Positions 1-64,000 of a stretch of DNA of 64,000 bases are shown here, in pieces. The first letter of the stretch is position 1, and the number at the start of each line of letters is the position of its first letter. A model generated the notes under the pieces. The model saw only the letters and a program-made list of their open reading frames with translations. It was not told the DNA's origin and searched no databases. Source of the DNA: Syntrophorhabdaceae bacterium (lineage in GTDB: Bacteria > Desulfobacterota > Syntrophorhabdia > Syntrophorhabdales > Syntrophorhabdaceae); contig OY762209.1 of assembly GCA_963665295.1 (NCBI GenBank), forward strand, positions 288,001 through 352,000. Direction: 5' to 3'. Position numbers and translations under genes: made by a program.

Positions 1-1608
1 CATCCTGCACCGGTTTTTGCATCGGGTCCCCAGTGCGGCAAGGAGGGTACGGAAGCTCTGGACGGGAAGGCCGTCAGGGGTGAGCTTGGTGGTCTTCTTT
101 TTCTTTGCGGAAGAAGATGACTCCGCGGGCTTTACCGGGTCTCTCGTCGTTCGTGAGAGGGGAAGCTCCTCATCGTCGAAGAGCAGCGGCGTAAGGGCCT
201 CCCTCATATGCCACTCTACGTAATAGGCGAGGGTGCAGAGAAAGATGTGGGCTCGCACGTGATCCTCGGTACGGTGGTGAATGGGACGGACGAGAAGATC
301 GATGCCCTTCAAGGTCCTGAAGGCCCGCTCTACCCGGGCAAGGTTCTTGTAGTTCCGTACCACATCGGCGGGAGGAAGGGCTGGTTCACTCGTACGGATC
401 ACATAGATCCCGTCGAGGGCTTCTTCTTCGGTGATTGACTCCTCGTTCCGGGCGAATGAGAAGGACCCGTCTCCGATGGTAAGGATAAAGTGCTTCGCCA
501 TCTTGTGATCGTTGACTACCGCGCCGACTTTCTTCCCTATCTCCGCTGCGGAAAGAGGCGTCCTTGTCCTTCTCCCGACCGCCCGTACAATGGAGGACAA
601 CTTCTTTTCCGTCACATCGAGGAGCGCGTTTCTTTTCCTCTTTCTCTCTTCGGCAAGAAGGGGGTTGAAGCAAGCGATGAGCCTTTCCCCCGGATACTCG
701 GGAGAGGTGATTTCCGCAAAGTCCTGGGTATCGAAGAGGGACATCTGGATGCTCCCCTGTCCCACAAGCTCGCGTATGGCGGAAGACCTGAGGGCCGATA
801 TCCACCCTATGCCGGGCATCTCCTTTATCTTTGTAATCTGTGTCTCCGTAAGCATGCCCCTGTCGCCCACGAGGACGAGGTGATCGAGACCGAATCTTTC
901 TTTGAGCTTTGCCGTCTGGTCGGGAATGGTAGAGGGATCGCCCGTATTCCCCGGATAGACGGTAACTGCAACAGGTCGGCCTTCGTGATCGGTGAGTACT
1001 CCATAGACGATGATCCTCTTTCCCTTTTCATCCCGGTCATGGCCGAACTGCGCAAGGGGACAGGTGTGGCCCTCGTAGTAACTGCTCGTCACATCGTAGA
1101 GCACGAGCGAGCCCTCGGTAAGGTGCTTATTCGCCAGCTTCTTCTCGATCCGCTCCTGTCTTGCCAAAAGCCAGTCCAGGGCATCATAGAGTTCGTCCTC
1201 ATCGGCATCTGCAACCGAGAGTTCCTCCGCCACCGAAGTAGTATGCCAGAGCCTCGTAGTTGCTAATTTCGATGAGGGGTGGATGAGGCGTTCCACGATC
1301 ATGGCGATTACGAGGTCTCTCTCCCTTCCAGGCTTCGAGGCAATGACCGTATCAAGGCCAAGCTTCTTTATTGTCCCGAGTATGGCCTCCACATGGCCGT
1401 GGGGGAGAGACTGCTCAACCTTAAAGGCTTCCTTCGGAGAGACGAGAGACTCCCCTTTCAATACACGCCTCAAGAGCTCGATCTTCTCTTCCGGCCAATC
1501 AGTGAGGTTTGCGACTGTCTTCTTCTTTATCTTTTTGCCTTCCCTCCATGCCTCCCTCAAGAGGATGGCGGGCCGGGAGTTGCGGTTGGGGATGCTTTCG
1601 ATGTACAT
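1..1608 (-). CDS. IS1634-family DDE transposase (3' end runs off the window)
   Basis: The minus-strand frame is open from ATG 1608 (MYIESIPNRNSRPAILLREAWREGKKIKKKTVANLT) to position 1. It contains LYDVTSSYYEG, VGDRGM, YKNLARVERAFRTLK and HVRAHIFLC motifs typical of IS1634. It is absent from the ORF track because it has no stop codon in the window. Confidence 0.9.
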   Translation of the reverse strand, partial: MYIESIPNRNSRPAILLREAWREGKKIKKKTVANLTDWPEEKIELLRRVLKGESLVSPKEAFKVEQSLPHGHVEAILGTIKKLGLDTVIASKPGRERDLVIAMIVERLIHPSSKLATTRLWHTTSVAEELSVADADEDELYDALDWLLARQERIEKKLANKHLTEGSLVLYDVTSSYYEGHTCPLAQFGHDRDEKGKRIIVYGVLTDHEGRPVAVTVYPGNTGDPSTIPDQTAKLKERFGLDHLVLVGDRGMLTETQITKIKEMPGIGWISALRSSAIRELVGQGSIQMSLFDTQDFAEITSPEYPGERLIACFNPLLAEERKRKRNALLDVTEKKLSSIVRAVGRRTRTPLSAAEIGKKVGAVVNDHKMAKHFILTIGDGSFSFARNEESITEEEALDGIYVIRTSEPALPPADVVRNYKNLARVERAFRTLKGIDLLVRPIHHRTEDHVRAHIFLCTLAYYVEWHMREALTPLLFDDEELPLSRTTRDPVKPAESSSSAKKKKTTKLTPDGLPVQSFRTLLAALGTRCKNRCRM

Positions 1609-1760
1609 GGAACATATATAGCAAATAGCTTACCTACATGTCAAGTACATAATGCACTATTACATGGCAACAAGTAGAAGATATGATTATCACCAACTTT
1701 ACATAATTTCAACAGGATAGAGTGATATTGGGGGGATTTCACAGGGGGAACTTCGGCCTA
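1..1760 (-). mobile_element. IS1634-family insertion sequence; upstream end estimated near 1745-1762, other end outside the window
   Basis: Transposase plus an AT-rich leader (1610-1730). The end position is a guess because the partner terminus is not visible. Confidence 0.65.
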
Positions 1761-1866
1761 GCAGGGATACAGGGTCCCCCACGACAAAGAAAGCCTCTCG
1801 TCATAGATTCACCATAATATTTTGAACGATTTATTTGCCTGACGGTGGAAATATCAGAGGATAACA

Positions 1867-1943
1867 TGGGGTGGATGAGGGGATTCGAACCCCCAACCCC
1901 TGGGTCCACAGCCTAGTGCTCTGACCATTGAGCTACACCCACC
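1867..1943 (-). tRNA. tRNA-His (GTG)
   Basis: Reverse complement reads GGTGGGTGTAGCTCAATGGTCAGAGCACTAGGCTGTGGACCCAGGGGTTGGGGGTTCGAATCCCCTCATCCACCCCA. It has the G-1/C73 pair, GTG anticodon, GTTCGAAT T-loop and encoded CCA, with one A-C mismatch in the anticodon stem. Confidence 0.96.
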
Positions 1944-2077
1944 ACGTGTGTCTTTATTTAGCACGATAACACCGAAAAGTCAATTACTACCACAGCATCA
2001 GAGCGGACGGGACGATAAAGGAGTAACGAAGGCGTTCAGCCTCGGTATGTATGCCACCACCTTACGAAGTTAATAAA

Positions 2078-2236
2078 CTACCCCGCCGCAAGGAGCGGGA
2101 TATTAGAAAAGCATTGGCTGCCGGTCCTTGTGTAATTTAGGTGATGCTTTTGATGATCGATACTATCCTCGTTATGCTGTGTGTTGGGACAGACTGCACG
2201 AGAAAATGCACATGGTCCTTGTCCGCGCCGATTTCC
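2078..2236 (-). pseudogene. tnpA: IS200/IS605-family TnpA (Y1 HUH) remnant with end-type hairpin
   Basis: Minus strand 2236-2138 reads EIGADKDHVHFLVQSVPTHSITRIVSIIKSIT*, which includes the HUH motif DHVH. The hairpin TACCCCGCCGCAAGGAGCGGGATA lies at ~2079-2102. Confidence 0.75.
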
Positions 2237-2473
2237 GAAGATTCACATGGTATATGAGTACGGTGACATTGTGGCTCATGTGTACGTATTCACCCACTCA
2301 CGCTCTACGCGGCAGGCGGTGGGGAAATTCAACCCGGGGGGGGTTAAGAGTTTCCTCCTCTTCAAAACGGACCTGCCTATGAGAGTTGCCGGATTTCCAT
2401 ACCTGGAACATCGTAATGTTTGCCCCCGGCGACCATTGTTCTTTTCAACATAAACAATTGAAGCCGGGCGGAA

Positions 2474-2612
2474 TAGGCGGCCGCACGGGGCGGACACTTC
2501 AGATAGGTCGGGCTGTGAAGGGAGGTAGAGCGTCGGCGTATACTCATACGCCAGAGCACGCCTCCCTTTGCAGAGTGGCCTATATGGAGCGTTCGTTCCG
2601 TGCGGCCGCCTA
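2474..2612. repeat. Long imperfect palindromic dispersed repeat, copy 1
   Basis: Bounded by a perfect 15-bp inverted repeat, TAGGCGGCCGCACGG (2474-2488) / CCGTGCGGCCGCCTA (2598-2612). It is an inverted homolog of 20046-20182. Confidence 0.85.
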
Positions 2613-2712
2613 AGGACTTGCGTTACGGAAGCAATTTACCCCAGCGCTTCGCCCAACCACGCTCCAACACACCTCTCATCAACCGGCCAAAGTACTCGAC
2701 AGCGCCTCGTAA

Positions 2713-2741
2713 TTGACAAGCCTTTGCGCCGTACCTACATT
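2713..2741 (+). promoter_or_regulatory. sigma70-type promoter for the cytochrome/rhodanese unit
   Basis: TTGACA (2713-2718)-N17-TACATT (2736-2741), then GAGGA RBS at 2751-2755 before GTG 2760. Confidence 0.65.
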
Positions 2742-2759
2742 ATCTGATTAGAGGAACCT

Positions 2760-4001
2760 GTGAAAACTGCGCTCATTTCAGCCATTGTCATCGCATTTAC
2801 CACACTGCTCCTTGCTCCGGGAGTCTCCTATGCGGCCACAGGCAGTTGCGTCGCCTGCCACACGGACGAGGCTATGCTCAAATCCCTTTTCAAGCCCGCC
2901 GCCATAGAAGGCGAAGGTGAAGGGTGAGCGGGTCCTCCTCCGCCAGTTAAGGCGGAAGAGATGTACAAGGGCTTTCTCGTTGACAAAAAACTCCTGGCCG
3001 ACGATCCCCATGTCAGCCAGGGATGCATCGCCTGCCACAAGGGCGATGAAAAATCAAAGACCAAAGACGGGGCGCACAAGGGCATGACCTCCCGGCCGTC
3101 GGACAATCCCGCAGTCTGCGCAACCTGCCATGATCAGATTGCGAAGAACTACGGAAAATCCCTCCACTATACCACTGCCGGTCTCAGGACGGGCGTATCG
3201 GGAAGGTTCTCGGAAGCGGAGAAAAAGCTCTTCACCGAAAAGGTATTCGAAAAGTCATGCCGCTCCTGTCACGCCTCATGCGGCGACTGCCACGTCAAGG
3301 TGCCCGCCACCACAGGGGTCAACCCCGGTCTTATAAAGGGTCACGCCTTCGTCAAACGGGACGAGGGTAAGACGTGCGCCATATGCCACGGCGGCAGGGT
3401 CTACCCCGAGTACACGGGTGACTATGGGGGAAGCCCTGACGTCCACTACCAGAAGGGCATGCTTTGCATGGACTGCCACAAGGTGGCCGGGATGCACGGC
3501 AACGGCACGGCCTACGCCTCAAAGCAGGAGGTCAGGGAGAGACCGGCCTGCATCGCCTGTCACAAGAAAGGACAGGAGAAGAGCGAAAAGGCGCGCACTT
3601 CCCACGCAACGCACATGGACAAGGTAAGTTGCCAGGCCTGCCATAGCTCCGCGCCTTACCGGAATTGCTATGACTGCCATATGGGCAAGGGCGCACAATC
3701 CAAGCCCGGGTTCTTCCTCGGCCTCAACCCCCGGAACAAGGGGCAGATCACCACATTGCGCCTCATCCCGGCTGTTCGCGACACATTCAAGAGCGTGGGG
3801 ATCGGGATGGCCCACTTCGACAATCTCCCCAACTATTGGAATACATCGCCCCACAATATAAGGAAGCGTACGGAGCAGACCCGTTCATGCGACGTCTGCC
3901 ACGAGGAAAAGAAGGGATTTCTCACAAAGGAATCACTCGTCAAGGATGGTTCCAAAGCCAATGACAGCTTGATTTTTCTCCCGAAACCGCTCGGGAAGTA
4001 G
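2760..4001 (+). CDS. Periplasmic 11-heme c-type cytochrome, probable selenoprotein (U56; TGA at 2925-2927)
   Basis: The GTG start with RBS gives a signal peptide (MKTALISAIVIAFTTLLLAPGVSYA), CVACH, then EGEGEG-TGA-AGPPPP in frame with the 346-aa ORF 2961-4001 that carries 10 more CxxCH motifs. A SECIS-like hairpin lies at 2935-2960. Confidence 0.82.
2935..2960 (+). promoter_or_regulatory. Putative bacterial SECIS element
   Basis: CTCCTCCGCC-AGTTAA-GGCGGAAGAG pairs 9 of 10 bp. The 6-nt loop has G at its second position and starts 17 nt after the UGA. Confidence 0.7.
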
Positions 4002-4062
4002 AAAAATACAGGGGGTCCCTCCGGCGGCGGGACCCCGAATACATCAAATATGGGAGGGCAAT

Positions 4063-4977
4063 ATGAAGCGCACAAGAATCCTGGTAATGGCATTTGCGAT
4101 CATCTTTCTGGCTGCTCTCGCGGCTCCTGCCCTTGTGGGCGCAAGAGATATAACCCCGATTGTTTCACTCGACTGGCTGGAGAAGAACCTCGGCAACCCC
4201 AAGGTCAGGATAATCGATATCAGGAAGGTGGAGGAGTACAGGGCCGGCCACGTGCCCAACGCCCTCAACGTCTTTTACGGGACCTGGGCCGTAGCGAAAA
4301 AGGGCCTCGCCAACGAACTTCCCGAGGCTGACGACCTTGTGGACGCCATAAGCTCCGCCGGCATAGCCCCTGATTCGTGGGTGATCCTCACAGGCAGCGC
4401 GGACGCCCTTCCCGACAGGATGCGTCTCACCAGGGTAGCCTGGACCCTCGCCTATGCGGGGATTGCCAACGTGGCGATCCTTGACGGCGGATACGGCAAA
4501 TGGGTGGCCGCCAAAAAACCCGTATCGACCGACCTCGTAAGGCCCGTCGCCGCTGCGTTCAAGCCCGACTGGAACAAAAGGCTTCTCGTCGCAAGGGATG
4601 GCCTGATCTCGGATATGGGCAAGGCCATACTGGTGGACGCGAGATTGCCCGATGCCTATTTCGGAGTGACAAAACTCGATATTACGGCCCGTTACGGCCA
4701 CATAAAGTCCGCCCTCTGCCTGCCCTCGGCCTGGCTCTACGGGAAGGACAACACCTTTATCTCCAAGGGCGATCTCGAAGCCATGGCCACGGGCGTGGTG
4801 GGCAACGACAAATCGAAAGAGGTCATCGTGTATTGTGACACCGGCCTCGTGGCGAGCGGGTGGTGGTACGTGCTGAGCGAGGTCCTCGGTTACAAGAACG
4901 TGAGATTATACGACGGCTCCTCCCAGGAATGGGCCAAAGACCCGAACATGCCCATGACCATATTCAGTTGGAAATAG
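4063..4977 (+). CDS. Secreted tandem-domain rhodanese / sulfurtransferase
   Basis: Signal peptide, IIDIR..EY.AGHVPNA, ILDGG, GHIKSA, active-site loop YCDTGLVAS and the C-terminal YDGSSQEW signature. Confidence 0.92.
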   Translation: MKRTRILVMAFAIIFLAALAAPALVGARDITPIVSLDWLEKNLGNPKVRIIDIRKVEEYRAGHVPNALNVFYGTWAVAKKGLANELPEADDLVDAISSAGIAPDSWVILTGSADALPDRMRLTRVAWTLAYAGIANVAILDGGYGKWVAAKKPVSTDLVRPVAAAFKPDWNKRLLVARDGLISDMGKAILVDARLPDAYFGVTKLDITARYGHIKSALCLPSAWLYGKDNTFISKGDLEAMATGVVGNDKSKEVIVYCDTGLVASGWWYVLSEVLGYKNVRLYDGSSQEWAKDPNMPMTIFSWK

Positions 4978-5168
4978 GTTAGCCCATATGCCGGGCGGGC
5001 AACAGGTCCGCCCGGCGCCTTATCCGTTCCGTCCCCTGCCCTCTGCACATATCCAATCCACGGCATTCACCGGGCCACCCGGCATGCTCCCCGTTGGTGC
5101 GCCGCAAAAGGGCCTTGTCCACGGGAAAAGCGCTTCTCTGGAGAAGGATGGCCCTCACGAGCGGGGCA

Positions 5169-6437
5169 TTAACCGAGGATACAGTGAGTCCGCGTCGCGG
5201 CATAGGCCCTGACCCTCGCCTCCAACCAGTTTTCCAGGCCTTTGGCGAGATAGAACCTGGGGAAGAGCAGGTCGTCTTCAGGTCCTATGACCCCTTCCTC
5301 CCGCGCCTGATCGGCCAGGCGGGTATGGGGATAGATCCGGATACCGGCGCTCACCTTCAGGGCTTCGAGGTCAAGGGAGTCGGCAAAGGCAAGGCTTTCT
5401 TCCACGGACTCCCGCGTCTCGCCCGGACCGCCAAGAAGGAGGAACCCCATGCGCCGGATGGACCGTTCCTTGAGGACCCGGCAGGTGTGCATGATATCTT
5501 CGCGGCCGAACCGCTTGTTCATGGCCCGCAGCATCCTCTCGCATCCGCTCTCGAAACCTACGGCCGCCTCCACGCAACCCGATTCAGCCATGGCATCGGC
5601 CAGGGATTCATCCATCCTGAACGGATATACTATGGAGTGCCACCGGACCCCGAGGTCGGCGCGGGCAAGCTCGCGGCACAATTCCTTTGCATAGGAGGCA
5701 GGCAGGTTAAAGGTGTTGTCCACGAAGTAGAACCGGCGGACACCGGTGCCCGCCCACAGGGCGATCCATTTCACCACCTCTTCGGGAGACCTTTTGCGGA
5801 TAGCCGCCCCTTCGATGGCGGCAGTGGAGCAGTAGGAGCACCTCATGGGGCAGCCGCGCCTGGTCTGGACAGGGAAGATTGCGTCGGCCGGGGCGGGAAC
5901 ATGGAGAAGACCGGGACCCGGAAGAGGAACCTGGTCAAGGACCTTCACGGAAGCCCGGCCCCGGCCGCCGTGTTCCCTCAGATAAAGCCCCGGTATCCCC
6001 GCGAGGGGCACCTTCCGCTCCAGCCTGTCCACGATCATGGTGAAGACCTCTTCTCCCGCTCCCAGGACGCCCATGTCGGCCCTGGAGCGGTGGAGTATCT
6101 CTTGCGGAAACATGCTGTAGCCCGCGCCGCCCAGTACAATGGGGGCTTCCGTGAGGTTCCGCACCTCGTCTATGACCGCCAGGGCCTCCAGGACAAAGAC
6201 CCGGGGCGAAACCATGTTCTGGTCGTCTATATTGCGAATCGAAAGACCAATCACATGAGGCATAAATCCACGGACCGCTTCGGAAAGAGCGTCCCGTGTC
6301 TCCCCGGCCTCTATGAGATCGAGTATCCGCACCGCGTGACCTGCCCGGCCGATTGTCTCTCCCACGCAGCTGAGGCCGAGAGGGATGGCGCGCATGTTGG
6401 TTTCCGTCCGGTTCGCCGAGATGAGGAGAACTCTCAT
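5169..6437 (-). CDS. B12-binding radical SAM protein
   Basis: N-terminal cobalamin-binding region (PLGL..., IGLSIRNIDD, VLGGAGYS), QTRRGCPMRCSYC and FVDNTFN. Start taken at MRVLLIS. Confidence 0.9.
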   Translation of the reverse strand: MRVLLISANRTETNMRAIPLGLSCVGETIGRAGHAVRILDLIEAGETRDALSEAVRGFMPHVIGLSIRNIDDQNMVSPRVFVLEALAVIDEVRNLTEAPIVLGGAGYSMFPQEILHRSRADMGVLGAGEEVFTMIVDRLERKVPLAGIPGLYLREHGGRGRASVKVLDQVPLPGPGLLHVPAPADAIFPVQTRRGCPMRCSYCSTAAIEGAAIRKRSPEEVVKWIALWAGTGVRRFYFVDNTFNLPASYAKELCRELARADLGVRWHSIVYPFRMDESLADAMAESGCVEAAVGFESGCERMLRAMNKRFGREDIMHTCRVLKERSIRRMGFLLLGGPGETRESVEESLAFADSLDLEALKVSAGIRIYPHTRLADQAREEGVIGPEDDLLFPRFYLAKGLENWLEARVRAYAATRTHCILG

Positions 6438-6507
6438 GGTAATAATTGTACCATCAAAGGGCCCTTTTTGTTCCAGGGAAAGATACCGGGGCGGACATGG
6501 TGTCCGG

Positions 6508-7878
6508 TCAGCGGAGGTTGCCCCTCGTAAGGGACGCAAAGGTCCCTCCCACGCACAGGACGGCGAAGATCCCGAAGATGAGCTTCGTGCTCTTCATGAG
6601 AAGTCCGTAGTATGGGGGTGAAATGGCGACCCTGCCGATAAGGAGTGCAAAAACGAGCATGGCAATGCCCATACTCACCATCTGGCCGATGAGACGCATG
6701 GTCGCAAGGGTGGACGATGCAATACCGTAGAACCGGCTCTCCACAGAAGACATGATGGCATTCGTATTGGGAGAGGAAAAGAGGGCGAAACCGAAACCGA
6801 GTATCACCAGGCTCGTCACGATGAAGGCAAGGGGCGTGTCGGCGTTCACCAGCGCGAGGAGAAGGAGACCCGTCGCGGTAATGGCCATTCCGGCGGACGC
6901 CACGAGCCTCGGCTCGACCCTGTCCGAAAGCCTGCCTGCAAGAGGCGAGAAGGCCGCCTGCACAAGGGGCTGCGACACAAGAACGATGCCCGCCGCCTGG
7001 GGAGTGAACCCCCTTATGTACTGAAGGTAGAGGCTCAGGAGAAAGCCTATGGCGAAGGTTGCGCTGTAGTTGATGAGGGCCGCCACGTTCGAGAGGGTAA
7101 AAACCTTGTTGGTCATGAAGATCCTCACTTCGAGGACCGGGTTTTTACTCTTCAGCTCCCACCCCACGAAGGCCGTCGCAGCCAACGCCCCGAAGAAAAC
7201 GAAGATAAACCCCGCAATTGACGGAAGGCAGGATACCCCGTACATGACAAGAAGGAGGGCCAGGGCATAGATACAGGAACCCGTGAAATCGAAAGATTCT
7301 CCTTCAGCCTCAGCCTTTTCCCGCCTCAGTTTCCTGATGCTCAGGAACACCACGAAGAGGCCGAGAGGCACGTTGAAGAGGAAGACGCTCCTCCATCCCG
7401 CCTGCTGTGTCAGGATGCCCCCGATAAAGGGTCCACAGGAAAGGCCGAGGTAGACGGCGGCGATATTGATGCCCAGCGCCTGCCCCCTTTCACCGGGGGG
7501 ATAGGCGGAGGTCAGGATGGCCACGCCCGTGCCGAACACCATGGCCGCCCCCACCCCCTGGAAAGCCCGGAAAAGGATGAGGGCGCCCGCCGACGGCGCG
7601 AGGCCAAGACAGAGGGATGACACGCTGAAGACCCACATGCCGTAGATGAAGATCCTTCTCCGCCCGAAAATATCCGCAATCCGGCCGAAGGGCACGAGGA
7701 ACATGGCTGCGGCAAGGAGGTAGGTGGTGGCCACCCAGTTGAGGGCGATGGCGTTCATAGAGAACTCCCTGCTGATGGTGGGAAGGGCCACATTGACGGT
7801 AGCCAGGGAAAGGGGTGTGAGGAAAGAGGAGACAGTAGTCACTACGAGCACGGATTTCTTGTTGTTTTCTTCTGTCAT
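6508..7878 (-). CDS. MFS drug:H+ antiporter (DHA2/EmrB-like)
   Basis: VNVALPTI, motif A GRIADIFGRRR, RAFQGVGAA and many transmembrane segments. Confidence 0.92.
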   Translation of the reverse strand: MTEENNKKSVLVVTTVSSFLTPLSLATVNVALPTISREFSMNAIALNWVATTYLLAAAMFLVPFGRIADIFGRRRIFIYGMWVFSVSSLCLGLAPSAGALILFRAFQGVGAAMVFGTGVAILTSAYPPGERGQALGINIAAVYLGLSCGPFIGGILTQQAGWRSVFLFNVPLGLFVVFLSIRKLRREKAEAEGESFDFTGSCIYALALLLVMYGVSCLPSIAGFIFVFFGALAATAFVGWELKSKNPVLEVRIFMTNKVFTLSNVAALINYSATFAIGFLLSLYLQYIRGFTPQAAGIVLVSQPLVQAAFSPLAGRLSDRVEPRLVASAGMAITATGLLLLALVNADTPLAFIVTSLVILGFGFALFSSPNTNAIMSSVESRFYGIASSTLATMRLIGQMVSMGIAMLVFALLIGRVAISPPYYGLLMKSTKLIFGIFAVLCVGGTFASLTRGNLR

Positions 7879-7898
7879 TCCCGTCGTCTGCCTGCCCG

Positions 7899-8906
7899 TT
7901 ATTCCTCTCTGTTGTACCCCGTGACAATGTAGCGCGTAACCTTGTCGAAGAAATAGACGAGCCTCTCCCCAAGCTCGCACATGCGGTATATGTCTACCGC
8001 CCTCTCCCGTGCGCCGAGAGAGTAGGTAAACATCCAGATATGCTTCTTGAGGATACTCATGGAGCCCAGCAGCTCCACAACGGGAATCCTGTCCTCGCGC
8101 CTCCGGGAACCGAGGTCAATGTAAAAGGCCTTGAGCTCGTTTTCGTCCTTTTTCCCCTTCAGCCACGCTCCGAACTGGCTGAATATGGAGATGGCCCTCC
8201 CTGCCAGCTCGTTCCTGTCAAACCGGTGATAGGACATGGTCGAAGGGTTGGTGGTGATGTCGTCGAGCCAGAGGTCTATGATCCTCCCGGCATTGGTCTC
8301 CACCACCTGGACCAGTTCATCCGAAAGGAGGGACCCCGGACGGATGGTCTTGTCCTTTACCGTCCCCTCGATAAGGGTTTCGAAGGAATCGTGCATCTTC
8401 CAGAGGTCCTTCTTGAGATTCACAAACTTCTTCACCGCCACTTCCTGGGAATCGAAGGCGAGCCTCGGAAGGCTTCTCACCGGAAAATACCGGCATTCAA
8501 CGGCGTCATCCCCTGCCGCCTCTTCGCCGCCGATCTTCTCCGCCTCGAAGGTCACTATGAGCAAATCGCCGTAAAGGGGGTTCTTGTGGGAGCTCACATC
8601 TACAAGCTGAATTATCCTACCCGCGATACCCGTTTCTTCCCGGAGTTCCCTGAGGGCGGCATCTTCTATGCTCTCCCCTGTTTCGGCAAAGCCGATGGGG
8701 CAGCACCACATGTCCTTGAAAGGCTCCCTGGCCCTCTTTACGAGTATGATCTCGCGGTCGCGGTTAGGCAGGATTACGGACGCCACGGGCAAGGGGTTTT
8801 CGTAATAGACCTCTCCACAGGTCTTGCACAACTGCCTCTCCTTGCCCTCGTGGATGTCCACTTCGAGGGTCTCGCCGCACACGTTGCAGAATATCTTCAA
8901 CTTCAC
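7899..8906 (-). CDS. NUDIX hydrolase with N-terminal Zn ribbon and an extra helical C-terminal domain
   Basis: CNVCG...CKTCG...YENP, Nudix box GFAETGESIEDAALRELREETG and LAFD. Confidence 0.88.
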   Translation of the reverse strand: MKLKIFCNVCGETLEVDIHEGKERQLCKTCGEVYYENPLPVASVILPNRDREIILVKRAREPFKDMWCCPIGFAETGESIEDAALRELREETGIAGRIIQLVDVSSHKNPLYGDLLIVTFEAEKIGGEEAAGDDAVECRYFPVRSLPRLAFDSQEVAVKKFVNLKKDLWKMHDSFETLIEGTVKDKTIRPGSLLSDELVQVVETNAGRIIDLWLDDITTNPSTMSYHRFDRNELAGRAISIFSQFGAWLKGKKDENELKAFYIDLGSRRREDRIPVVELLGSMSILKKHIWMFTYSLGARERAVDIYRMCELGERLVYFFDKVTRYIVTGYNREE

Positions 8907-9655
8907 TTTCGCACCACGAATATTCTATCGTTTTTGTTGAAACTCAGCCTGCCTTCTTTTTCGAGGGCCGCGAGCATGGTCTCCTTCGCCCGCTCCGGGG
9001 CCACGTCCCTGGCGATAAAGGCCCCTTTGAAATCGATATAGGCCGCGAGGTCCGCCCCGTCCCCCCTGTCGAACTCCAGGGAGTTGTCATAGTCCACCAC
9101 GGTAATCCGGGAGAAATAGGGTCTTAGCATGGCCTCCCCGTTCTCCGCCGAAAAGCCGTGGATCACCTTCTTCAGGTTCGAAAACGAGAAGAAACGCTCA
9201 CCTTCCTCGAGCATGCCCTCGCTGTGGGTAATAATGAGAAGCGTGCCTTCCGGCCCGAGCACCCGCGCCATCTCCCCTATGGCCCCGGGGAAAAAATAGA
9301 GGGAGTAGGCGGCCACCACGAGGTCGAAACACCCGGACGGCAGGTCAAGAGGGGCGGGAAGAAAAACCTTCCTGAAAACCGCCTCTCCCGTGATCTTCCG
9401 CGCCGTTCTCAAAAACTCCTCGCGGTTTTCTTCGAGGCAATCAACCCCCACAACGGTCTCGAAGGGCCCGGCAAGGCCCTTTTCAAACCAGCCGTAGCCG
9501 CACCCTATGTCGAGGATCGTGTGGACACGGTCCCACTCCACCAGCCGGACTGCCGCGCTGTGTATATCCTCTTTGTTCCGGGAATGCTTCTTGATAAGCC
9601 GGGTGACGAGCTTGTGGAAAGGGAGGTCGGCGTAGCTTTTCGTTATCAGGTCCAT
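8903..9655 (-). CDS. Class I SAM-dependent methyltransferase
   Basis: ILDIGCGYG, FDLVVA and RVLGPEG. Confidence 0.85.
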   Translation of the reverse strand: MDLITKSYADLPFHKLVTRLIKKHSRNKEDIHSAAVRLVEWDRVHTILDIGCGYGWFEKGLAGPFETVVGVDCLEENREEFLRTARKITGEAVFRKVFLPAPLDLPSGCFDLVVAAYSLYFFPGAIGEMARVLGPEGTLLIITHSEGMLEEGERFFSFSNLKKVIHGFSAENGEAMLRPYFSRITVVDYDNSLEFDRGDGADLAAYIDFKGAFIARDVAPERAKETMLAALEKEGRLSFNKNDRIFVVRK

Positions 9656-9831
9656 TATGGTTATATAGCGCAGCCTCGGCCGTATTGCAAATAAAAACAG
9701 GGGTGGGTGCCGCCCCTGAGCACGTAGGAGGAAGTGGGACCCTGTTGCAGGGCATGGGGGGGCGAGTCTGGATACGAACTCGGGGAGGGGTTCGCCAAAT
9801 CGGTCGAGGAGGTCCTTTCCGGGGGAATCCC

Positions 9832-10446
9832 CTACCTCTCCGGAAGGCCCTTAAAGGGGCCTTTGCCTTCTCTCAAGACTTCCGCCTCGTCGTTCACGAC
9901 CCTTATGACGGTTGACGGCTCGCCTGATATGATGCCGCCATCCACGATAATGCTCACGTTTCTCTGAAACAGTTTCTCGATCTGTCTCGGGTCCGAAATG
10001 ATGTCCTCTCCCGAAATCCTCGCACTGGTATTGATGATGGGCCTGTCTATGAGGCCGACAAGACCTCGCGGCACGGGATTTTCGGGAATCCTGATGCCCA
10101 CTTCTTTCTTTTCCGTCATCATGAGTTTGGGCATGATTCTCTTTGCCTTGAGCACAAAGGTGTAAGGCCCGGGAAGGTGCCCCTTCAGGAGGTCAAAAGT
10201 GAAGTCGCTCATCACCGCGTAGGTGCTTATCTCTTTCAGGTCCCTGCAGATGATACTCAGGGCCCTGCGGCTGTCCAGATGCTTGATTGCGTAAAGCTTC
10301 CGTATGGCCTTGATATTGAAAAGGTCGCACCCTATTCCATAGAGTGTGTCCGTGGGATAGGCGATAATGCCCCCCAGAAGCAGGGTCTCCCTGATAAGCT
10401 CTGTTACCTTCTTTCTCGGCCGTTCCGGGTCCCACTCGACGATCAC
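9832..10446 (-). CDS. Sua5/YciO/YrdC family protein (threonylcarbamoyl-AMP synthase fold)
   Basis: IAYPTDTLYGIGCD, PGPYTF, VGIRIP, NTSA and PSTVI. Confidence 0.92.
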   Translation of the reverse strand: MIVEWDPERPRKKVTELIRETLLLGGIIAYPTDTLYGIGCDLFNIKAIRKLYAIKHLDSRRALSIICRDLKEISTYAVMSDFTFDLLKGHLPGPYTFVLKAKRIMPKLMMTEKKEVGIRIPENPVPRGLVGLIDRPIINTSARISGEDIISDPRQIEKLFQRNVSIIVDGGIISGEPSTVIRVVNDEAEVLREGKGPFKGLPER

Positions 10447-11000
10447 GATTTCCTCCCCACAAATTGTGCGATTACCCTTTTCTTCCCCTTCGCGGATATG
10501 ATCTTTTCCTCGTAGAAGATGAGGTCAAGGGTGCGGAAGCATGATATCAACTCGCCGTCATCCAGAAGATACTCAGGATCGCGCCACCGGTCAATCATGT
10601 TCTGCCTCTTGAGAAACGTCTCATATATCAGTATACCATCTTTTGCAAGAAGGTCCACGATTTCCCCCATGATATCCCTGAGAAGGAAGTAAAAAACCAT
10701 CACCCCCGATGCGGAGTGCCTTTTGAAAGGGAGCAGGTGTGCGTCCGCCTGGACAAAGGCCGCGCCGTGCCCGCGGGAGGTGTTCCGGCCCGACGCAATC
10801 TTCAGCGCCTCACCGGACCTCTCCAGACCCCACACGGGGTGGCCCTCACCCGCAAGGTAAAGGGCGTCCTTCCCTGTCCCCGACGCGATGTCGATAACCG
10901 GCCCTTTGGGAATGAGGGAACCGAACCGTTCAAGGAGCGCGTGGGGCTTTCCCGTCCCGTCGTAGTTGCCTTCCCGGTACCGGCTGTCCCAATCAGACAT
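10443..11000 (-). CDS. TehB-like class I methyltransferase
   Basis: WDSRY, IDIASGTGKDALYLA and GILIYETF. Confidence 0.82.
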   Translation of the reverse strand: MSDWDSRYREGNYDGTGKPHALLERFGSLIPKGPVIDIASGTGKDALYLAGEGHPVWGLERSGEALKIASGRNTSRGHGAAFVQADAHLLPFKRHSASGVMVFYFLLRDIMGEIVDLLAKDGILIYETFLKRQNMIDRWRDPEYLLDDGELISCFRTLDLIFYEEKIISAKGKKRVIAQFVGRKS

Positions 11001-11826
11001 GGCCGAAAACCCGCCGGGCGTTGCCTGATAAGACGCTCTCCTTTGCCTCGTCGCCGAGCATGTTTATGCCTGTGTCATACCTCTTGAAGGAGAGCAGCGG
11101 ATGATCGGAGCCGAAGAGCGTTTTTCTCGCAAGAAACCCGTCGATAAACCGGTAGGTCTCGTTGCCGTAAATATAGGGAAGGGCTGCCGTGTCATAGTAT
11201 ACCCTTGAAAAGGCGTTCCTTATCTCCGGCATAAACTCATAGAAGCAGAGGCCGCCGCCGAGATGGGCAAGGATGAAGGTCAAATCCTGGTGGGCTTCAA
11301 CGAACCCCGCAACCTCCACGAAATCGACGGGCATCTTCCCCGCATACTGATGGCCCACCTGTTCGTTCAGGTGGAGCAGGAGGACTGCGTTCATCATGGC
11401 CGCAAGGCTCGCGATCCCGTCAAGCTGCTTCAACTGGTCTCCCCCGAGACCGGCCTCGTAGACCGCCACCTCGCCGATACCCCTGGCGCCCAACCTCAGG
11501 CACCTTTCCGCTTCCCGCACGCCGGTTTCCTTGTCCTTGATGTTGACCGACCCCATGGGTATGATGTTGGGGTGGTTACGTGCCGTTTCGAGGATGTAGT
11601 CATTCGTGCGCCTCAGAAGGTCCGTGTCCTCAAAAGGAAAACCGCACGCCACCGCTGCGTCTACGTGTTCCCTCTCCATGTACTTGAGGAGGGCCGTGTG
11701 GTCCACCATGCTCGATCTCAGGTTCCCGTAGATCTTCCGGAAGCCCTCGTCCGTAATCGCTATGGTCTTCCTTCTTTCTATAATCTCCGGCGGAAATATG
11801 TGGGTGTGGGCGTCAATAATGTCCAT
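10993..11826 (-). CDS. Amidohydrolase_2 family metallohydrolase
   Basis: IDAHTH, GIGE, ILAHLGGG, YDTAA and FGSDHP. Confidence 0.9.
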   Translation of the reverse strand: MDIIDAHTHIFPPEIIERRKTIAITDEGFRKIYGNLRSSMVDHTALLKYMEREHVDAAVACGFPFEDTDLLRRTNDYILETARNHPNIIPMGSVNIKDKETGVREAERCLRLGARGIGEVAVYEAGLGGDQLKQLDGIASLAAMMNAVLLLHLNEQVGHQYAGKMPVDFVEVAGFVEAHQDLTFILAHLGGGLCFYEFMPEIRNAFSRVYYDTAALPYIYGNETYRFIDGFLARKTLFGSDHPLLSFKRYDTGINMLGDEAKESVLSGNARRVFGHV

Positions 11827-11896
11827 GCCCTCTTATTATAAAGGCTTGCCCCGCGAAAGAATAGATTTTTTTTCGTTTTGGTGCTATATAAACCAC

Positions 11897-12538
11897 ATGG
11901 CCGTAAAAATTGCCTTTCTCGACTGCGACGGCACCCTCACCCGAATAAAGAGCAGTTGGGAGTACCTCCACAGAAGGCTCGAAATCTGGGACAACAATGC
12001 AGACGAGTACCAGCGGCTTTTCAGGGAAGGTGCCATCGACTACGAAGAATTCTGTCGAAGGGATGCCCTTCTCTGGAAGGGGCTTTCCCTATCGCGGGTC
12101 ATGGAGATGGTGGAAGAGATACCCTACCACGAGGGGTCCAGGGAGGCCATAGAAGTCTTCAGGGCGATGGGTATCTACACGGTGATACTCTCGACGGGTC
12201 TTTCTCTCCTCGTGGACCGCGTGAAGGACGATCTCGGTATTCACATGGCCCTGTCGAACGACCTTCTCGTCAGGGAAGGGTGTATCACGGGGGACATAAG
12301 GATAAACGTCGATTACGAAAAGAAAGGTGAACTTGTCCGGAAGATCCTCCAGGAAAGGGGCCTCACCCCGGAGGAGGCATGTGCCGTAGGTGACGGCGAA
12401 GGGGATATGGGCATGTTCAAGGCGGTAAAGCTCGCCATAGGGTTTCACACCCCGGAGAGTATGCTCCCTCACGTGGCTCACACGTCTTACCACGATTCCT
12501 TCATGGACGTGGTGGAGATCGTGAAGCAACATGCGTAA
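11897..12538 (+). CDS. HAD-IB family hydrolase (phosphoserine phosphatase-like)
   Basis: FLDCDGTL, ILSTG and VGDGEGD. Confidence 0.88.
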   Translation: MAVKIAFLDCDGTLTRIKSSWEYLHRRLEIWDNNADEYQRLFREGAIDYEEFCRRDALLWKGLSLSRVMEMVEEIPYHEGSREAIEVFRAMGIYTVILSTGLSLLVDRVKDDLGIHMALSNDLLVREGCITGDIRINVDYEKKGELVRKILQERGLTPEEACAVGDGEGDMGMFKAVKLAIGFHTPESMLPHVAHTSYHDSFMDVVEIVKQHA

Positions 12539-13022
12539 CGGAATGACGGGGCGCAACATGAAGGGCGCCGTCCTCCTTGCCGTCCTCCTTCTCATTTACG
12601 GCTGCGGTACCCCGAAGAAAGTGAAACTTTACGAGTCCCCCTCTTCCGCCCCTGTCTCGGACCTGAGAAACAACATCATCGAAACCGCGATCAGTCTCCA
12701 TGGGAATCCTTACAGGAGCGGCGCGAAAGGCTCAGACGCCTTCGACTGCAGCGGGTTCGTCCATTACGTTTACAAGAGATCGGGTATAAGTGTCCCTGTG
12801 TCCACAGACGCCCTCATAAAGACGGGCACCGAGATTTCCAGGGACCAGGTTCAACCGGGCGACCTTGTCTTTTTCAAGATCAAAAAGGATCTTCACACCG
12901 GCATTATGATCAACAGAAAGGAGTTCATCCACGCCTCGAAATCGAGGGGCATAGCCCTGGACAACGTGGATGCCAATTATTGGAGACGCAGCTTCCAGTC
13001 TTTCAGGTGCGTCCTCGGGTAA
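12531..13022 (+). CDS. NlpC/P60 (C40) lipoprotein peptidase
   Basis: Lipobox IYGC, PYRSG, FDCSGFV, PGDLVFF, HTGI and FIHAS. Confidence 0.92.
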   Translation: MRNGMTGRNMKGAVLLAVLLLIYGCGTPKKVKLYESPSSAPVSDLRNNIIETAISLHGNPYRSGAKGSDAFDCSGFVHYVYKRSGISVPVSTDALIKTGTEISRDQVQPGDLVFFKIKKDLHTGIMINRKEFIHASKSRGIALDNVDANYWRRSFQSFRCVLG

Positions 13023-13059
13023 GGAAGGGCAGTGCCCATGCGGCGTGCGGGTGGAGCGG

Positions 13060-13542
13060 CTAGTCTACGTGAATGCCGCTACGCTTCAAGTAATCTCTCA
13101 GGCTGGTCGTCTTATAGACCTTTTTCCGCGCGAAATCGACTACAAGGCCGAATTCCTTCTTGTTCATGTATCCGGGCACCCGGAACACCGGCTTGCCCGT
13201 CGGCTCCAGGGCACAGGTAGTGGGATAGCCTCTTATGCCGTACTTCGAGCCGAGGTCGGGCCGTTTGTCAACGTCGATTCTCAGGAACACCACATCCTTC
13301 TTCAACATGGCCGTCACGTCCTTATCGGCGAGCACTTCCTTCTCCATGGCAGTGCAGTAGGGACAATACTGGTTATAGAAATAGAGGACCGCCGCCTTGT
13401 CCTCCGCCTTTGCCTTCTTCATGGCGTCGGTAAAATCGTCGGCGAAAAGAAGGGTGTGGCCGAGGCAAATGACCGCCACTCCGAGGAGACCGGCCTTCCA
13501 CAGCTTAAGGGCAATAAGTCTGATACGGCAATTCGTTTTCAT
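13060..13542 (-). CDS. Exported thioredoxin-like protein (SoxW-like)
   Basis: Hydrophobic N-terminus, CPYC and the cis-Pro motif GYPT. Start is approximate. Confidence 0.8.
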   Translation of the reverse strand: MKTNCRIRLIALKLWKAGLLGVAVICLGHTLLFADDFTDAMKKAKAEDKAAVLYFYNQYCPYCTAMEKEVLADKDVTAMLKKDVVFLRIDVDKRPDLGSKYGIRGYPTTCALEPTGKPVFRVPGYMNKKEFGLVVDFARKKVYKTTSLRDYLKRSGIHVD

Positions 13543-13669
13543 GCTATGAAAGATACCATAATCCCCGTTTAATGTCATCACGGGCGCTGAGCGCGAGGCA
13601 GCGTGACACGCGGCACGGGGGACGTGACCGGCAGAGGGCAGGTTTTGTGCAATTAATTCCGGATAGGCC

Positions 13670-13697
13670 TAAATGAAAGCCCCCTGCCTGCCGATAA
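13670..13697 (+). promoter_or_regulatory. sigma28 (FliA)-like promoter
   Basis: TAAA (13670-13673)-N16-GCCGATAA (13690-13697). The canonical spacer is 15. Confidence 0.6.
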
Positions 13698-13709
13698 CAA
13701 AAAAGACCC

Positions 13710-14726
13710 ATGAGCGACGGCCTATCTCAATCAGACCTCGACGCCCTGTTCGCGGAAATGCAGGCTACGGCAAAAGAGGCGGAAACCCGCACAAAGGCGG
13801 AGGAAGGCGACGGCCTGTCCCAATCCGACCTCGATGCTCTCTTTGCGGAGCAGCAGGATACCCCGGCAACGATAAAGATTCACCCGAAGGTGGAGGAAAG
13901 CGATGGCCTGTCTCAATCGGACCTCGATGCTCTCTTTGCGGAGATGCAGGCTACGGCAAAAGAGACGAAAGCCGGGACAAAGGCGGAGGAAGGCGACGGC
14001 CTGTCTCAATCCGACCTCGACGCTCTCTTTGCGGAGCAGCAGGATACCCCGGCAACGATAAAGATTCACCCGAAGGTGGAGGAAAGCGACGGCCTGTCCC
14101 AATCCGACCTCGACGCCCTGTTCGCAGAGATGCAGACTACGGCAAAAGAGGCGAAAACCGGCACGAAGGCGGAGGAAAGCGACGGCCTGTCCCAATCCGA
14201 CCTCGATGCTCTCTTTGCGGAGCAGCAGGATACCCCGGCAACGATAAAGATTCACCCGAAGGTGGAGGAAAGCGACGGCCTGTCCCAATCCGACCTCGAC
14301 GCCCTGTTCGCAGAGATGCAGACTACGGCAAAAGAGGCGAAAACCGGCACGAAGGCGGAGGAAAGCGACGGCCTGTCCCAATCCGACCTCGATGCTCTCT
14401 TTGCACAGCAGGATACCCCAGCAACGATAAAGATTCACCCGAAGGTGGAGGAAAGCGACGGCCTGTCCCAATCCGACCTCGATGCCCTGTTCGCGGGCCG
14501 GTCGGAGACGGCAGGGAAGCCGAAGGCGGGAGAGAGCGACGGTCTCTCCCAATCCGACCTCGACGCCCTGTTCGCGGGAATTACAGTCACGAGCACGGCC
14601 CCCGGGACCGAGATAAAGATGGAGGACGGGTGGGAGTTGCCCCCTGCCGCTTCTCCTGACGCGGGAGAAGTCCTCTCTCAGGATGAGATCGACAAGATGC
14701 TCGCCATGTTCGGCAGCGGAGGATAA
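13710..14726 (+). CDS. Tandem-repeat protein with 10x LSQSDLDALF plus a terminal EVLSQDEIDKML (FliM-N/CheZ-C-like motifs)
   Basis: 338-aa acidic ORF built from alternating 31-aa units. The repeat lengths preserve frame, and the ORF is flanked by a promoter-like site and a terminator hairpin. Confidence 0.8.
   Translation: MSDGLSQSDLDALFAEMQATAKEAETRTKAEEGDGLSQSDLDALFAEQQDTPATIKIHPKVEESDGLSQSDLDALFAEMQATAKETKAGTKAEEGDGLSQSDLDALFAEQQDTPATIKIHPKVEESDGLSQSDLDALFAEMQTTAKEAKTGTKAEESDGLSQSDLDALFAEQQDTPATIKIHPKVEESDGLSQSDLDALFAEMQTTAKEAKTGTKAEESDGLSQSDLDALFAQQDTPATIKIHPKVEESDGLSQSDLDALFAGRSETAGKPKAGESDGLSQSDLDALFAGITVTSTAPGTEIKMEDGWELPPAASPDAGEVLSQDEIDKMLAMFGSGG
13713..14578 (+). repeat. Coding tandem repeat, ~93-bp units in a 186-bp A/B higher-order repeat
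   Basis: The core GACGGCCTGTCCCAATCCGACCTCGAYGC recurs 10 times with synonymous variation. Confidence 0.92.
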
Positions 14727-14762
14727 GCCTCGTTGCCGTCTTTACCATTTGCCTGAAAACGA

Positions 14763-14793
14763 CCGGGGGCAGCGGATAGTCCGCTGCCCCCGG
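14763..14793. terminator. Strong hairpin between convergent genes
   Basis: CCGGGGGCAGCGGA-TAG-TCCGCTGCCCCCGG perfect stem. U-tracts are poor. Confidence 0.65.
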
Positions 14794-14808
14794 ATCATGT
14801 ATGAACCT

Positions 14809-16824
14809 CTATTTTGTTGTCCCCGTGCCCGAAACCTTAATCACCGTTTCAGGCGACGCAGGGTCATCCGACGGGATAGTCACCGTCGCGGATTTGGCCC
14901 CCATGGATTTAGGCCCGAAAACGACCTTAAAGGTACACTTCTTGTTGGCCGCGAGAGGCGGATCGATGTCCGAGCAGGTATCGCTCACAATCGCAAAATC
15001 GTCCACGCTCACCTCGTCCGGGGTGAGGTAAATCTCGCCTATCGTGAGAGGGGCTGTTCCCTTGGTCGTCTTATTGGTCACGGAGAACGTGGCGGTGCTC
15101 GTTTTGCTGTTCGCCTTCACGTTGCCGAACTTCTTGTCTACAGGGGAAACAACGAGGGTCGGGTTGCTCGCGAATACGGCCGTCACCGTCTTTGCCTCGC
15201 CCATCGTAACGCTGCAGGTAGCCTTCGAGGAGCCGGCGCATCCCGACCAACCGTCAAACACGTATCCCTTGCCCGCCTTTGCGGTGAGGGTCACTTTCCT
15301 GCCATCCGCAAAGGGCTGGGAACATTGACCGCCCTCGTTGCTGCAATTGATGCCCACAGGAGAACTCTTCACGCTTCCCGCACCGGATACCTCTATCGTG
15401 AGGACCTGGGGGACCTTCTCCACCATGACTTTCGTGAAATAGGCTGCAGCCTGAGCGTCGGTCCCCCATCCCATCACAACGGCACTGAGACCTTTGTAGG
15501 GCACCTTGGCATTGGTCAGATTCACGGTTATCTCGGGGTCCGGAGTGTAGGAGAATGATTCGCTGCCCCCTTTGAAATTGAATTTCGTGCCGTCCCATCC
15601 CACCGACAGCGTGTACGCCTTATCGAGGGCGATGGGCTTCGTGAAGTCGTGCGAACAGAGCACTTCCTGTTCGGGAATGGTGGTGCCCGTAAATCTCGTT
15701 ACCCACCATCTTCCCGTCAAGGTCCCGTCGCCTTTGGTCTGAAGTCTCGTGAAAGCGCCGATATCTCCCGTGTAACCCTCCCCCTCCGAACCGTCGTTAA
15801 AGAATCTTCCCCCTACGTAGGTGCTCACGCCTACCTTCGCGGGGTCGGCGGAGAACAGTCTGTGAGCCACGACGTCGGCCTGTATGGTCCTCACGGAGTC
15901 GGGTGCGTTTATGGGAAGATAACTCTCGCTGCTCGTCGTGGAATTCGCAGTGGTCCGGGCGCGCAGTATAAGGTGTTTGTCCTTGATCATCCTCACGAAC
16001 TCATAAGACCTCCATCTACTTGCATCGATCTCGTTCGCCGAGAAATCATCGTAAAGGGCGTCGTTTACGTATACGTCGTCAAAGCTCGCAAAAACGGAGG
16101 CGGCCTTACCTGCGTTGTTCGACACCCTCGTATACATCCCCTTGAAAAGGGTGTTGGGAGCATTGATGGATGTGGAGGGCACGTAGTTCCGGGTCTGTCC
16201 CCCGTAACTGAAGATGAACTGCGCGCCGTCCCACTCCACAGTCACGGGATACGCGGTCCCGATCACTGCGGGAGTCTCAAAACTACCTCCTGAAAGGGCC
16301 TCGACACTGTTGCAGTCCGACGAAGTGGCCCTCACCACAGTCCAGAAGACAACGGGCGCCCCGCCGCTTGACGGGGTATTGCCCACGCCGATCTGGCCGA
16401 GCACATCACCCGTACAGTCACCGCTCACGCCGGATGAGCCGTCGTTGTAAAACCGTCCCGCTACGACGGCCATGGCACTGGCGCCGTCGGCATTCACGTA
16501 TACGGTCGGTGTAATGACTGCCGCGATCTTCGTTTTACCCCCGGGGCTCGCAAAGTTGATGAAGCTCATAAGCGGGCCGGTGGACCCGCCGGCGCTTCTT
16601 ACGCCGAGACGAAGGTTGTGAGCGTCCGTGTCGATGACGCGGACGGATTCGTAAAGATGCCACTTGGCGGCATCGATCGGACTCACACTGAGCGTGTCAT
16701 AGGAGGTGAGCGTCGAGGCTGAGTAAGCGGTTGGACCAAAACCCGCAAAAGAAACGGCGGCGGCAAAGAGAACGATCATGAACACTTTCGGCAAGAATCT
16801 GGTAATCACAGGCAACCCCCTCAT
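14809..16824 (-). CDS. Secreted surface protein: duplicated beta-rich domain + InlB-B-like repeat + C-terminal Ig-like (choice-of-anchor D-like) domain
   Basis: Signal-like N-terminus, GSVKSSPVGINC...VTLTA...FDGWSGC...TVTAVF, and C-terminal FSVTN...FAIVSDTC...CTFKVVFGP...SDDP. Start is approximate. Confidence 0.75.
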   Translation of the reverse strand: MRGLPVITRFLPKVFMIVLFAAAVSFAGFGPTAYSASTLTSYDTLSVSPIDAAKWHLYESVRVIDTDAHNLRLGVRSAGGSTGPLMSFINFASPGGKTKIAAVITPTVYVNADGASAMAVVAGRFYNDGSSGVSGDCTGDVLGQIGVGNTPSSGGAPVVFWTVVRATSSDCNSVEALSGGSFETPAVIGTAYPVTVEWDGAQFIFSYGGQTRNYVPSTSINAPNTLFKGMYTRVSNNAGKAASVFASFDDVYVNDALYDDFSANEIDASRWRSYEFVRMIKDKHLILRARTTANSTTSSESYLPINAPDSVRTIQADVVAHRLFSADPAKVGVSTYVGGRFFNDGSEGEGYTGDIGAFTRLQTKGDGTLTGRWWVTRFTGTTIPEQEVLCSHDFTKPIALDKAYTLSVGWDGTKFNFKGGSESFSYTPDPEITVNLTNAKVPYKGLSAVVMGWGTDAQAAAYFTKVMVEKVPQVLTIEVSGAGSVKSSPVGINCSNEGGQCSQPFADGRKVTLTAKAGKGYVFDGWSGCAGSSKATCSVTMGEAKTVTAVFASNPTLVVSPVDKKFGNVKANSKTSTATFSVTNKTTKGTAPLTIGEIYLTPDEVSVDDFAIVSDTCSDIDPPLAANKKCTFKVVFGPKSMGAKSATVTIPSDDPASPETVIKVSGTGTTK

Positions 16825-17067
16825 GGAATTTTTTGATAAAAACACCGTCAGGGCAAAAGCGCGAAACGAATGAACCACATGCTGTCCGGGAGCCCCCAAT
16901 CCTTTTCAGGCCCACGGACCCTCCTTTGGCAGTCGTCCCCTGCTTGACCCCCCCCTTACAATATTTGTACGTGTTTCATGCCGGGAGATCAAGAGAAAAA
17001 CAGGCCGCGGCGGCCTCTTTTCGCAAAGAATATACGGGTTTACTCTCCCCGGGGAAAAGGGTAGAAT

Positions 17068-18375
17068 ATGGGCCGGAAAAGGGATATGATGAGCGACGGA
17101 AAAAGATCCGCCCCCGGGCGCGCCGATGCCTGGGGCATGAAGGAAAAATACTTTCACAGCCTGGGTGCCCTCCTTCTTGAGGAAGGACGCCTTGACGAAG
17201 CCATGGAAGCATTGCGCTCGGCCCTTGCCCTCGATGAGACTTCATACGCCCGTTACGACCTCGCCATGGCCCATCTCAAGAAGGGCGAAACCGGCAAGGC
17301 CCTCTGCGAATTGGACCGCGCAATAGAACTGGAGCCCTCGGCTCCCGAATACCGTTACGAGAGAAGCCTCATAACGCGCGCGACGGACAATCCTGATTGC
17401 CCATCCCCGGACCTCGTGAGGGCCGTTGAACTGGACCCCAACTACGGGCGCATAGATGATATCAGATCGGCCTCGGAGACGGTGCGCAGAGGATTTTCCG
17501 ATCCAGAAATGCGGGAGTGGTGCGACGAGGTTGACGCCGCCGACCCCGAACTTCGATCAGTGGTTCTCGGCCTGGAAGAGTCGCTCCGCACCCTCTATGA
17601 GATCGAAACCGCCTCATCCTGTCCGATCACACTCTGCCCGGCCTATTGCTGCCATTTCACCGGTCACCCCGTGCGCCACGGGCTGACCCTCGGGGCCTGG
17701 AAACTCCGCTCCATAAGGGCGCTTCTGAAGGAAGAGGGGCTTTCCGAGGAAGACTTTCTTGAGCGCCTGCCTTTTCATGGAGAGGAGTACCTGGAGAGAC
17801 TCGTCCCGCCCCACCATATACTGAAAGAAAAGGGGGGACAATTCATCTTCTCTCCAAAAAGAGGAGTGGACGGACTCGACGAAGCCCTCCTCAGGGACCT
17901 TCCCCGAGGGCAGAGTTACCAGACCCTCATGTGGACCAACGGGCGCGCCCGGGCGTGCGCCTTCCTCAGGGAGAGGAGGTGCGCCATTCACGACACGGGC
18001 GACGAAGCCGCCCTCCCCGCGTGCAAGCAGTTCCTCTGCCTCACCGGTTTCGTCTTCGTCATACTCGAACATCTCGGTATGTCCGACCGGGCCCTCCTCG
18101 CAGGGAGAAGCATGAGGGACATGAACGGGATTGCCGTGGAAGCCCTCCTCGTCCTTTCCCGCTCGTTTTACGCCCATCCGGGGCTCACTGCATCCAAAAG
18201 GGCCGCAAAGGAGGCGCTGAAGGCCGCGGCGGAAGCGGACAGGACCGGTGATTACGAGGCGCTGAGAGCAAGGATCGCCGAATACCGGCGCCTTGCGGGA
18301 GCCTCGGAAGAAATGGCCGCGGTTCTCAGGAAGGAAACGGGAAGGGCTGTCCGGAGACTCCTCGACCCCCTGTAA
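17068..18375 (+). CDS. TPR-repeat protein with a YkgJ-like Cys-cluster domain
   Basis: N-terminal TPR-like helices (LDRAIELEP, AVELDPNY), then CPITLCPAYCC, CAFL...CAIH and PACKQFLC. The start may be 17137. Confidence 0.7.
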   Translation: MGRKRDMMSDGKRSAPGRADAWGMKEKYFHSLGALLLEEGRLDEAMEALRSALALDETSYARYDLAMAHLKKGETGKALCELDRAIELEPSAPEYRYERSLITRATDNPDCPSPDLVRAVELDPNYGRIDDIRSASETVRRGFSDPEMREWCDEVDAADPELRSVVLGLEESLRTLYEIETASSCPITLCPAYCCHFTGHPVRHGLTLGAWKLRSIRALLKEEGLSEEDFLERLPFHGEEYLERLVPPHHILKEKGGQFIFSPKRGVDGLDEALLRDLPRGQSYQTLMWTNGRARACAFLRERRCAIHDTGDEAALPACKQFLCLTGFVFVILEHLGMSDRALLAGRSMRDMNGIAVEALLVLSRSFYAHPGLTASKRAAKEALKAAAEADRTGDYEALRARIAEYRRLAGASEEMAAVLRKETGRAVRRLLDPL

Positions 18376-18411
18376 GGGAGCGGTTTGCCTGCGGGCGTTG
18401 CCCTTTGCCCA

Positions 18412-19941
18412 TCAGTTCGTCTCGAACCGAATACCCTGGGCGAGGGTCAGATCCTGGGACCAGTTGATTGTGCAGGTCTGACGACGCATATATGACTTCC
18501 ACACATCCGACCCCGCTTCCCGGCCGCCCCCTGTTTCCTTCTCACCGCCGAAGGCGCCGCCTATTTCCGCGCCCGAGGTGCCTATGTTCACACAGGCGAT
18601 ACCGCAGTCCGAGCCTCTCTGGCTCAGGAACAACTCCGCTTCTCTGAGGTCATTGGTAAAAATCGACGAGGAAAGGCCCTGGGGGACGGCATTGTGAAGC
18701 CGGATGGCCTCTTCCAGCGTATCGTAACGGATGAGGTAGAGAATGGGCGCAAAGGTCTCTTCGCGGACTATGGGAAGGTCCGCCGGCGCCTCCGCGATGC
18801 ACGGCTTCACATAGGTCCCCGCCTGGTACCCCTCTCCTGAAAGGATGTCGCCTCCATAGAGTATCCGCCCACCCTGTTTTTCCAGGGTCAGAAGGGCGGC
18901 CTGCATGGTGTCCACCGCGTCCCGGTCCACAAGAGGCCCCATGAGGGTCGCCTCTTCAAGAGGATTTCCGATGGTGACCTGCTTGTACGCCTCAATCAGG
19001 GCCTGCGTAAGGGCCCGGTGGATGCTTTCGTGGACGATCACGCGCCGCGTGGAGGTACACCGCTGGCCCGCGGTGCCCACGGCCCCGAAGAGAATGGCCC
19101 GCGCCGCGAGTCTGAGGTCCGCGCTCGGGGTGACGATGACCGCGTTGTTGCCGCCGAGTTCGAGGAGGGTTCTCCCCAACCGCCCCTTCACCGTCTGACC
19201 GATGCGGCGGCCCATGCGCACGCTGCCGGTAAAAGAGATGAGAGGGACGCGGGTGTCACGGATAAGCATCTCCCCCACCGTATCTCCCCTGCCGATGAGG
19301 ATGCTCAGAATCCCTTCGGGGAGGCCGCTTTCCTTGAGCACGGCCCAGGCGATCTTCATCACCGCGATGGCGGAGAGGGGGACCTTCGAGGAAGGCTTCC
19401 AGATCACCGTATCTCCCGCGATCAAGGCGAGCATGGCGTTCCACGCCCAGACAGCCACAGGGAAGTTGAAGGCGGTGATCACCCCCACAGGACCCAGGGG
19501 GTGCCACTGCTCGTACATGCGATGGCCCGGCCGCTCGCTGTGCATGGAAAGGCCGTAGAGCATCCGTGACTGGCCTACTGCAAGGTCGGCCATGTCAATC
19601 ATCTCCTGGACCTCGCCCTCGCCCTCGGCCCTGATCTTGCCCGTCTCCAGGCTCACGAGGGCGCCCAAATCCCTCTTGTGTTTCCGCAAGGCGTCGCCCA
19701 GCTTTCTCACGATCTCACCCCTCTTCGGGGCGGGTACCATACGCCACTGCTCGAAGGCGTGGGTGGCGCGATGTATCACGTGCTCGTATTCCTCCGTGCT
19801 TGCGGAACGGACCTTCCCCATCACCCGCCCGCTCACAGGGGACAGGGATTCCAGTATATCACCGCCGCAAAGGAGCCAGGACCCCCCGCCCGCCCCCGAC
19901 AGTTCGCCCGACAGTCCCAGTTTCTTCATAGTCTCTTCCAT
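18412..19941 (-). CDS. Aldehyde dehydrogenase, ALDH7 / piperideine-6-carboxylate dehydrogenase-like
   Basis: ITAFNFPVAVWAWN, FTGS, LELGGNNA, GTAGQRCT, EETFAP and GAEIGGAFGGEKETGGGRE. Confidence 0.95.
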   Translation of the reverse strand: MEETMKKLGLSGELSGAGGGSWLLCGGDILESLSPVSGRVMGKVRSASTEEYEHVIHRATHAFEQWRMVPAPKRGEIVRKLGDALRKHKRDLGALVSLETGKIRAEGEGEVQEMIDMADLAVGQSRMLYGLSMHSERPGHRMYEQWHPLGPVGVITAFNFPVAVWAWNAMLALIAGDTVIWKPSSKVPLSAIAVMKIAWAVLKESGLPEGILSILIGRGDTVGEMLIRDTRVPLISFTGSVRMGRRIGQTVKGRLGRTLLELGGNNAVIVTPSADLRLAARAILFGAVGTAGQRCTSTRRVIVHESIHRALTQALIEAYKQVTIGNPLEEATLMGPLVDRDAVDTMQAALLTLEKQGGRILYGGDILSGEGYQAGTYVKPCIAEAPADLPIVREETFAPILYLIRYDTLEEAIRLHNAVPQGLSSSIFTNDLREAELFLSQRGSDCGIACVNIGTSGAEIGGAFGGEKETGGGREAGSDVWKSYMRRQTCTINWSQDLTLAQGIRFETN

Positions 19942-20045
19942 AGTTCCTCCCGATCAGCAATACATAAGTATATATATTCACGCAGCAGGAGGATATCAAG
20001 AACGGGTTTTTCTGTTGTTTGTCTATATTCGGCGTACACTTGGAC

Positions 20046-20182
20046 GGATCGCCGCACGGGACGAAAACGCTATATAGGCCGCTCTGCAAAGGGAGGCGTG
20101 CTCTGGCGTATGAATATACGCCGACGCCCAGCCTCCCTTCACAGCCCAACCTATCTAGCGTCTCCGCCCCGTGCGACGATCC
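20046..20182. repeat. Long imperfect palindromic dispersed repeat, copy 2 (inverted relative to copy 1)
   Basis: It shares CTCTGCAAAGGGAGGCGTGCTCTGGCGTATGA-TATACGCCGACGC...CCTCCCTTCACAGCCC-ACCTATCT with the reverse complement of 2474-2612. Confidence 0.85.
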
Positions 20183-20746
20183 ACTCGACCCGGCAACAAT
20201 TAATCAAAAGAGCTAATGATGCCGGGAGATTTGCACCAGAGGAGAGGCAGGCCTACCGGCGTAGGAGCAGAGTGTACAAAGGCCCCGCCCACGGAATGGA
20301 AACTCCTCACAGCCCAGGGATGGAACACCCCGTCCATGGATTGGAAACCCCGGGGGTACCACCATGGGGCCCCCGACTTGGGTGCAACCCTTCGCTGATC
20401 CAACTGGTCGTTATTTCCGGCATCGATTGATTAAAATAAATAAGATGTGCCGGGTGGAGTAGGTGGGGGCATGGAGGGGAGGTTTCAGATGGGCTGCTCT
20501 GTGAAGGGGTGTGGCCTGGAGCCGTACTTAATGTACGGAGGAAGGCTCGCCCCTTTGCAGAGGGGTCCATATGGAGCTTTCCCTTTATGCCCACTCCTAT
20601 CCACTAAAACAATTCACTTCAACCGCTCGTGACACCCCACTCTCCAAGGCTCTACCCCCTTGTCGTCTCCTCGCAGTGGACGAGGACTCCTTGACATGGC
20701 TTCAACAAGTCATATAGTTCACTATGACATAGCAAAGGAGGAACTC

Positions 20747-21376
20747 ATGAATATTCACGGATTGCTCACGCCCGCGGATTGTGCGCTGGCACTTATCGAC
20801 TACCAGCCGGCCATGTTTTCGGGGGTCCACTCCCATGACCGGGGCGCCATCGTCCGGAACGTTCAGATCGTGGGCAAGGCCGCAATGCTCTTCCAGGTGC
20901 CGACGATCATCTCCACCGTTGCCGCCACAAGTTTCAGCGGCGCCATGATCCCCGAGGTCATGGACATCTTCGAGGGCCGCCGGCCGATCGACCGGACGTC
21001 CATCAACGCCTGGCTCGACAAGGCGTTCAAAGAGGCGGTCGAGAAGACGGGCCGGAAAAAGATCGTGGTAGCAGGGCTCTGGACCGAGGCGTGCGTATTG
21101 TTCCCTGCCATCGATATGCTCCAGGCCGGTTACGAGGTTTACGTACCCACCGACGCCTGCGGAGACATCAGTGAAGAGGCTCACGAACGGGCGGTGCAGA
21201 GGCTTGTCCAGGCAGGGGCGGCGCCCATCACCTCCCTCCAGTTCCTCTTCGAACTTCAGCAGGATTGGGGGCGCTCCGAGACGTACCAGGGCTGCATGGA
21301 CATCATGGAGGCCCATTCTCCTTACGGCATAGAGGTCCGCTTCGTAAAGGAGTTCCTCGGCGGCCACGGCGGATAG
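20747..21376 (+). CDS. Isochorismatase-family hydrolase (YcaC-like)
   Basis: LIDYQP, DRTSINAW, AGLWTEAC and DACG, with an AAGGAGG RBS. Confidence 0.92.
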   Translation: MNIHGLLTPADCALALIDYQPAMFSGVHSHDRGAIVRNVQIVGKAAMLFQVPTIISTVAATSFSGAMIPEVMDIFEGRRPIDRTSINAWLDKAFKEAVEKTGRKKIVVAGLWTEACVLFPAIDMLQAGYEVYVPTDACGDISEEAHERAVQRLVQAGAAPITSLQFLFELQQDWGRSETYQGCMDIMEAHSPYGIEVRFVKEFLGGHGG

Positions 21377-21469
21377 GCGCGGCGCAGGGCGCGCCCGTTA
21401 TTTCCGTTCCGGCCGCATACCCGCAAGCGCCCCGGTCATCGCAGCACATGATAAAGGAGACAGAAGAAC

Positions 21470-23284
21470 ATGAATGGACCCGAACTTATTCTCCACAATG
21501 GAGTTGTGACAACCCTCGATGAGAGGCATCCCGGGGCCTCGGCCGTGTCCATGGCAGGGGGACGGGTCGTTGCCGTCGGCGGAGAAGAGCTTCTCGCGGC
21601 GGCGGACGGGACAACCCTCAAAGTTGACCTCAGGGGGCGACGGGTCATCCCGGGCCTCAACGATTCCCACATCCACATAATCCGGGGCGGGCTCAACTAC
21701 AACATGGAACTGCGCTGGGACGGCGTTCCTTCCCTTGCCGACGCCCTCGCCATGCTCCGGGAACAGGCGGCTCGCACGCCTCCGCCCCAGTGGGTACGGG
21801 TAGTGGGCGGCTGGACGGAGTTCCAGTTTGCCGAGGGCCGCATGCCTACCGTGGAAGAGATCAACCGGGCGGCCCCCGACACTCCGGTCTTTATCCTGCA
21901 CCTCTACGACCGCGCCATCGTCAATGGGGCGGCGCTCAGGGCCCTTGGCTATACCCGGGAGACCCCCGACCCGACGGGCGGCGAGATTGAGCGGGACAGG
22001 ACGGGAAACCCGACGGGCCTTCTCATTGCAAAGCCGAACGCCATGATCCTCTATGCGAGTCTCGCCAAAGGACCGCGACTGACCCGCGACGATCAGGTCA
22101 ACTCCACGCGCAGGTTCATGCGGGAGTTGAACCGGCTCGGACTCACCAGCGCCATAGACGCGGGCGGAGGCTTTCAGAACTACCCCGAGGACTATCAGGT
22201 AATCGAAGAACTCGCAAAAAACGGACAGCTTACCGTCCGTATTGCCTATAACCTCTTCACTCAGCATCCGGGCGGCGAATTGGCGGACTTTTCCCGGTGG
22301 ATCACCACGACATCTCCAGGCCGGGGCGACGATTACTACCATATGAACGGGGCCGGCGAGATGCTCGTCTTCTCGGCTGCCGATTTCGAGGATTTTCTCG
22401 AACCGCGACCGGACCTTTCTCCCACCCTTGAGGAGGAACTCTTTCAAGTGGTCCGCCTTCTCGTGGAAAAACGCTGGCCCTTCCGGCTCCATGCCACTTA
22501 TGACGAATCCATCGAACGGTTCCTCAATATCTTCGAATCCGTGGACCGTGAGGTCCCCTTCGGGGGGCTGCGGTGGTTCTTCGACCACGCGGAAACCATC
22601 ACCCTCCGAAACCTCGACAGGGTAAAGGCTCTCGGCGGAGGTATCGCCATCCAGGATCGCATGGCGTTTCAGGGAGAATACTTCCAGGCGCGATACGGAA
22701 AGGAGGCGACAGGACACACCCCGCCCGTGAGGCGGATGATGGAAATGGGGATCCCTGTCGGCGCAGGGACCGATGCGACCCGGGTGGCAAGCTACAACCC
22801 GTGGGTCTCTCTTTACTGGCTGGTGAGCGGCCGGACCGTGGGCGGCAGCCTTCTCTATTCCGAAACAGACCGCCTCGACCGGATGGAGGCGCTCCGCCTC
22901 TATACCATGGGGAGCAGCTGGTTTTCCCATGACGAGGAGAAGAAGGGCATGATCTCGCCCGGCCGGCTCGCGGATATGGCAGTGCTTTCCGCGGACTACT
23001 TCACCGTGCCGGAGGAGGAGATCAAAGGGATTGAATCGGTCCTCACCATCCTGGGGGGCAAGGTCGTGTACGGCGCAGAGGAATTCGGGAGTCTCGCACC
23101 CCCTCCCTTGCCTGTCAGCCCGAACTGGTCGCCCACAGGGACTTACGGAGGGTATCACCGCCATAAGGCAGCCCCTGCCCACGGATTATGTCGTGGGACG
23201 TGTGAATGCCATGACCACAAACGGGTCTGGTTGCCGGAAGAATCCCGGTTCTGGGGGATCGGCTGTGACTGTTTCGCATTCTGA
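21470..23284 (+). CDS. Amidohydrolase_3 (YtcJ-like)
   Basis: IPGLNDSHIH, RLHATY, FDHAE, GTDATR and GRLADMAVL. Confidence 0.92.
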   Translation: MNGPELILHNGVVTTLDERHPGASAVSMAGGRVVAVGGEELLAAADGTTLKVDLRGRRVIPGLNDSHIHIIRGGLNYNMELRWDGVPSLADALAMLREQAARTPPPQWVRVVGGWTEFQFAEGRMPTVEEINRAAPDTPVFILHLYDRAIVNGAALRALGYTRETPDPTGGEIERDRTGNPTGLLIAKPNAMILYASLAKGPRLTRDDQVNSTRRFMRELNRLGLTSAIDAGGGFQNYPEDYQVIEELAKNGQLTVRIAYNLFTQHPGGELADFSRWITTTSPGRGDDYYHMNGAGEMLVFSAADFEDFLEPRPDLSPTLEEELFQVVRLLVEKRWPFRLHATYDESIERFLNIFESVDREVPFGGLRWFFDHAETITLRNLDRVKALGGGIAIQDRMAFQGEYFQARYGKEATGHTPPVRRMMEMGIPVGAGTDATRVASYNPWVSLYWLVSGRTVGGSLLYSETDRLDRMEALRLYTMGSSWFSHDEEKKGMISPGRLADMAVLSADYFTVPEEEIKGIESVLTILGGKVVYGAEEFGSLAPPPLPVSPNWSPTGTYGGYHRHKAAPAHGLCRGTCECHDHKRVWLPEESRFWGIGCDCFAF

Positions 23285-23328
23285 AGGTCGGCCCGGCCGC
23301 TCACGACATCAATAATCCGGAGGTAATC

Positions 23329-24237
23329 ATGGACTCAGTCCGCAAGGTAAGCAAAGTCTGGAAAAGCAAACCAACTATCGAGGGGGCGGGGGTCCACCTG
23401 AAGCGGGCCTTCGGCTACCACCAGGTACCCCTCTTCGACCCCTTCCTCATGCTCGACGATTTCCATTCCAACAAACCCGCCCAATACCTTAAAGGGTTCC
23501 CATGGCACCCCCACCGGGGGATCGAGACGATCACCTATATCCTTCACGGCAGCGTGGAACACGGCGACAGCATGGGAAACAGAGGGGTTATCAACCCGGG
23601 CGATGTGCAGTGGATGACCGCAGGAAGCGGCATCATCCACCAGGAAATGCCCAAGGGCAACGATGACGGCCATATGTGGGGTTTCCAGTTCTGGGCGAAC
23701 CTTCCCGCATCCCATAAGATGATGGAGCCCCGCTACCGTGGGGTCGTAAAAGCGGACATCCCGGAGGTGATCCTCGATGGCGGCATCCGGGTAAGGGTCA
23801 TTTGCGGCGAGGCAGTCGGTGTGAAGGGACCGGTGCGCGACATTATCATCGACCCCACGTGTCTGGACGTGACCATGCCGCGGGGAACGACCTTTATTCA
23901 TCCCATAAAGCGGGGCCACAAGGCCTTTGCCTATGTGCTCGACGGGCAGGCCTATTTCGACCCGGAACGAAACGCTTTTGCTCACGAGGTGGTGGGGACG
24001 AACTATTTCGACATGAACCGGCAGTGCGCCTGCAGCGAGGAAAATATCGTTCTTTATGAAGACGGCGACAAAGTGGTCATCCGCACCGAGGAAAGGCCGG
24101 CCCGGTTTCTTCTCGCCGCCGGCCGTCCCATCGGAGAGCCGGTGGCCTGGTACGGCCCCATAGTGATGAACAGCCGGGAGGAACTTCAGGCCGCCTTCGA
24201 GGAGTATGAGTCGGGGACATTCATCAAAAGTAAATGA
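23329..24237 (+). CDS. Pirin family protein
   Basis: DPFLMLD, GFPWHPHRGIETITY, QWMTAGSGIIHQE and YGPIVMN. Confidence 0.95.
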   Translation: MDSVRKVSKVWKSKPTIEGAGVHLKRAFGYHQVPLFDPFLMLDDFHSNKPAQYLKGFPWHPHRGIETITYILHGSVEHGDSMGNRGVINPGDVQWMTAGSGIIHQEMPKGNDDGHMWGFQFWANLPASHKMMEPRYRGVVKADIPEVILDGGIRVRVICGEAVGVKGPVRDIIIDPTCLDVTMPRGTTFIHPIKRGHKAFAYVLDGQAYFDPERNAFAHEVVGTNYFDMNRQCACSEENIVLYEDGDKVVIRTEERPARFLLAAGRPIGEPVAWYGPIVMNSREELQAAFEEYESGTFIKSK

Positions 24238-24301
24238 CCCTTGAGGTACAGTGCCTTTCCCGTGTCTTGAGGGTCGTTCCCCCTTGAGGTGCCGGGGGCA
24301 T

Positions 24302-25566
24302 CTACTGCGCTCCCGCCTGTTTCACCGTGTAAGTCTTTGACGCCTTGTTCTGGTCGGCGATCACCTTGATGCTGCCGCTTCGCGAAGACCTGGCCGTATT
24401 TTCCCCTGCCGTGTAGTCTATCTCGCCCGCACCCGCGCCGGGTGTGCCGGAGTCGATGGTGATCCAGTCCTTGTTATCCGTCGCAGTAAAGGTACAGTCC
24501 GCGGGGTCGGCGGTTACGGTAAATGACCCCGGGCCCCCGCTCGCGGGGATGGAACCGGAGGAGGCGCTGAGGAGCAAAGTGCAGGGCTTTGCCTTCTGGG
24601 TTACGGTGAATTCCTTGTCCGCTACGGTCACCGTGCCGCTTCTGCCGGACGAACTGTCATTCAGGGGGACGGACACCTGCACCGATCCCTTGTTGTTCTG
24701 GAAGACAAAGGAGGAGAGGTCGATCCAATCTCCCTCTTTCGATATATCGGGGACAGCGCAGTTCGCGGGGCCGCTCCCCTGAGGAGCCTTTGCCGTTATA
24801 CTGACCTTCACGGTCCCCGCCTGATAATTGAAGGCTTTGCTCTTTCCGGAGATGGTGTAGGTACACGTAACGGCGTCAAAAGCCGCCCCCACGGATTTTG
24901 CCGCATTCACGACGACCTTGCATGTTCCCCGGCCCTTGCAGTCGCCCGACCAGCCCGAAAAGGTCGAACCCGCTGCCGGGGAGGCGGCGAGAGTCACGCG
25001 GGCATTCAACACATAGGTCGCGCGGCAGGTCTCACCGCAGTCGATGCCTGAAGGCGTCGAGATGACCGTGCCCGTGCCCGATCTCACTACGGTGAGGAGG
25101 TCCTTGAGCGCAGTCCGGAGGGAAAAAATGACGCCGCAACCCGAACCATCACAGCCCGATCCGCCCCCACGGTCCGTCATCCCGAATAGGGCGGAACCGG
25201 AGACGACAAGATCGGCCCGCGGCCACGCGCCGTGATAGGTCATCCCGTAGAGGGTGGAGCCCGAGAGAATAAGGCTCTCGGAGGGAGACGAGCCGTCCGT
25301 CGCGCCCCCCGTAAAGGTATGGCGGAGTTTGAACCCGCTCCCATTGGCGCTGAGAGAAAAGAGGGTCCCTTCCTGCAGATCGTCGCCCCCGGTCATGCCG
25401 TAAAAGGTCGTGCCCTTCCCGACCAGGTGGCCACGGGGCCGACCCCGTCCCTGTCTCCGCCCGTGAAGGAGTAAAGCACGGTTACGGGGTCGTCGCCGTA
25501 AGAGGGGACTGTCAATAACGCGAGAAGGAGAAACGCAAATACCGGAACCAGCCTTGGGACCTTCAT
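24302..25566 (-). pseudogene. Frameshifted secreted protein (GloVer-type beta repeats + InlB-B-like repeat + two BACON-like domains)
   Basis: The signal-peptide frame MKVPRLVPVFAFLLLALLTVPSYG...GVGPVAT shifts at ~25429 (ACCTGGTC, one C short of ACC CTG GTC) into the frame encoding LVGKGTTFYGMT..., GIDCGETC...VTLAA...FSGWSGDC and the BACON-like WI..RSGT..FTVTQ. Confidence 0.72.
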
Positions 25567-25759
25567 GAGCAGCACTCCCGACCTCGCCGCCCCTTCGCAT
25601 TCACGGCAGGCGGCTTTCGATCGGCTAATCGGAGAACTGCGGAAGAGGTCTTCAAAAATATCAGCCGGAATGGGCGGCCCGATGACAGTCTCCGTCAGTA
25701 GCAAAATAATTGGTCACCGCGCAATTGTCAACCGGGGGTCGGGACGGGGAAAAGCGGGG

Positions 25760-26944
25760 TCAGCGCTGCCACCACCTGTTCGCGATAAAAATGGCGATAC
25801 CCTGCATGCAGAGCATGACCACCACGCACCCGAGCCATCCCGCGTGGGTCCAGAGCAAACCCGGCAGGATAGAACCGGCGAAGCCGCCCAGGTAATAAAA
25901 GGAGATGTAGAGGCCCGCGGCCGAGGAGCGGGCGTCATGGGCCGCCCTCCCTACGTGGCTCGCCGAGGCGGATTGGCAGGCAAAGACCCCCGAGGCTTCG
26001 AGGGCCAGTCCGGCAATGATGACCGGTACGGAGTGGACCAGGGTAAGCATCATGCCTAACGCGGATATCCCCACCGCCAGCATGAGCGCCTTCCGATGGC
26101 CTATGCGGTCCATGAGATGCCCCGCAGGAGGCGTGATCACTGCCCCGATCAGGTAGACTACGAATATTGACGCGAGCGCGGTAGGCCCGAGGAAGAAGGG
26201 CTTGTCGGCAAGGTAAAAGTTCACGTACGTAAATGCCCCTACCAGGCAAAAGAGGACATTGAACCCCACCGCATAGGTGGCGAGGAGCCGGGGGTTCCAA
26301 AGGTGCATGCGCATGGGCCGGAGACCCACGGCAACATTGCGCTGGCGGACAAACTTCGTGGACCGGGGAAGAAGCCACCATGTCACGAGGGCACCCGCGA
26401 AGGTAATGGAGCCGAGGATGATAAAAGGGGCCCGCCAACCCCACACGGCCGAAGAGAATCCCGCGATGAAGCGTCCCGCAAATCCGCCCACCACGCCCCC
26501 GGTGACGTAGGTCGCCATGATCGATCCCACCGACCTCACGGGAGACTCTTCACTGATGTAGGCGATGGTGACCGAGGCGATACCCGCCACGAAAAATCCC
26601 TGCAGGAAACGCCATACCACGAGTTGGCTCAGGTTGGCCGCGGTGGCTGCCAGGGCAGTGGGAACCGCGAGGCCCAGCATGGCGGCGATTATCACCCGCT
26701 TTCGTCCCACCGCATCGGCCACAAGACCGATCATGGAAGCGGTAAGGGCCACCGCCAGCACAGGGGCGCTCACCGTGAGGCTCACCATCAGTTCCGATGC
26801 CCGGAAGACATGCCGGAACTGGGGCAGGAGCGGTTGGGTGACGTAGAGATTGACGAAGGCGCTGAAACCGGTAATAAACAGGGCCATGAGGACCCCTGCC
26901 CGCCCGCGGACCGCTGTTCCTCCCTGAGGCGCAGGGTTTGTCAT
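25760..26944 (-). CDS. MFS transporter (YnfM-like)
   Basis: NLYVTQPLLP, ADAVGRKR, AYISEE and GLYISFYYLGG. This is only the 3' part of the 1256-aa track ORF. Confidence 0.9.
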   Translation of the reverse strand: MTNPAPQGGTAVRGRAGVLMALFITGFSAFVNLYVTQPLLPQFRHVFRASELMVSLTVSAPVLAVALTASMIGLVADAVGRKRVIIAAMLGLAVPTALAATAANLSQLVVWRFLQGFFVAGIASVTIAYISEESPVRSVGSIMATYVTGGVVGGFAGRFIAGFSSAVWGWRAPFIILGSITFAGALVTWWLLPRSTKFVRQRNVAVGLRPMRMHLWNPRLLATYAVGFNVLFCLVGAFTYVNFYLADKPFFLGPTALASIFVVYLIGAVITPPAGHLMDRIGHRKALMLAVGISALGMMLTLVHSVPVIIAGLALEASGVFACQSASASHVGRAAHDARSSAAGLYISFYYLGGFAGSILPGLLWTHAGWLGCVVVMLCMQGIAIFIANRWWQR

Positions 26945-27219
26945 GGGGTGTTCTGTGTCCGCTGTTCTCACTTTATCCGCCCGGCCCGAAGGGAGTGGTG
27001 TCCGTTCCCGTAGGCCAGTGGAAATACTATACAGCCCCGTGTGAAATGTCCAACCTATTATGGCGATGAAGACTCCTGCCCGTTCAAAGCCTGTCCCCTC
27101 GCCCGGGGATGAGGCCCCGGAAGAGCGCCTCCTCCCTGTTCGTGCGAATCGCAAAGTTGTATAATGTGTACTAGTCATGTGATCCCGGCGCACGGGTGGA
27201 ATATCGTCGAAAGGAGGCG

Positions 27220-29149
27220 TGTGGAAAAAGCTCTCAAAGAATCGGAAGACAGGTACAGGATCATTTTTGAGACAACGGCCTGCGCCACCGTAATCATCGA
27301 CGAGGACATGACCCTGTCTCTCGTGAACAGTGAATTTGAGAGGCTGTCGGGCCGCTCGAAAGAGGAGATAGAGGGCAAAACCAGTTGGATCGAGTTTCTC
27401 GAACCAAGGGACGTGGAGCGTGTGGCACGGTACCACTATCAACGGCGGGTGGACCCGAACGGCGCGCCCCGAAACTACGAGTTTCAATTTGTACGACGGT
27501 CGGGCGAGATAAGAACCATATTCATGACAAGCGCCCTGATCCCCGGCACAAGAAGAAATATCGCCTCCCTTCTCGACATAACCGACCGGGTGCAGGCCGA
27601 GAAGGCCCTGAGAGAAAGCGACAGGCGCTACCGGGCCCTCTTCGAGGAATCGAGCCACGCCCTCTACACCACTACCCTCGACGGCAAGTTGATTGACTGC
27701 AATCAGGCTATGCTCGACATCTTCGGTTATTCGAAGGAAGAGATACTGAGGATCAACATAGCTCAGATCTACGCAAATCCGCGGGACAGGGGCAGGCTTG
27801 AGCGGGACATCAAGAAACATGGCGTAGCGAGGGACCGCGAGGTACGGTTCAGGAGAAAGGACGGCACAGAGATCAGTTGTCTTCTCACTTCGGTCTTCCG
27901 GCGCTCCGGTACCGATCAGATCCTCGGCTACCAGGGGATCATCCATGACATAACGGAGCGGAAGATCGCGGAAGAAGCCCTTCGGGCCAACAAGGACAAG
28001 CTTGAGGCCATGGTCGCCGAGAGGACCGCGGAACTCCGGAACGCCAACGAAAGACTGACCCTGGCCCTGAGCAAGGGTAAACGCATAGAAATCATGATGT
28101 GGAAAGGCGCGAAGCAGTACAAGAACCTCTACGAAAACTCCCCCTTGGGCATGTACCGCGCAAACCCCGACGGTCGTCTCCTTATGGCGAACCCTGCCCT
28201 TGTCAGGATGCTGGGATACGCCTCTTTTGTGGAAATCGCCTCCACGGGAAGTAAATGGGGGGACTACGAGCCAAATTACCTGCAGCCCGATTTCAAAAAG
28301 TGCCTTGCGGAAGACGACAGGGTGAGGGGCTACGAAGGCGCGTGGAAGCAGCCCGACGGCACTACTATTTTCGTAAGAGAAAACGCAAAAGCTACCCGGG
28401 CGCAGGACGGGACCGTCCTTTACTGCGAAGGCACGGTGGAGGACATCACGGAACAGAAAAAGGCCGAGGAGAAGATCGAGATGTACCAGGAAGAGTTGCG
28501 ATCCCTCGCTTCCGAACTCTCCTTTGCGGAGGAGAGGGAAAGGCGCCGTGTTGCGGGAATCCTTCATGACGACGTGGGCCAACTTCTCGCGGTCTCGAAA
28601 ATAAAGCTCGGCAGTCTCGCGCAACCAACGCTCTCCCCGGAACTGCAGGGCCAGATCGATGAAGTGCGGCGTCTGGTGGAACAGGCCATCAGCCGTACCC
28701 GTTCCCTCACTCTGGAACTGAGTCCTCCCGTGCTGCATGAACTCGGGTTCGTTGCCGCCGTCGAATGGCTCGGCGAACAGATGGAGAAGATCCACGGCTT
28801 CAACTTTGCCTTCTGCAACGACGAGGTGCCCAAGCCTGTTGACGAGGATGTGGGGATTTTTCTCTTCACCTCCGTTCGCGAACTCCTCGTCAATGTGGCG
28901 AAGCACGCCCACGCCAGCAAAGTGCAGGTATCCGTGACAAAGAACGGGGAGGAGGTGGTGGTCGAGGTGGCCGATGACGGGAGAGGCTTCCTGCCGAACA
29001 AGGCCGATGTGAGGTCCAGGGGCTTCGGCCTCTTCAGCATAAGGGAACGGCTCCAGCACTTGGGGGGCCATATGTCGATCGATTCGGTACCCGGCAAAGG
29101 TACGGTCATTACCCTTTCCGCCCCGGCGAGAATGAGCAGGACAAGCTGA
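27220..29149 (+). CDS. Three-PAS sensor histidine kinase (HisKA_3, NarX/UhpB class)
   Basis: PAS repeats, EERERRRVAGILHDDVGQ, NVAKHA, DDGRGF and GFGLFSIRER. Start is uncertain (27164 or GTG 27220). Confidence 0.9.
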
Positions 29150-29162
29150 AAGTGAGGACACC

Positions 29163-29816
29163 ATGACGACCAGAGTTATGCTCGCGGACGACCATAAAAT
29201 TATGCGGGAAGGGTTGAAGGCCCTTCTCGAAAAGCAGCCGGACCTCGAAGTGGCGGCCGAGGCCGAGAACGGTCTGGATGCTGTCCGGCTCGCAAAGAAA
29301 CTGATGCCCCACATAGTCATAATGGATATCGGCATGCCGGGATTGAACGGCATCGAGGCGACCCGCCGGATCACGGCGGACCTTCCCTCGACGAAAGTCA
29401 TCGCCCTTTCAATGCACTCGGACAAGAGATTCGTCATTGAGATGCTCAAGGCGGGCGTGTCCGCATACCTCCTCAAGGACAGCGCATCGGAAGAACTGGT
29501 TTCCGCCATCCGCACGGTTCTCGCCGGCAAACCCTATCTCAGTCCCAAAATAACCGGCGTGGTGCTCCAGGATTACCTGAGCACCCTTTCGAAAACAGGT
29601 CCCAACGCCTTCACCCTCCTTACGCCGCGGGAAAGAGAAGTGCTCCAGCTCATTGCCGAAGGACGTACGACAAAACAAATCGCCTCCGCCCTTTTTGTAA
29701 GTGCGAAAACGGTAGATACCCATCGCCAGCAGCTCATGGAGAAGCTCAACCTGCGGAGCGTCGCGGAACTGACGAAGTATGCCATACGCGAAGGGCTGAC
29801 CTCTCTCGATCCTTAA
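29163..29816 (+). CDS. NarL/LuxR-family response regulator
   Basis: LADDH, MDIGMP, LTPREREVLQLIAEG and KTVDTHR. Confidence 0.95.
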   Translation: MTTRVMLADDHKIMREGLKALLEKQPDLEVAAEAENGLDAVRLAKKLMPHIVIMDIGMPGLNGIEATRRITADLPSTKVIALSMHSDKRFVIEMLKAGVSAYLLKDSASEELVSAIRTVLAGKPYLSPKITGVVLQDYLSTLSKTGPNAFTLLTPREREVLQLIAEGRTTKQIASALFVSAKTVDTHRQQLMEKLNLRSVAELTKYAIREGLTSLDP

Positions 29817-30081
29817 GGACCGGACCCCTGCGGCTTCCCGTACTTCCCCCCGGGCCGCGGGCTTCACCTCCCCTCACAATCCACCAGCCCCCGTATCAGC
29901 CATTCCCACCCCTCCTTTCAGGCTTTTTTGCGGGGAATCCCGGGGATAGCCCGATACCCTTATTTTCTGTGGAGCGTTAACATAGAACTATATACCGGGC
30001 GGCCCCATCGGATGCACCACAAGGTTCGGTTCAAGGGCAAAGCAAAAGGGTATGGGCCGACAGGCCGACAAAGGAGGAATC

Positions 30082-32892
30082 ATGACTAAGCATGTCTATT
30101 TTTTTGGAGGACGGAAAGCGGAGGGCGAAATGGGGCTCAAGAACCTCCTCGGGGGAAAAGGGGCAAACCTCGCCGAAATGGTCAACCTGGGCATCCCCGT
30201 TCCGCCGGGCTTCACCATAACCACCGAGGTGTGCGCCCTGTTCTACGACAACCATATGCAGTTTCCCCCGTTACTGAAGGAAGAGGTGCTCGCCAATTTG
30301 AGGAAGGTGGAAGAGATGATGGACATGAGGCTCGGCGATCCCACGAACCCCCTTCTTCTCTCCATACGGTCGGGGGCAAGGGCGAGCATGCCCGGCATGA
30401 TGGATACGGTCCTGAACCTCGGTCTCACGAGTTCGACGGTAACCGCCCTCGCGAACCTCACGGGGAACGAATGGTTTGCCTGGGACTGCTATCGGCGGTT
30501 CGTGGCCATGTATGGAGACGTGGTGCTCGGCCTTAAACCGGAGAACAAGGGAGAAGAGGACCCCTTTGAGATACTCATCGACCGGCGGAAGAAGGCCCGG
30601 GGGATAAGGCTGGACACCGAGTTCACCAGGGACGACCTGGAAATCCTCGTCACGGATTTCAAGCAGACCATCAAGGAAAAACTGAACGTGGATTTCCCTG
30701 AAGACCCTATGGAACAGTTGTGGGGGGCAATCGGCGCGGTGTTCAAATCATGGATGAACGACCGGGCCATAGCCTACCGGAAGCTGAACAACATACCCGC
30801 CGCATGGGGGACGGCCGTAAACGTCCAGTCCATGGTTTTCGGCAATATAGGCCGGGATTCGGGCACAGGGGTCGCCTTTACGAGAAACCCTTCCACGGGA
30901 GAAAACGCCTTCTACGGCGAGTATCTCCTCAATGCCCAGGGTGAGGACGTGGTGGCCGGGACAAGGACGCCCCAACCCATCAACAGGAAGCAGAAGACGG
31001 ACCCCGCGACCCCTTGCCTCGAGGAGGAAATGCCCGAAGCCTATAACCGGCTCCTCGAAATAAGGGCCACCCTTGAACGCCATTTCAAGGAGATGCAGGA
31101 CGTGGAGTTCACCATCCAGCGTGGGAAACTCTGGATGCTCCAGACCCGAAACGGGAAAAGGACCGCCTTCGCCGAGTTCAGGATTGCAGTGGACATGGTG
31201 AAAGAGGGACTCATCGACAAGGAGGAAGCGCTCATGCGGGTAAGTCCGGACGGTCTTAATCAGATCCTCCGTCCCGTCTTCGATCCGGAAGAGGTGCGGC
31301 GGGCCCTCAAGGAGGACAGAATGGTAGTGAGGGGCCTCAATGCGGGTCCCGGTGCGGCGACGGGAAGGGTCGTCTATAACGCGGAGGACGCGGAGGCCTG
31401 GGCCGCAGATGGCGAAAAGGTGATCCTCGTCCGGATAGAGACCTCGCCGGAGGATATCAGGGGCATGAACGCGGCAGAGGGGATTCTTACGTCCCGGGGC
31501 GGCATGACAAGTCACGCGGCCCTTGTGGCGAGACAGATGGGCAAGGTCTGCGTCGCGGGATGCGGTGAACTGGACATCAGCTATCGGACCAAAACGATCA
31601 GCATTAAAGGGAAGACCATCAAGGAAGGTGATTACATATCCATTAACGGCACCACCGGAGAGGTATTCACGGGCAAGGTGAAGACCATACCGTCGGAGGT
31701 GCTCGCAGTCCTCGTCTTCAAGACCATGAAAGCCGAAGATTCCCGGATATACGGAGATTTCGAATCTCTCATGAAATGGGCCGACGAGACAAGACGTCTC
31801 GGGGTGCGGACCAATGCGGACCAGCCCGACCAAGCCGCGGTTGCCGTCGCCTTCGGCGTCGAGGGCATAGGTCTCTGCCGGACCGAGCATATGTTCTTTG
31901 AGGGAGAGAGGATCGACGCGGTGCGGGAAATGATTGTCGCCCAGGACCTGGAAGGACGCAAGAAGGCCCTTGCCAAACTTCTCCCCATTCAAAGGGAGGA
32001 CTTTGCCGGACTTTTCACCATCATGCAAGGCCGTCCCGTCACGATCAGGACTCTCGACCCCCCGCTCCACGAGTTCCTGCCTCACGAGGAGAAGGATATC
32101 CGGGACCTCGCTGCCAAGATGGGCATTACCTGCGAACGGCTCGAAGCTACGGTGGCCGGCCTCAGGGAAGAGAACCCCATGCTCGGTCTCAGGGGCTGCA
32201 GGCTTGGCATCCTCTACCCCGAGATCACGGAGATGCAGGTCAGGGCCATATTCGAGGCCGCCTGCGACGTGAAGCGGTTGGGGATAGAGGTGAATCCCGA
32301 AATCATGATACCCCTCGTGGGCGATGTGGCGGAATTGAGCCTTCAGGCCGGGGTAGTGGACCGGACGGCCAAAGAGGTCTTCGCGGAACGGGACATGGCA
32401 ATCGATTACCGCGTGGGGACCATGATCGAAGTCCCAAGGGCGGCGCTGACGGCGGACGAAATTGCCGGACGGGCCGAGTTCTTCTCCTTCGGCACCAACG
32501 ACCTGACCCAGACCACCTTTGGCATGAGCCGGGATGACGCGGGAAAATTCCTGCGCCTTTACGCGGAAAAGAATGTGCTCGACTACGACCCCTTCCAGCG
32601 CATCGACGAAAGGGGCGTGGGAAAACTCATGAAGATGGGCGCCGAACTCGGACGGAGGACCCGTCCCAACCTGAAGATCGGCATATGCGGCGAGCACGGG
32701 GGAGAGCCCAACTCAGTCAAGTTCTGCCACCGCATAGGGCTCAACTATGTGAGTTGCTCACCTTACCGTGTCACCACCGCGCGTCTGGCGGCAGCCCAGG
32801 CGGCAATAGAAGAGAAGCGGGAGTCACGGGCAATCGACGAAGCGGACGGACAGGAGGATGCCGGGCTGAAGGCGGTGCGGGCCGCCCTTTGA
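30082..32892 (+). CDS. ppdK: Pyruvate, phosphate dikinase
   Basis: [34 protein letters not shown] (phospho-His), [10 protein letters not shown] and GICGEHGG, with an AGGAGG RBS. Confidence 0.97.
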
Positions 32893-32925
32893 CAGGCGAG
32901 AGAGCGGTCAAAGGAGGGTGACGGC

Positions 32926-35900
32926 CTACCGGTCGAGCACCTCGCGGATCTTCCGGAGAAGCGTCACCGGGGACAAGGGTTTGGCAATGAAGTCGATCTC
33001 CTTGTCCTCAATCCCTTTGTCGAGGATGATATCCCTGGTGTATCCGCTGGTAAAGATGACCCTGATATGAGGCCGCAGCCTGTGAATCTCTTCGTAAACC
33101 TCCCGTCCGTTCTTCTTGGGCATCACGGAGTCCACGATAATGAGGTCTATATCCTCGTGCTCCGTGAATTTCCGTATCGCATCTTCGCCGTCCACGGCCT
33201 CGATGGGCTTGTAGCCGTATTGCTGCAGTACATCCCGTATAAAGTGCCTTACCCCTTCATTGTCTTCGGCCACGAGAACCGTCTCCGTCCCCCCCTTGAC
33301 GGGGGCCGCCTTCGGTTCTTCCTGGTCGGCGGGTGCCTTTATTATGGGGAGATAGATGTGAAAGACAGCGCCCCTGTCCGGTTCGCTGTCCACGGTAATG
33401 TACCCGCCGTGCTGTTTCACGATGCCGTAAACGGTGGCAAGGCCGAGGCCGGTTCCCTTTCCCACCTCCTTCGTGGTGAAGAAGGGGTCGAAGATGTTCG
33501 CCAGCGTTGCCTCGTCCATGCCCGTTCCTGTATCGGACACGGTTAATTCCAAATATTTTCCCGGTTCCCCGAACCCTTGGGCCCTCATCAACTCGCCGCC
33601 TACCTCGACCACATCGGTCCCTATGAAGAGCGTTCCGCCGTTCGGCATGGCATCCCTTGCATTGGTGATGAGGTTGAAAAGTATCTGGTCCACCTGCGTC
33701 TTATCGGCCATGACCATGGCGCCGCCCGCGGCAAGGGACGTGCGCAGTTCTATATCCTCGGTAAGGAGCCTTTTGAGCAGTCTCTTCGTCCCTTTTATCG
33801 TCATGTTTATGTCAAGGGGGGCAAGGGCTACCGGTTGCTGCCTGCTAAAAGCAAGGAGGCCCTGGGTAAGGTCGGCCGCCTTCCGGGTAGCCAGGACAAT
33901 GGGCTCCACGTATGACATCAACGGGTCCGTCTTGTCCATGTTCATCTGGAGGAGACTGCTGTAACCGATGATCGCGGTGAGGATATTGTTGAAGTCGTGG
34001 GCGATGCCGCCTGCCAGGGTGCCTATGGCTTCCATCTTTTGAGCCTGGCGAAGCTGGGATTCGAGCAGCCGCAACTCGGTAATGTCCTCGCAGGCCGTCA
34101 GGAAGTCGCCGGAGGCGAGCACCGATGGAATGAAGCTCACGATCTTCTGGGTCCCATCCTTGCAGGTTACGGTAAAAACCCTCGGTTGCCGGGTTCCCGG
34201 CTTCGCAGTTCCCGAGTCCTTGATCCACGTGGATATCACGGTATGCCGGTATTCGGTATTCGGATAAGCCTTTCTGAACCATGTCCTCCCATCGGGGATT
34301 TCCGAGAGGTCAAACCCGAACAACTCTCTAAACTTGGGATTGATATAGGTAAACCGGCCGTTTTTGTCAACGAGGATCATCCCGAAGGGGGCATTGTCTG
34401 AGAGGGTCTTCAGCTTGTCCCTCTCCGCCTGTAGCGTCTGTTCGCTTCTATGGAGGGCCTCTTCCGCCTGTTTCCGGTCGGTAATGTCCCTCAGAAACAC
34501 CAGGCTGTCAAAGCTGCCTTTATACATGATCCTCGTTGCGGACACATCGAGGAACATGGTACTCCCGTCTTTCCTTACTCCCTTGAATTCGTAAGTCGAG
34601 GGGACATTGTCGCCACGCTGCCTTCTCCCGTTGATGTCGATGACCCGTTCCATATCGTCGGGGTGGACCGTGATGGAATGGGACTTGCCGAGTACCTCCC
34701 CGGCGTTGTCGAAACCGAACATATCGACAAATCTCTGATTCACGTATATATGCACACCTTCCCCAACGATCGCTATCCCGTCCCTCGAATGCTCGACTAC
34801 GGTCCGGTAACGCTCTTCAGACTCTTCCAGGGCTTCGATCGAGCGCTGGCGCTCGGTAATTTCGTGGGCAAAGATGGTTACTCCCGACACCTTTTTCTCC
34901 TCGTCAAAAAGAGGATAGCAATAGTGTTCGAAAGCCCTCCCGGACCTCGTGTCCTCGAAATAGACCGGTCCGCCCGTGGCAATGACCCTGCGGTGCCGTT
35001 CTTTCCGGCGCCGGGCCACGTCAGGCGGAAGATGGTCATAGAGACAGGTCCCCACAAGCTCCGGGACCGTCTTCCCCAACCTCTCGGCCCCTACCTCATT
35101 GCACAACATTACGGTGCCTTCCGTATCGATGAGCACCATACTTTCGTGGACGGCGTCGAAAAACGCCTGGAGCGTCCTTTCTCTCTCCTTCAGGGCCTCC
35201 GATGCACGCCTGTGATCGGTAACGTCGCGGATCGACTCGATAGCCCCTATAATCTCGCCCCTCTCGTCGCGAAGGGGGCTCGCCTTACCCCATAACGTCC
35301 TGCTTTGCCCTCGCACGCAGGGCACGTCCGTTTCGGTATAGAGCGTGTCCCCGTCCTTCTTTATGAATGAATACTTCTTCGCAAAATCATCATCCCACAT
35401 AAAGAGGAAGTCCATCAGGATCGGACGTCTCTCTCCGTAGAAGGGTATGGCGTATTCATAGTTTCCCTTGCCGAGCATCGATTCGGCGGAAAAACCCGTC
35501 ATCTCCTCGGTAGCCCTGTTCCATGAGATAATTTCCCCCTTAAGGTCCATGGCAAAGGTGGCGTCGGGCAGAAACTCGATGATGTTGGAAAGGAGGCTCT
35601 CGGAATTCTTCAGCGCCTCTTCGGCTTCCTTCTGTTCCGTGATGTCCCGGAAGATCCCCACGGCATGCCACCCGTCCCTGAACCGCTCGGCGGAAAGGGA
35701 CAAGGCCACGACAATCTCCCTGCCGTCTTTTCTGATGGCCTGCAATTCAACTGTCGTTCCCACCCCTTCTCTATGGCCGGTGCTCAGGAAACCGGGATAC
35801 GCGGCCCGGTACGCTTCATGATATCCCTCGGGTGCAACAAGCTCGTGCAGGTTCCGCCCCACGGCCTCGACACTCGAATAACCGAACATGCGTTCCGCGG

Positions 35901-36852
35901 CAGGGTTCCAGTACGATACCCTGCCCTCGGGGTCCATCATCAGGATGGCGTCACGGGAGCTTTTAAAGAGGGTCCGGAACCGCTCATCGCTCTCCCTTAG
36001 CGCCTCTTCGGTGTGCTTGCGCTCCGTAATGTCAAGGATGGCCCCGATGAGCCCGCTCACGGCCCCCTCACTGTCGGTGAGCGCCGCCTTGCTGAAGATC
36101 ACATAACGCAACTCGCCGAGGGCGTTCTTCATGAGGGACTCGTATTGCTGCACTCCTCCCCTCTCGAAAAGCTCGTCATCCTTGGCGCGGTAAATTTCTG
36201 CGAGGTCCCGGGAATAGAGGTCGAATACGGTCTTGCCTATGAGCCGTTCCCTCGATTCGCCGGAAAACACCTCGAAAGCCCTGTTGCAACCACGGTATCG
36301 TCCGTGCCCGTCCTTGTAGAAAACCGGAATAGGAATGCCGTCGAGAAGCGCATTGAGAAAGCCCTCGCTCTCCCGCAGCGCCTCTTCGGTACGCTTCCGT
36401 TCGGTGATGTCCCGGATAATGCCTGCAACCCCCACAATCTCGCCCTCCGCGATCACGGGAAACTTGTAGGTTTCAAAGAACCTGTCATCCACCGGTTCAA
36501 CAGCGGCCACGACCCGCTTCTCCCGGATGGCCAGTCGATCGCTCTCCTCGCATGCGGCAGCGGCTTCCCAGGGCATAAGCTCCTTGTCCGTCCTGCCCAG
36601 GATATCGGCCTCCCTGCATCCGAAGAACCGGGCGTTTGCGGAGTTGACCAATCGGTAGCGTAAATCGAGGTCTTTCAGAAAGAAGAAATCCGGACCCGCG
36701 TCGATGAGGAGCCGAAGTCGTTCCCTGGAGGATATGAGTTCTTCCTCCCTGCGCACGTGCTCGGCATCGGATCGTTCCAGTTCCTGAATTCTCTTCTTCA
36801 GGATGGATATCTCTTTGACCAGTTCGGCTTCTCTTCCGGATGGATCGTCCAT
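32926..36852 (-). CDS. Multi-PAS hybrid histidine kinase/receiver
   Basis: About seven PAS units, QKMEAIGTLAGGIAHDFNN, PFFTTKEVGKGTGLGL and a C-terminal receiver domain. Confidence 0.95.
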   Translation of the reverse strand: MDDPSGREAELVKEISILKKRIQELERSDAEHVRREEELISSRERLRLLIDAGPDFFFLKDLDLRYRLVNSANARFFGCREADILGRTDKELMPWEAAAACEESDRLAIREKRVVAAVEPVDDRFFETYKFPVIAEGEIVGVAGIIRDITERKRTEEALRESEGFLNALLDGIPIPVFYKDGHGRYRGCNRAFEVFSGESRERLIGKTVFDLYSRDLAEIYRAKDDELFERGGVQQYESLMKNALGELRYVIFSKAALTDSEGAVSGLIGAILDITERKHTEEALRESDERFRTLFKSSRDAILMMDPEGRVSYWNPAAERMFGYSSVEAVGRNLHELVAPEGYHEAYRAAYPGFLSTGHREGVGTTVELQAIRKDGREIVVALSLSAERFRDGWHAVGIFRDITEQKEAEEALKNSESLLSNIIEFLPDATFAMDLKGEIISWNRATEEMTGFSAESMLGKGNYEYAIPFYGERRPILMDFLFMWDDDFAKKYSFIKKDGDTLYTETDVPCVRGQSRTLWGKASPLRDERGEIIGAIESIRDVTDHRRASEALKERERTLQAFFDAVHESMVLIDTEGTVMLCNEVGAERLGKTVPELVGTCLYDHLPPDVARRRKERHRRVIATGGPVYFEDTRSGRAFEHYCYPLFDEEKKVSGVTIFAHEITERQRSIEALEESEERYRTVVEHSRDGIAIVGEGVHIYVNQRFVDMFGFDNAGEVLGKSHSITVHPDDMERVIDINGRRQRGDNVPSTYEFKGVRKDGSTMFLDVSATRIMYKGSFDSLVFLRDITDRKQAEEALHRSEQTLQAERDKLKTLSDNAPFGMILVDKNGRFTYINPKFRELFGFDLSEIPDGRTWFRKAYPNTEYRHTVISTWIKDSGTAKPGTRQPRVFTVTCKDGTQKIVSFIPSVLASGDFLTACEDITELRLLESQLRQAQKMEAIGTLAGGIAHDFNNILTAIIGYSSLLQMNMDKTDPLMSYVEPIVLATRKAADLTQGLLAFSRQQPVALAPLDINMTIKGTKRLLKRLLTEDIELRTSLAAGGAMVMADKTQVDQILFNLITNARDAMPNGGTLFIGTDVVEVGGELMRAQGFGEPGKYLELTVSDTGTGMDEATLANIFDPFFTTKEVGKGTGLGLATVYGIVKQHGGYITVDSEPDRGAVFHIYLPIIKAPADQEEPKAAPVKGGTETVLVAEDNEGVRHFIRDVLQQYGYKPIEAVDGEDAIRKFTEHEDIDLIIVDSVMPKKNGREVYEEIHRLRPHIRVIFTSGYTRDIILDKGIEDKEIDFIAKPLSPVTLLRKIREVLDR

Positions 36853-37261
36853 CAGGCCTCCCTATGGTGGTAAACGACGCAACAACAAACCAGAGAATTG
36901 TCCCACGCACGAAACAGTCAACCTGCGAACCGCGGGCACACACCTTTCATTGTATACAAAGCAAGTTCGAGATGTAGCCCTCACTACATATTATATCGGA
37001 TAATTCCTGCATATGGTTTAGAAAAAAAACACCCCGGGAACTCCGTTATCGTCCACCGAAGACCACTATGAGTCTCCAGCGGGCCAACCTTCCTGTGCCG
37101 CCTCGCAGCAGGCCTTGGGGACGGGAACAATCGGGGCGAAAACCAGGATTCGCCCGAAAAGCGGGGCAAGGGACCAAAGAGCCGTCGTCATCATAATTCC
37201 TCTGCATTATCCGGACTGGTGTAGTATACTTTTAGTGATAGAAGGAATCTTAGGGGCGACA

Positions 37262-38485
37262 ATGAGAGAAGATGAGAATGCGAGCAGGGAACAGCTTCTT
37301 CATGAACTTTCGAAACTCCGTGACCGGGTTTCCGAACTCGAAGGCCTGGAAATCGCCCATAAGAGGCAGGAGGGCAGATTAAGGGAGAGCGAAGAACGTT
37401 TCCAGACGCTTTTCAGGCATCACCACGCCGTGATGCTGCTGATCGAGCCCGATTCAGGAAAGATCGTCGATGCCAACGATGGGGCCTCCCGGTTCTATGG
37501 TTATACGCGGGATCAGCTTCTTTCCATGAATATCAGCGTCATCAACCGGTCGGATCCCTCGGAGATAGCCCGGAAGAGCCAAAGTGCCAAGAAGGGGGAA
37601 CGTAATTACTTTGTGTTTCCCCATCGCCTGGCGGGCGGGGAGGTGAAGACGGTGGAAGTGCATTCCACCCCCATCGATGTGCAAGGACAGACATTGCTGT
37701 TTTCCATCATTCATGACATCACGGATCGAAAGAAGGCGGAAGAGGAGCTTCGGGGCTATCAGGAGCGGCTTGAGGCTTTGGTCAAGGAACGCACCGCCGA
37801 GCTTGAAAGAAAGAATGAATTGCTTACCCTGGAGATTGCCGAGCGCAAGCAGGCTGAGATTGCACTCCAGATCAGCGAAGGGAAACAGGGGCAGCTTGCG
37901 TACGAACTTGAAACCATCATCGACAGTTTTCCCGGCCCGATCTTTTACAAGGACGCGGAGAACAACTTCTTAAGGGTAAACAGGTACCTGGAAGAGATGC
38001 ACCACCTGGCAAAAGACCAGTTGGAGGGGAAGAGTCTCTTTGACCTCTACCCCGCGGATTTGGCGCAGGCATACTGGGACGACGACATGGAGGTTATCCG
38101 AAGCGGAAAGTCAAAGCTGAACATTGAAGAGGCCTGGAGCACACCCGAAGGGCCGAAATGGGTGTTGACTTTCAAGATTCCTTTTCTCGATAAGACGGGC
38201 AAGATTGTAGGTGTGATCGGCATCTCTCAAAATATCACCAAGAGAAAGAAGGCGGAAGAGGACCGGGAAAAACTTATTGTCGAGATCAGAGAGGCGCTCT
38301 CAAAGATCAAGACCCTGAGCGGCCTGCTCCCCATATGCTCTTCCTGTAAGAAGATACGCAACGACAGGGGGTACTGGGAGCATATCGAGATTTACATAAG
38401 AGACCATTCGGAAGCGGATTTCACCCACGGCATTTGTCCTGAGTGTGCGGAAAAACTTTACCCCGAATATCACAAGAAAAAGTGA
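37262..38485 (+). CDS. Two-PAS protein with C-terminal CxxC...CxxC domain
   Basis: PAS domains followed by LLPICSSCKKIR...GYW...FTHGICPEC. No kinase domain is present. Confidence 0.85.
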   Translation: MREDENASREQLLHELSKLRDRVSELEGLEIAHKRQEGRLRESEERFQTLFRHHHAVMLLIEPDSGKIVDANDGASRFYGYTRDQLLSMNISVINRSDPSEIARKSQSAKKGERNYFVFPHRLAGGEVKTVEVHSTPIDVQGQTLLFSIIHDITDRKKAEEELRGYQERLEALVKERTAELERKNELLTLEIAERKQAEIALQISEGKQGQLAYELETIIDSFPGPIFYKDAENNFLRVNRYLEEMHHLAKDQLEGKSLFDLYPADLAQAYWDDDMEVIRSGKSKLNIEEAWSTPEGPKWVLTFKIPFLDKTGKIVGVIGISQNITKRKKAEEDREKLIVEIREALSKIKTLSGLLPICSSCKKIRNDRGYWEHIEIYIRDHSEADFTHGICPECAEKLYPEYHKKK

Positions 38486-38828
38486 GTCCCGGCCATGTTC
38501 CAGAGGGAGGTCGGACGGGAAGCGGGACGCCGACCGTCACGGACTATTACCTCAGGTGTTGCCTTTTCCCATCTCGTGTATATATTACGATAAAAGAGCG
38601 TTGCATGCCCAAGGTCCGACAGGGCGTCAATGTCTGTGTATCATCGGCCCCTCAGAGGTGCGAGTAGGTGGCGAACCGGGTAATCCGGTCGAAGAAAAGC
38701 CCTTTTCTGCGGTACCTGGAATCCTACGACCTCCGCGCGTCCCTGGTTGACCTGAAACTCATTTTCCGACAGACCCGTGACTGCTGCTCTCTTTTTCAAC
38801 GGCACGGTAATCGAGGAGGGTAAGAAAA

Positions 38829-39476
38829 ATGAAGAAGGTAGCCGGGGCGGGATCGGGGAACGGGAAAGTCCCCATGGGATTTACCCGTGAGACGTTTCCG
38901 CGGGGCATTCACATGTGCTACATATACAGCGATGAAGTCGAGCGAAACAAGACCATCCTCCAATTCCTCGAGAGCGGGCTGGCAAACGGAGAAAAGGCGG
39001 CTTACTTCGCCGACGTGCCATCCATACCCGAACTGGAGAGATACGGGGATGCCCTGGGTCTCACCAGGCTCTGCGAGAAACACGGAGAGCGCTTCTGTCT
39101 GGCGACAACCCGTGATGTGTATTATCCCGACGGGACATTCGTACCCGACGAGATGCTCGACAGGCTGGACACGTTCTACACGGAAAGTATCCAGGAGGGG
39201 TTCACGGGGGTGAGGGTGGTGGGGGAGGCTTCCTGGTTGGCCGGGGGCGTGCCGGGCTCTTCCCGGTTCATGGAGTACGAAGCCCGCGTCAACAATCTGA
39301 AATGCCCTGTCAACGCGATCTGCCTGTATGATGCACACCTCTTTGACGGCGCGACGCTGCGTGACGTATTGGCCGTCCATCCCATGATAGTCGTCCAAAA
39401 ACAGATAGTCAAGAATCCCTACTACATAAAGTCCGCCTGGCTCTTGAGGAAATACCTGGGACTCGATCGGGGTTGA
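38829..39476 (+). CDS. Stand-alone MEDS-domain sensory protein
   Basis: HMCYIY, FLESGL..GEK, RVVGEASW, YEARVN, ICLYD and HP. Confidence 0.85.
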   Translation: MKKVAGAGSGNGKVPMGFTRETFPRGIHMCYIYSDEVERNKTILQFLESGLANGEKAAYFADVPSIPELERYGDALGLTRLCEKHGERFCLATTRDVYYPDGTFVPDEMLDRLDTFYTESIQEGFTGVRVVGEASWLAGGVPGSSRFMEYEARVNNLKCPVNAICLYDAHLFDGATLRDVLAVHPMIVVQKQIVKNPYYIKSAWLLRKYLGLDRG

Positions 39477-39610
39477 AACATACCCGGGCTTGCCCGCCAT
39501 GGCGGGGGTCGAAAAAGCCCGTTCTTCTATCGACAACTGATCGGGCGGGGTTCCATGACCCCGATACCCGCACGGTCTTTCCGGCAAGGGCCGTATGACA
39601 CGAAGCCCGG

Positions 39611-40414
39611 TCAGTCCTTGTCCGGCGCAGGCGCCTGACCCCGCTCTTCCTTTGGGACGATGAGGCCTTCCGACACCCGGTGCAGGGCATCGAGGAATCG
39701 GGCATAAAGCCCTTCTTCCTGTTCCTTGCCCAGGGCTGTTTCCGCGTCCCGGAGCCCGTGCAACTCGCGAAGCATTTCCGGACTGAGACCGAACTGGTGG
39801 GCGAAGGCCTCGATGATGTTCTTCTCGCTCCCGTAATTGCCGCCTCTCGCGGACAACAGGATTTCGAGGGTTTCGAAGAAGCGCTTCGCCTGTTGGGCCA
39901 TGATGGCGGTGAGTTGCTGCCCGTTGTTCACAAGGTAATGACGCCGCATTCTGAGCAACATATTCATGAGGCGCTGGCGGATACGGAGAAGGGCATAGTC
40001 CGTTTTCACTTCCAGGTCCGCCAGGAAGTCTATTCCATAAAGGAGTCTGTACCGGTTCTTCATGGCCATATACTTGAGCGGAAAGATATCGACGGTGGCA
40101 CGGACGTCCTCCTCGGTGAGAAAGAAGGGCGCAAGGCTTCCCTTCCGTCCTCGCGCCACAGGCTCAACAAGCTCCTTTAAGGCGGAGAGGTCGATCCGGT
40201 CGACGAGGATGAGCAGGTTCACGTCGCTCCTGCCCGGACGATAGGCTTCCGACGTTGCGCTTCCGTACAGGATTGCCGACTTGACGGACCCGTGCGGGAG
40301 GCCCCTCAGTGCGGAGAGAAGTTCCTCCAGGGCACCCCTTTCCTCTTCTCCCAGCTTCGTTCCTGTCAGTGCGCCATCACGTAATGAATTCATTTTTTCC
40401 CTCTCTTGTGTCAC
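39611..40414 (-). CDS. Nucleotidyltransferase-fold protein
   Basis: LYGSA...SDVNLLI (the second Asp of DxD is Asn), then DIFPLKY and LLYG.D. Confidence 0.72.
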   Translation of the reverse strand: MTQEREKMNSLRDGALTGTKLGEEERGALEELLSALRGLPHGSVKSAILYGSATSEAYRPGRSDVNLLILVDRIDLSALKELVEPVARGRKGSLAPFFLTEEDVRATVDIFPLKYMAMKNRYRLLYGIDFLADLEVKTDYALLRIRQRLMNMLLRMRRHYLVNNGQQLTAIMAQQAKRFFETLEILLSARGGNYGSEKNIIEAFAHQFGLSPEMLRELHGLRDAETALGKEQEEGLYARFLDALHRVSEGLIVPKEERGQAPAPDKD

Positions 40415-40420
40415 GGATAA

Positions 40421-41503
40421 TCACCCGCAACCCCCGTTCGCCGCGGCCCGGGGCACGTTCTCCTCCCTCCGGCGGGCCAACCAGCATCCCGGATCGGCGC
40501 AAAACGGTGAGCCGGTCATGGCGTGGGACAGGCATCTAAGCCCGCCCCGGCAGACTTCTGCGTAAAAACATTCCCCACAGCCCTCGGCGATCCGGTCCCT
40601 CTCCCGGAGGCTCACGAGGAAATCACTTTCGCCATACAGCCGGGCAAGGGGGGCGCTCATGACATTCCCTATGGGAACCGCCATTCTTCTGCACGGGTAG
40701 AGGGTGCCGTCCGCCCCAAGGGCGAGAAGGGTGCCTCCTGCCCCGCAGCGATAGGGCTCACCCCCGCCCACGATGAACTGGAGAGCGCGGCCCATGGCTA
40801 TCTCCGTGTGTCCAAGCCATGATCTTTCCGCCTTTTCTCTGGCCTTTTGCAGTATTTCAAAAAACTCTTTTGTCTCTTCGGGAGAAAGGGCCTTATCCGC
40901 CATGGCGGCGCCTCCGCCTGCGGGAATCAAGCGGTCCGCCCACACCCGCGCCACGCCGAGCTTGGTCCCTGCGTCGGCCACTTCTTTGAATTCCCGGTAG
41001 TTATCCTTGTGCGCCGTGAAAGAGATGTAGGCCCTCAACTTCTCTTTGCGTAAACAATCCACGCCGCGGAGGACCCGTTCAAAATCTCCCTTTCCCCTTA
41101 TCCTGTCATGGGTGGTCTTTCCGCCCTCCATGCTGACCTGAACGAAGGCCGGTTTCAACACCCTGAGACGGACTGCCGTTGCCTTGTCCAGAAAACTGCC
41201 GTTGCACAGGATCGCAAAGCTGAAGGTATCCCTGTGAGCCGACAGGGCCTCGAGGAAGGGAATAAAGTCTTCCCTCATGAAAGGTTCGCCGCCCGTGACA
41301 TTGATGTGTCCCCGCCTGATAGCCCGGGCCGCAAGGAGTTGCCTGTATTGTTCCACGACTTCGAGGAGTTCGCCGAACTTCAGCTCGGGGCCGGAATAGG
41401 TTTCCTGGTAACAGTGGCTGCACCGAAGATTGCAGCGATCCGTGACGTGCCATTGAAGGAGCAGCCTTCCCGGCCTTACGGGTCTTTTTCCCTTGTCTTT
41501 CAT
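40421..41503 (-). CDS. Radical SAM/SPASM protein
   Basis: QWHVTDRCNLRCSHCY and TGGEP, then SPASM CGAG...DGTLYPC...GN...CGEC.....CRGGLRC...DPGC. Confidence 0.93.
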   Translation of the reverse strand: MKDKGKRPVRPGRLLLQWHVTDRCNLRCSHCYQETYSGPELKFGELLEVVEQYRQLLAARAIRRGHINVTGGEPFMREDFIPFLEALSAHRDTFSFAILCNGSFLDKATAVRLRVLKPAFVQVSMEGGKTTHDRIRGKGDFERVLRGVDCLRKEKLRAYISFTAHKDNYREFKEVADAGTKLGVARVWADRLIPAGGGAAMADKALSPEETKEFFEILQKAREKAERSWLGHTEIAMGRALQFIVGGGEPYRCGAGGTLLALGADGTLYPCRRMAVPIGNVMSAPLARLYGESDFLVSLRERDRIAEGCGECFYAEVCRGGLRCLSHAMTGSPFCADPGCWLARRREENVPRAAANGGCG

Positions 41504-41523
41504 CACCCGGTCCTGGTAGTCTC

Positions 41524-42483
41524 TCAGCCACCGCATCCGCCGCACCCTCCTCCGCACCCTCCTCCGCATCCGCCGCCGCCGCAACCACTTCCCCCGCAAC
41601 CGCCCCCTCCGACGGAGTCGCCCGACGTCCATCCGCTGCACCCTCCGCAGGACCAGCCTGAGGGCCTGTGGAAAGCCGCCTGGTATGCCCCGTATCCGTG
41701 GGCAGCCCCGAGGACCGCGGGACCGAACACGGCAACGGCGAAGGCCGGGTCTATCCCCGTCAGGGCGCCTCTTTTTGCCTTCTCCCTGACCCACCCGAAA
41801 TCCGTGGCCAGTTTATCGAGGTACTTCTTCCCGAGGCACGAGATCTGTGACCACGGTCTGAGTGACAGGGCAAGAACGACCACGGATGCGATCAATAAGA
41901 GAAAGAGAAGGGACACGGGTTTTCCCCGTGCCAAGCCTAAGTGTATCTTGATCAAGCCGGGCAGGAGCATCACCACCAGGACCGCCGCCGAGACAAGGCG
42001 GCCCCTCGTCATATCGGGACCGGTCTTCATGAGGCGCAGTTCCGTCAACTCCCGCGCCGCCAACCGGAGGTGGGGATCCAGGTTTTCCTTCAATTCCGCC
42101 GACCGGAAAAGTTCGGATGATTTCCTCTTCCTGTCCAGGAACCGGTAAATTATGCGTGTCTCGGGTTTGAGGCTTCTCATCTTCATGGACAGTTCAATCT
42201 TTCCCGCTCCCCCTTGTGTGAGGGTTACGCCGGCGCCCGCCCCGCTTACCACGACCAGGCCTTTGTGCCAGAGTTGGAAGACCGCCGACCTGATGACGCC
42301 GGGATAACCTGCCCTGAGGTAAGACAAGGATATCGGATCCAGACGGGTAAGGTCCGGCATGGGATACTCCAGGCTGCTGTCCGCGCGAAGCCGCCATCGG
42401 CCTATCAGGACGCAGAGCGCAACAAACCCCGCGTAATAAAAAAGAAACAAGGGACCCGGTATCAGCCTGATCATTTCAATCAC
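41524..42483 (-). CDS. TIGR04222-like membrane protein with Cys/Gly low-complexity C-terminal tail
   Basis: PGPLFLFYYA, LDPISLSYLRAG, GLARGKPVSLL and AVAVFG, then the tail SCGGCSGWTSGDSVGGGGCGGSGCGGGGCGGGCGGGCGGCGG. A GAGGA RBS precedes GTG 42483. Confidence 0.85.
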   Translation of the reverse strand: MIEMIRLIPGPLFLFYYAGFVALCVLIGRWRLRADSSLEYPMPDLTRLDPISLSYLRAGYPGVIRSAVFQLWHKGLVVVSGAGAGVTLTQGGAGKIELSMKMRSLKPETRIIYRFLDRKRKSSELFRSAELKENLDPHLRLAARELTELRLMKTGPDMTRGRLVSAAVLVVMLLPGLIKIHLGLARGKPVSLLFLLLIASVVVLALSLRPWSQISCLGKKYLDKLATDFGWVREKAKRGALTGIDPAFAVAVFGPAVLGAAHGYGAYQAAFHRPSGWSCGGCSGWTSGDSVGGGGCGGSGCGGGGCGGGCGGGCGGCGG

Positions 42484-42683
42484 GAATGTTCCTCGCACCG
42501 CTTATTAAGAACGTCCCGAAGGTATGTCCACTGTATCGATTATCACTTGTGATGCGGGATGTCCAGAGAAATCCACCGTGCCCTTTGCACCTGCGCGCCC
42601 CTTCCCGCTTGTCGCCGGTTAGGTTTCGTCGGATCGGGCGAGAAAGGGCATCCCCTGTGTAATCGGCAAGAATTCGATAGGCC

Positions 42684-42733
42684 TTGACAAATCCGCGCAG
42701 GGGGAATAAGTTTAATACTGACCGTACGGTATT
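42684..42733 (+). promoter_or_regulatory. tetR promoter with adjacent palindromic operator
   Basis: TTGACA (42684)-N17-TAAGTT (42707), then the imperfect palindrome AATACTGACCGTACGGTATT at 42714-42733. Confidence 0.6.
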
Positions 42734-42747
42734 CATGGGAGGTTTTA

Positions 42748-43389
42748 GTGAAGAGAGCGGGTGGTATAGAGACAGAGGAGAAGATCATACAGGCAGCCCT
42801 GGAACTTTTCGTGCGTAAAGGGTATCACGGTACGTCCATCACCGACATCATGAACAAGGTTGGGCTATCCAAGGGCTCCCTGTATGCCCACTTCAAGAGT
42901 AAAGGGGAACTCCTGCTGCGGATTATCGATGGATACAAGGTAAGATACCTTGACGAGATGACTCGCCTTGCGAAGGATGGTGAAGGAGATGCCCTCGACA
43001 AGCTCCACCAGTGCATCAGCTTCAGCGCCCGATTCGCGGCCGAGCACCAGAGCCTGTGCGGATTCCTGATATGCATCACCACAGAGCTGAAGGCGGATAT
43101 TGAGTTCGAGCCGGTGCTCAAGGCCGTCAACCACCACTACCAGAGACTGTTCAGCGGGATCATACGCCAGGGGATTACTCAGGGTGTAGTGGACAAAGGA
43201 ACAGACCCGGGTATGGCCGCTTTGACTTTCATGGCTCTCCATGGCGGAATGCTGCATCAATGGGCTCTTAACCGGAATATGATCGATGCGGGGGAGTATG
43301 TGAGAACCTTCCGAAAGACGTTCATTTACGGCCTGGCAAGCGATAAGGGAAGGAATATGTGCGATGAAAGGACATGGCGATCGAGGTGA
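42748..43389 (+). CDS. TetR/AcrR-family regulator
   Basis: IIQAALELFVRKGYHGTSITDI...GLSKGSLYAHFKSK. Confidence 0.95.
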   Translation: MKRAGGIETEEKIIQAALELFVRKGYHGTSITDIMNKVGLSKGSLYAHFKSKGELLLRIIDGYKVRYLDEMTRLAKDGEGDALDKLHQCISFSARFAAEHQSLCGFLICITTELKADIEFEPVLKAVNHHYQRLFSGIIRQGITQGVVDKGTDPGMAALTFMALHGGMLHQWALNRNMIDAGEYVRTFRKTFIYGLASDKGRNMCDERTWRSR

Positions 43390-43630
43390 GGCTGTCCGGT
43401 CCCGGGGCCGTTTAAGTAATCGGCATCAAACCGGGGGATGGTTCGCCAATCTCCACCGGATATTTTCTCATACTTGTAGTTGAAAAGGGCCCTCATTTCA
43501 AGGATAATGAATATTCACCATACTATTCGCAATATTCATTCTGCCGCCCGGATAGTTCATGCGGCAGCCGCCTTGGGAGGTAACCGTGGCGCCAACAGGG
43601 CACAACGAAGGGAAAGATGGAGACGTAACG

Positions 43631-44095
43631 ATGAAACGCGAGATACAGGAAATGGTGGACCGGGAGACGCGAGCCTGGAATATGGGGGACGCGGAGGCCC
43701 TCGTATCCCTCTTTCACCCCGACATGGTGTGGCCCTGGCCGTCCAATCCTTATGCCCATGACCCTGTAACATGGGTCTTCCCGCAAGGGCGTTTCAATCG
43801 TGAGAGGTGGAAACAGGGTTGGCAAGAGCTTTTCCGGACATATGAGTTGGTGCGCAACCAACGGACCACGGTGCAGATTGTCATTTCGGCCGAGGGCGAC
43901 GGAGCTTTCGCGGTTGTGGACGTGGATACACTGTGGCGGCACAAAGAGACGGGAGAGGATTTTCACTGGAAAGGGAGGGCTTGCAAGGGCTACACCCTGG
44001 TCGGCAACGAGTGGAAGCTCATCTATCACACGGGACTTCTCGACTACGAACACAAACACATAACCCCTTGGCCTTCGGCGCGAAGCGGGCCTTGA
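43631..44095 (+). CDS. SnoaL/NTF2-like protein
   Basis: ETRAW..GD.EAL..LFHPD and the C-terminal EWKLIYH. Confidence 0.8.
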   Translation: MKREIQEMVDRETRAWNMGDAEALVSLFHPDMVWPWPSNPYAHDPVTWVFPQGRFNRERWKQGWQELFRTYELVRNQRTTVQIVISAEGDGAFAVVDVDTLWRHKETGEDFHWKGRACKGYTLVGNEWKLIYHTGLLDYEHKHITPWPSARSGP

Positions 44096-44345
44096 CATCC
44101 CCGTCCCACAACATTCAGCAGTGACAATCGGTCTGAAGCCGGAAACGGCGTGCGCCACGGGAGCGACAGAGGGCCCCGGGAAACTTTCTTTGACGGAGTG
44201 TAACCTTATGGCGGCCCCGTCCGACATGTTCTTTATAGTTGCGGGCGTGTGCTTCGGGTGATGGGCCACGCAATAGCCGGGGCTCCGGGCGCGGGAAGGA
44301 AGGGTTGATTACGCCGGGGCCGGGATAGAACCAAAAGGGGGGAAA

Positions 44346-46388
44346 ATGAAGAAAGATGTAGCGGCAGTCTGTTTCGCCTCCGTGAAGCTGTTTGTTCTTG
44401 CCCTTCTCATTATGGGCATGTCGGGAACGGCGGTTTTTGCGGCTACCTACACCATATCAGGCACCATAAAAGCATCGGGCACAGGGCTCGCGGGTGTCAC
44501 CGTTGCCCTTTCAGGTACGGCAAGCTCCTCCACCACCACGGACAGCAGCGGCGCGTACAGTTTTTCGGGCCTGTCGAAGGGCAGCTATACCGTGACGCCG
44601 ACCATGGACAAGTACACATTCAGTCCCGCGAAGAAGACAGTGACCATCAATTCTTCGGATTCCAAGGGAAACAACTTCACCGCCAAGTCCTCGGTCCACG
44701 TCTTATCGGGCACCATAAAGGCATCGGGCACAGGGCTCGCGGGTGTCACCGTTGCCCTTTCAGGTACGGCAAGCTCCTCCACGACCACGGACAGCAGCGG
44801 CGCGTACAGTTTTTCGGGCCTGTCGAAGGGCAGCTATACCGTGACGCCGACCATGGGCGGATACACATTCAGTCCCGTGAAGAAAACGGTGACCATCAAT
44901 TCTTCGGATTCCAAGGGAAACAACTTCACCGCCAAGTCCTCGGTCCACATCATATCAGGCACCATCAAGGCATCGGGCACAGGGCTCGCGGGTGTCACCG
45001 TTGCCCTTTCAGGTACGGCAAGCTCCTCCACCACCACCACGGACAGCAGCGGCGCGTACAGTTTTTCGGGCCTATCGAAGGGCAGCTATACCGTGACGCC
45101 GACCATGGGCGGATACACATTCAGTCCCGTGAAGAAGACGGTGAACATCAATTCTTCGGATTCCAAGGGAAACAACTTCACCGCCAAATGGAAAGTGACG
45201 GCATATTATCAAAACGGCGGAACGGCGGTAAAGACCGGTCAGGCCTATGGATCGACCACAGACGATGAGTCGGGCGTGGAAGTGATCAATTCCGGCGTGT
45301 TGAACCTTTCCTACTCCACGGTTACCACGAAGGGCAACACGTCCTCCCCCGATGACAGCAGCTTCTACGGTCTCAATGCCGGTGTTCTCGCCACATCCGC
45401 GAGCGCCATCAACCTCTCGAATGTCACCGTCTCCACCACGGGCATAGGGGCCAACGGCGTCTTTGCCACAGGGGAGGGAACGACGATCACCCTCGACAAT
45501 GTGACCATAAACTGCACGGGTCAGTTGGGCCACGGCGTCGATGCCACTCTTGGCGGCACGCTTATCCTCAATGACGTGGATATCACTACCGGGCCCGGGG
45601 CAAATTCAGCGGCCATCGCCACGGACCGGGGGAGCGGCACCATCACCGTGACAGGGGGCACCATGACCACCTCCGGGACCGATGCGCCCGGTATCTATTC
45701 CACGGGAGTCATCACCGTTACGGGCTCCGCCATCAGCGCCACCGAATCGGAGGCCGCCGTCATTGAAGGGTCAAACTCTATTGTCCTCACCAATACGACC
45801 CTCTCCGGAGGAAAGAAGCGGGGAGTCATGATCTACCAGAGTATGTCCGGCGATGCCGACGGTTCGGAAGGCACTTTCACCATGACCGGAGGCTCCCTGT
45901 CCGCCTCCGTGGGTCCCCTCTTTTACGTCACCAACGCCACGGGGACAATCTCTCTTGCGGACGTTGCGGCATCGGCCGCTTCCGGCACCCTTATCAACGC
46001 GGCCGCCGACACCTGGGGCACAAGCGGCAGTAACGGCGGGACAGTGGTGTTTACGGGCACAAGCCAGGTCCTGAGCGGCAATATTGTTGCCGACAACATC
46101 AGTTCCGTAGCCCTCACCCTGCAAACGGCATCCTCGCTCCAGGGCACGATCAACGCGGGGGATACTGCCAAGGCAGTAAATGTTACCCTGGATTCCACGA
46201 GCAGTTGGACGGTGACGGCAAATTCCTATATCACCTGTCTCTCTGATACGGACGGAATCTCCGGCACCGCCGTCAACAACGTGCACGCCTCCTCCGGCAT
46301 CACGGTTTACTACAGCAACGCTTCCTGCGCCGCCCTCGGCGGAAAGACATACACCCTGAACGGCGGTGGTTCCCTGGTGCCGCGATGA
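44346..46388 (+). CDS. Secreted protein: three carboxypeptidase-regulatory/CnaB-like repeats + beta-helix-like C-terminal region
   Basis: Signal peptide, 3x ISGTIKASGTGLAGVTVALSG...TTTDSSGAYSFSGL..GSYTVTP, and a Thr/Gly/Ser-rich beta-solenoid-like tail. Confidence 0.82.
   Translation: MKKDVAAVCFASVKLFVLALLIMGMSGTAVFAATYTISGTIKASGTGLAGVTVALSGTASSSTTTDSSGAYSFSGLSKGSYTVTPTMDKYTFSPAKKTVTINSSDSKGNNFTAKSSVHVLSGTIKASGTGLAGVTVALSGTASSSTTTDSSGAYSFSGLSKGSYTVTPTMGGYTFSPVKKTVTINSSDSKGNNFTAKSSVHIISGTIKASGTGLAGVTVALSGTASSSTTTTDSSGAYSFSGLSKGSYTVTPTMGGYTFSPVKKTVNINSSDSKGNNFTAKWKVTAYYQNGGTAVKTGQAYGSTTDDESGVEVINSGVLNLSYSTVTTKGNTSSPDDSSFYGLNAGVLATSASAINLSNVTVSTTGIGANGVFATGEGTTITLDNVTINCTGQLGHGVDATLGGTLILNDVDITTGPGANSAAIATDRGSGTITVTGGTMTTSGTDAPGIYSTGVITVTGSAISATESEAAVIEGSNSIVLTNTTLSGGKKRGVMIYQSMSGDADGSEGTFTMTGGSLSASVGPLFYVTNATGTISLADVAASAASGTLINAAADTWGTSGSNGGTVVFTGTSQVLSGNIVADNISSVALTLQTASSLQGTINAGDTAKAVNVTLDSTSSWTVTANSYITCLSDTDGISGTAVNNVHASSGITVYYSNASCAALGGKTYTLNGGGSLVPR
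44452..45188 (+). repeat. Three near-identical ~249-bp coding repeats
   Basis: GCATCGGGCACAGGGCTCGCGGGTGTCACCGTTGCCCTTTCAGG recurs at ~44472, 44722 and 44970. The third copy has one extra ACC codon. Confidence 0.92.
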
Positions 46389-46642
46389 CGCTGTCGGGAA
46401 ACAGGCCGAAAGACCGCGAGGCAACCAGGCGGCACCATCCCGGCTGACCTCGCGTCGGCGGCAGGGTCCGGGCAACAATGTCTGTAATGGAAAGAAACCG
46501 GGGCTGGAAAGAGGAAAATGAGCGCCATTAGCCGGGAATGATGATTATGGGGGAGGATGACAGGGGTGACCGTAAATAAGGCGATAGCTTTGCCATGCCC
46601 GTCAGAAGGGCTGCGGACTGTGAGTTATCTACCTGTTTAGGG

Positions 46643-49345
46643 TCATCCCGAAGGCTCCTTCGACCCGAGCGGGAAATGCGCATGGATTACCGTGCCTTTA
46701 CCGGGTTGAGACACAAGTTCCAGGTGTCCTCCCGCAAGGGAGGCGCGCTCTTTCATGCCAAGCAAGCCGAAACTCTCCCCCTTCAATGCCTTCATGTGGG
46801 TATCGTCGATGTTAAATCCCTTTCCATCATCCCTCACGGTGAGGTGAAGTTCTTCGCTCAGCTTTTCAAGATCGACATACACCATCTTCGCGTGGGAGTG
46901 CCGTGCAACGTTCGTGAGCGCTTCCTGGGTAATTCGGAAACACGTCAACTCGAGGATAGGAGAAAATCGTTCCTCCGTGAAGTCCGCATGGAATACCACT
47001 CTGAATCCCACCCTGGCGGACAGCCAGTTCACATACCAGTCCAACGCCGCGGTCAGGCCAAAATCGTCGAGGATAGAAGGGCGAAGCTCGATGGAAAGGT
47101 TGCGCACCTTGTTTATCAGTTCCGTCACCGTGGGTGTGCTTTCGCGCACCAGGGTGAGCGCCGACTCCAGGCTATCGGAACGTTCCGTCCGTTTAAGGTC
47201 GATCCTGAGTGCGGTGAGGGCCTGACCTATTTCATCGTGGAGTTCGCGCGCGATGTAGCGGCGTTCCGTCTCCTGTATCTCGAGGAGGCGGTGCGACAGG
47301 GTCCTCAACTGTTCCATGGTGCGCTGCAGCGTTTCCTCCATGATCTTTTTCTCCGTCACATCCTCGACAATCCCGTCCAGGTGATGAGGAACCCCGTTCT
47401 CGTCACGGATCATGCTCAGCGTGAGGTGGCCTACCCATTTCCGGCCATCTTTACGGAGGTATTCATGCTCACATATTATCCGCGCGCCCTTTTTCCCTGT
47501 GCGCTGTAAAGTCTTCGCGTTCTCCTGCAGGTCGGCGCACATCCGGGCAGCGATGTCGGCGGCGGAGCCGATTGCATCCCGTGGCGATCCGTACCCCAAA
47601 ATACGGGCAAAAGCAGGGTTCATCCTGGTAAACCCGCCTTCAAGGGTAGACTGAAAGATACCCAGGGGAGAATTTTCAAATATACTGCGGTATCTTTCTT
47701 CGCTCCTTCTGAGCGCCGCTTCGGCCTGCTTGCGGTCAGTGATGTCCATTCCGAAGGATATTATGCCGACGAACTTGCCGCCATGCCGGAGGGCACTGTT
47801 CCTCCACGAGATTATCCGCTCTTCGCCGGACTTCGTCTTTATGGGGTTCTCAAAGGTATTGATAATCGAACCCGCTGAACCCGCGTTTTTCAGCCTGTCG
47901 AATTCATCTGCTACGCGCAAACCCGTTGCCCTGGAAATAAACAGCTCAACCCAACTCTTTCCTATAACCTCATCCGCGCGGTAACCGGTCATCTTTTCCC
48001 CTGCTTCGTTGAGGAGGGTGATTCTCCCGACGGTATCCAGCCCGACAATGAGGACGTTTGCCGAGTTAATGAGGTTTTCCGTATAATCTTTTGCCTCCCT
48101 CAGCGCCTCTTCGGCCTGTTTACGGTCAGTGACGTCGCGTATGGACTCGATAGCCCCGATGATGTCTCCCGATTCATCCCGAAGGGGGCTTGCCTTGCAC
48201 CACAGCGTCCTCTTCCGCCCGCGCATGTGCGGCACGTCCCTTTCGGCATAGAAGGTACCGTTGTCTTTATTGATGAATGAATACCTCTTTGCGATATCGT
48301 CATCCCAGGAGAAGGGCAGGTCCACGAGGATGGGGCATCTCTCCTGGTAAAGGGCTACGCCGTATTCATAGTCGCCTTTGCCCAGCATCGTTTCCGCGGA
48401 AAAACCGGTCATCTCTTCGATGGCCCTGTTCCATGTAATAATTTTGCCTTCAAGGTTTATCGCAAAGGTAGCGTCCGGAAGAAACTCGATAATGCCGGAA
48501 AGACGATTCTCCGACTGCTTCACCGCTTCCTCCGCCCGCTTGCGGGCAGTGATATCCTGGCACGTACCTTCGATGTGCAGTATATTGCCCTCGTCGTCCC
48601 GCGCAAGGCGCATGTTGAGCATGCCCCAGATAATGCTTCCGTTTCTGTGGCGGCACCGCACCTCGTAGTTTCTCACAAAACCATGTTTCTGCAACAGGGT
48701 AAACATCGTATCGCGGTCCTCAGGGTTTGTGTAAAGCTGAGACCCCGTATCCGTGATGGCGGCTATTAATTCTTCCGGTGACTCATAACCGAGCATCCGG
48801 GCGGCAGCGGTATTTGCCCGAAGAAAACGGCCTTCGGGGGTGGTGACGAATATGCCTTCGACGGCGTTCTCAAATATGGTCCTGAAACGCTCTTCACTCT
48901 TGTGGAGCGCCTCCTCCACCCACTTACGTTCCGTAACGTCCGTCACCTGGGTCAGGAAGAAATCCTTATCACCGATAGTGATCTTCGAAGAATTGAACAA
49001 ACCGTATCTCGGCTCGCCTCCCTTTACATGCATCTGCAACTCCAGGTTTTCCACGAACCCCTTTCGGCGGTATTCGTCAAGAAATATCGCCCGGTCTTCG
49101 GCGGTGATATAACCGGCGCCGACGGACGTATTGTCTATGAGTTCTTCCCGTTTCAGGCCCATGACCTTCGCGAACGCTTCATTGACCTCAACGTACCGTC
49201 CGTCCTTCATGACCGTTATAGCCATGGGAATCGGACTCTTCAGGAAAAATGTGGCAAACTTCTCCTCGCTTTCTATGGTTGTCTTTTCGAGTTCTTTGAT
49301 TCTCTGTTCCAGGTCATGATAGGTGGGTTTTTCGTTCACGGACAA
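46643..49345 (-). CDS. Five-PAS sensor histidine kinase (HisKA_3)
   Basis: QETERRYIARELHDEIGQ, QEALTNVARH, DDGKGF and FGLLGMKER, with an AGGAGG RBS before TTG. Confidence 0.93.
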   Translation of the reverse strand: MSVNEKPTYHDLEQRIKELEKTTIESEEKFATFFLKSPIPMAITVMKDGRYVEVNEAFAKVMGLKREELIDNTSVGAGYITAEDRAIFLDEYRRKGFVENLELQMHVKGGEPRYGLFNSSKITIGDKDFFLTQVTDVTERKWVEEALHKSEERFRTIFENAVEGIFVTTPEGRFLRANTAAARMLGYESPEELIAAITDTGSQLYTNPEDRDTMFTLLQKHGFVRNYEVRCRHRNGSIIWGMLNMRLARDDEGNILHIEGTCQDITARKRAEEAVKQSENRLSGIIEFLPDATFAINLEGKIITWNRAIEEMTGFSAETMLGKGDYEYGVALYQERCPILVDLPFSWDDDIAKRYSFINKDNGTFYAERDVPHMRGRKRTLWCKASPLRDESGDIIGAIESIRDVTDRKQAEEALREAKDYTENLINSANVLIVGLDTVGRITLLNEAGEKMTGYRADEVIGKSWVELFISRATGLRVADEFDRLKNAGSAGSIINTFENPIKTKSGEERIISWRNSALRHGGKFVGIISFGMDITDRKQAEAALRRSEERYRSIFENSPLGIFQSTLEGGFTRMNPAFARILGYGSPRDAIGSAADIAARMCADLQENAKTLQRTGKKGARIICEHEYLRKDGRKWVGHLTLSMIRDENGVPHHLDGIVEDVTEKKIMEETLQRTMEQLRTLSHRLLEIQETERRYIARELHDEIGQALTALRIDLKRTERSDSLESALTLVRESTPTVTELINKVRNLSIELRPSILDDFGLTAALDWYVNWLSARVGFRVVFHADFTEERFSPILELTCFRITQEALTNVARHSHAKMVYVDLEKLSEELHLTVRDDGKGFNIDDTHMKALKGESFGLLGMKERASLAGGHLELVSQPGKGTVIHAHFPLGSKEPSG

Positions 49346-49549
49346 GAGACCTCCTTCTGTTCACAAAATGGGGTGCATCTGAAGGGATTTCTCGGCCATT
49401 TTCTTCTTGTCGAAAGCATACACCTTCTCTCATAACAAGGCGCTTTCTGTGATAAAAAAACTATAGGCGGAATGACCCCTTAAGTCAAATCAATAATTGG
49501 GCATCCATACCGGTCTGCGGTATTCAGGCAACCCTGAACAAGAAAAGAC

Positions 49550-49580
49550 TTGACCTGCCTACCGCTTCATAGTGCAGAAT
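49550..49580 (+). promoter_or_regulatory. MerR-type long-spacer promoter
   Basis: TTGACC (49550-49555)-N19-CAGAAT (49575-49580), directly upstream of the merR-family gene. Confidence 0.55.
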
Positions 49581-49599
49581 ATCTTCCAGGAGGTACGAT

Positions 49600-50202
49600 A
49601 TGGCTCCATCAACCGGCAAGAACCATCACGGAGGCGGCTTTCTCACAGACGAATCGGGACCGACGACGTTTCCCATGTCCATCGGCCGACTGGCAGGAGC
49701 CTTTGGACTCGCGCGAAGCACCCTTCTTTATTATGATGCCATCGGCATTCTTCACCCATCGGAACGAAGCGGGGCGAATTACCGGCGATACACACGGGAA
49801 GACCATCGCAAACTGGAATTGATCTGCATGTACCGTCAAATCGGGCTTCCCATGGCATCCATCAGGGATATCCTCCAGGCGTCGCAGCACGTGGTCAGGG
49901 ACATCCTGGAGAAACGTCTCATGGACCTCGCGGGGGAAATCGTGAAACTCCGGGAACAGCAGCAAGTGATCATCCGCATGCTGGCCGATCCGTCCCTGCG
50001 GGACCGGATCCCCTTCATGGACAAGGGAGGTTGGATTGCCCTCCTGCGAGCCGCCGGTCTCGACGACGACGGCATGGAGAGATGGCATCGGGAATTCGAG
50101 CGGTTTTCTCCCCGACTCCATCAGGAATTTCTCGAAGGACTGGGCATTGCCCATAGCGAGATCGAGGAAATCCGCGAGCAGTCAAGGCGGTCGGGGCCCT
50201 GA
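49600..50202 (+). CDS. MerR-family regulator
   Basis: SIGRLA...RSTLLYYDAIGIL.P...NYRRY and C-terminal WHREFE..P..HQEFL, with an AGGAGG RBS. Confidence 0.92.
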   Translation: MAPSTGKNHHGGGFLTDESGPTTFPMSIGRLAGAFGLARSTLLYYDAIGILHPSERSGANYRRYTREDHRKLELICMYRQIGLPMASIRDILQASQHVVRDILEKRLMDLAGEIVKLREQQQVIIRMLADPSLRDRIPFMDKGGWIALLRAAGLDDDGMERWHREFERFSPRLHQEFLEGLGIAHSEIEEIREQSRRSGP

Positions 50203-50226
50203 CCGCTCGACGGGAGCCGCTAACGC

Positions 50227-50400
50227 TTACAGCACAAAGAAGGTCCAGATCAACGCCGCAGCGCCGGTCAGGATCACGCCTGCCACCACGATCCAGGTCA
50301 GGTGCCTTGAGCTAAGGCGCCTTCCCCGCGGGGGGTGCGCGTGTTTCTCTTTCTCCCGTTCTCTCTCTTGTCGATGGGACAGATCGCCTTCGTGGTTCAT
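50227..50400 (-). CDS. Small single-pass membrane protein (57 aa), not in the ORF track
   Basis: AGGAG RBS, then MNHEGDLSHRQEREREKEKHAHPPRGRRLSSRHLTWIVVAGVILTGAAALIWTFFVL*. Confidence 0.6.
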   Translation of the reverse strand: MNHEGDLSHRQEREREKEKHAHPPRGRRLSSRHLTWIVVAGVILTGAAALIWTFFVL

Positions 50401-50535
50401 ATCATCTCCTTAGTCCCCCATGAGAGCCGTCTCTGCCATAGCCTCCAGGTTCCCTTAATTAAGCGTGATTGTTGCGCCCGGCCCCTTTTGCATAACATGC
50501 CGACGCACTCTCCATAGTTGCCGCCCGGAATCACT

Positions 50536-52020
50536 CTACCTCCCTCCGTCAGGTCTCCCCTGCGGCTGTTGGTGTTGCTGTCCCTGGTGTTGCTGCCCCT
50601 GAGGCGGTCTCTGAGGCTGCTGCCCCTGAGGCTGCCTTTGAGGCTGCTGAGCCTGGGGCGGTCTCTGAGGCTGAGTCTGTGGTGGTCTTTGAGGCTGAGC
50701 CTGAGGTTGGACCTGAGGCGGTCTTTGAGGTTGCTGAGCCTGAGGCGGTCTTTGAGGTTGCTGAGCCTGGGGCGGTCTCTGAGGCTGAGTCTGTGGTGGT
50801 CTTTGAGGCTGAGCCTGAGGTTGGACCTGAGGCGGTCTTTGAGGTTGCTGAGCCTGAGGCGGTCTCTGAGGTTGAGCCTGTGGTTGGACCTGAGGCTGCC
50901 TTTGAGGTTGCTGAGCCTGGGGCGGTCTCTGAGGCTGAGTCTGTGGTTGGACCTGAGGCTGGGACGGTCTCTGAGGTTGCTGAGCCTGAGGCGGTCTTTG
51001 AGGCTGAGTCTGTGGTTGGACCTGAGGCTGATTACCCTGAGGCTGCCTTTGAGGGTGTTGTCCCTGGGGCTGCCTTTGAGGCTGATTACCCTGAGGCTGA
51101 ACCTGGGGCTGTCCCTGAGGTTTATGTCCTTGTGGCTGTCCCTGAGGCTGATGTCCCTGGGGTGGCCTTTGAGGGTGTTGTCCCTGAGGCTGTCCCTGGA
51201 ATTGTCCCTGAGGCTGGTGTCCTTGTGGCGGACGTCCCTGAGGCTGGTGTCCTTGTGGCGGACGTCCCTGAGGCTGGTGCCCCTGGAATTGTCCCTGAGG
51301 CTGGTGTCGCTGAATATCGGGCCTCTGTCGATATTCCTGCTCCCTTTGCAGCCTTAGTTCCTGTCTCTGTTGTTGCGGCCGAGGGCGATAACCCTGGACA
51401 CCCCAGGTTCCTTGCCTTTCCCAATGTCGGTCATTATGCCAGCTCCGCCAGTTGTGCTCAAGCTGCCGGTTAGGAATCCGTTCATAATTCCACCGGTGCC
51501 CATACCAATCATGGCTTCTGTAGTGTCCTCTCCAACCCGGGTCTACATCGAAATAGAAAGTCGGAACCCGGTTATAATAACCCCAGCCCCTATTGTAATG
51601 GGGCGAACGATACCAGCGACCTTCCCATAGACGCCACCAGAAACCGTTCCAGAAAAACAGGTCTGCGTCTACATCAGGCGCAACATACACGCCGCTCGCG
51701 TCGGGCACTACTATCACGTCCGGAGGTGCTTGAATTGCGATCGGCGGCGGCAAAGGAGCAGGTACTCCGGCTCCGGACCCCCCCGTCCCTTGTACGCCCG
51801 TTGCGGCCGGCGGCAATTCCTGTGCGGGAGTTGTCGCTGCCGTCGGTTCCTGGGCCGGAATCCCCCCTGCCGTCGGTTCCTGGGCGGGAGTCCCTGCTGC
51901 CGCTGGGTCCTGTGCGGGTGTTTCCGCGGGTTTCGCCGGCTCCTGCGATCGGTTGCAGCCGATCAAGGTAAAGGTCGCAAGCAACGTCGCCGCTGCAAAT
52001 AACACTATTAACTTCTTCAT
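50536..52020 (-). CDS. Lipoprotein with PAQEP repeats, a Trp/Tyr/Arg-rich domain and a long Gln/Pro low-complexity tail
   Basis: MKKLIVL...LIGC lipobox with RBS, FFWNGFWWRLWEGRWYRS, and about 250 aa of QPQRPPQ-type repeats. Confidence 0.8.
   Translation of the reverse strand: MKKLIVLFAAATLLATFTLIGCNRSQEPAKPAETPAQDPAAAGTPAQEPTAGGIPAQEPTAATTPAQELPPAATGVQGTGGSGAGVPAPLPPPIAIQAPPDVIVVPDASGVYVAPDVDADLFFWNGFWWRLWEGRWYRSPHYNRGWGYYNRVPTFYFDVDPGWRGHYRSHDWYGHRWNYERIPNRQLEHNWRSWHNDRHWERQGTWGVQGYRPRPQQQRQELRLQREQEYRQRPDIQRHQPQGQFQGHQPQGRPPQGHQPQGRPPQGHQPQGQFQGQPQGQHPQRPPQGHQPQGQPQGHKPQGQPQVQPQGNQPQRQPQGQHPQRQPQGNQPQVQPQTQPQRPPQAQQPQRPSQPQVQPQTQPQRPPQAQQPQRQPQVQPQAQPQRPPQAQQPQRPPQVQPQAQPQRPPQTQPQRPPQAQQPQRPPQAQQPQRPPQVQPQAQPQRPPQTQPQRPPQAQQPQRQPQGQQPQRPPQGQQHQGQQHQQPQGRPDGGR
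50575..51305. repeat. Degenerate coding microrepeat array built on CTGAGG/TTGAGG
   Basis: Dozens of imperfect 21-27-bp units encoding Q/P repeats on the minus strand. Confidence 0.85.
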
Positions 52021-52375
52021 GTAATTTCCCCTCCTTATCTCTTTCTGTCTCTTTGGTGAAGGCTTTGTTCTCGCGCCAAACCGGTGCGAGAAGCAAAATA
52101 CCGTCACCCGATCCGGCGGGACGGGCGAACGAAAACCCTTTACAGTATCCCTTTCATCTCTACAAAGGATCGGCGCGGGGTCAAGGGGGAGGGACATTTT
52201 TTCATCCAGTGTATTCTCATTCACCGGACCACTGAGCCAGCCTTTCCGACTGCCGTCTCCTTATACTGTATTATCAGAAATATGCCGTCAAATTACAACA
52301 ATTATTGTGTTCGGGCTTTTTGCGGAAAGGCCGCGGTGGAACCCGAAGGGGCCCTCGGAGAGGGAACTTGAGAAA

Positions 52376-52625
52376 CTACCCGTTCCTGACCCTCCATATA
52401 ATCTCGTGGACAGCATCCGACCAGCCGAGGGGCATGAAATGCACTCCCTGGACCATAGGGGCAATCTCCCTGACCAGACGCGCCGTCATCTCGATGGCCT
52501 TTTCTTTTCTTTCCCCCGTAGGCACAGAGCCTATCTCCCCGATAAAGGGGTCCGGAACCGTGATCCCCGAAACGTGAACATTCATGCACGAGACCATCTC
52601 GGGAGACTTTATGATCACCACGCCA
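52376..52625 (-). pseudogene. C-terminal remnant of a methylenetetrahydrofolate reductase-like gene
   Basis: GVVIIKSPEM...MNVHVSGITVP...AIEMTARL...QGVHFMPLGW matches the MetF C-terminus. The N-terminal part is absent. Confidence 0.65.
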
Positions 52626-52742
52626 TGAGGATACCCGACCCATGACAGGCGGAAAAATATGCTGGTCCGCATGGGGTTAATCGGGTTAATATGGTACTAT
52701 ACGTCCTAATTTGACATCCCATGGGTAAGGAGAAGAGACTCT

Positions 52743-54803
52743 ATGGAAAATAACGATAACAGAAAAGCGTTCAGCGGATGTGCCCTATGCTACCATAGCT
52801 GCGGAGTAGAGGTGACTGTAGAGGAAGGAAGGGTCGTAAAGGTTCAGGGCCAGGAATCCCATCCTGTAAACAAGGGAAAGTTGTGCCCCAAAGGGGAGGC
52901 AATAATCGAGCATCTGTATCACCCTGACCGACTCAAATACCCCCTGAAGAAGGTGAATGGAGCATGGAAGAGAATATCGTGGGACCAGGCTATTTCCGAG
53001 ATAGGGGCGAAGCTCAATGAGTTGAAGGAGAAGTACGGTCCGTCCGTTCTCGCCTTCTTCTGCGGTTCCATCGGCGTCGAGAACCTCGAAATGATCTCCC
53101 TCACCCACCGGTTCAAGGCCGCCTTCGGTTCCCCGAACTTTTTCTCCGTGGAGAGCATCTGCTACAGGATGAGGATTCGGGCCAGGCAAATTACTTTCGG
53201 GAAGTACCCGGTGGAAGAGATGGATTCAAACCTTTATATCCTGTGGGGTCACAACCCCGCGGCCTCGGATTTCCCCCTCTCGCTGGCCATAGAAGAAAAC
53301 ATGAAGAAAGGCGCGAAGGTGATCGTCATCGACCCGAGGAAGATCCCCATCGCACAGAACGCGGAAATGTATATCCCCATAAGGCCCGGCACCGACGGCG
53401 CCCTGGCCCTCGCACTCATGCACGTCATTATCAACGAGGGTCTCTATGATGAGGAGTTTGTGGAGAAGTGGACCTTTGGATTCGACAAACTCGTTCCCCA
53501 TGTCCAGCAGTATACGCCCGAATGGGCGGAAAAGATTACCTGGGTGAAGGCCGACGACATCAGGACCCTTGCTCGCCGCTTTGCAACGACCCGGGGGGCA
53601 AGCATCTTCCACGGCACCTGCACCCAGGACCAGTGCGCGAACGGCAGCCAGAACGACCGGGCCCTCGCGATCCTGCAGGTTCTCACAGGCAACATAAACG
53701 TCCCGGGAGGATGGGTCATAAGCCCGAGACTCCGGCTCAACGACGTGGGTCTTCCCTCCCCCGGCAAGCCCCTGGGAGCCGATGAGTATCCCCTCTTCTA
53801 CGAACTGTGGGGAAGAACCAGCCCCTATGCGGTGATGAACATGGTCCCGGAGAGCACGCCGGACAAGCTCAGGGCCTTCATCGTGGCAGGCGGAAACCCC
53901 CTTGTAACCATGCCCGATTCCAATGCCTTGAGGGATGCCTTCCGGAAGCTCGATCTTGTGGTAGTCTACGAGCAGTTCATGACGGAGACAGCCGAGTTTG
54001 CCCATTACGTGCTGCCCGCCTCCAATCAGCTTGAGTTCTTTGGCCTTGCCTACAACTATAATGTATGCCACTGCGTCCCCTACCTCATGCTCCGGCCTGC
54101 GATAATAGGCCCGTATTACGAGTGCCGCTCCATTCGTGAAGTCTATACCGATCTCGCGAAGGAATGCGGGTTCGCCGACAAATTCCCCTGGAAGTCGGAT
54201 GAGGAGGTGGTCGCTTTCGAACTCGAACCGTGCAGGCTCGATTTCAACGCCCTCATGGAGAAACCGGAAGGCGCCATTTATCAGGAAAAGGAATACACGG
54301 TGCGCCAGGGCTCCTTTTCGACGCCCACCGGCAAGATCGAGATATACAGTCAGGCCTTTGCCGATGCAGGGTTCGATCCGCTCCCCACGTACCGTGAACC
54401 CGACAAAAGCCCCCAGGGCTCGCGCTGGACGGAACTGGGAGAAAAGTATCCTCTCATCCTTTCTACGGGAACGCGGGACTTTTATTTCAACGGGAGCATG
54501 CTCCACAACATCAAATCCCTCCAGGTCCGGTCGCCTTTTCCCAAGGCCGAACTGGGGCCCGAAACCGCCGCCGGATACGGGGTGGCTCATGGGGACGATG
54601 TCATCGTGGAGACGGACCGGGGTTATGTGAAGATGAAGGCGAGCGTGGATAAGAATGTGGTTGAAGGCGTGGTGCTTGTGCCGCACGGGTGGCCGGGAGA
54701 GGGTAACTGCAATCTTCTCACGGACTGCAACTGCAGGGAGCCTATCATGGGATACCCCCAATGGAAGGGACTTCTTTGCAGTATCAGAAAGGCAGTGGAT
54801 TAA
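52743..54803 (+). CDS. Molybdopterin (bis-MGD) oxidoreductase catalytic subunit
   Basis: CALCYHSC...LCPKG [4Fe-4S] motif, HPDRLKYPL, IRPGTDGAL, FMTETA..A.YVLPA, TPTGKIEI and a C-terminal MGD-binding domain. No Tat signal is visible. Confidence 0.93.
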   Translation: MENNDNRKAFSGCALCYHSCGVEVTVEEGRVVKVQGQESHPVNKGKLCPKGEAIIEHLYHPDRLKYPLKKVNGAWKRISWDQAISEIGAKLNELKEKYGPSVLAFFCGSIGVENLEMISLTHRFKAAFGSPNFFSVESICYRMRIRARQITFGKYPVEEMDSNLYILWGHNPAASDFPLSLAIEENMKKGAKVIVIDPRKIPIAQNAEMYIPIRPGTDGALALALMHVIINEGLYDEEFVEKWTFGFDKLVPHVQQYTPEWAEKITWVKADDIRTLARRFATTRGASIFHGTCTQDQCANGSQNDRALAILQVLTGNINVPGGWVISPRLRLNDVGLPSPGKPLGADEYPLFYELWGRTSPYAVMNMVPESTPDKLRAFIVAGGNPLVTMPDSNALRDAFRKLDLVVVYEQFMTETAEFAHYVLPASNQLEFFGLAYNYNVCHCVPYLMLRPAIIGPYYECRSIREVYTDLAKECGFADKFPWKSDEEVVAFELEPCRLDFNALMEKPEGAIYQEKEYTVRQGSFSTPTGKIEIYSQAFADAGFDPLPTYREPDKSPQGSRWTELGEKYPLILSTGTRDFYFNGSMLHNIKSLQVRSPFPKAELGPETAAGYGVAHGDDVIVETDRGYVKMKASVDKNVVEGVVLVPHGWPGEGNCNLLTDCNCREPIMGYPQWKGLLCSIRKAVD

Positions 54804-55254
54804 TCCGGCGAGGGCTCTATGAAGGATATCCTTTCTTTCAGTTTCGAGGAATAGGGCCGGATGGTGGAATCTCCTGCAACGAAGCCCACCCGGTAGCCAT
54901 GGGAGCGATTTGCCCCGCCTGCAAAGGCGGGCTTCTCCCGTACCGGTCGGGGCAGACAGGCTCGGATGAAATGGTTCTGAGCCTTCTTGGGTAGCAAATT
55001 AGTACACCCTGGAGCCTATGGCGGAAGAGTATGGCTGAGGCGAAGCGCAGCGGAGAGGTCTTGATTATCCCCGAAAAAATGTTTATACCCAAGAGAGCCG
55101 GGTAATTCCGCCTCAAGGTCGCATTCCCTCAAACCCCGGGGCCCTGTAACCTTGTCCATGTCCCGGCCGACTGTATCTTGCAGCGGAGGCCTTATCCTCG
55201 GGACTCCATATGGACTGCGTCAACGAATGGCGGGACAGCCGAAAGGAGGGGGCC

Positions 55255-56262
55255 GTGACAGTCAATCGAAACAGGCTCTATGTAATCGTCATCGTCGCCT
55301 CCACGGTGGTCATCAGCTGCCTTCATTACACGACATCCTCCATCGCATGGCCGCTTCACAGCATTTACATGGACCTCTACTATATCCCCGTGCTTCTGGG
55401 CGCCCTGGTGTTCGGCCTCAAAGGGGCCGTCCTTACGTACCTTTCCGTGGTGATCCTTTATTTCCCCTATATCCTTTTTGTGTGGCACGCGAAAGCCATG
55501 TTTCTCGCCGAAGATGCCTTGCACGCCCTATTCTTCGGAGTCTTTGCATGTCTCGCGGGCGTCCTGGTCGACAGGGAAAAGAGGCACCTGGAGCAATTGG
55601 AAAAAGACGCGTACCTCTCGGCCCTGGGCCGCACCTCGGCGTCCGTGGCCCACGACCTCCGGAACTCTCTCACTGCCGTTACGGGCTTTGCCCGGCGTCT
55701 GTCGGAGAAGAAAGGGGATGGGGATACCGCAATAGAAGCAATTCTGAATGCAACCGGGACTATGCAGGCCATTGTAGACGGCACCCTCGATTTTGCGAGA
55801 CCGCTCCAAATGAACCTTGAGGAGTCGGATATCCTTCCGGTTATCAGCCATGCGGTGGACACGTGCAAGGCGAAAGCGGAGCGTCATCAGGTGATTGTCT
55901 TCCTGGATATTCCTCCTGAGCCGGTGCGGACCGCCGTGGACGCGGCCCTCTTCATAAGGGCCCTCGTTAATCTCATAGACAACGCGATTGACGCCTCCGG
56001 GAAGGGCCGGACCGTCAAGGTCACGGTGAGCCCCGGGCCGGCGTCGGTGACTATCGCCATAGCCGATCATGGACCGGGGATGGACCGGACGACCCTCAAA
56101 AACATCTTCACGCCCTTCTACACCAGGAAAGCCAAGGGGACCGGGATCGGCATGGCAATAACCAAGAAGATCATCGATCACCATCAAGGCATCATCAGGA
56201 TCCAGAGCAAGCCCGGACACGGCACGACCGTCACCATCGAGTTGCCCTCCCGCTCCCCGTGA
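55255..56262 (+). CDS. Membrane sensor histidine kinase
   Basis: About four TM helices, AHDLRNSL, NLIDNAIDA, DHGPG and GTGIG, with an AAGGAGG RBS before GTG. Confidence 0.9.
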   Translation: MTVNRNRLYVIVIVASTVVISCLHYTTSSIAWPLHSIYMDLYYIPVLLGALVFGLKGAVLTYLSVVILYFPYILFVWHAKAMFLAEDALHALFFGVFACLAGVLVDREKRHLEQLEKDAYLSALGRTSASVAHDLRNSLTAVTGFARRLSEKKGDGDTAIEAILNATGTMQAIVDGTLDFARPLQMNLEESDILPVISHAVDTCKAKAERHQVIVFLDIPPEPVRTAVDAALFIRALVNLIDNAIDASGKGRTVKVTVSPGPASVTIAIADHGPGMDRTTLKNIFTPFYTRKAKGTGIGMAITKKIIDHHQGIIRIQSKPGHGTTVTIELPSRSP

Positions 56263-56303
56263 AACTACAGCGAAACATCGATTGACCCAGTGAAATGTGG
56301 CGG

Positions 56304-57185
56304 CTACTCCCCTTCCACGTGCCGGAGGAACGCGCGGACTGTAGACAGGTATGGTCCGGGCTTCTCGATGTGGTGCTCATGGGACGCGTCTTCGAATACA
56401 ACGACCTCCGATCCGGGGAGCATCGCGTGGTAATACTTGGCGGCCACCGGTGTGGCTTCGTCGTACCTGCCGACGGTAAAGAGAACGGGCGTCCTGATCC
56501 CTTTAAGGTGCTCCGCCCGCTCATAGTCACCGAGGGTTCCCGTCAAGGTGAATTCGCTCGGACCCCACATGTACTCGTAGACCGTCCGGCCGAGGCCCGC
56601 GAGGGTTCTTTCCATGCATTCCGGCCATGGGTAGAGGCGGCACAGGTGCCGCGCGTAATATGCCGTCACGGCGGCCTCATACCCGGGCGTCCCGAATGCC
56701 CCCGATGCCTCCCCTTCCCCTATCGCCTCCCGATGCTCCGCGGGGAGCTCCAGAAGGTATTTCCGCTGGTCGGCCGCAAAACGGGAAGCGCTTAAGACGG
56801 GAGAAGAGAGGACAAGGCTCGCGACCCCTTCCGAATGGCCTGCAAGCATGTAATCGACGGCAAGCATGGTGCCCCACGACTGGCCCATGATGTGGACCTT
56901 TGCGAGCCCCAGGGACTCGCGGACGCAGTGGAGTTCGTCCACGAAACGCTCCACGGTAAAGAGGGACACGTCTTCCGGCCTGTCCGAATTCCCGCACCCC
57001 AGTTGATCGTAAAAGATCACAGGCCGCTCGTCGCTCAAGGCCTCCAGGGGTTCCAGATAATCATGGGGTGCTCCGGGACCGCCGTGCAGGGTGAGGAAGG
57101 GAATCCCCCTTCTTCCTGCTCCCACGACCTTGAACCATACTCTTCCGCCTTTGACCGGAATATAACCTTCTTTCGCATGGAACAT
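56304..57185 (-). CDS. Proline iminopeptidase-family alpha/beta hydrolase
   Basis: LHGGPG, YDQLGCGNS, GQSWG, MWGPSEF, GRYDE and SH. Confidence 0.93.
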   Translation of the reverse strand: MFHAKEGYIPVKGGRVWFKVVGAGRRGIPFLTLHGGPGAPHDYLEPLEALSDERPVIFYDQLGCGNSDRPEDVSLFTVERFVDELHCVRESLGLAKVHIMGQSWGTMLAVDYMLAGHSEGVASLVLSSPVLSASRFAADQRKYLLELPAEHREAIGEGEASGAFGTPGYEAAVTAYYARHLCRLYPWPECMERTLAGLGRTVYEYMWGPSEFTLTGTLGDYERAEHLKGIRTPVLFTVGRYDEATPVAAKYYHAMLPGSEVVVFEDASHEHHIEKPGPYLSTVRAFLRHVEGE

Positions 57186-57791
57186 CGACGTTACCTCTCT
57201 CTTTCCTTATGCCCGCCCCTTAACTGCCCGGGGCAAGGCGTCGCAGGGCGCGCGTCGCGGTCCGTCCGAAATGCGCCCCCTCCTCTCCTGTATACCAGAA
57301 TATGCGCGCCACCGCAACGGGCTCTGGCCCTGTCTCCCGGGAAACAAGGATGAATATCCCGGAGGAAGAGGCATACGGCGCGGCGTTGAAGGTCTGAAGC
57401 CGTCAATTTTCCGGAGCGGCCTCTTGACCGCCGACTTTCCCGAAACTTAAGCTACGGGTGTAGGGATAAAGATCATCGCAAAGGATACCTTCAGGAAAAA
57501 CACGCAATCCTGTAGGTATCCGGACGATGTGAATCAGGGCTCCGGAGAAGGATGACAAGGTTGTAGGCGGGATTGGCACGCCACGAAGAGCGAGGACCGG
57601 GGCGCCACGGGATGGCCCTCCTCCCGGCGTGCACAAGATTTTGCAATCTTCAGCGGTTTATGCGATAACTTTAGGGTGAAGTTCCACGAAGCCTCCGTTG
57701 AGAAGCAGCCGCAGAAATTACCGTTTTTGTCGTCTCTTCGTAACTCCAGCTCCATGCACTTCAACATTCTAATAAAAAAGGGGAATACTAC

Positions 57792-57992
57792 ATGCCAAAA
57801 GGAACAGTAAAGTGGTTTAACGATGCAAAGGGTTTCGGCTTTATCACGCAGGATGACGGCAACGACGTGTTCGTTCACTATTCAGCAATCAAGGATTCCG
57901 GCTTCAAATCCCTGTCTGAAAACGACAAGGTGACCTTCGACGTAGTGAGCGGCCCCAAGGGTCCCGCGGCAGCGAACGTCGTAAAAGACTGA
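57792..57992 (+). CDS. cspA: Cold-shock protein
   Basis: [24 protein letters not shown] and [10 protein letters not shown]. Confidence 0.97.
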
Positions 57993-58000
57993 ACAAAACA

Positions 58001-58038
58001 GGGCAGGTTTGGGCCCGTCCGAGCCTGCCTTTCTTTTC
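58001..58038 (+). terminator. Rho-independent terminator after csp
   Basis: GGGCAGGTTTGG-...-CCGAGCCTGCCT followed by TTCTTTT. Confidence 0.75.
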
Positions 58039-58095
58039 CCCGTACCCGATCAGCCTCTTGAGACGCCCATTACCCACGACACATTTCGCGTGCGG

Positions 58096-58293
58096 TCAAT
58101 CGTCCCGGTTCTCAGGGCGGATCTTCCCCAGGCGCGGGAAATTCTTGCACTGCCGGCACAGGGTTTCTATTCTTGCCTTTGCCTTTTCTATAAGAATTCC
58201 ATACCTTTCCGCCACGTGAATCAGGTTCGACACCTCCCCGCTGCATTCAAAACTGAACACGCGGTCACATGCGGCAAAACCGAACTCGTTCAT
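58096..58293 (-). CDS. Small hypothetical protein (65 aa)
   Basis: Strong AAGGAGG RBS before ATG 58293. It has four Cys including CRQC. Confidence 0.45.
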   Translation of the reverse strand: MNEFGFAACDRVFSFECSGEVSNLIHVAERYGILIEKAKARIETLCRQCKNFPRLGKIRPENRDD

Positions 58294-58534
58294 AATACCC
58301 TCCTTTTCGACACCGGCGTCCGGGCCGTCATTCCTTGAAGCCGAACTTCTCCATGGCAAGGATATGGCCGGTAACTACGTTCACCGTTCATAGCACCCCT
58401 TCTCTTCCGGGTCGAGGGCCGAACCGCCATCCCCGCCGCGCTCGTGCCCGGGGCGGTTGGTTTTCCCTTTAAGAAGATAGCCCCCGTAAGGGCCGACGTT
58501 ACATAAATCACGGAAGTCACCGCCTGGATCGGTA

Positions 58535-59638
58535 TTACGGACTCGCCGTCCATGCCGCCCGCGTATGCGATCTTCTTTGTCTTGCCTGCAAACACGAAGT
58601 GACCACAGCTTCAGAAGAGAGCCCGCTTCCTGCAGCCGTGGCGATTTGCGACCTCACTTTTACTTCGGTCTCCACCAGGGGCCGGCCGAACCCCGTGGAA
58701 AAGATACTCGTGGCGTCGCTGCGGTGCATATTCCTGATAAGGTCTTTACAAAATTCCACACGGTCCTTTTCAAAGACGAGTACGTTCGTCGAACTTCCGG
58801 GATGGTAGAGGCTCTTCGGCCGGCCCGCGCGAAGAAACATCCCTTTCGTAATCCACTGGGGGTAGTTGTAGCGATGCTCGCAGTAACACTGCTCGATGTC
58901 GCCTATAAGGAGGGCTGCCACTTCCACCATGGCTATCAGGCCGGCCCCTGTCCCGCCTTCCACGTCCGTGTCGATGATGGTAACCACCCTCTTGTTCTTC
59001 GAAAAGGGCGTGGCTACGGCGATAATCGCCTCGGGATTACACGAGTGGCAGGCTCCGTCCAGCTGGTAGATATCGACGACTTTTCCCGAAACAGGGACAT
59101 GGTTGTAATGGTACTTTTCAGGCGTGAGTCTGAACACAGCCCAATCGCCCCCTTCAAAAAAGGTGCGCCACACGCCTTTGTCCTTCCCGAGAAGTTCCTC
59201 GAAGCAAAAGAACTTGTTCTTGAGAAAAAGTTGGGACGTCTCCGAAAACGAGCCTATGAGCATTCTCGAATCCGAAGGAGAGACTACCGCTCTCAAATCG
59301 TTCGGCATGGGGCGGGTTTCCCAATATTTGATTTGACGCTCGAATATCTTCCTCGCCGTGTCAAGAAATTGAGGAGCCTCCACGCACTCGGACAGATCGA
59401 CTTCGAGGGCTTTAAAGAGGCCCCTCGTACCGGTAATCTTCGAGCCTAGCACGCTGTCGTAGTTGAAACGACCGAGAAGTCCCGTCATCCTTGCGGACGT
59501 CAGGGCCCTAAACAGGGTGCGGGCGTTTTCTCTCACCTCCGAATATATGAAGTTGACTACCCGATGCCCGAAAATCTTCTCGTCCCTTACCAGTGACGTT
59601 TCCCGTTCGATATACTGATGAAGCGTATTTTCCCTCAT
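58535..59638 (-). CDS. psd: Phosphatidylserine decarboxylase family proenzyme
   Basis: VSPSDSR, FRLTPEKYHYNHVPVSG, NKRVV and the PGSST cleavage-like motif. Confidence 0.88.
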   Translation of the reverse strand: MRENTLHQYIERETSLVRDEKIFGHRVVNFIYSEVRENARTLFRALTSARMTGLLGRFNYDSVLGSKITGTRGLFKALEVDLSECVEAPQFLDTARKIFERQIKYWETRPMPNDLRAVVSPSDSRMLIGSFSETSQLFLKNKFFCFEELLGKDKGVWRTFFEGGDWAVFRLTPEKYHYNHVPVSGKVVDIYQLDGACHSCNPEAIIAVATPFSKNKRVVTIIDTDVEGGTGAGLIAMVEVAALLIGDIEQCYCEHRYNYPQWITKGMFLRAGRPKSLYHPGSSTNVLVFEKDRVEFCKDLIRNMHRSDATSIFSTGFGRPLVETEVKVRSQIATAAGSGLSSEAVVTSCLQARQRRSHTRAAWTASP

Positions 59639-59824
59639 AATCCCTTTCTCACATCGATAATTCGATCTCCACGGTCGGGCTGTCGGGGATAGTCCGGAGC
59701 CCCCTCCGATTCGCCTCCCCCGCGGTCGAGCCTCAGGACCAGGGCCAAAAACCGGACCCCCCGGAGGTGTGAAGACTGGTCTGTCTTTCGTGTTCCATCG
59801 CATTATAATGGTACCCGACTTCGA

Positions 59825-59959
59825 TTAAGGGGAGATTAAGATCCCGTTAATAATCTGTAAGCGCACCGCCTTTTCCTCTCATACCGGCTGCAACCGTTCC
59901 GGGAGGGGGTTTTCGTGCAAGAGCGGTTTTATTTATACAAAGTTAATACCCCCTTAACA
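59825..59959. promoter_or_regulatory. 11-bp-periodic TTAA boxes (PhoB/OmpR-type) in the psd/HAD divergent region
   Basis: TTAA at 59825, 59836 and 59847, and TTTATA/TTAATA/TTAACA at 59932, 59943 and 59954. Confidence 0.55.
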
Positions 59960-60004
59960 GAGGGGGTATACGTTCTTAGGGATGACGTGAGGAGGTGCCA
60001 TACT

Positions 60005-60772
60005 ATGGATAACTGGATGAAACTGCTCGGCAGTCACTACCGGCGGGAGCGAACGAGGCGGCCCCGCGACAAGTTGCTCATCGTCTTCGACATCGACGGG
60101 ACCATTCTCGACATGAGGTATATGATCCGCTATGTACTCAAAGAAATTGATAGGAATCACGGAACGGACCATTTCGCCCACCTCGGGATATCCGAGATAG
60201 AGGTCCACGAGGGGGATGTAGACATCTATCTCGACCGCCTCGCCATCACCGGACCCGAGAAGGAGAGGATACTCTCGTCCTATCGGGCAGCCCTCTGGTC
60301 TTCGACTGCGGTAGCGGATGCCCACGAGCCTTTCCAGGGGGTTTTCGACGTGATCCGATGGTTCCAGTTCCAGGAGAACACCTTCGTCGGATTGAACACG
60401 GGCCGTCCCGAGGCCCTCCGTTTCAACACCATTTCATCCCTCAACAGGCTCGGGGAGCGCTATTCGGTGCATTTTTCCCACGACCTGCTCTACATGTTGC
60501 CCGACGACCGGCCGGGCAGCCTGCCGGAGGCAAAGGTGGAGGGGCTCAGGCATTTCCGGAGTATCGGATACCGTCCCATTGCCATGATAGATAACGAACC
60601 GGAGAACCTGGAAGCCATAGCGAGGCATGAAGCGGGGCGGAACATGCTCCTCCTCCACGCCGATACCATATTCAGGTCCAGGCCCATGTTCCCGTCACGA
60701 AAGATCATTCGGGGCGATTCCTATAACGTCGATGAATTTATGGACGGCCACGGTCTCAAACGGTCGGCATAG
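60005..60772 (+). CDS. HAD-superfamily hydrolase
   Basis: VFDIDGTI, NTGRP, K and IDNEPEN. Confidence 0.85.
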   Translation: MDNWMKLLGSHYRRERTRRPRDKLLIVFDIDGTILDMRYMIRYVLKEIDRNHGTDHFAHLGISEIEVHEGDVDIYLDRLAITGPEKERILSSYRAALWSSTAVADAHEPFQGVFDVIRWFQFQENTFVGLNTGRPEALRFNTISSLNRLGERYSVHFSHDLLYMLPDDRPGSLPEAKVEGLRHFRSIGYRPIAMIDNEPENLEAIARHEAGRNMLLLHADTIFRSRPMFPSRKIIRGDSYNVDEFMDGHGLKRSA

Positions 60773-60862
60773 TCGCCCGCAAGGTCCCGCGACGGGACCT
60801 TGTTTCAGGGGGGGCAGATCAGGGAATCCGGGAAACGGGCTCCGTCCGTCGTGCAAGAAGGG

Positions 60863-62812
60863 TTATGCCGCCATGGAGGCCCTTCTTGCCATGATCTCTT
60901 TTATCTTCCGGGACAGGTCCGCCGCGCTGTAAGGTTTCTGGATTGCATCGATTCCATTATCCCCGGCGAGACCGGGGGTCTCGCCCATGCCGTACCCGGT
61001 CACAAAAAGGGAGGGCACGGACTGATCGATCTTCTTCATCTCCAGGTATGCCTCATAACCACCCATCCTGGGCATAGCCATATCGAGGAGCACGAGGTCT
61101 ATGCTCCCGTGGAGTCTTCTGAACACCTCCACCCCTTCGAGGCCGTCGCAGGCGACGTGAACCTCGTACCCCAGGATACCGAGGAGTTCGGTGGCGGTGC
61201 TTCGGACCTCTTCATCGTCTTCCACGACGAGAAGGGTCCCCTTACCCTCAACGGCCGAACGGCCCTCGAGGTCCTCCCTTTCTTCGGGAGAGACCGCCGT
61301 GGCGGAAGGCAGATAGATATTGAACCGGGCGCCTCTGCCTATGTCCGTTTTCACTGTAATGAAACCGCCATGCCGGCTGACTATACCGTACACCACCGAG
61401 AGCCCGAGGCCGGTTCCGTTTTCCTTTGTCGTAAAAAACGGTTCGAATATCGCGTTCATTACCTCCGCGCTCATTCCGACTCCCGTGTCGGACACGGACA
61501 GAACGACGTAATCGCCCGGTTTCGCGTCGGAATGGCGGTTGCAGTCCTCGCGGTCAAGGGTCGTGGAGGAAAGCTCGATGGTGAGCCGGCCGCCGCCCGG
61601 CATGGCCTCACGGGCATTCACCACGAGATTAAGGAGCACCTGATTGAGCTGCGCCATGTCGGCTTTCACCACGGGAAGCCCCTTGCTCCCGCATATGCTC
61701 ATTTCGATATTTTCGCCTATCACCCTGCGGATCATCTTTTCGAAGTCGTCCACAATGCGGGACAGGTCAACGACCTTGAGGTCAAGGGCCTGCCTTCTGC
61801 TGAAGGCGAGAAGCTGCTTCACGAACCCTGCTGCCCCGGCGACCGCCTTTTTGATGGCCTCGCAACGGTTATGGGCCTTCCTGCTCAGGTTGGACTCCAT
61901 CTGTATCAGTTCGGCGGCGCCGAGGACGACACTAAGCATGTTGTTGAAATCGTGTGCGATGCCGCCCGCAAGCCTCCCCACGGTTTCGAGCTTCTGGGAC
62001 TGGATGAGTTGATGCTCAAGTTCCTTCGCCTGTTTGAGCCGCTCCACCATGTTCTTCATGGCCGAGAGTAGTTGGCCGGTCTCATCGCGGCTTTTCACTT
62101 CTATCTCCACGCCGAGGTCTCCCTCGGCGAGCCTGTTGGCGACTTCCACGCCCTTTTTTATGGGCCCGGTAATGCTCCTCGTGAGCAGGACGGCGGCGGT
62201 AACGGCGAAGAGGACCATGACGACGGCGATGATGATAAAGGATTTCCTCGCGGCGTTATACGTCTCAACCGCCTCGCCGTACCGCGCGTTGCTCTGTCTT
62301 TCCTCAAAGGCCACAAGCTCGGAGCATATCCGGTGAAGGGCCGACACCTCGGTCCGGGCATCGTTGAGGTAGGCCGATGCGGCGCTCCGGCGGAGCCCGC
62401 TCTTCTTGAGGTCGATGGCCACGTTCACGTGGCTCATCGCCCCTGCCAGTTCGGCCTTGAGTCTCTCTATAAGCTCGCCACCTTCCCGGGATTTTTCCAG
62501 TCCCTGGAGGTTCTCAAAGCCATTGTCGCACATGGCCCGCGCCGTCATTATCCTTACAAAATCGAAGTCGTTCCATTCGTCGTCGTGGGTCCGGATCAGG
62601 GTAAGCATGGCTTCGTCGATGGAATGGATTGAGTCGTTTATGGCGTTGGCGTACCATATTTGCCTGTTGTTCTGCTTGATTATGGCATCCATCTTCTCGT
62701 TGATATTCTTCATGCTCAAGGTTCCGAGAAGGATGAGGGTTACCATAGGCACCATTATGAGTCCCAGGCCGAAGCCCATTCGCGTGCCGATCCTGTGCCC
62801 GCCCAATAACAT
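60863..62812 (-). CDS. Hybrid histidine kinase (four-helix-bundle sensor, HAMP, HisKA, receiver)
   Basis: Two TM helices, HAMP (EGDL...DETGQL), AGGIAHDFNN, PFFTTK, GTGLGL and receiver LLDMAMP. Confidence 0.93.
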   Translation of the reverse strand: MLLGGHRIGTRMGFGLGLIMVPMVTLILLGTLSMKNINEKMDAIIKQNNRQIWYANAINDSIHSIDEAMLTLIRTHDDEWNDFDFVRIMTARAMCDNGFENLQGLEKSREGGELIERLKAELAGAMSHVNVAIDLKKSGLRRSAASAYLNDARTEVSALHRICSELVAFEERQSNARYGEAVETYNAARKSFIIIAVVMVLFAVTAAVLLTRSITGPIKKGVEVANRLAEGDLGVEIEVKSRDETGQLLSAMKNMVERLKQAKELEHQLIQSQKLETVGRLAGGIAHDFNNMLSVVLGAAELIQMESNLSRKAHNRCEAIKKAVAGAAGFVKQLLAFSRRQALDLKVVDLSRIVDDFEKMIRRVIGENIEMSICGSKGLPVVKADMAQLNQVLLNLVVNAREAMPGGGRLTIELSSTTLDREDCNRHSDAKPGDYVVLSVSDTGVGMSAEVMNAIFEPFFTTKENGTGLGLSVVYGIVSRHGGFITVKTDIGRGARFNIYLPSATAVSPEEREDLEGRSAVEGKGTLLVVEDDEEVRSTATELLGILGYEVHVACDGLEGVEVFRRLHGSIDLVLLDMAMPRMGGYEAYLEMKKIDQSVPSLFVTGYGMGETPGLAGDNGIDAIQKPYSAADLSRKIKEIMARRASMAA

Positions 62813-62859
62813 TCTTGTCTTTCCTCCGTTCTTACGGTTTTAATCCGGCAGGGTCTTCC

Positions 62860-63936
62860 CTACGGCTTTTTCTTCAACAGCGGGGCCCCGTTGTACGTCA
62901 CCGACTTCAGGATGGATTCGGCCTTCTTCACCACCCCTTTGGGAAGAGGAACGTAGCGAAGGGGTGGTGCGTGCTTCTGCCCTTCATGGGTCACCCAGTA
63001 GAGCATCCTTACCAGTTCCTCCGCAGTCTCCCTGCTTCTGCCGCTGTAGCTCTGTTCCTTGAAGACCACTATCCATGTGAACCCGCTGATGGGATAGCCG
63101 TCCGGCTGAGGAGTATCGGTCAAAGAAGACCCGTTATCCCATGGGGCCGCGCTGCTCGCGGCGGCCGCCACCGTTCCCGGCGAGGGATCGACAAACTTCT
63201 CTGAGCGGTTCTGAACCGACCCGAAGGTCATACCGTTGGCCACCGCATAGGTCAGCTCCACATACCCTATGGCCCCTGTAACCTGCTTCACCATCCCTGC
63301 GAGCCCCGGGTTGCCTTTCGCTCCCTGCCCCACAGGCCAGTGCAGCCGGGATTTTCCGCCTCCCATCGTCTTTCGCCACTGCCCGTCGGTCTTGCTCAGA
63401 AAGTCGGTGAAGATGAACGTGGTGCCGCTTTCGTCGGAGCGGTGGATAATGTTGATCACCAGATCGGGCAGCCTTATTCCCGGGTTGACCGCTGTCAGCT
63501 TCGGGTCGTTCCATTTCGAAATATTTCCCAGGAATATGTCGGTGAGGATACCGGAGGTGAACCTGATCTTAGGATTGTCCGGCAGGTTATAGATGATTGC
63601 CACGGCGCCCAGGCACGTGGGGACCCGGACCAGGGGCGCGGTCGCGGACCCGTCCTCGGTCCCCTGCCCTGTCACTCCGATATCGCTTCCCGCAAAATCG
63701 GTCTTCTTCGCCATGAGGCTCCTTATCCCCGCACCTGATCCCACGCCCTGATAATTTACCTTCCACCCGTGCTGCCGGTAGTACACGTCGAATATCTTGT
63801 GGTAAAACGGCTCGGGAAAGGTAGCGCCCGCGCCCTCGATCTGTCTGTCCGCGCCGCACGCCAGGCAGGCCGACAGACAGATGCCGGCAATAACAGCAAA
63901 GATGCTCATCCCCTTCACTATATGCAGCATTTTCAA
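62860..63936 (-). CDS. pstS: Phosphate ABC transporter substrate-binding protein
   Basis: GAGATFP, YQGVGSGAG, DFAGSD, HRSDESGTT, GAIGYVE and YPISGFTW. Confidence 0.95.
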   Translation of the reverse strand: MKMLHIVKGMSIFAVIAGICLSACLACGADRQIEGAGATFPEPFYHKIFDVYYRQHGWKVNYQGVGSGAGIRSLMAKKTDFAGSDIGVTGQGTEDGSATAPLVRVPTCLGAVAIIYNLPDNPKIRFTSGILTDIFLGNISKWNDPKLTAVNPGIRLPDLVINIIHRSDESGTTFIFTDFLSKTDGQWRKTMGGGKSRLHWPVGQGAKGNPGLAGMVKQVTGAIGYVELTYAVANGMTFGSVQNRSEKFVDPSPGTVAAAASSAAPWDNGSSLTDTPQPDGYPISGFTWIVVFKEQSYSGRSRETAEELVRMLYWVTHEGQKHAPPLRYVPLPKGVVKKAESILKSVTYNGAPLLKKKP

Positions 63937-64000
63937 ACCTCCGTCCCCTGCGGTCGTCCACGGCAGGGCACCTATATGATGCTGGCCGTCTGTTAATTGT

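Follow-up and report, generated by a model that had tools for sequence, protein, structure and literature searches.

Organisation of the locus

The genes described here lie in a window of 64,000 nt from contig OY762209.1 of a Syntrophorhabdaceae bacterium (GCA_963665295.1). All coordinates are positions within this window, and the features are as follows.

2713..2741, + strand: sigma-70-like promoter, TTGACA-17-TACATT, 10 of 12 positions matching (a consensus match only)
2751..2755, + strand: putative ribosome-binding site GAGGA, separated from the GTG by 4 nt, from inspection of the sequence
2760..4001, + strand: single gene running from GTG to TAG, its predicted product an exported undecaheme cytochrome c selenoprotein of 413 aa
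2760..2834, + strand: predicted signal peptide, approximately residues 1–25, cleavage likely near SYA/AT, read from the sequence
2847..2861, + strand: heme-1 motif CVACH (C30 to H34), upstream of the TGA, invariant in 57/57 family loci
2925..2927, + strand: UGA codon very probably read as selenocysteine (U56), in the Gly-rich loop EGEGEG-U-AG, assigned from column conservation
2935..2960, + strand: SECIS-like hairpin, 9 of 10 pairs, arms 2935-2944 and 2951-2960, loop AGUUAA at 2945-2950
3024..3902, + strand: heme motifs 2–11 (C89 to H381), a core that may resemble octaheme tetrathionate reductase (OTR) in fold, from motif count and model comparison
4063..4977, + strand: gene for a predicted exported two-domain rhodanese, 304 aa with a signal peptide, Pfam PF00581
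4834..4836, + strand: codon for Cys258, the catalytic residue of the rhodanese, in the loop YCDTG, invariant in 33/33 aligned orthologues

Two open reading frames, 2760-2927 (55 aa, starting with GTG) and 2961-4001 (346 aa, starting with ATG), share one frame, and between 2760 and 4001 that frame is interrupted only by the single TGA at 2925-2927. Translated with TGA as U, the frame yields a 413-aa protein whose only U, residue 56, sits within EGEGEG-U-AGPPPP. The read-through protein contains 11 CxxCH motifs, one before the TGA and ten after it. The reading frames and the translation thus agree with the first-pass annotation, made from the sequence without database searches, which placed a GTG start, a signal peptide and an eleventh CxxCH motif in frame upstream of the 346-aa reading frame. 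A promoter-like site and a putative ribosome-binding site are also seen ahead of the GTG, as it proposed, and a scan of the region found two promoter-like sites where 1.1 were expected.

By eye, the N-terminus resembles a Sec-type signal peptide, with K2, a hydrophobic run and SYA/AT. The AF2 model has a helix at residues 2-18, and the equivalent N-termini of aligned homologues are likewise hydrophobic. Because the signal peptide and heme 1 are both encoded upstream of the TGA, the ten-heme part could be neither exported nor matured without read-through. Public protein sets nevertheless store the gene as separate 55-aa and 346-aa pieces, as had been foreseen for standard annotation. An assembly error does not explain the TGA: no differences were seen in contigs that span it from three public runs in two studies, these runs being possibly the genome's own source.

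Conservation of the UGA codon

The TGA occupies one alignment column in 50 of 57 distinct loci of this phylum, at 34–65% identity, and in these 50 selenocysteine (Sec) loci it follows heme motif 1 at a distance of 26–36 residues. The alignment of full-length homologues continues through it. A search of 61 related genomes gave 28 full-length matches (the present gene included) at 56–100% identity, each with a single in-frame TGA, and among 401 genomes of the phylum the TGA is present in 45 of the 46 matches at E<=1e-30. It is also found outside the phylum, here in the context GEG-U-GG: of 78 loci parsed from Chloroflexota, Actinomycetota, Calditrichota, Planctomycetota, Bacteroidota and others, 74 carry it. 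Judged from these alignments, the recurrence of the TGA column in more than 120 loci is far beyond chance.

The expectation that homologues would carry either TGA or Cys at this position, with both flanks conserved, is borne out by the 50/57 and 74/78 loci, and Cys appears in distant homologues. It is present at the Sec column in 14 of the 60 database proteins whose alignment spans the site, and in two of the 78 loci from other phyla. Neither of these two (L096 and L099, both of the Cys-type loci examined at the DNA level) has a rhodanese nearby.

At this position the closest non-Sec relatives show not Cys but Pro, Ala, Arg, Ser or Tyr. An ordinary residue here had been named in advance as evidence against selenocysteine. 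Such residues do occur, and that part of the argument stands; the conclusion drawn from it was rejected, because the genes concerned are nested inside Sec clades (in a quick tree with SH-aLRT support only and a midpoint root) and have neither the hairpin nor the rhodanese. These paralogues therefore look like secondary losses of selenocysteine, and they indicate that the Sec residue can be lost while the protein is kept.

The hairpin and decoding of the UGA

The hairpin described in the first-pass annotation, with nine of ten base pairs and an AGUUAA loop separated from the UGA by 17 nt, is confirmed, and it is conserved with compensatory changes. Its conserved core is formed by 2939-2944 paired with 2951-2956. 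Within subfamily A (37 sequences), 88% of cells are paired, against 27–56% when the partner is slid. The corresponding values are 97% against 33–52% for subfamily B (13 sequences) and 83% against 40–51% for the 74 loci of other phyla, where five of the eight pairs show compensatory changes; in neither of these two sets did any of 500 shuffles reach the score. In all three alignments the GU of the loop lies approximately 20–22 nt after the UGA, despite the differing peptides encoded. The predicted folding energy of the 34-nt stretch ranges from -7.3 to -16.9 kcal/mol (mean -11.7) in the 50 Sec loci, compared with -0.2 to -7.2 kcal/mol for the equivalent stretch in six Pro-type paralogues, and in non-Sec paralogues generally the hairpin is weak or absent.

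The genome also encodes the machinery needed for decoding. A check for selA, selB, selC and selD found selA (582 bits), selB (372 bits) and two copies of selD, all above curated cut-offs, together with a tRNA-Sec scoring 68.7 bits with anticodon TCA. The presence of selB does not discriminate between holders and non-holders of the gene, being found in four of five sampled holders and in five of five non-holders of the same order. The fifth holder (G400, 95% complete, 220 contigs) gave no selB match at E<=1e-60.

The alignment column, the hairpin, the Cys homologues and the Sec machinery all support the original proposal of a 413-aa undecaheme selenoprotein with U56, and on this sequence evidence we consider it very probable indeed that the cytochrome is a real selenoprotein. 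It is highly improbable that the UGA is read through by other means, as a near-cognate Trp or Arg codon or under a reassigned code. Some database proteins (P0025, P0030 and P0143) do have W at the site, but this is what a gene caller produces when a table with TGA as Trp is chosen; the holders belong to many phyla that use the standard code, there is just one such TGA per gene, and selenocysteine is in keeping with the conserved hairpin, the Sec machinery and the Cys homologues alike. Even harder to credit is a true stop, under which the gene would either be dead or be two genes, one for a 55-aa monoheme peptide and one for a 346-aa protein. Gene callers annotate it as two and record the pieces as separate proteins, but the downstream piece would carry ten heme motifs without any signal peptide, many orthologues lack a start codon around the position of M68, there are full-length homologues in which the site is a sense codon, and the in-frame TGA stays in one column in more than 120 loci down to 34% identity, always with the hairpin.

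Relation to known families

No NCBIfam model scored over its cut-off for the cytochrome or for six relatives from other phyla. NF040886, the model for MccSep (ExtKL; cut-off 250 bits), matched neither the cytochrome at E<=0.01 nor anything else in the genome at E<=0.001, which agrees with the suggestion that this is a different family from ExtKL. TIGR04315, the OTR family (cut-off 375 bits), did not match the cytochrome at E<=0.01 and gave 18.9 bits on one relative; in Table 1 of PMC13188914, some TIGR04315 members are annotated as selenoproteins. The GSU2204-family CXXCH selenoprotein model, NF041027, is not among the NCBIfam matches of the cytochrome. NF049953 ('hypothetical protein DG', with a GUxG motif) found no match in the genome, a weak blank as it matched no control genome either. 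The matches that do occur, to the selenite/tellurite operon cytochromes ExtM, ExtN and ExtO, are weak, at about 45 bits against cut-offs of 200–800.

The family is also absent from a 2026 catalogue of 119 selenoprotein families. Among the matches listed for multiheme proteins and selenocysteine, the titles and opening lines of the abstracts contain no description of it, and a literature search on undecaheme and selenocysteine found nothing. By these sequence and literature comparisons, the family is distinct from any described one.

The nearest parallel is MccSep (ExtKL, GSU2937-2936) of Geobacter sulfurreducens, presented in PMC13510729 as a Sec-containing multiheme polysulfide reductase that also reduces selenite. 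The first-pass annotation cited this protein as ExtKL/MHSEP; the first name holds, while the label 'MHSEP' was not found in the papers searched and PMC13510729 uses MccSep. That paper describes five heme motifs, a conserved heme-ligating Cys, a C-terminal Ig-like domain with Sec in a D-G-U-P loop, and a rhodanese-like protein, ExtH, encoded in the same cluster.

On that description the two proteins have much in common. Both are periplasmic multiheme cytochromes c with one Sec at an in-frame UGA, split by annotation, with a SECIS-like hairpin shortly 3' of the UGA and with Sec beside Gly on a mobile loop. Both families contain Cys forms that arise inside Sec clades, and each has links to a rhodanese and to sulfur chemistry. 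However, no sequence relation between them is detectable. The present protein has 11 hemes rather than five, and its Sec is near the N-terminus, between hemes 1 and 2, whereas that of MccSep is residue 325, in the Ig-like domain at the C-terminus. The undecaheme family has no counterpart of the conserved heme-ligating Cys, and its predicted fold may be OTR-like, unlike MccSep. Finally, the rhodanese here is an immediate and near-obligatory neighbour, sometimes fused, while ExtH is in the same cluster as the MccSep gene.

Hemes and predicted fold

The AF2 model of residues 81-413 was compared with known structures. The best match by VIA-align is 1sp3_A (Z 9.5, rmsd 4.2 over 254 residues), the next having Z 4.7. 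1sp3 is the octaheme cytochrome of Shewanella oneidensis known as tetrathionate reductase (OTR). Foldseek had no match at E<=0.001 and gave only E 0.034 and TM 0.36 for the comparison with OTR, and a sequence search of solved structures gave heme-motif matches only, to NrfB (E 7e-4) and octaheme nitrite reductases. According to the model, the ten-heme core may resemble OTR, in fold only. OTR reduces sulfur compounds, as is proposed for the present protein; it has eight hemes against 11 here, and it is without the extra N-terminal module that carries heme 1 and the Sec loop.

In the family alignment there are only nine invariant His outside the motifs, plus a near-invariant Met234, for 11 hemes, and there is no conserved Cys outside the heme motifs. 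One heme of OTR is ligated by Lys, and the undecaheme family has no invariant Lys able to match it. The Sec loop is modelled at low confidence, with a pLDDT of 52 for residues 51-60.

The rhodanese partner

The next gene had been read as an exported rhodanese, and it does encode a 304-aa protein that carries a signal peptide and matches Pfam Rhodanese in two stretches (E 5.6e-31). Its catalytic Cys258 is in the C-terminal domain.

The association is not confined to this genome; the recurring synteny asked about in the first-pass annotation is clearly present. A rhodanese is adjacent to the cytochrome gene or fused to it in 47 of the 50 Sec loci. Of the remaining three, two are cut off where the contig ends, and in the third a superoxide dismutase gene stands in place of the rhodanese. 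Fusions occur in both orders (L051 and P0143). Conversely, a rhodanese is found beside none of the seven non-Sec paralogue loci. Among 15 Sec loci sampled from other phyla, 14 adjoin a gene for a protein of two, four or six rhodanese domains; across all 74 Sec-type loci of other phyla there is no rhodanese match within 2.5 kb in 14, several of which have short flanks. From this gene arrangement, the cytochrome is probably functionally coupled to the rhodanese.

In the present genome, the pair is flanked by tRNA-His and a convergent radical-SAM gene, and neither a quinol dehydrogenase nor any other electron donor is encoded next to it.

Proposed function

On the basis of these observations, we hypothesise that the cytochrome is a selenoprotein that reduces sulfane sulfur delivered to Sec56 by the rhodanese. 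This overall explanation is somewhat favoured, and we put at about even chances the narrower proposal that periplasmic sulfane-sulfur reduction is the main role of the cytochrome. We infer what is reduced, which way the reaction runs and the hand-over from rhodanese to Sec, whether of sulfane sulfur or, as the first-pass annotation also allowed, of selenium. Guided by the hairpin at 2935-2960, SelB and tRNA-Sec would insert selenocysteine at the UGA of 2925-2927. The signal peptide would then export the cytochrome, and the 11 c-type hemes would be attached in the periplasm, with Sec56 on a flexible loop, rich in Gly, that joins the heme-1 module to the ten-heme core. The periplasmic rhodanese, putatively co-transcribed, would acquire sulfane sulfur, with polysulfide, thiosulfate or elemental sulfur as its source, load it as a persulfide on Cys258 and present it to Sec56, forming a Se-S adduct. 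Electrons from the heme chain would reduce this adduct, with release of sulfide.

MccSep, as a multiheme polysulfide reductase with Sec, is a precedent for such an enzyme. In Wolinella succinogenes, the rhodanese Sud, a periplasmic polysulfide-sulfur transferase, feeds the polysulfide reductase Psr. The logic is the same, in that a periplasmic rhodanese-type carrier would pass sulfane sulfur to a respiratory reductase. Psr is a molybdopterin enzyme, while the reductase here would be a multiheme selenoprotein. A second comparison is with the His/Cys-ligated heme enzymes TsdA and SoxAX, named in PMC13510729. These are also c-type cytochromes, and their sulfur chemistry takes place at a residue that contains a chalcogen and lies next to a heme or on it. 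They are diheme proteins, use Cys and not Sec and act on thiosulfate, and the sequence search of solved structures detected no homology.

A possible but distinctly less probable reading is that the selenoprotein is coupled to the rhodanese and catalyses some other reaction: reduction of selenite or tellurite, reduction of tetrathionate or thiosulfate as such, or oxidation of sulfide or thiosulfate, in which electrons from these compounds would be fed into the heme chain. Rhodaneses act on thiosulfate, and the best structural match is an octaheme cytochrome known as a tetrathionate reductase. The weak ExtM/N/O matches (about 45 bits against cut-offs of 200–800) point in the same general direction, but they are confined to generic heme-motif stretches. 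According to PMC13510729, MccSep also reduces selenite, and the His/Cys-heme enzymes TsdA and SoxAX, named there, work oxidatively. However, many of the holders are fermentative or syntrophic anaerobes by their source names, and an electron sink would seem more useful to them than the oxidative direction.

It is worth considering, as a rather unlikely alternative, that Sec56 is an axial ligand of one heme (His/Sec) and not a free nucleophile, with catalysis taking place on the ligand; such a heme would be a selenium version of the His/Cys hemes in TsdA, SoxAX and MccSep. In a more specific form, improbable to a similar degree, one of the two hemes without a conserved distal His would have Sec56 as its sixth ligand, and the selenium there would accept sulfane sulfur from the rhodanese and be reduced in place. 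The count of nine invariant distal His and a near-invariant Met234 for 11 hemes would fit such ligation, as would the presence of Cys in place of Sec in some relatives and the poor modelling of the Sec loop without hemes. His/Cys hemes, moreover, are described as typical of sulfur-converting cytochromes in PMC13510729. Against this, close paralogues tolerate Pro or Ala at the site, and a Gly-rich loop with a run of prolines at its flank would rather suggest a mobile arm. If Sec56 did sit on a heme, it would be the first natural His/Sec-ligated heme, and the family would be a widespread molybdenum-free class of sulfur-respiring enzymes, found in a dozen phyla.

For the preferred reading, with Sec56 on a mobile loop served by the rhodanese, the near-obligatory neighbour and the natural fusions offer a testable hypothesis of a molybdenum-free route of sulfur reduction.

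Distribution and annotation

MccSep was characterised in 2026 as a multiheme selenoenzyme that explained sulfur respiration in Geobacter (PMC13510729). The present family is a second family of Sec-containing multiheme cytochromes, unrelated in sequence to MccSep and apparently much more widespread. Species-representative genomes contain at least 596 matching stretches, and 1,928 protein clusters match at E<=1e-40. The holders include Desulfobacterota-type syntrophs, Chloroflexota, Actinomycetota, Calditrichota, Planctomycetota and others.

Because gene callers cut the gene at the UGA, databases hold a protein without its signal peptide, labelled 'hypothetical' or 'cytochrome c3 family'. A selenoprotein, and with it a probable sulfur-compound reductase, is consequently lacking from metabolic reconstructions of these anaerobes. 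The family suggests a simple annotation rule, namely G-E-G-TGA-[GA]-G followed by a hairpin.

The cytochrome gene and its surroundings

The cytochrome is divided by the ORF listing into two frames of the same phase, with TGA at 2925–2927 as the last codon of the first. The features of the locus are as follows.

2713–2741: promoter-like TTGACA-17-TACATT upstream of GTG 2760, with 10/12 consensus positions
4 bases before GTG 2760: GAGGA
2760–2927, plus strand: 55-aa frame, GTG to TGA
Residues 30–34 of the cytochrome: heme motif 1, CVACH
After CVACH: Gly-rich stretch EGEGEG-U56-AGPPPP
2961–4001, plus strand: 346-aa frame, ATG to TAG
4063–4977, plus strand: rhodanese, 304 aa; separate signal peptide, two rhodanese domains

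When TGA is read as selenocysteine (Sec), 2760–4001 translates into 413 residues, with a typical signal peptide at the N-terminus and ten more CxxCH motifs besides CVACH. Three public DNA runs, belonging to two studies, have contigs over the TGA, all without any difference; these runs may be the source of the genome.

The cytochrome and rhodanese genes stand alone, flanked on one side by a tRNA-His gene (1867–1942, minus strand) and on the other by a convergent gene for a B12-binding radical-SAM protein. The latter belongs to a minus-strand stretch (5169–11826) of genes unrelated to the pair, which also encodes an MFS transporter, a NUDIX protein, two methyltransferases, Sua5/YrdC and an amidohydrolase. 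Between the rhodanese and the radical-SAM gene, a perfect 9-bp inverted repeat was seen by eye (GCCGGGCGG ... CCGCCCGGC, 4991–5017), which may be a transcription stop shared by both. With no T-run behind it, the repeat was passed over by the terminator scan.

The genome, a single 5.5-Mb contig, contains the machinery on which the selenoprotein proposed in the first-pass annotation would depend: selA (582 bits), selB (372 bits), two copies of selD, and a tRNA-Sec with anticodon TCA (68.7 bits). The second selD copy (5230927–5231841 of the contig, outside the window; 359 bits) has one in-frame TGA and the first has none, and it therefore probably encodes a Sec-containing SelD.

Conservation of the UGA and of a SECIS-like hairpin

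Six-frame searches of 61 related genomes of the same order, with stops translated through, gave 28 full-length matches, the source gene included, with 56–100% identity and exactly one TGA each, and seven full-length matches without a stop. Across the phylum, 44 of 401 genomes had a match at E ≤ 1e-30. Exactly one TGA was present in 45 of the 46 matches, down to 34% identity, the 46th being a fragment that does not extend to the Sec site. Once duplicates were taken out, 57 loci were left, and in 50 of these the TGA falls in one alignment column, 26–36 residues past heme motif 1. They form two deep subfamilies: A, with 37 Sec loci including the source locus (EGEG-U-AGAPPSVPAE), and B, with 13 (KGEG-U-GGxVAPLEPYEK).

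To reach other phyla, species-representative genomes were searched with a pattern seeded from Cys-type relatives, and at least 596 stretches matched. The best 80 loci were examined and 78 could be parsed; they come from Chloroflexota, Actinomycetota, Calditrichota, KSB1, Planctomycetota, Eisenbacteria, Ignavibacteria, Gemmatimonadota, Bacteroidota and others. Among these 78, the Sec column holds TGA, within GEG-U-GG, in 74, Cys in two and Arg in two. Homologues thus carry the in-frame TGA at the position where the first-pass annotation looked for it.

In a genome of the same genus, the cytochrome gene occurs a second time, broken into three pieces and with TAA besides TGA (G001:C28:17418–18597); this copy is probably a decaying paralogue.

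In the source gene, 9/10 pairs form between 2935–2944 and 2951–2960, closing an AGUUAA loop that starts 17 bases after the UGA. A stem-loop with GU in the loop, about 20–22 nt past the UGA, is present in all three sets of loci, and its position is common to A and B despite the differing peptides encoded there.

Pairing and covariation of the stem in the three sets of Sec loci (cells paired, versus cells paired when slid by 1–3 columns; shuffles reaching the covariation score)
Set A (n = 37): 7-bp stem; 88% versus 27–56%; compensatory changes in 3 pairs; 15/500 shuffles
Set B (n = 13): 8-bp stem; 97% versus 33–52%; compensatory changes in 2 pairs; 0/500 shuffles
Other phyla (n = 74): 8-bp stem; 83% versus 40–51%; compensatory changes in 5/8 pairs, 31 cells; 0/500 shuffles

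As a control, the corresponding 34-nt stretch in six Pro-type paralogues folds at −0.2 to −7.2 kcal/mol, against −7.3 to −16.9 kcal/mol (mean −11.7) in the 50 Sec loci. In other phyla, four non-Sec loci lie at −4.6 to −9.9 kcal/mol, against a mean of −11.5 for the 74 Sec loci.

UGA and hairpin are thus both conserved, the genome is Sec-competent, and 2760–4001 is one gene. Sequence comparison indicates that it is almost certainly a genuine, mis-annotated selenoprotein gene, and the original reading of a 413-aa undecaheme protein with Sec at residue 56 is upheld. In public protein sets the family is present as split-off proteins (about 346 aa in A and 365 aa in B), called 'hypothetical protein' or 'cytochrome c3 family protein', with the 55-aa leader as a separate entry; this is the split that had been predicted of standard annotation. 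One source names several of the split-off cytochromes (P0067, P0122, P0274, P0295 and others) 'thiosulfate/3-mercaptopyruvate sulfurtransferase', a label that probably stems from rhodaneses fused or next to them.

Probable replacement of selenocysteine

In the seven non-Sec genes of related genomes, the Sec position is Pro in six and has no clear equivalent in one. Full-length database proteins of 54–60% identity have Ala, Arg, Ser or Tyr there. Two others have Trp, probably a gene caller's reading of TGA as Trp. Of 60 database proteins aligned over the site at their N-terminus, 14 have Cys in this column (for example GEG-C-GG), as do the loci L096 and L099.

For 100 rows a quick maximum-likelihood tree was calculated (SH-aLRT support only, midpoint root), from which one Cys protein without the tandem motif and two thirds of the Sec loci of other phyla had been left out. 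Clades A and B each have a support of 100, all non-Sec or Cys rows lie next to or within Sec rows, and well-supported branches force at least nine state changes at the Sec column. The most economical interpretation makes Sec an old feature of the family that has been replaced many times, either by Cys or, where the Sec-dependent function was given up, by inert residues. The first-pass annotation had counted non-Cys residues at this site against a selenoprotein. Such residues do occur, but Cys is found as well, and the genes concerned are placed beside or inside Sec rows, so they look like secondary losses and are not taken as refuting the proposal.

The rhodanese partner

The rhodanese gene is directly adjacent in 46 of the 50 Sec-type loci of the phylum, mostly downstream and in two loci (L063 and L068) upstream. 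One further locus (L051, G019:C60) encodes a fusion with the rhodanese at the C-terminus, and two stop at a contig edge. This leaves L053 (G009:C13) as the sole locus without a rhodanese gene; there, the cytochrome gene is followed by one for an Fe/Mn superoxide dismutase, with no more than a rhodanese-like remnant of 31 residues. The database protein P0143 has the end of a rhodanese domain (active-site loop) ahead of the cytochrome, so that fusions exist in both orders. No rhodanese match was found in the seven non-Sec paralogue loci, three of which have a short flank on one side. The catalytic Cys258 is invariant in 33/33 orthologues. In L057 (G035:C69) the downstream rhodanese gene is split over two frames, by a frameshift or an assembly error.

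Among the 78 parsed loci from the best 80 of other phyla, 61 have a rhodanese match within 2.5 kb (Sec 60/74, Arg 1/2, Cys 0/2). When neighbours in sampled loci were scanned with Pfam, 14 of 15 Sec-type loci proved to have an adjacent protein with two, four or six rhodanese domains, Cys-type L096 and Arg-type L101 had none, and no other neighbour was conserved. Besides rhodaneses, the neighbourhoods contained genes for sigma-54 and LysR regulators, for a small TPR protein, for more multiheme cytochromes and, in a single case, for a cytochrome b561. The rhodanese synteny suspected at the outset therefore recurs: the partnership is near-obligatory, sometimes fused, and tracks the presence of Sec.

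Three subfamily B loci (L076, L078, L079) have a LysR-type regulator gene upstream and, past the rhodanese, an ORF whose N-terminus has by eye the look of a metallophosphatase/5'-nucleotidase (SoxB/UshA-like).

Family, fold and heme ligands

Pfam identifies only generic multiheme domains in the cytochrome, and no NCBIfam model (release of June 2026) reaches its cut-off, the best being ExtN, ExtO and DmsE-type models at about 45 bits against cut-offs near 200. Six relatives from other phyla likewise match no NCBIfam model at cut-off. NF040886, the model for MccSep (ExtKL), the Sec multiheme cytochrome of Geobacter, matches neither the cytochrome nor anything in the source genome, which bears out the suggestion of a different family. 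Among the 119 families in Table 1 of a 2026 review of prokaryotic selenoproteomes, cytochromes are represented only by ExtKL, the GSU2204 family (NF041027) and the octaheme tetrathionate reductase family (TIGR04315) (PMC13188914); our cytochrome matches none of these three. Full-text searches, with subscription journals and preprint supplements outside their range and papers judged mostly by listings and the opening of the abstract, found none on an 11-heme Sec cytochrome. Judged by sequence, the family of the cytochrome is large and separate from MccSep.

The AlphaFold2 model (63-sequence alignment) has a mean pLDDT of 85.4 and a pTM of 0.79, with a pLDDT of only 52 for residues 51–60 around Sec. 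Foldseek found nothing at E ≤ 0.001, the best row being 1sp3 (E 0.034). In a wider structural search 1sp3_A, an octaheme cytochrome of Shewanella oneidensis known as a tetrathionate reductase, came clearly first (Z 9.5, rmsd 4.2, 254 residues, spanning model residues 81–413; next row Z 4.7). The ten-heme core therefore appears to resemble the octaheme enzyme, to which the signal peptide, heme 1 and Sec loop module would be an addition.

Apart from those in the heme motifs, only nine His are invariant or almost so (H84, 106, 136, 195, 229, 246, 282, 285 and 365), and Met234 is near-invariant. For eleven hemes, this leaves at least one without a conventional sixth ligand, a feature of catalytic multiheme enzymes. 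In the family alignment, Cys is conserved only within the heme motifs, and no Lys is invariant.

Possible mechanism

Both proteins are predicted to carry export signals, and the cytochrome very probably works in functional coupling with the rhodanese. We hypothesise that their role is most likely the reduction of sulfur compounds. The rhodanese would take sulfane sulfur onto Cys258, and Sec56, on its flexible Gly-rich arm, would attack the resulting persulfide, or the substrate directly. The Se–S adduct could then be reduced at a heme without a distal His, with electrons arriving through the heme chain, and sulfide would be set free. The Sud-Psr system offers a parallel. So does the working model for MccSep, in which Sec on a mobile loop acts with a heme-bound Cys to cleave polysulfide (PMC13510729).

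A different reaction, with selenite, tetrathionate or thiosulfate as substrate, or one in the oxidative direction, is a possible but less likely alternative, and it is unlikely that Sec is itself the direct ligand of a heme. No electron donor is encoded beside the two genes in the source genome. In one sampled locus, from an Anaerolineae MAG (L104), a gene encoding cytochrome b561 (Ni_hydr_CYTB) and PSCyt1 domains (491–2041) lies just upstream of the rhodanese–cytochrome pair, and its product is a candidate membrane electron donor.

Follow-up and report, generated by a model that had tools for sequence, protein, structure and literature searches.

A radical SAM/SPASM enzyme clade encoded beside Gly/Cys-tailed membrane proteins, and its possible action on their tails

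Closest described systems and the present locus

Among protein-modifying SPASM enzymes, anSME and QhpD have Cys in an entire protein as their target. In the ACGX-repeat system (TIGR04340), of which we know no characterisation, a radical SAM (rSAM)/SPASM enzyme without an RRE adjoins a small soluble precursor carrying small-residue-Cys-Gly repeats. The SbtM/selenobacteriocin system (TIGR04082; Lewis et al. 2021) likewise has an rSAM/SPASM enzyme, with Gly-Cys(Sec)-Gly targets; according to a review (PMC9204691), SbtM introduces a thiooxazole-type modification where Cys follows Gly or Ser, and the thiooxazole still reacts with iodoacetamide. The 5-thiooxazoles of bufferins, made from Cys and binding copper, are the work of MNIOs, as set out in PMC11626156. 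The same membrane-protein family as studied here, with its tail, has been described by Antoine et al. 2025 (PMC12452194), with the gene for an MNIO (DUF692, PF05114) directly downstream and a modification proposed. A thiooxazole product of the TIGR04222-linked MNIOs would likewise be putative. In the main text of that paper radical SAM occurs in the reference list only, and in the supplements examined it occurs nowhere. No published description of a pairing between an rSAM enzyme and a TIGR04222 tail was found in the literature searched.

The locus analysed here lies in a 64,000-nucleotide stretch of DNA from a Syntrophorhabdaceae bacterium (the window) and comprises a membrane protein gene (A), an rSAM/SPASM gene (B) and a nucleotidyltransferase-like gene (C). 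Gene B and SbtM belong to the same wider tree branch, share Y-x-C and C-R-[RK] motifs and would be alike in their Gly-Cys-Gly type of target. SbtM, however, has an N-terminal extension of ~170 aa that is absent from gene B, whose SPASM domain has one Cys fewer and whose likely substrate is a leaderless membrane protein; no sign of selenocysteine is present here, nor does a selenocysteine precursor lie beside the enzyme as it does beside SbtM. The product and function that we propose are those that PMC11626156 gives for bufferins, but these are secreted Sec-signal peptides handled by an MNIO and DUF2063, whereas the present case involves a membrane-anchored tail and an rSAM enzyme. The MNIO-TIGR04222 pairs differ in the enzyme, a non-heme iron oxidase rather than an rSAM protein, and no MNIO was found in any of the 11 clade genomes (11/11). 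Similarity to the ACGX enzyme, which falls in the same wider branch, is limited (124.1 bits for gene B, cut-off 400), and no ACGX-repeat peptide was found near gene B. Like anSME and QhpD, gene B would act on Cys of a whole protein, but it is distant from them (anSME, E ~4e-15), and their targets are enzyme subunits rather than the low-complexity tail of a membrane protein.

Gene organisation and the tailed membrane protein

The three co-oriented minus-strand reading frames span 42483-41524 (319 aa), 41503-40421 (360 aa) and 40414-39611 (267 aa), and the gaps of 20 bp and 6 bp given by the sequence-only reading hold for these starts. The rSAM gene probably begins at ATG 41536, within the last codons of the tail and overlapping gene A by 13 nt, because a GGAGG-type site precedes this codon and a relative (locus L021), which lacks any in-frame start codon beyond the stop of the tail, has one at the same offset. 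For gene C, ATG 40393 is the more likely start, given its better ribosome site and the match to homologue lengths. No sigma-70-type promoter was found for the operon, and terminator-like sites occur at chance level. Near the three genes there is no separate small precursor ORF, as had been noticed before. Control by the divergent TetR gene, suggested at the same time, is unsupported and we reject it: TetR homologues were found only in loci of the source genome and in one non-clade locus, beside no other clade locus, and the candidate operator, which has four further genome sites within 3 mismatches (none of the four in the window), lies just before tetR itself and is not shown to belong to the operon. 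The features are collected in Table 1.

Table 1. Coordinates of genes, motifs and predicted elements of the locus, in window positions
Feature	Position	Strand	Basis
Gene A, TIGR04222 membrane protein (DUF2207_C-related), 319 aa, likely substrate	41524..42483	-	TIGR04222 90.5 bits; AlphaFold
Predicted transmembrane helix 1, gene A	42385..42456	-	hydropathy; model helix 7-30
Predicted transmembrane hairpin, helices 2 and 3, gene A	41860..42021	-	hydropathy; AlphaFold model
F-x-W motif, gene A, predicted rSAM docking site (internal recognition element)	41791..41805	-	complex model
Second predicted contact patch, gene A, at start of I-D-P motif	41752..41760	-	complex model
47-aa Gly/Ser/Cys tail, gene A, likely modified core	41527..41667	-	sequence; pLDDT
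Gene B, rSAM/SPASM enzyme without RRE	40421..41536	-	Pfam Radical_SAM and SPASM; alternative start 41503
CxxxCxxC SAM-cluster motif, gene B	41411..41434	-	sequence; unchanged across 116 aligned homologues
SPASM domain with 7 conserved Cys, gene B	40484..40747	-	TIGR04085 40.1 > 27
Clade-specific loop before SPASM (F243-E249), predicted contact to F-x-W	40757..40777	-	complex model
Gene C, Pol-beta/kanamycin-nucleotidyltransferase fold, D-x-N for D-x-D	39611..40393	-	AlphaFold, Foldseek; alternative start 40414
Imperfect palindrome 15 nt before tetR, candidate TetR self-operator	42716..42733	+	sequence
Divergent gene of a TetR-family regulator, without conserved linkage to the system	42748..43389	+	Pfam TetR_N

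The profile assignments anticipated for the two main proteins were borne out: gene A scored 90.5 bits with TIGR04222 (curated cut-off 43), and gene B passed the SPASM model TIGR04085. Gene A has the transmembrane segments and the low-complexity Gly/Ser/Cys C-terminus of its family, and of 16 homologues in an alignment, 13 match Pfam DUF2207_C at E<=0.1, the best of them at 8e-10, with no match at that threshold in the protein of the window itself. Homologues were collected by profile search, which replaced a word-based search that gave 2 proteins; the ESM Atlas returned clusters without names only. The tail comprises 47 aa with 8 Cys, seven preceded by Gly and one by Ser, exactly as quoted earlier from the sequence, and is predicted to be disordered (pLDDT < 50 over residues 271-316 of an AlphaFold model with an overall pLDDT of 79.8). 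Among stop-to-stop frames of the genome it is the sole long tail of its kind; the filter let through one more Cys-ending frame, which is shorter. Across the family, 139 of 145 complete TIGR04222 representatives have Cys in the tail, and Gly or Ser precedes 683 of their 696 tail Cys. Selenocysteine read-through of the tail TGA was considered and rejected, as no extension is conserved in 16 loci, where the stop may be TAA, TAG or TGA, and most homologues have TAA or TAG.

Gene A has a predicted three-helix topology, in which Lys/Arg bias assigns the stretches that follow helices 1 and 3 to the cytoplasm; the tail is probably cytoplasmic, whereas Antoine et al. 2025 (PMC12452194) predicted a periplasmic one; a fourth, weakly hydrophobic segment seen by hydropathy could bring the tail across the membrane. 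The soluble part (model residues 44-273) may have a GOLPH3/GPP34-like fold: it aligns with 3kn1_A at Z 7.9 (rmsd 6.0, 163 aligned residues), and such matches stand at ranks 3 and 9 in Foldseek (E 1.9-3.1). An RRE-like fold for this domain was rejected, there being no such structural match.

A dedicated enzyme clade and its predicted docking site

Gene B is a member of a dedicated rSAM/SPASM clade that has no curated model. Its Radical_SAM domain (PF04055, 78.4 bits > 29.5) begins at residue 20, with no PqqD match and no RRE in the enzyme, and contains the CxxxCxxC motif (C24/C28/C31), invariant among 116 aligned homologues; both this motif and the SPASM region (TIGR04085, 40.1 bits > 27; PF13186, 22.3 > 21.5) had been recognised from the sequence. 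The seven SPASM Cys (spacing C-x2-C-x5-C-x5-C) are all kept in 115 of 116 clade proteins, as is F243 of a clade-specific loop (115/116; G248, 111/116). No NCBIfam equivalog cut-off is passed by the clade. The best match of gene B, SbtM, reaches 142.5 bits (cut-off 350) at 27% identity, the extra Cys before the first SPASM ligand of SbtM being missing, and scores with the sacti- and ranthipeptide maturase models fall short of their cut-offs (PapB 96.5, cut-off 340; StsB 84.2, cut-off 625). In an LG+G4 tree of 36 rows, from which 9 rows of an earlier set were left out as redundant or long, the clade of gene B (100/100) lies outside that of SbtM (100/100) and shares a branch with SbtM, the ACGX enzyme and a CxxCxxC-peptide group, from which AhbD-like enzymes, MftC and WgkB are separated (95/95); within the group SbtM pairs with the ACGX enzyme rather than with gene B, an arrangement subject to a long-branch warning. 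The best 120 homologues, 52-97% identical, come from several phyla. Plasmids gave no match at 1e-40, and viral contigs two weak rSAM matches unrelated to gene B.

A Cys/Gly-tailed gene stands alongside the enzyme in 17 of 17 full-length clade loci, 14 of them supplied by enzyme queries, as against 2 of 106 other rSAM/SPASM loci, and a clean score gap separates the two sets (392 vs 273 bits). The co-occurrence that the sequence-only reading proposed to look for is thus present, and every one of these loci has, in the manner of RiPPs, a gene-encoded precursor beside a dedicated maturase. With a single enzyme as query, the locus search had given 1 clade locus among 19. The carriers are of three types, namely TIGR04222-type proteins (15 loci), a 136-aa single-helix protein (L001) and a 73-aa peptide (L108/L151); the TIGR04222 domain is absent from the carriers in L001 and L108, and the tail is the only part common to all three. 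The 73-aa peptide, a small Gly/Cys precursor, belongs to a RiPP cluster of the classical type, which also encodes two PqqD/RREs, an S24/S26 peptidase, an HprK-like kinase, NTP_transf_5 and an ABC exporter. The set of leader peptide, RRE, protease and exporter, absent from the window, is present for this clade member (genome G094). One truncated clade-like fragment (L047) has no tail upstream.

Other enzymes fill the same slot. Behind TIGR04222 genes of 16 other loci, an MNIO is found in 9 and an SbtM-family enzyme in 2 (L173 and L183; 458 and 474 bits > 350), the latter with no SbtA-like peptide seen within 13 kb; in L169 and L170, neither an MNIO within ~1.5 kb nor an rSAM motif within 12 kb accompanies the Cys-tailed TIGR04222 gene. 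Replacement of MNIO by the clade enzyme under anaerobic conditions appears as a tendency only: 4 of 10 clade genomes have heme-copper oxidase (PF00115) matches, and so do both of the SbtM-linked genomes, a mixed result confounded by lineage. Large genome samples yielded few matches, and their counts are lower bounds (6-13 candidates scored per genome, G597 left unscored).

Structure prediction suggests that gene B binds gene A directly through the F-x-W motif. The complex model scored 0.65, the best of 3 controls 0.00, judged by a mark that 116 of 157 solved complexes attain, as do 2 of 215 mismatched pairs; its runs agree in >=20% of contacts, with a partner pLDDT >=73. The contacts of lowest error fall at F-x-W, present in 9 of 14 clade-linked (and absent from the other 5) but 0 of 15 other TIGR04222 proteins, counts that lack independence because the clade-linked proteins cluster on their own tree. 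In such an arrangement F-x-W would take the place of the ordinary RiPP leader peptide and RRE.

Chemistry of the tail, alternatives and the role of gene C

In the explanation that we favour, gene B would dock on F-x-W of the membrane protein and oxidise Cys of its probably cytoplasmic tail, abstracting hydrogen at the Cys C-beta and, with two oxidations and use of the carbonyl of the preceding Gly or Ser, would yield 5-thiooxazoles, as its relative SbtM does; the metal-binding tail would remain tethered to the membrane. Taken as a whole we hold this tentatively, as plausible but somewhat short of probable. That the tail is a substrate of gene B is quite likely. Given modification, a thiooxazole is slightly more probable than not, and over all possibilities it is the leading candidate at somewhat under an even chance, with a thioether next. 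Binding of copper or another soft metal by the modified tail may be entertained, though it is doubtful. Thiooxazoles are favoured because the MNIO and SbtM families, which include proven makers of thiooxazoles from Cys, fill the same slot, and comparison with SbtM-linked precursors places the tail Cys, after Gly or Ser, in the context that SbtM modifies. The earlier suggestion that the enzyme may modify the tail is partly supported, with a dedicated tail-linked clade and predicted A-B binding behind it, while a thiooxazole becomes the leading candidate for the product. The proposed search for -2 Da shifts and loss of thiols could miss such a product, since a thiooxazole amounts to -4 Da per Cys and stays iodoacetamide-reactive.

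Thioether formation on the same substrate, in which tail Cys sulfur would be linked to C-alpha or C-beta of neighbouring Gly or Ser (-2 Da each) in small rings of the sacti or ranthi type, is unlikely but has a real claim. By alignment, one auxiliary site is predicted to stay open with only seven SPASM Cys, as it does in the thioether enzyme CteB; C-x2-C (190) and C-x3-C (140) dominate among Cys-pair spacings in TIGR04222 tails; and SkfB (E 9e-21) and CteB (2e-18) top the solved-structure matches, which are weak. An open site has, however, been proposed for SbtM too (PMC9204691), the PapB, SCIFF and StsB models score far below those of SbtM and the ACGX enzyme, and the other families in the slot are MNIO and SbtM. 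Other radical chemistry, be it conversion of Cys to thioaldehyde or formylglycine, desulfuration, backbone cleavage that sets the tail free or alteration of the C-terminal Gly, appears improbable. Oxidation at the Cys C-beta is common to SbtM and anSME according to PMC9204691, conservation along the tail is highest at its last C-x-x-C-G (109 of 145), and most clade loci have no peptidase, so that the enzyme could effect release; yet no direct sign of such chemistry was seen, and the variable residues after the last Cys (G, D, S or N, with a Pro-rich extension in L108) argue against chemistry at the terminus.

Should the tail be left unmodified, it might bind metal or an Fe-S cluster through its C-x-x-C pairs and anchor or supply an enzyme acting elsewhere, which we consider rather unlikely. 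The confident contacts of the complex model lie on the folded domain of gene A and exclude the tail; MNIO is absent from a third of TIGR04222 genomes (Antoine et al., PMC12452194); and a tail may have a job without modification, since Cys-free Gly-rich tails end the TPM proteins beside gene C homologues, TIGR04222 proteins being relatives of DUF2207_C. Against this, three families of enzymes acting on peptide Cys swap in the slot (two shown, the third by inference), the clade enzyme is also found in a classical RiPP cluster whose core is of the Gly/Cys type, and no other conserved neighbour in the clade loci could supply a substrate. An Ahb/NirJ heme or other cofactor enzyme with an incidental neighbourhood, which the sequence-only reading had named as fatal to its proposal, is hardly credible. 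AhbC, NirJ and AhbD do rank among the top matches (119-124 bits), and one database homologue is called 'heme d1 biosynthesis protein', but scores of 118-124 bits fall far short of the 500-650 required, AhbC (698 > 650) and an AhbD-like gene (438 < 500) are encoded elsewhere in the genome, the tree splits the clade from AhbD-like enzymes, and all 17 loci are tail-linked, with heme genes unseen in wider loci.

Gene C is adjacent, as first noticed, but does not belong to the enzyme's core, because it accompanies only 4 of 17 clade loci and genes like it also stand upstream of TIGR04222 genes followed by MNIO, SbtM or no enzyme. The usual place of its family is in TPM-NTase-like-LemA operons, beside a membrane protein whose C-terminus is a Gly-rich tail; here the partner is instead a TIGR04222 protein whose tail contains Cys, and LemA lies elsewhere in the genome. 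Its model (pLDDT 90.9) matches AAD(9), AadA and KNTase in Foldseek (E 3e-6 to 6e-5), with a nucleotidyltransferase fold and a G-S motif, and NTP_transf_2 makes up 14-16% in the ESM Atlas. An active gene C, adenylylating the tail or membrane protein in a second tailoring step compatible with thiooxazole formation, is improbable: the fold, the G-S motif and several conserved Arg, Asp and Glu fit it, as does its place beside TIGR04222 in 9 of 16 other loci, but D-x-N replaces the D-x-D/E pair, the second metal-binding Asp being Asn in >=90% of 31 homologues and the first not fixed, and in the window's phylum 27 of 29 family loci adjoin TPM-type genes for Gly-tailed proteins, where a modifying enzyme was not seen. 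Gene C probably acts without catalysis, as a partner of membrane proteins that have a Gly tail, and would be an accessory of the membrane protein rather than of gene B.

It is conceivable, if on balance doubtful, that O2-dependent MNIOs, SbtM-family rSAM enzymes and the gene B clade interchangeably make a membrane-tethered, cytoplasmic poly-thiooxazole TIGR04222 tail, with docking through F-x-W on a GOLPH3-like domain and a pseudo-nucleotidyltransferase that reads the tail, the whole acting as a membrane metal buffer or sensor. The swap of MNIO, SbtM and clade enzyme predicts one product, with -4 Da per Cys and absorption near ~304 nm, so the purpose of TIGR04222 tails becomes directly testable. 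A widespread enzyme family without a curated model is identified. If the favoured explanation is true, an RRE-free enzyme that adds metal-binding heterocycles to Gly-Cys repeats would be a useful tool, a folded domain would take over substrate recognition from the leader peptide, and RiPP-type rSAM chemistry would extend to the tail of an integral membrane protein, its product staying attached.

The three-gene locus and its enzyme clade

Reading of the open reading frames found the three genes on the minus strand where the sequence-only reading had drawn them, and its family assignments held when checked by HMM, both for gene A as a TIGR04222 membrane protein (Table) and for the SPASM domain of gene B (TIGR04085, 40.1 against a cut-off of 27). 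The C-terminus of gene A is a Gly/Ser/Cys tail of 47 residues, eight of them Cys. Gene B, the radical SAM (rSAM) enzyme, carries a CxxxCxxC motif; its Pfam Radical_SAM match begins at residue 20, thus leaving no space for a PqqD-type peptide-docking domain (RRE). Among the best 25 NCBIfam equivalogs listed for gene B none passed, the top one being the rSAM/SPASM family SbtM (TIGR04082; 142.5 against 350), and the NTase-like gene C matched nothing in Pfam or NCBIfam. Gene B probably starts at 41536, overlapping the tail codons of gene A by 13 nt, judging from start positions in two related loci: in L021 there is no in-frame start from the tail stop to the conserved core and the start has the same offset, and in L116 the in-frame start lies 3 nt further in. 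Five public sequencing runs contain the stretch. Control of the operon by TetR, also proposed earlier, is not borne out, because the system is not accompanied by a conserved tetR, and the sole candidate operator lies 15 nt before tetR itself.

Features of the locus and of related loci
Feature	Location	Strand	Remarks
Gene A	window:42483-41524	minus	TIGR04222, 90.5 bits vs cut-off 43
MEDS sensory-domain gene	window:38829-39476		stand-alone, convergent with gene C; several PAS-domain kinases around
Secreted protein	window:44346-46388		three near-identical ~80-aa beta-rich repeats, then Thr/Gly-rich beta-helix-like region
Lipoprotein-like ORF	window:50536-52224		C-terminal long Gln/Pro-rich repeat
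SbtM-family rSAM	L173:2349-3440 (G362)		directly behind NTase-like and TIGR04222 genes
SbtM-family rSAM	L183:2266-3282 (G923)		directly behind NTase-like and TIGR04222 genes
RiPP cluster, complete	L151:7492-17103 (G094)		clade enzyme and 73-aa Gly/Cys precursor
Extended TIGR04222 protein	L152:568-2178 (G047)		~250-aa secreted-looking N-terminal domain; one Cys only in tail; clade rSAM next
TPR-fused TIGR04222 protein	L027:2290-6050		641 aa; NTase-like gene, clade rSAM; archaeal-looking contig neighbours (heterodisulfide-reductase-like, presenilin-like)
Neighbouring rSAM group	L041:1689-3152		also L044, L034
Orphan rSAM/SPASM	G000:C1:3158186-3159334 (L187)		one copy in the window's genome

A search of 8000 candidates gave 1150 homologues of gene B at E<=1e-40, the best 120 being 52-97% identical to it; 116 rows were aligned. 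Full-length matches to the resulting profile in all fetched loci fell into 17 at >=392 bits, the clade (support 100/100 in the finished tree), and 106 at <=273 bits. A Cys/Gly-tailed ORF lies within 1.5 kb of the enzyme in 17/17 clade loci versus 2/106 others, which agrees with the linkage suggested from the sequence. The 17 comprise the window's own locus, two loci (L021, L116) that came from the membrane-protein query and 14 from enzyme queries. Matches over fewer than 280 positions were left out of these counts, including three clade-like fragments; two (L054, L060) end before the upstream DNA, and the truncated gene L047 has no tail upstream. In the reverse search over 301 genomes of the window's phylum, TIGR04222 genes turned up in four, each with a clade enzyme downstream (in one, after a small gene). 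The clade is rare, occurring in at least 4/151, 1/301 and 3/200 genomes of three samples.

Genes of the A and B type form a real, conserved protein-maturation pair, apparently unpublished. On genomic grounds there is a strong case for the tail as the probable substrate; the chemistry and function of the pair we infer. The literature searched, with most subscription papers outside its scope, contained no description of the pairing. Three papers in this literature name TIGR04222: Antoine et al. 2025 (PMC12452194), the preprint of that study, and a genome paper on Pseudonocardia that has it only as a predicted precursor. In the searched text and two supplements of Antoine et al., radical SAM occurs in references only and SPASM and TIGR04082 are absent; the supplementary figures or neighbour table could list such neighbours.

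Tail carriers and the NTase-like gene

The Gly/Cys tail is the common part of clade-linked carriers. Fifteen carriers among the 17 clade loci are of TIGR04222 type; the Clostridia-like ones of L112 and L114 are of this type but under the cut-off, and that of L028 is interrupted by the contig end. The L001 carrier has 136 aa and one membrane helix and lies on the opposite strand, and that of genome G094 is a 73-aa peptide. The G094 cluster encodes an HprK-like kinase, an S24/S26 peptidase, two PqqD domains, NTP_transf_5, an ABC exporter, a methyltransferase and a second rSAM; its clade enzyme is nested inside the clade, and either rSAM may modify given residues. Among 150 TIGR04222 representatives, taken without genomic context, 145 have a complete end; Cys is present in 139 of these tails, Gly or Ser precedes 683 of the 696 Cys, and 109 tails end in C-x-x-C-G.

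The gene C model (pLDDT 90.9) resembles aminoglycoside nucleotidyltransferases, and its metal-binding pair reads D-x-N in >=90% of 31 homologues. The family occurs in 40/151 genomes of the window's phylum, adjoined by a Gly-tailed membrane protein in 27/29 loci read and by a LemA-like gene in 18/29. An operon of Gly-tailed TPM, D-x-N NTase-like protein and LemA (L122-L150; Pfam confirmation for two loci, likeness for the others) is common in this phylum, and our literature search found no paper on it. TIGR04222 genes stand beside a gene C homologue in 4/17 clade loci, where some flanks are short, and in 9/16 other loci, followed there by an MNIO (DUF692, PF05114), SbtM or no enzyme. Gene C is likely a non-catalytic partner of Gly-tailed membrane proteins.

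Predicted topology and binding

In the AlphaFold model of gene A (pLDDT 79.8, 16 alignment rows) three long helices coincide with the hydrophobic segments, the tail is disordered, and a weak fourth hydrophobic stretch is split into short helices. By the positive-inside rule, Lys/Arg counts favour a cytoplasmic large domain and a cytoplasmic region after helix 3. Soluble GOLPH3 gives a middling match (Z 7.9, rmsd 6.0, 163 aligned, model residues 44-273) that includes the fourth stretch; its Foldseek ranks, 3 and 9, are not significant. Based on the helices, the counts and this match, we tentatively read the tail as cytoplasmic and within reach of the enzyme. Antoine et al. (PMC12452194) predicted a periplasmic tail for other TIGR04222 members. 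DUF2207_C is matched by 13/16 gene A homologues.

The gene A-gene B complex model scored 0.65 and the best of three controls 0.00; such a mark is met by 116/157 solved complexes and 2/215 mismatched pairs, rates only approximate for the alignments used here. Runs share >=20% of contacts, with partner pLDDT >=73. On the enzyme side, the confident contacts involve residues 243, 246-249 and 313-317; on gene A they fall on an F-x-W motif and on the first part of an I-D-P motif, both after helix 3, and the tail takes no part in them. F243 is conserved in 115/116 enzymes, and F-x-W occurs in 9/14 clade-linked TIGR04222 proteins versus 0/15 others, the clade-linked proteins also being kin. A memorised structure seems an unlikely source of the score, since structure searches found no solved structure resembling gene A. 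The model supports, as a prediction, binding of gene B to gene A.

Candidate chemistry and relation to oxygen

Sixteen further TIGR04222 loci were drawn from two phyla, that of a Planctomycetia record (251 genomes) and that of a Myxococcota record (151 genomes). Nine of the loci have an MNIO as the following gene and two an rSAM; in the other five neither lies within ~1.5 kb, and three of these five lack a Cys tail. The two rSAMs (L173, L183) fall outside the clade, pass the SbtM cut-off (458, 474) and are nested within SbtM in the tree, without its N-terminal extension; the surrounding 13 kb showed no SbtA-like peptide, and neither locus showed a selenopeptide. Whether a TIGR04222 tail can carry thiooxazole would be tested most directly with these two. 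Across the TIGR04222 tree the partner-enzyme label switches at least six times. SbtM turns Gly-Cys(Sec) into a thio(seleno)oxazole that can still be alkylated, with a mass change of -4 Da and absorption at 304 nm (PMC9204691); bufferin MNIOs yield copper-binding 5-thiooxazoles (PMC11626156), and the two kinds of product share a band at ~305 nm (PMC12668002).

We consider it probable that gene B modifies the tail and, if so, lean slightly towards thiooxazole as the product. A 95/95 branch puts the clade on one side together with SbtM, the ACGX enzyme (TIGR04340) and a CxxCxxC-peptide group, and AhbD-like, MftC and WgkB enzymes on the other; AhbC and AhbD-like genes occur elsewhere in the window's genome. 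However, SbtM is only 27% identical to gene B, the two are not sister groups, the tree carries a long-branch warning, and the gene B SPASM has one Cys fewer. In the alignment this Cys count is also consistent with CteB-type thioether formation, given the cluster-ligand roles of SPASM Cys.

Other rSAM groups were seen nearby in sequence space. In L041, L044 and L034 an rSAM passing no equivalog precedes a PqqD-like gene, a short peptide with CxxCxxCxxC at its end and, downstream of these, a very large ORF. An orphan group (L187, L032, L033, L035-L037, L039; 230-270 bits to the clade profile) has no conserved neighbours in its loci. The SbtM-linked precursor of L163 combines numerous Gly/Ser-Cys repeats with just one Sec and is intermediate between selenobacteriocins and TIGR04222 tails.

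MNIOs need oxygen. None was found in 11/11 clade genomes, completeness not being given for five. Strong heme-copper oxidase matches (>=450 bits) occur in 8/8 MNIO-linked genomes tested (of nine), 2/2 SbtM-linked and 2/10 clade genomes; matches of any strength occur in 4/10 clade genomes, including the window's. The clade enzyme is plausibly an oxygen-independent substitute for MNIO, a tendency confounded by lineage, and the pair would extend RiPP-type radical SAM chemistry with a new variant.
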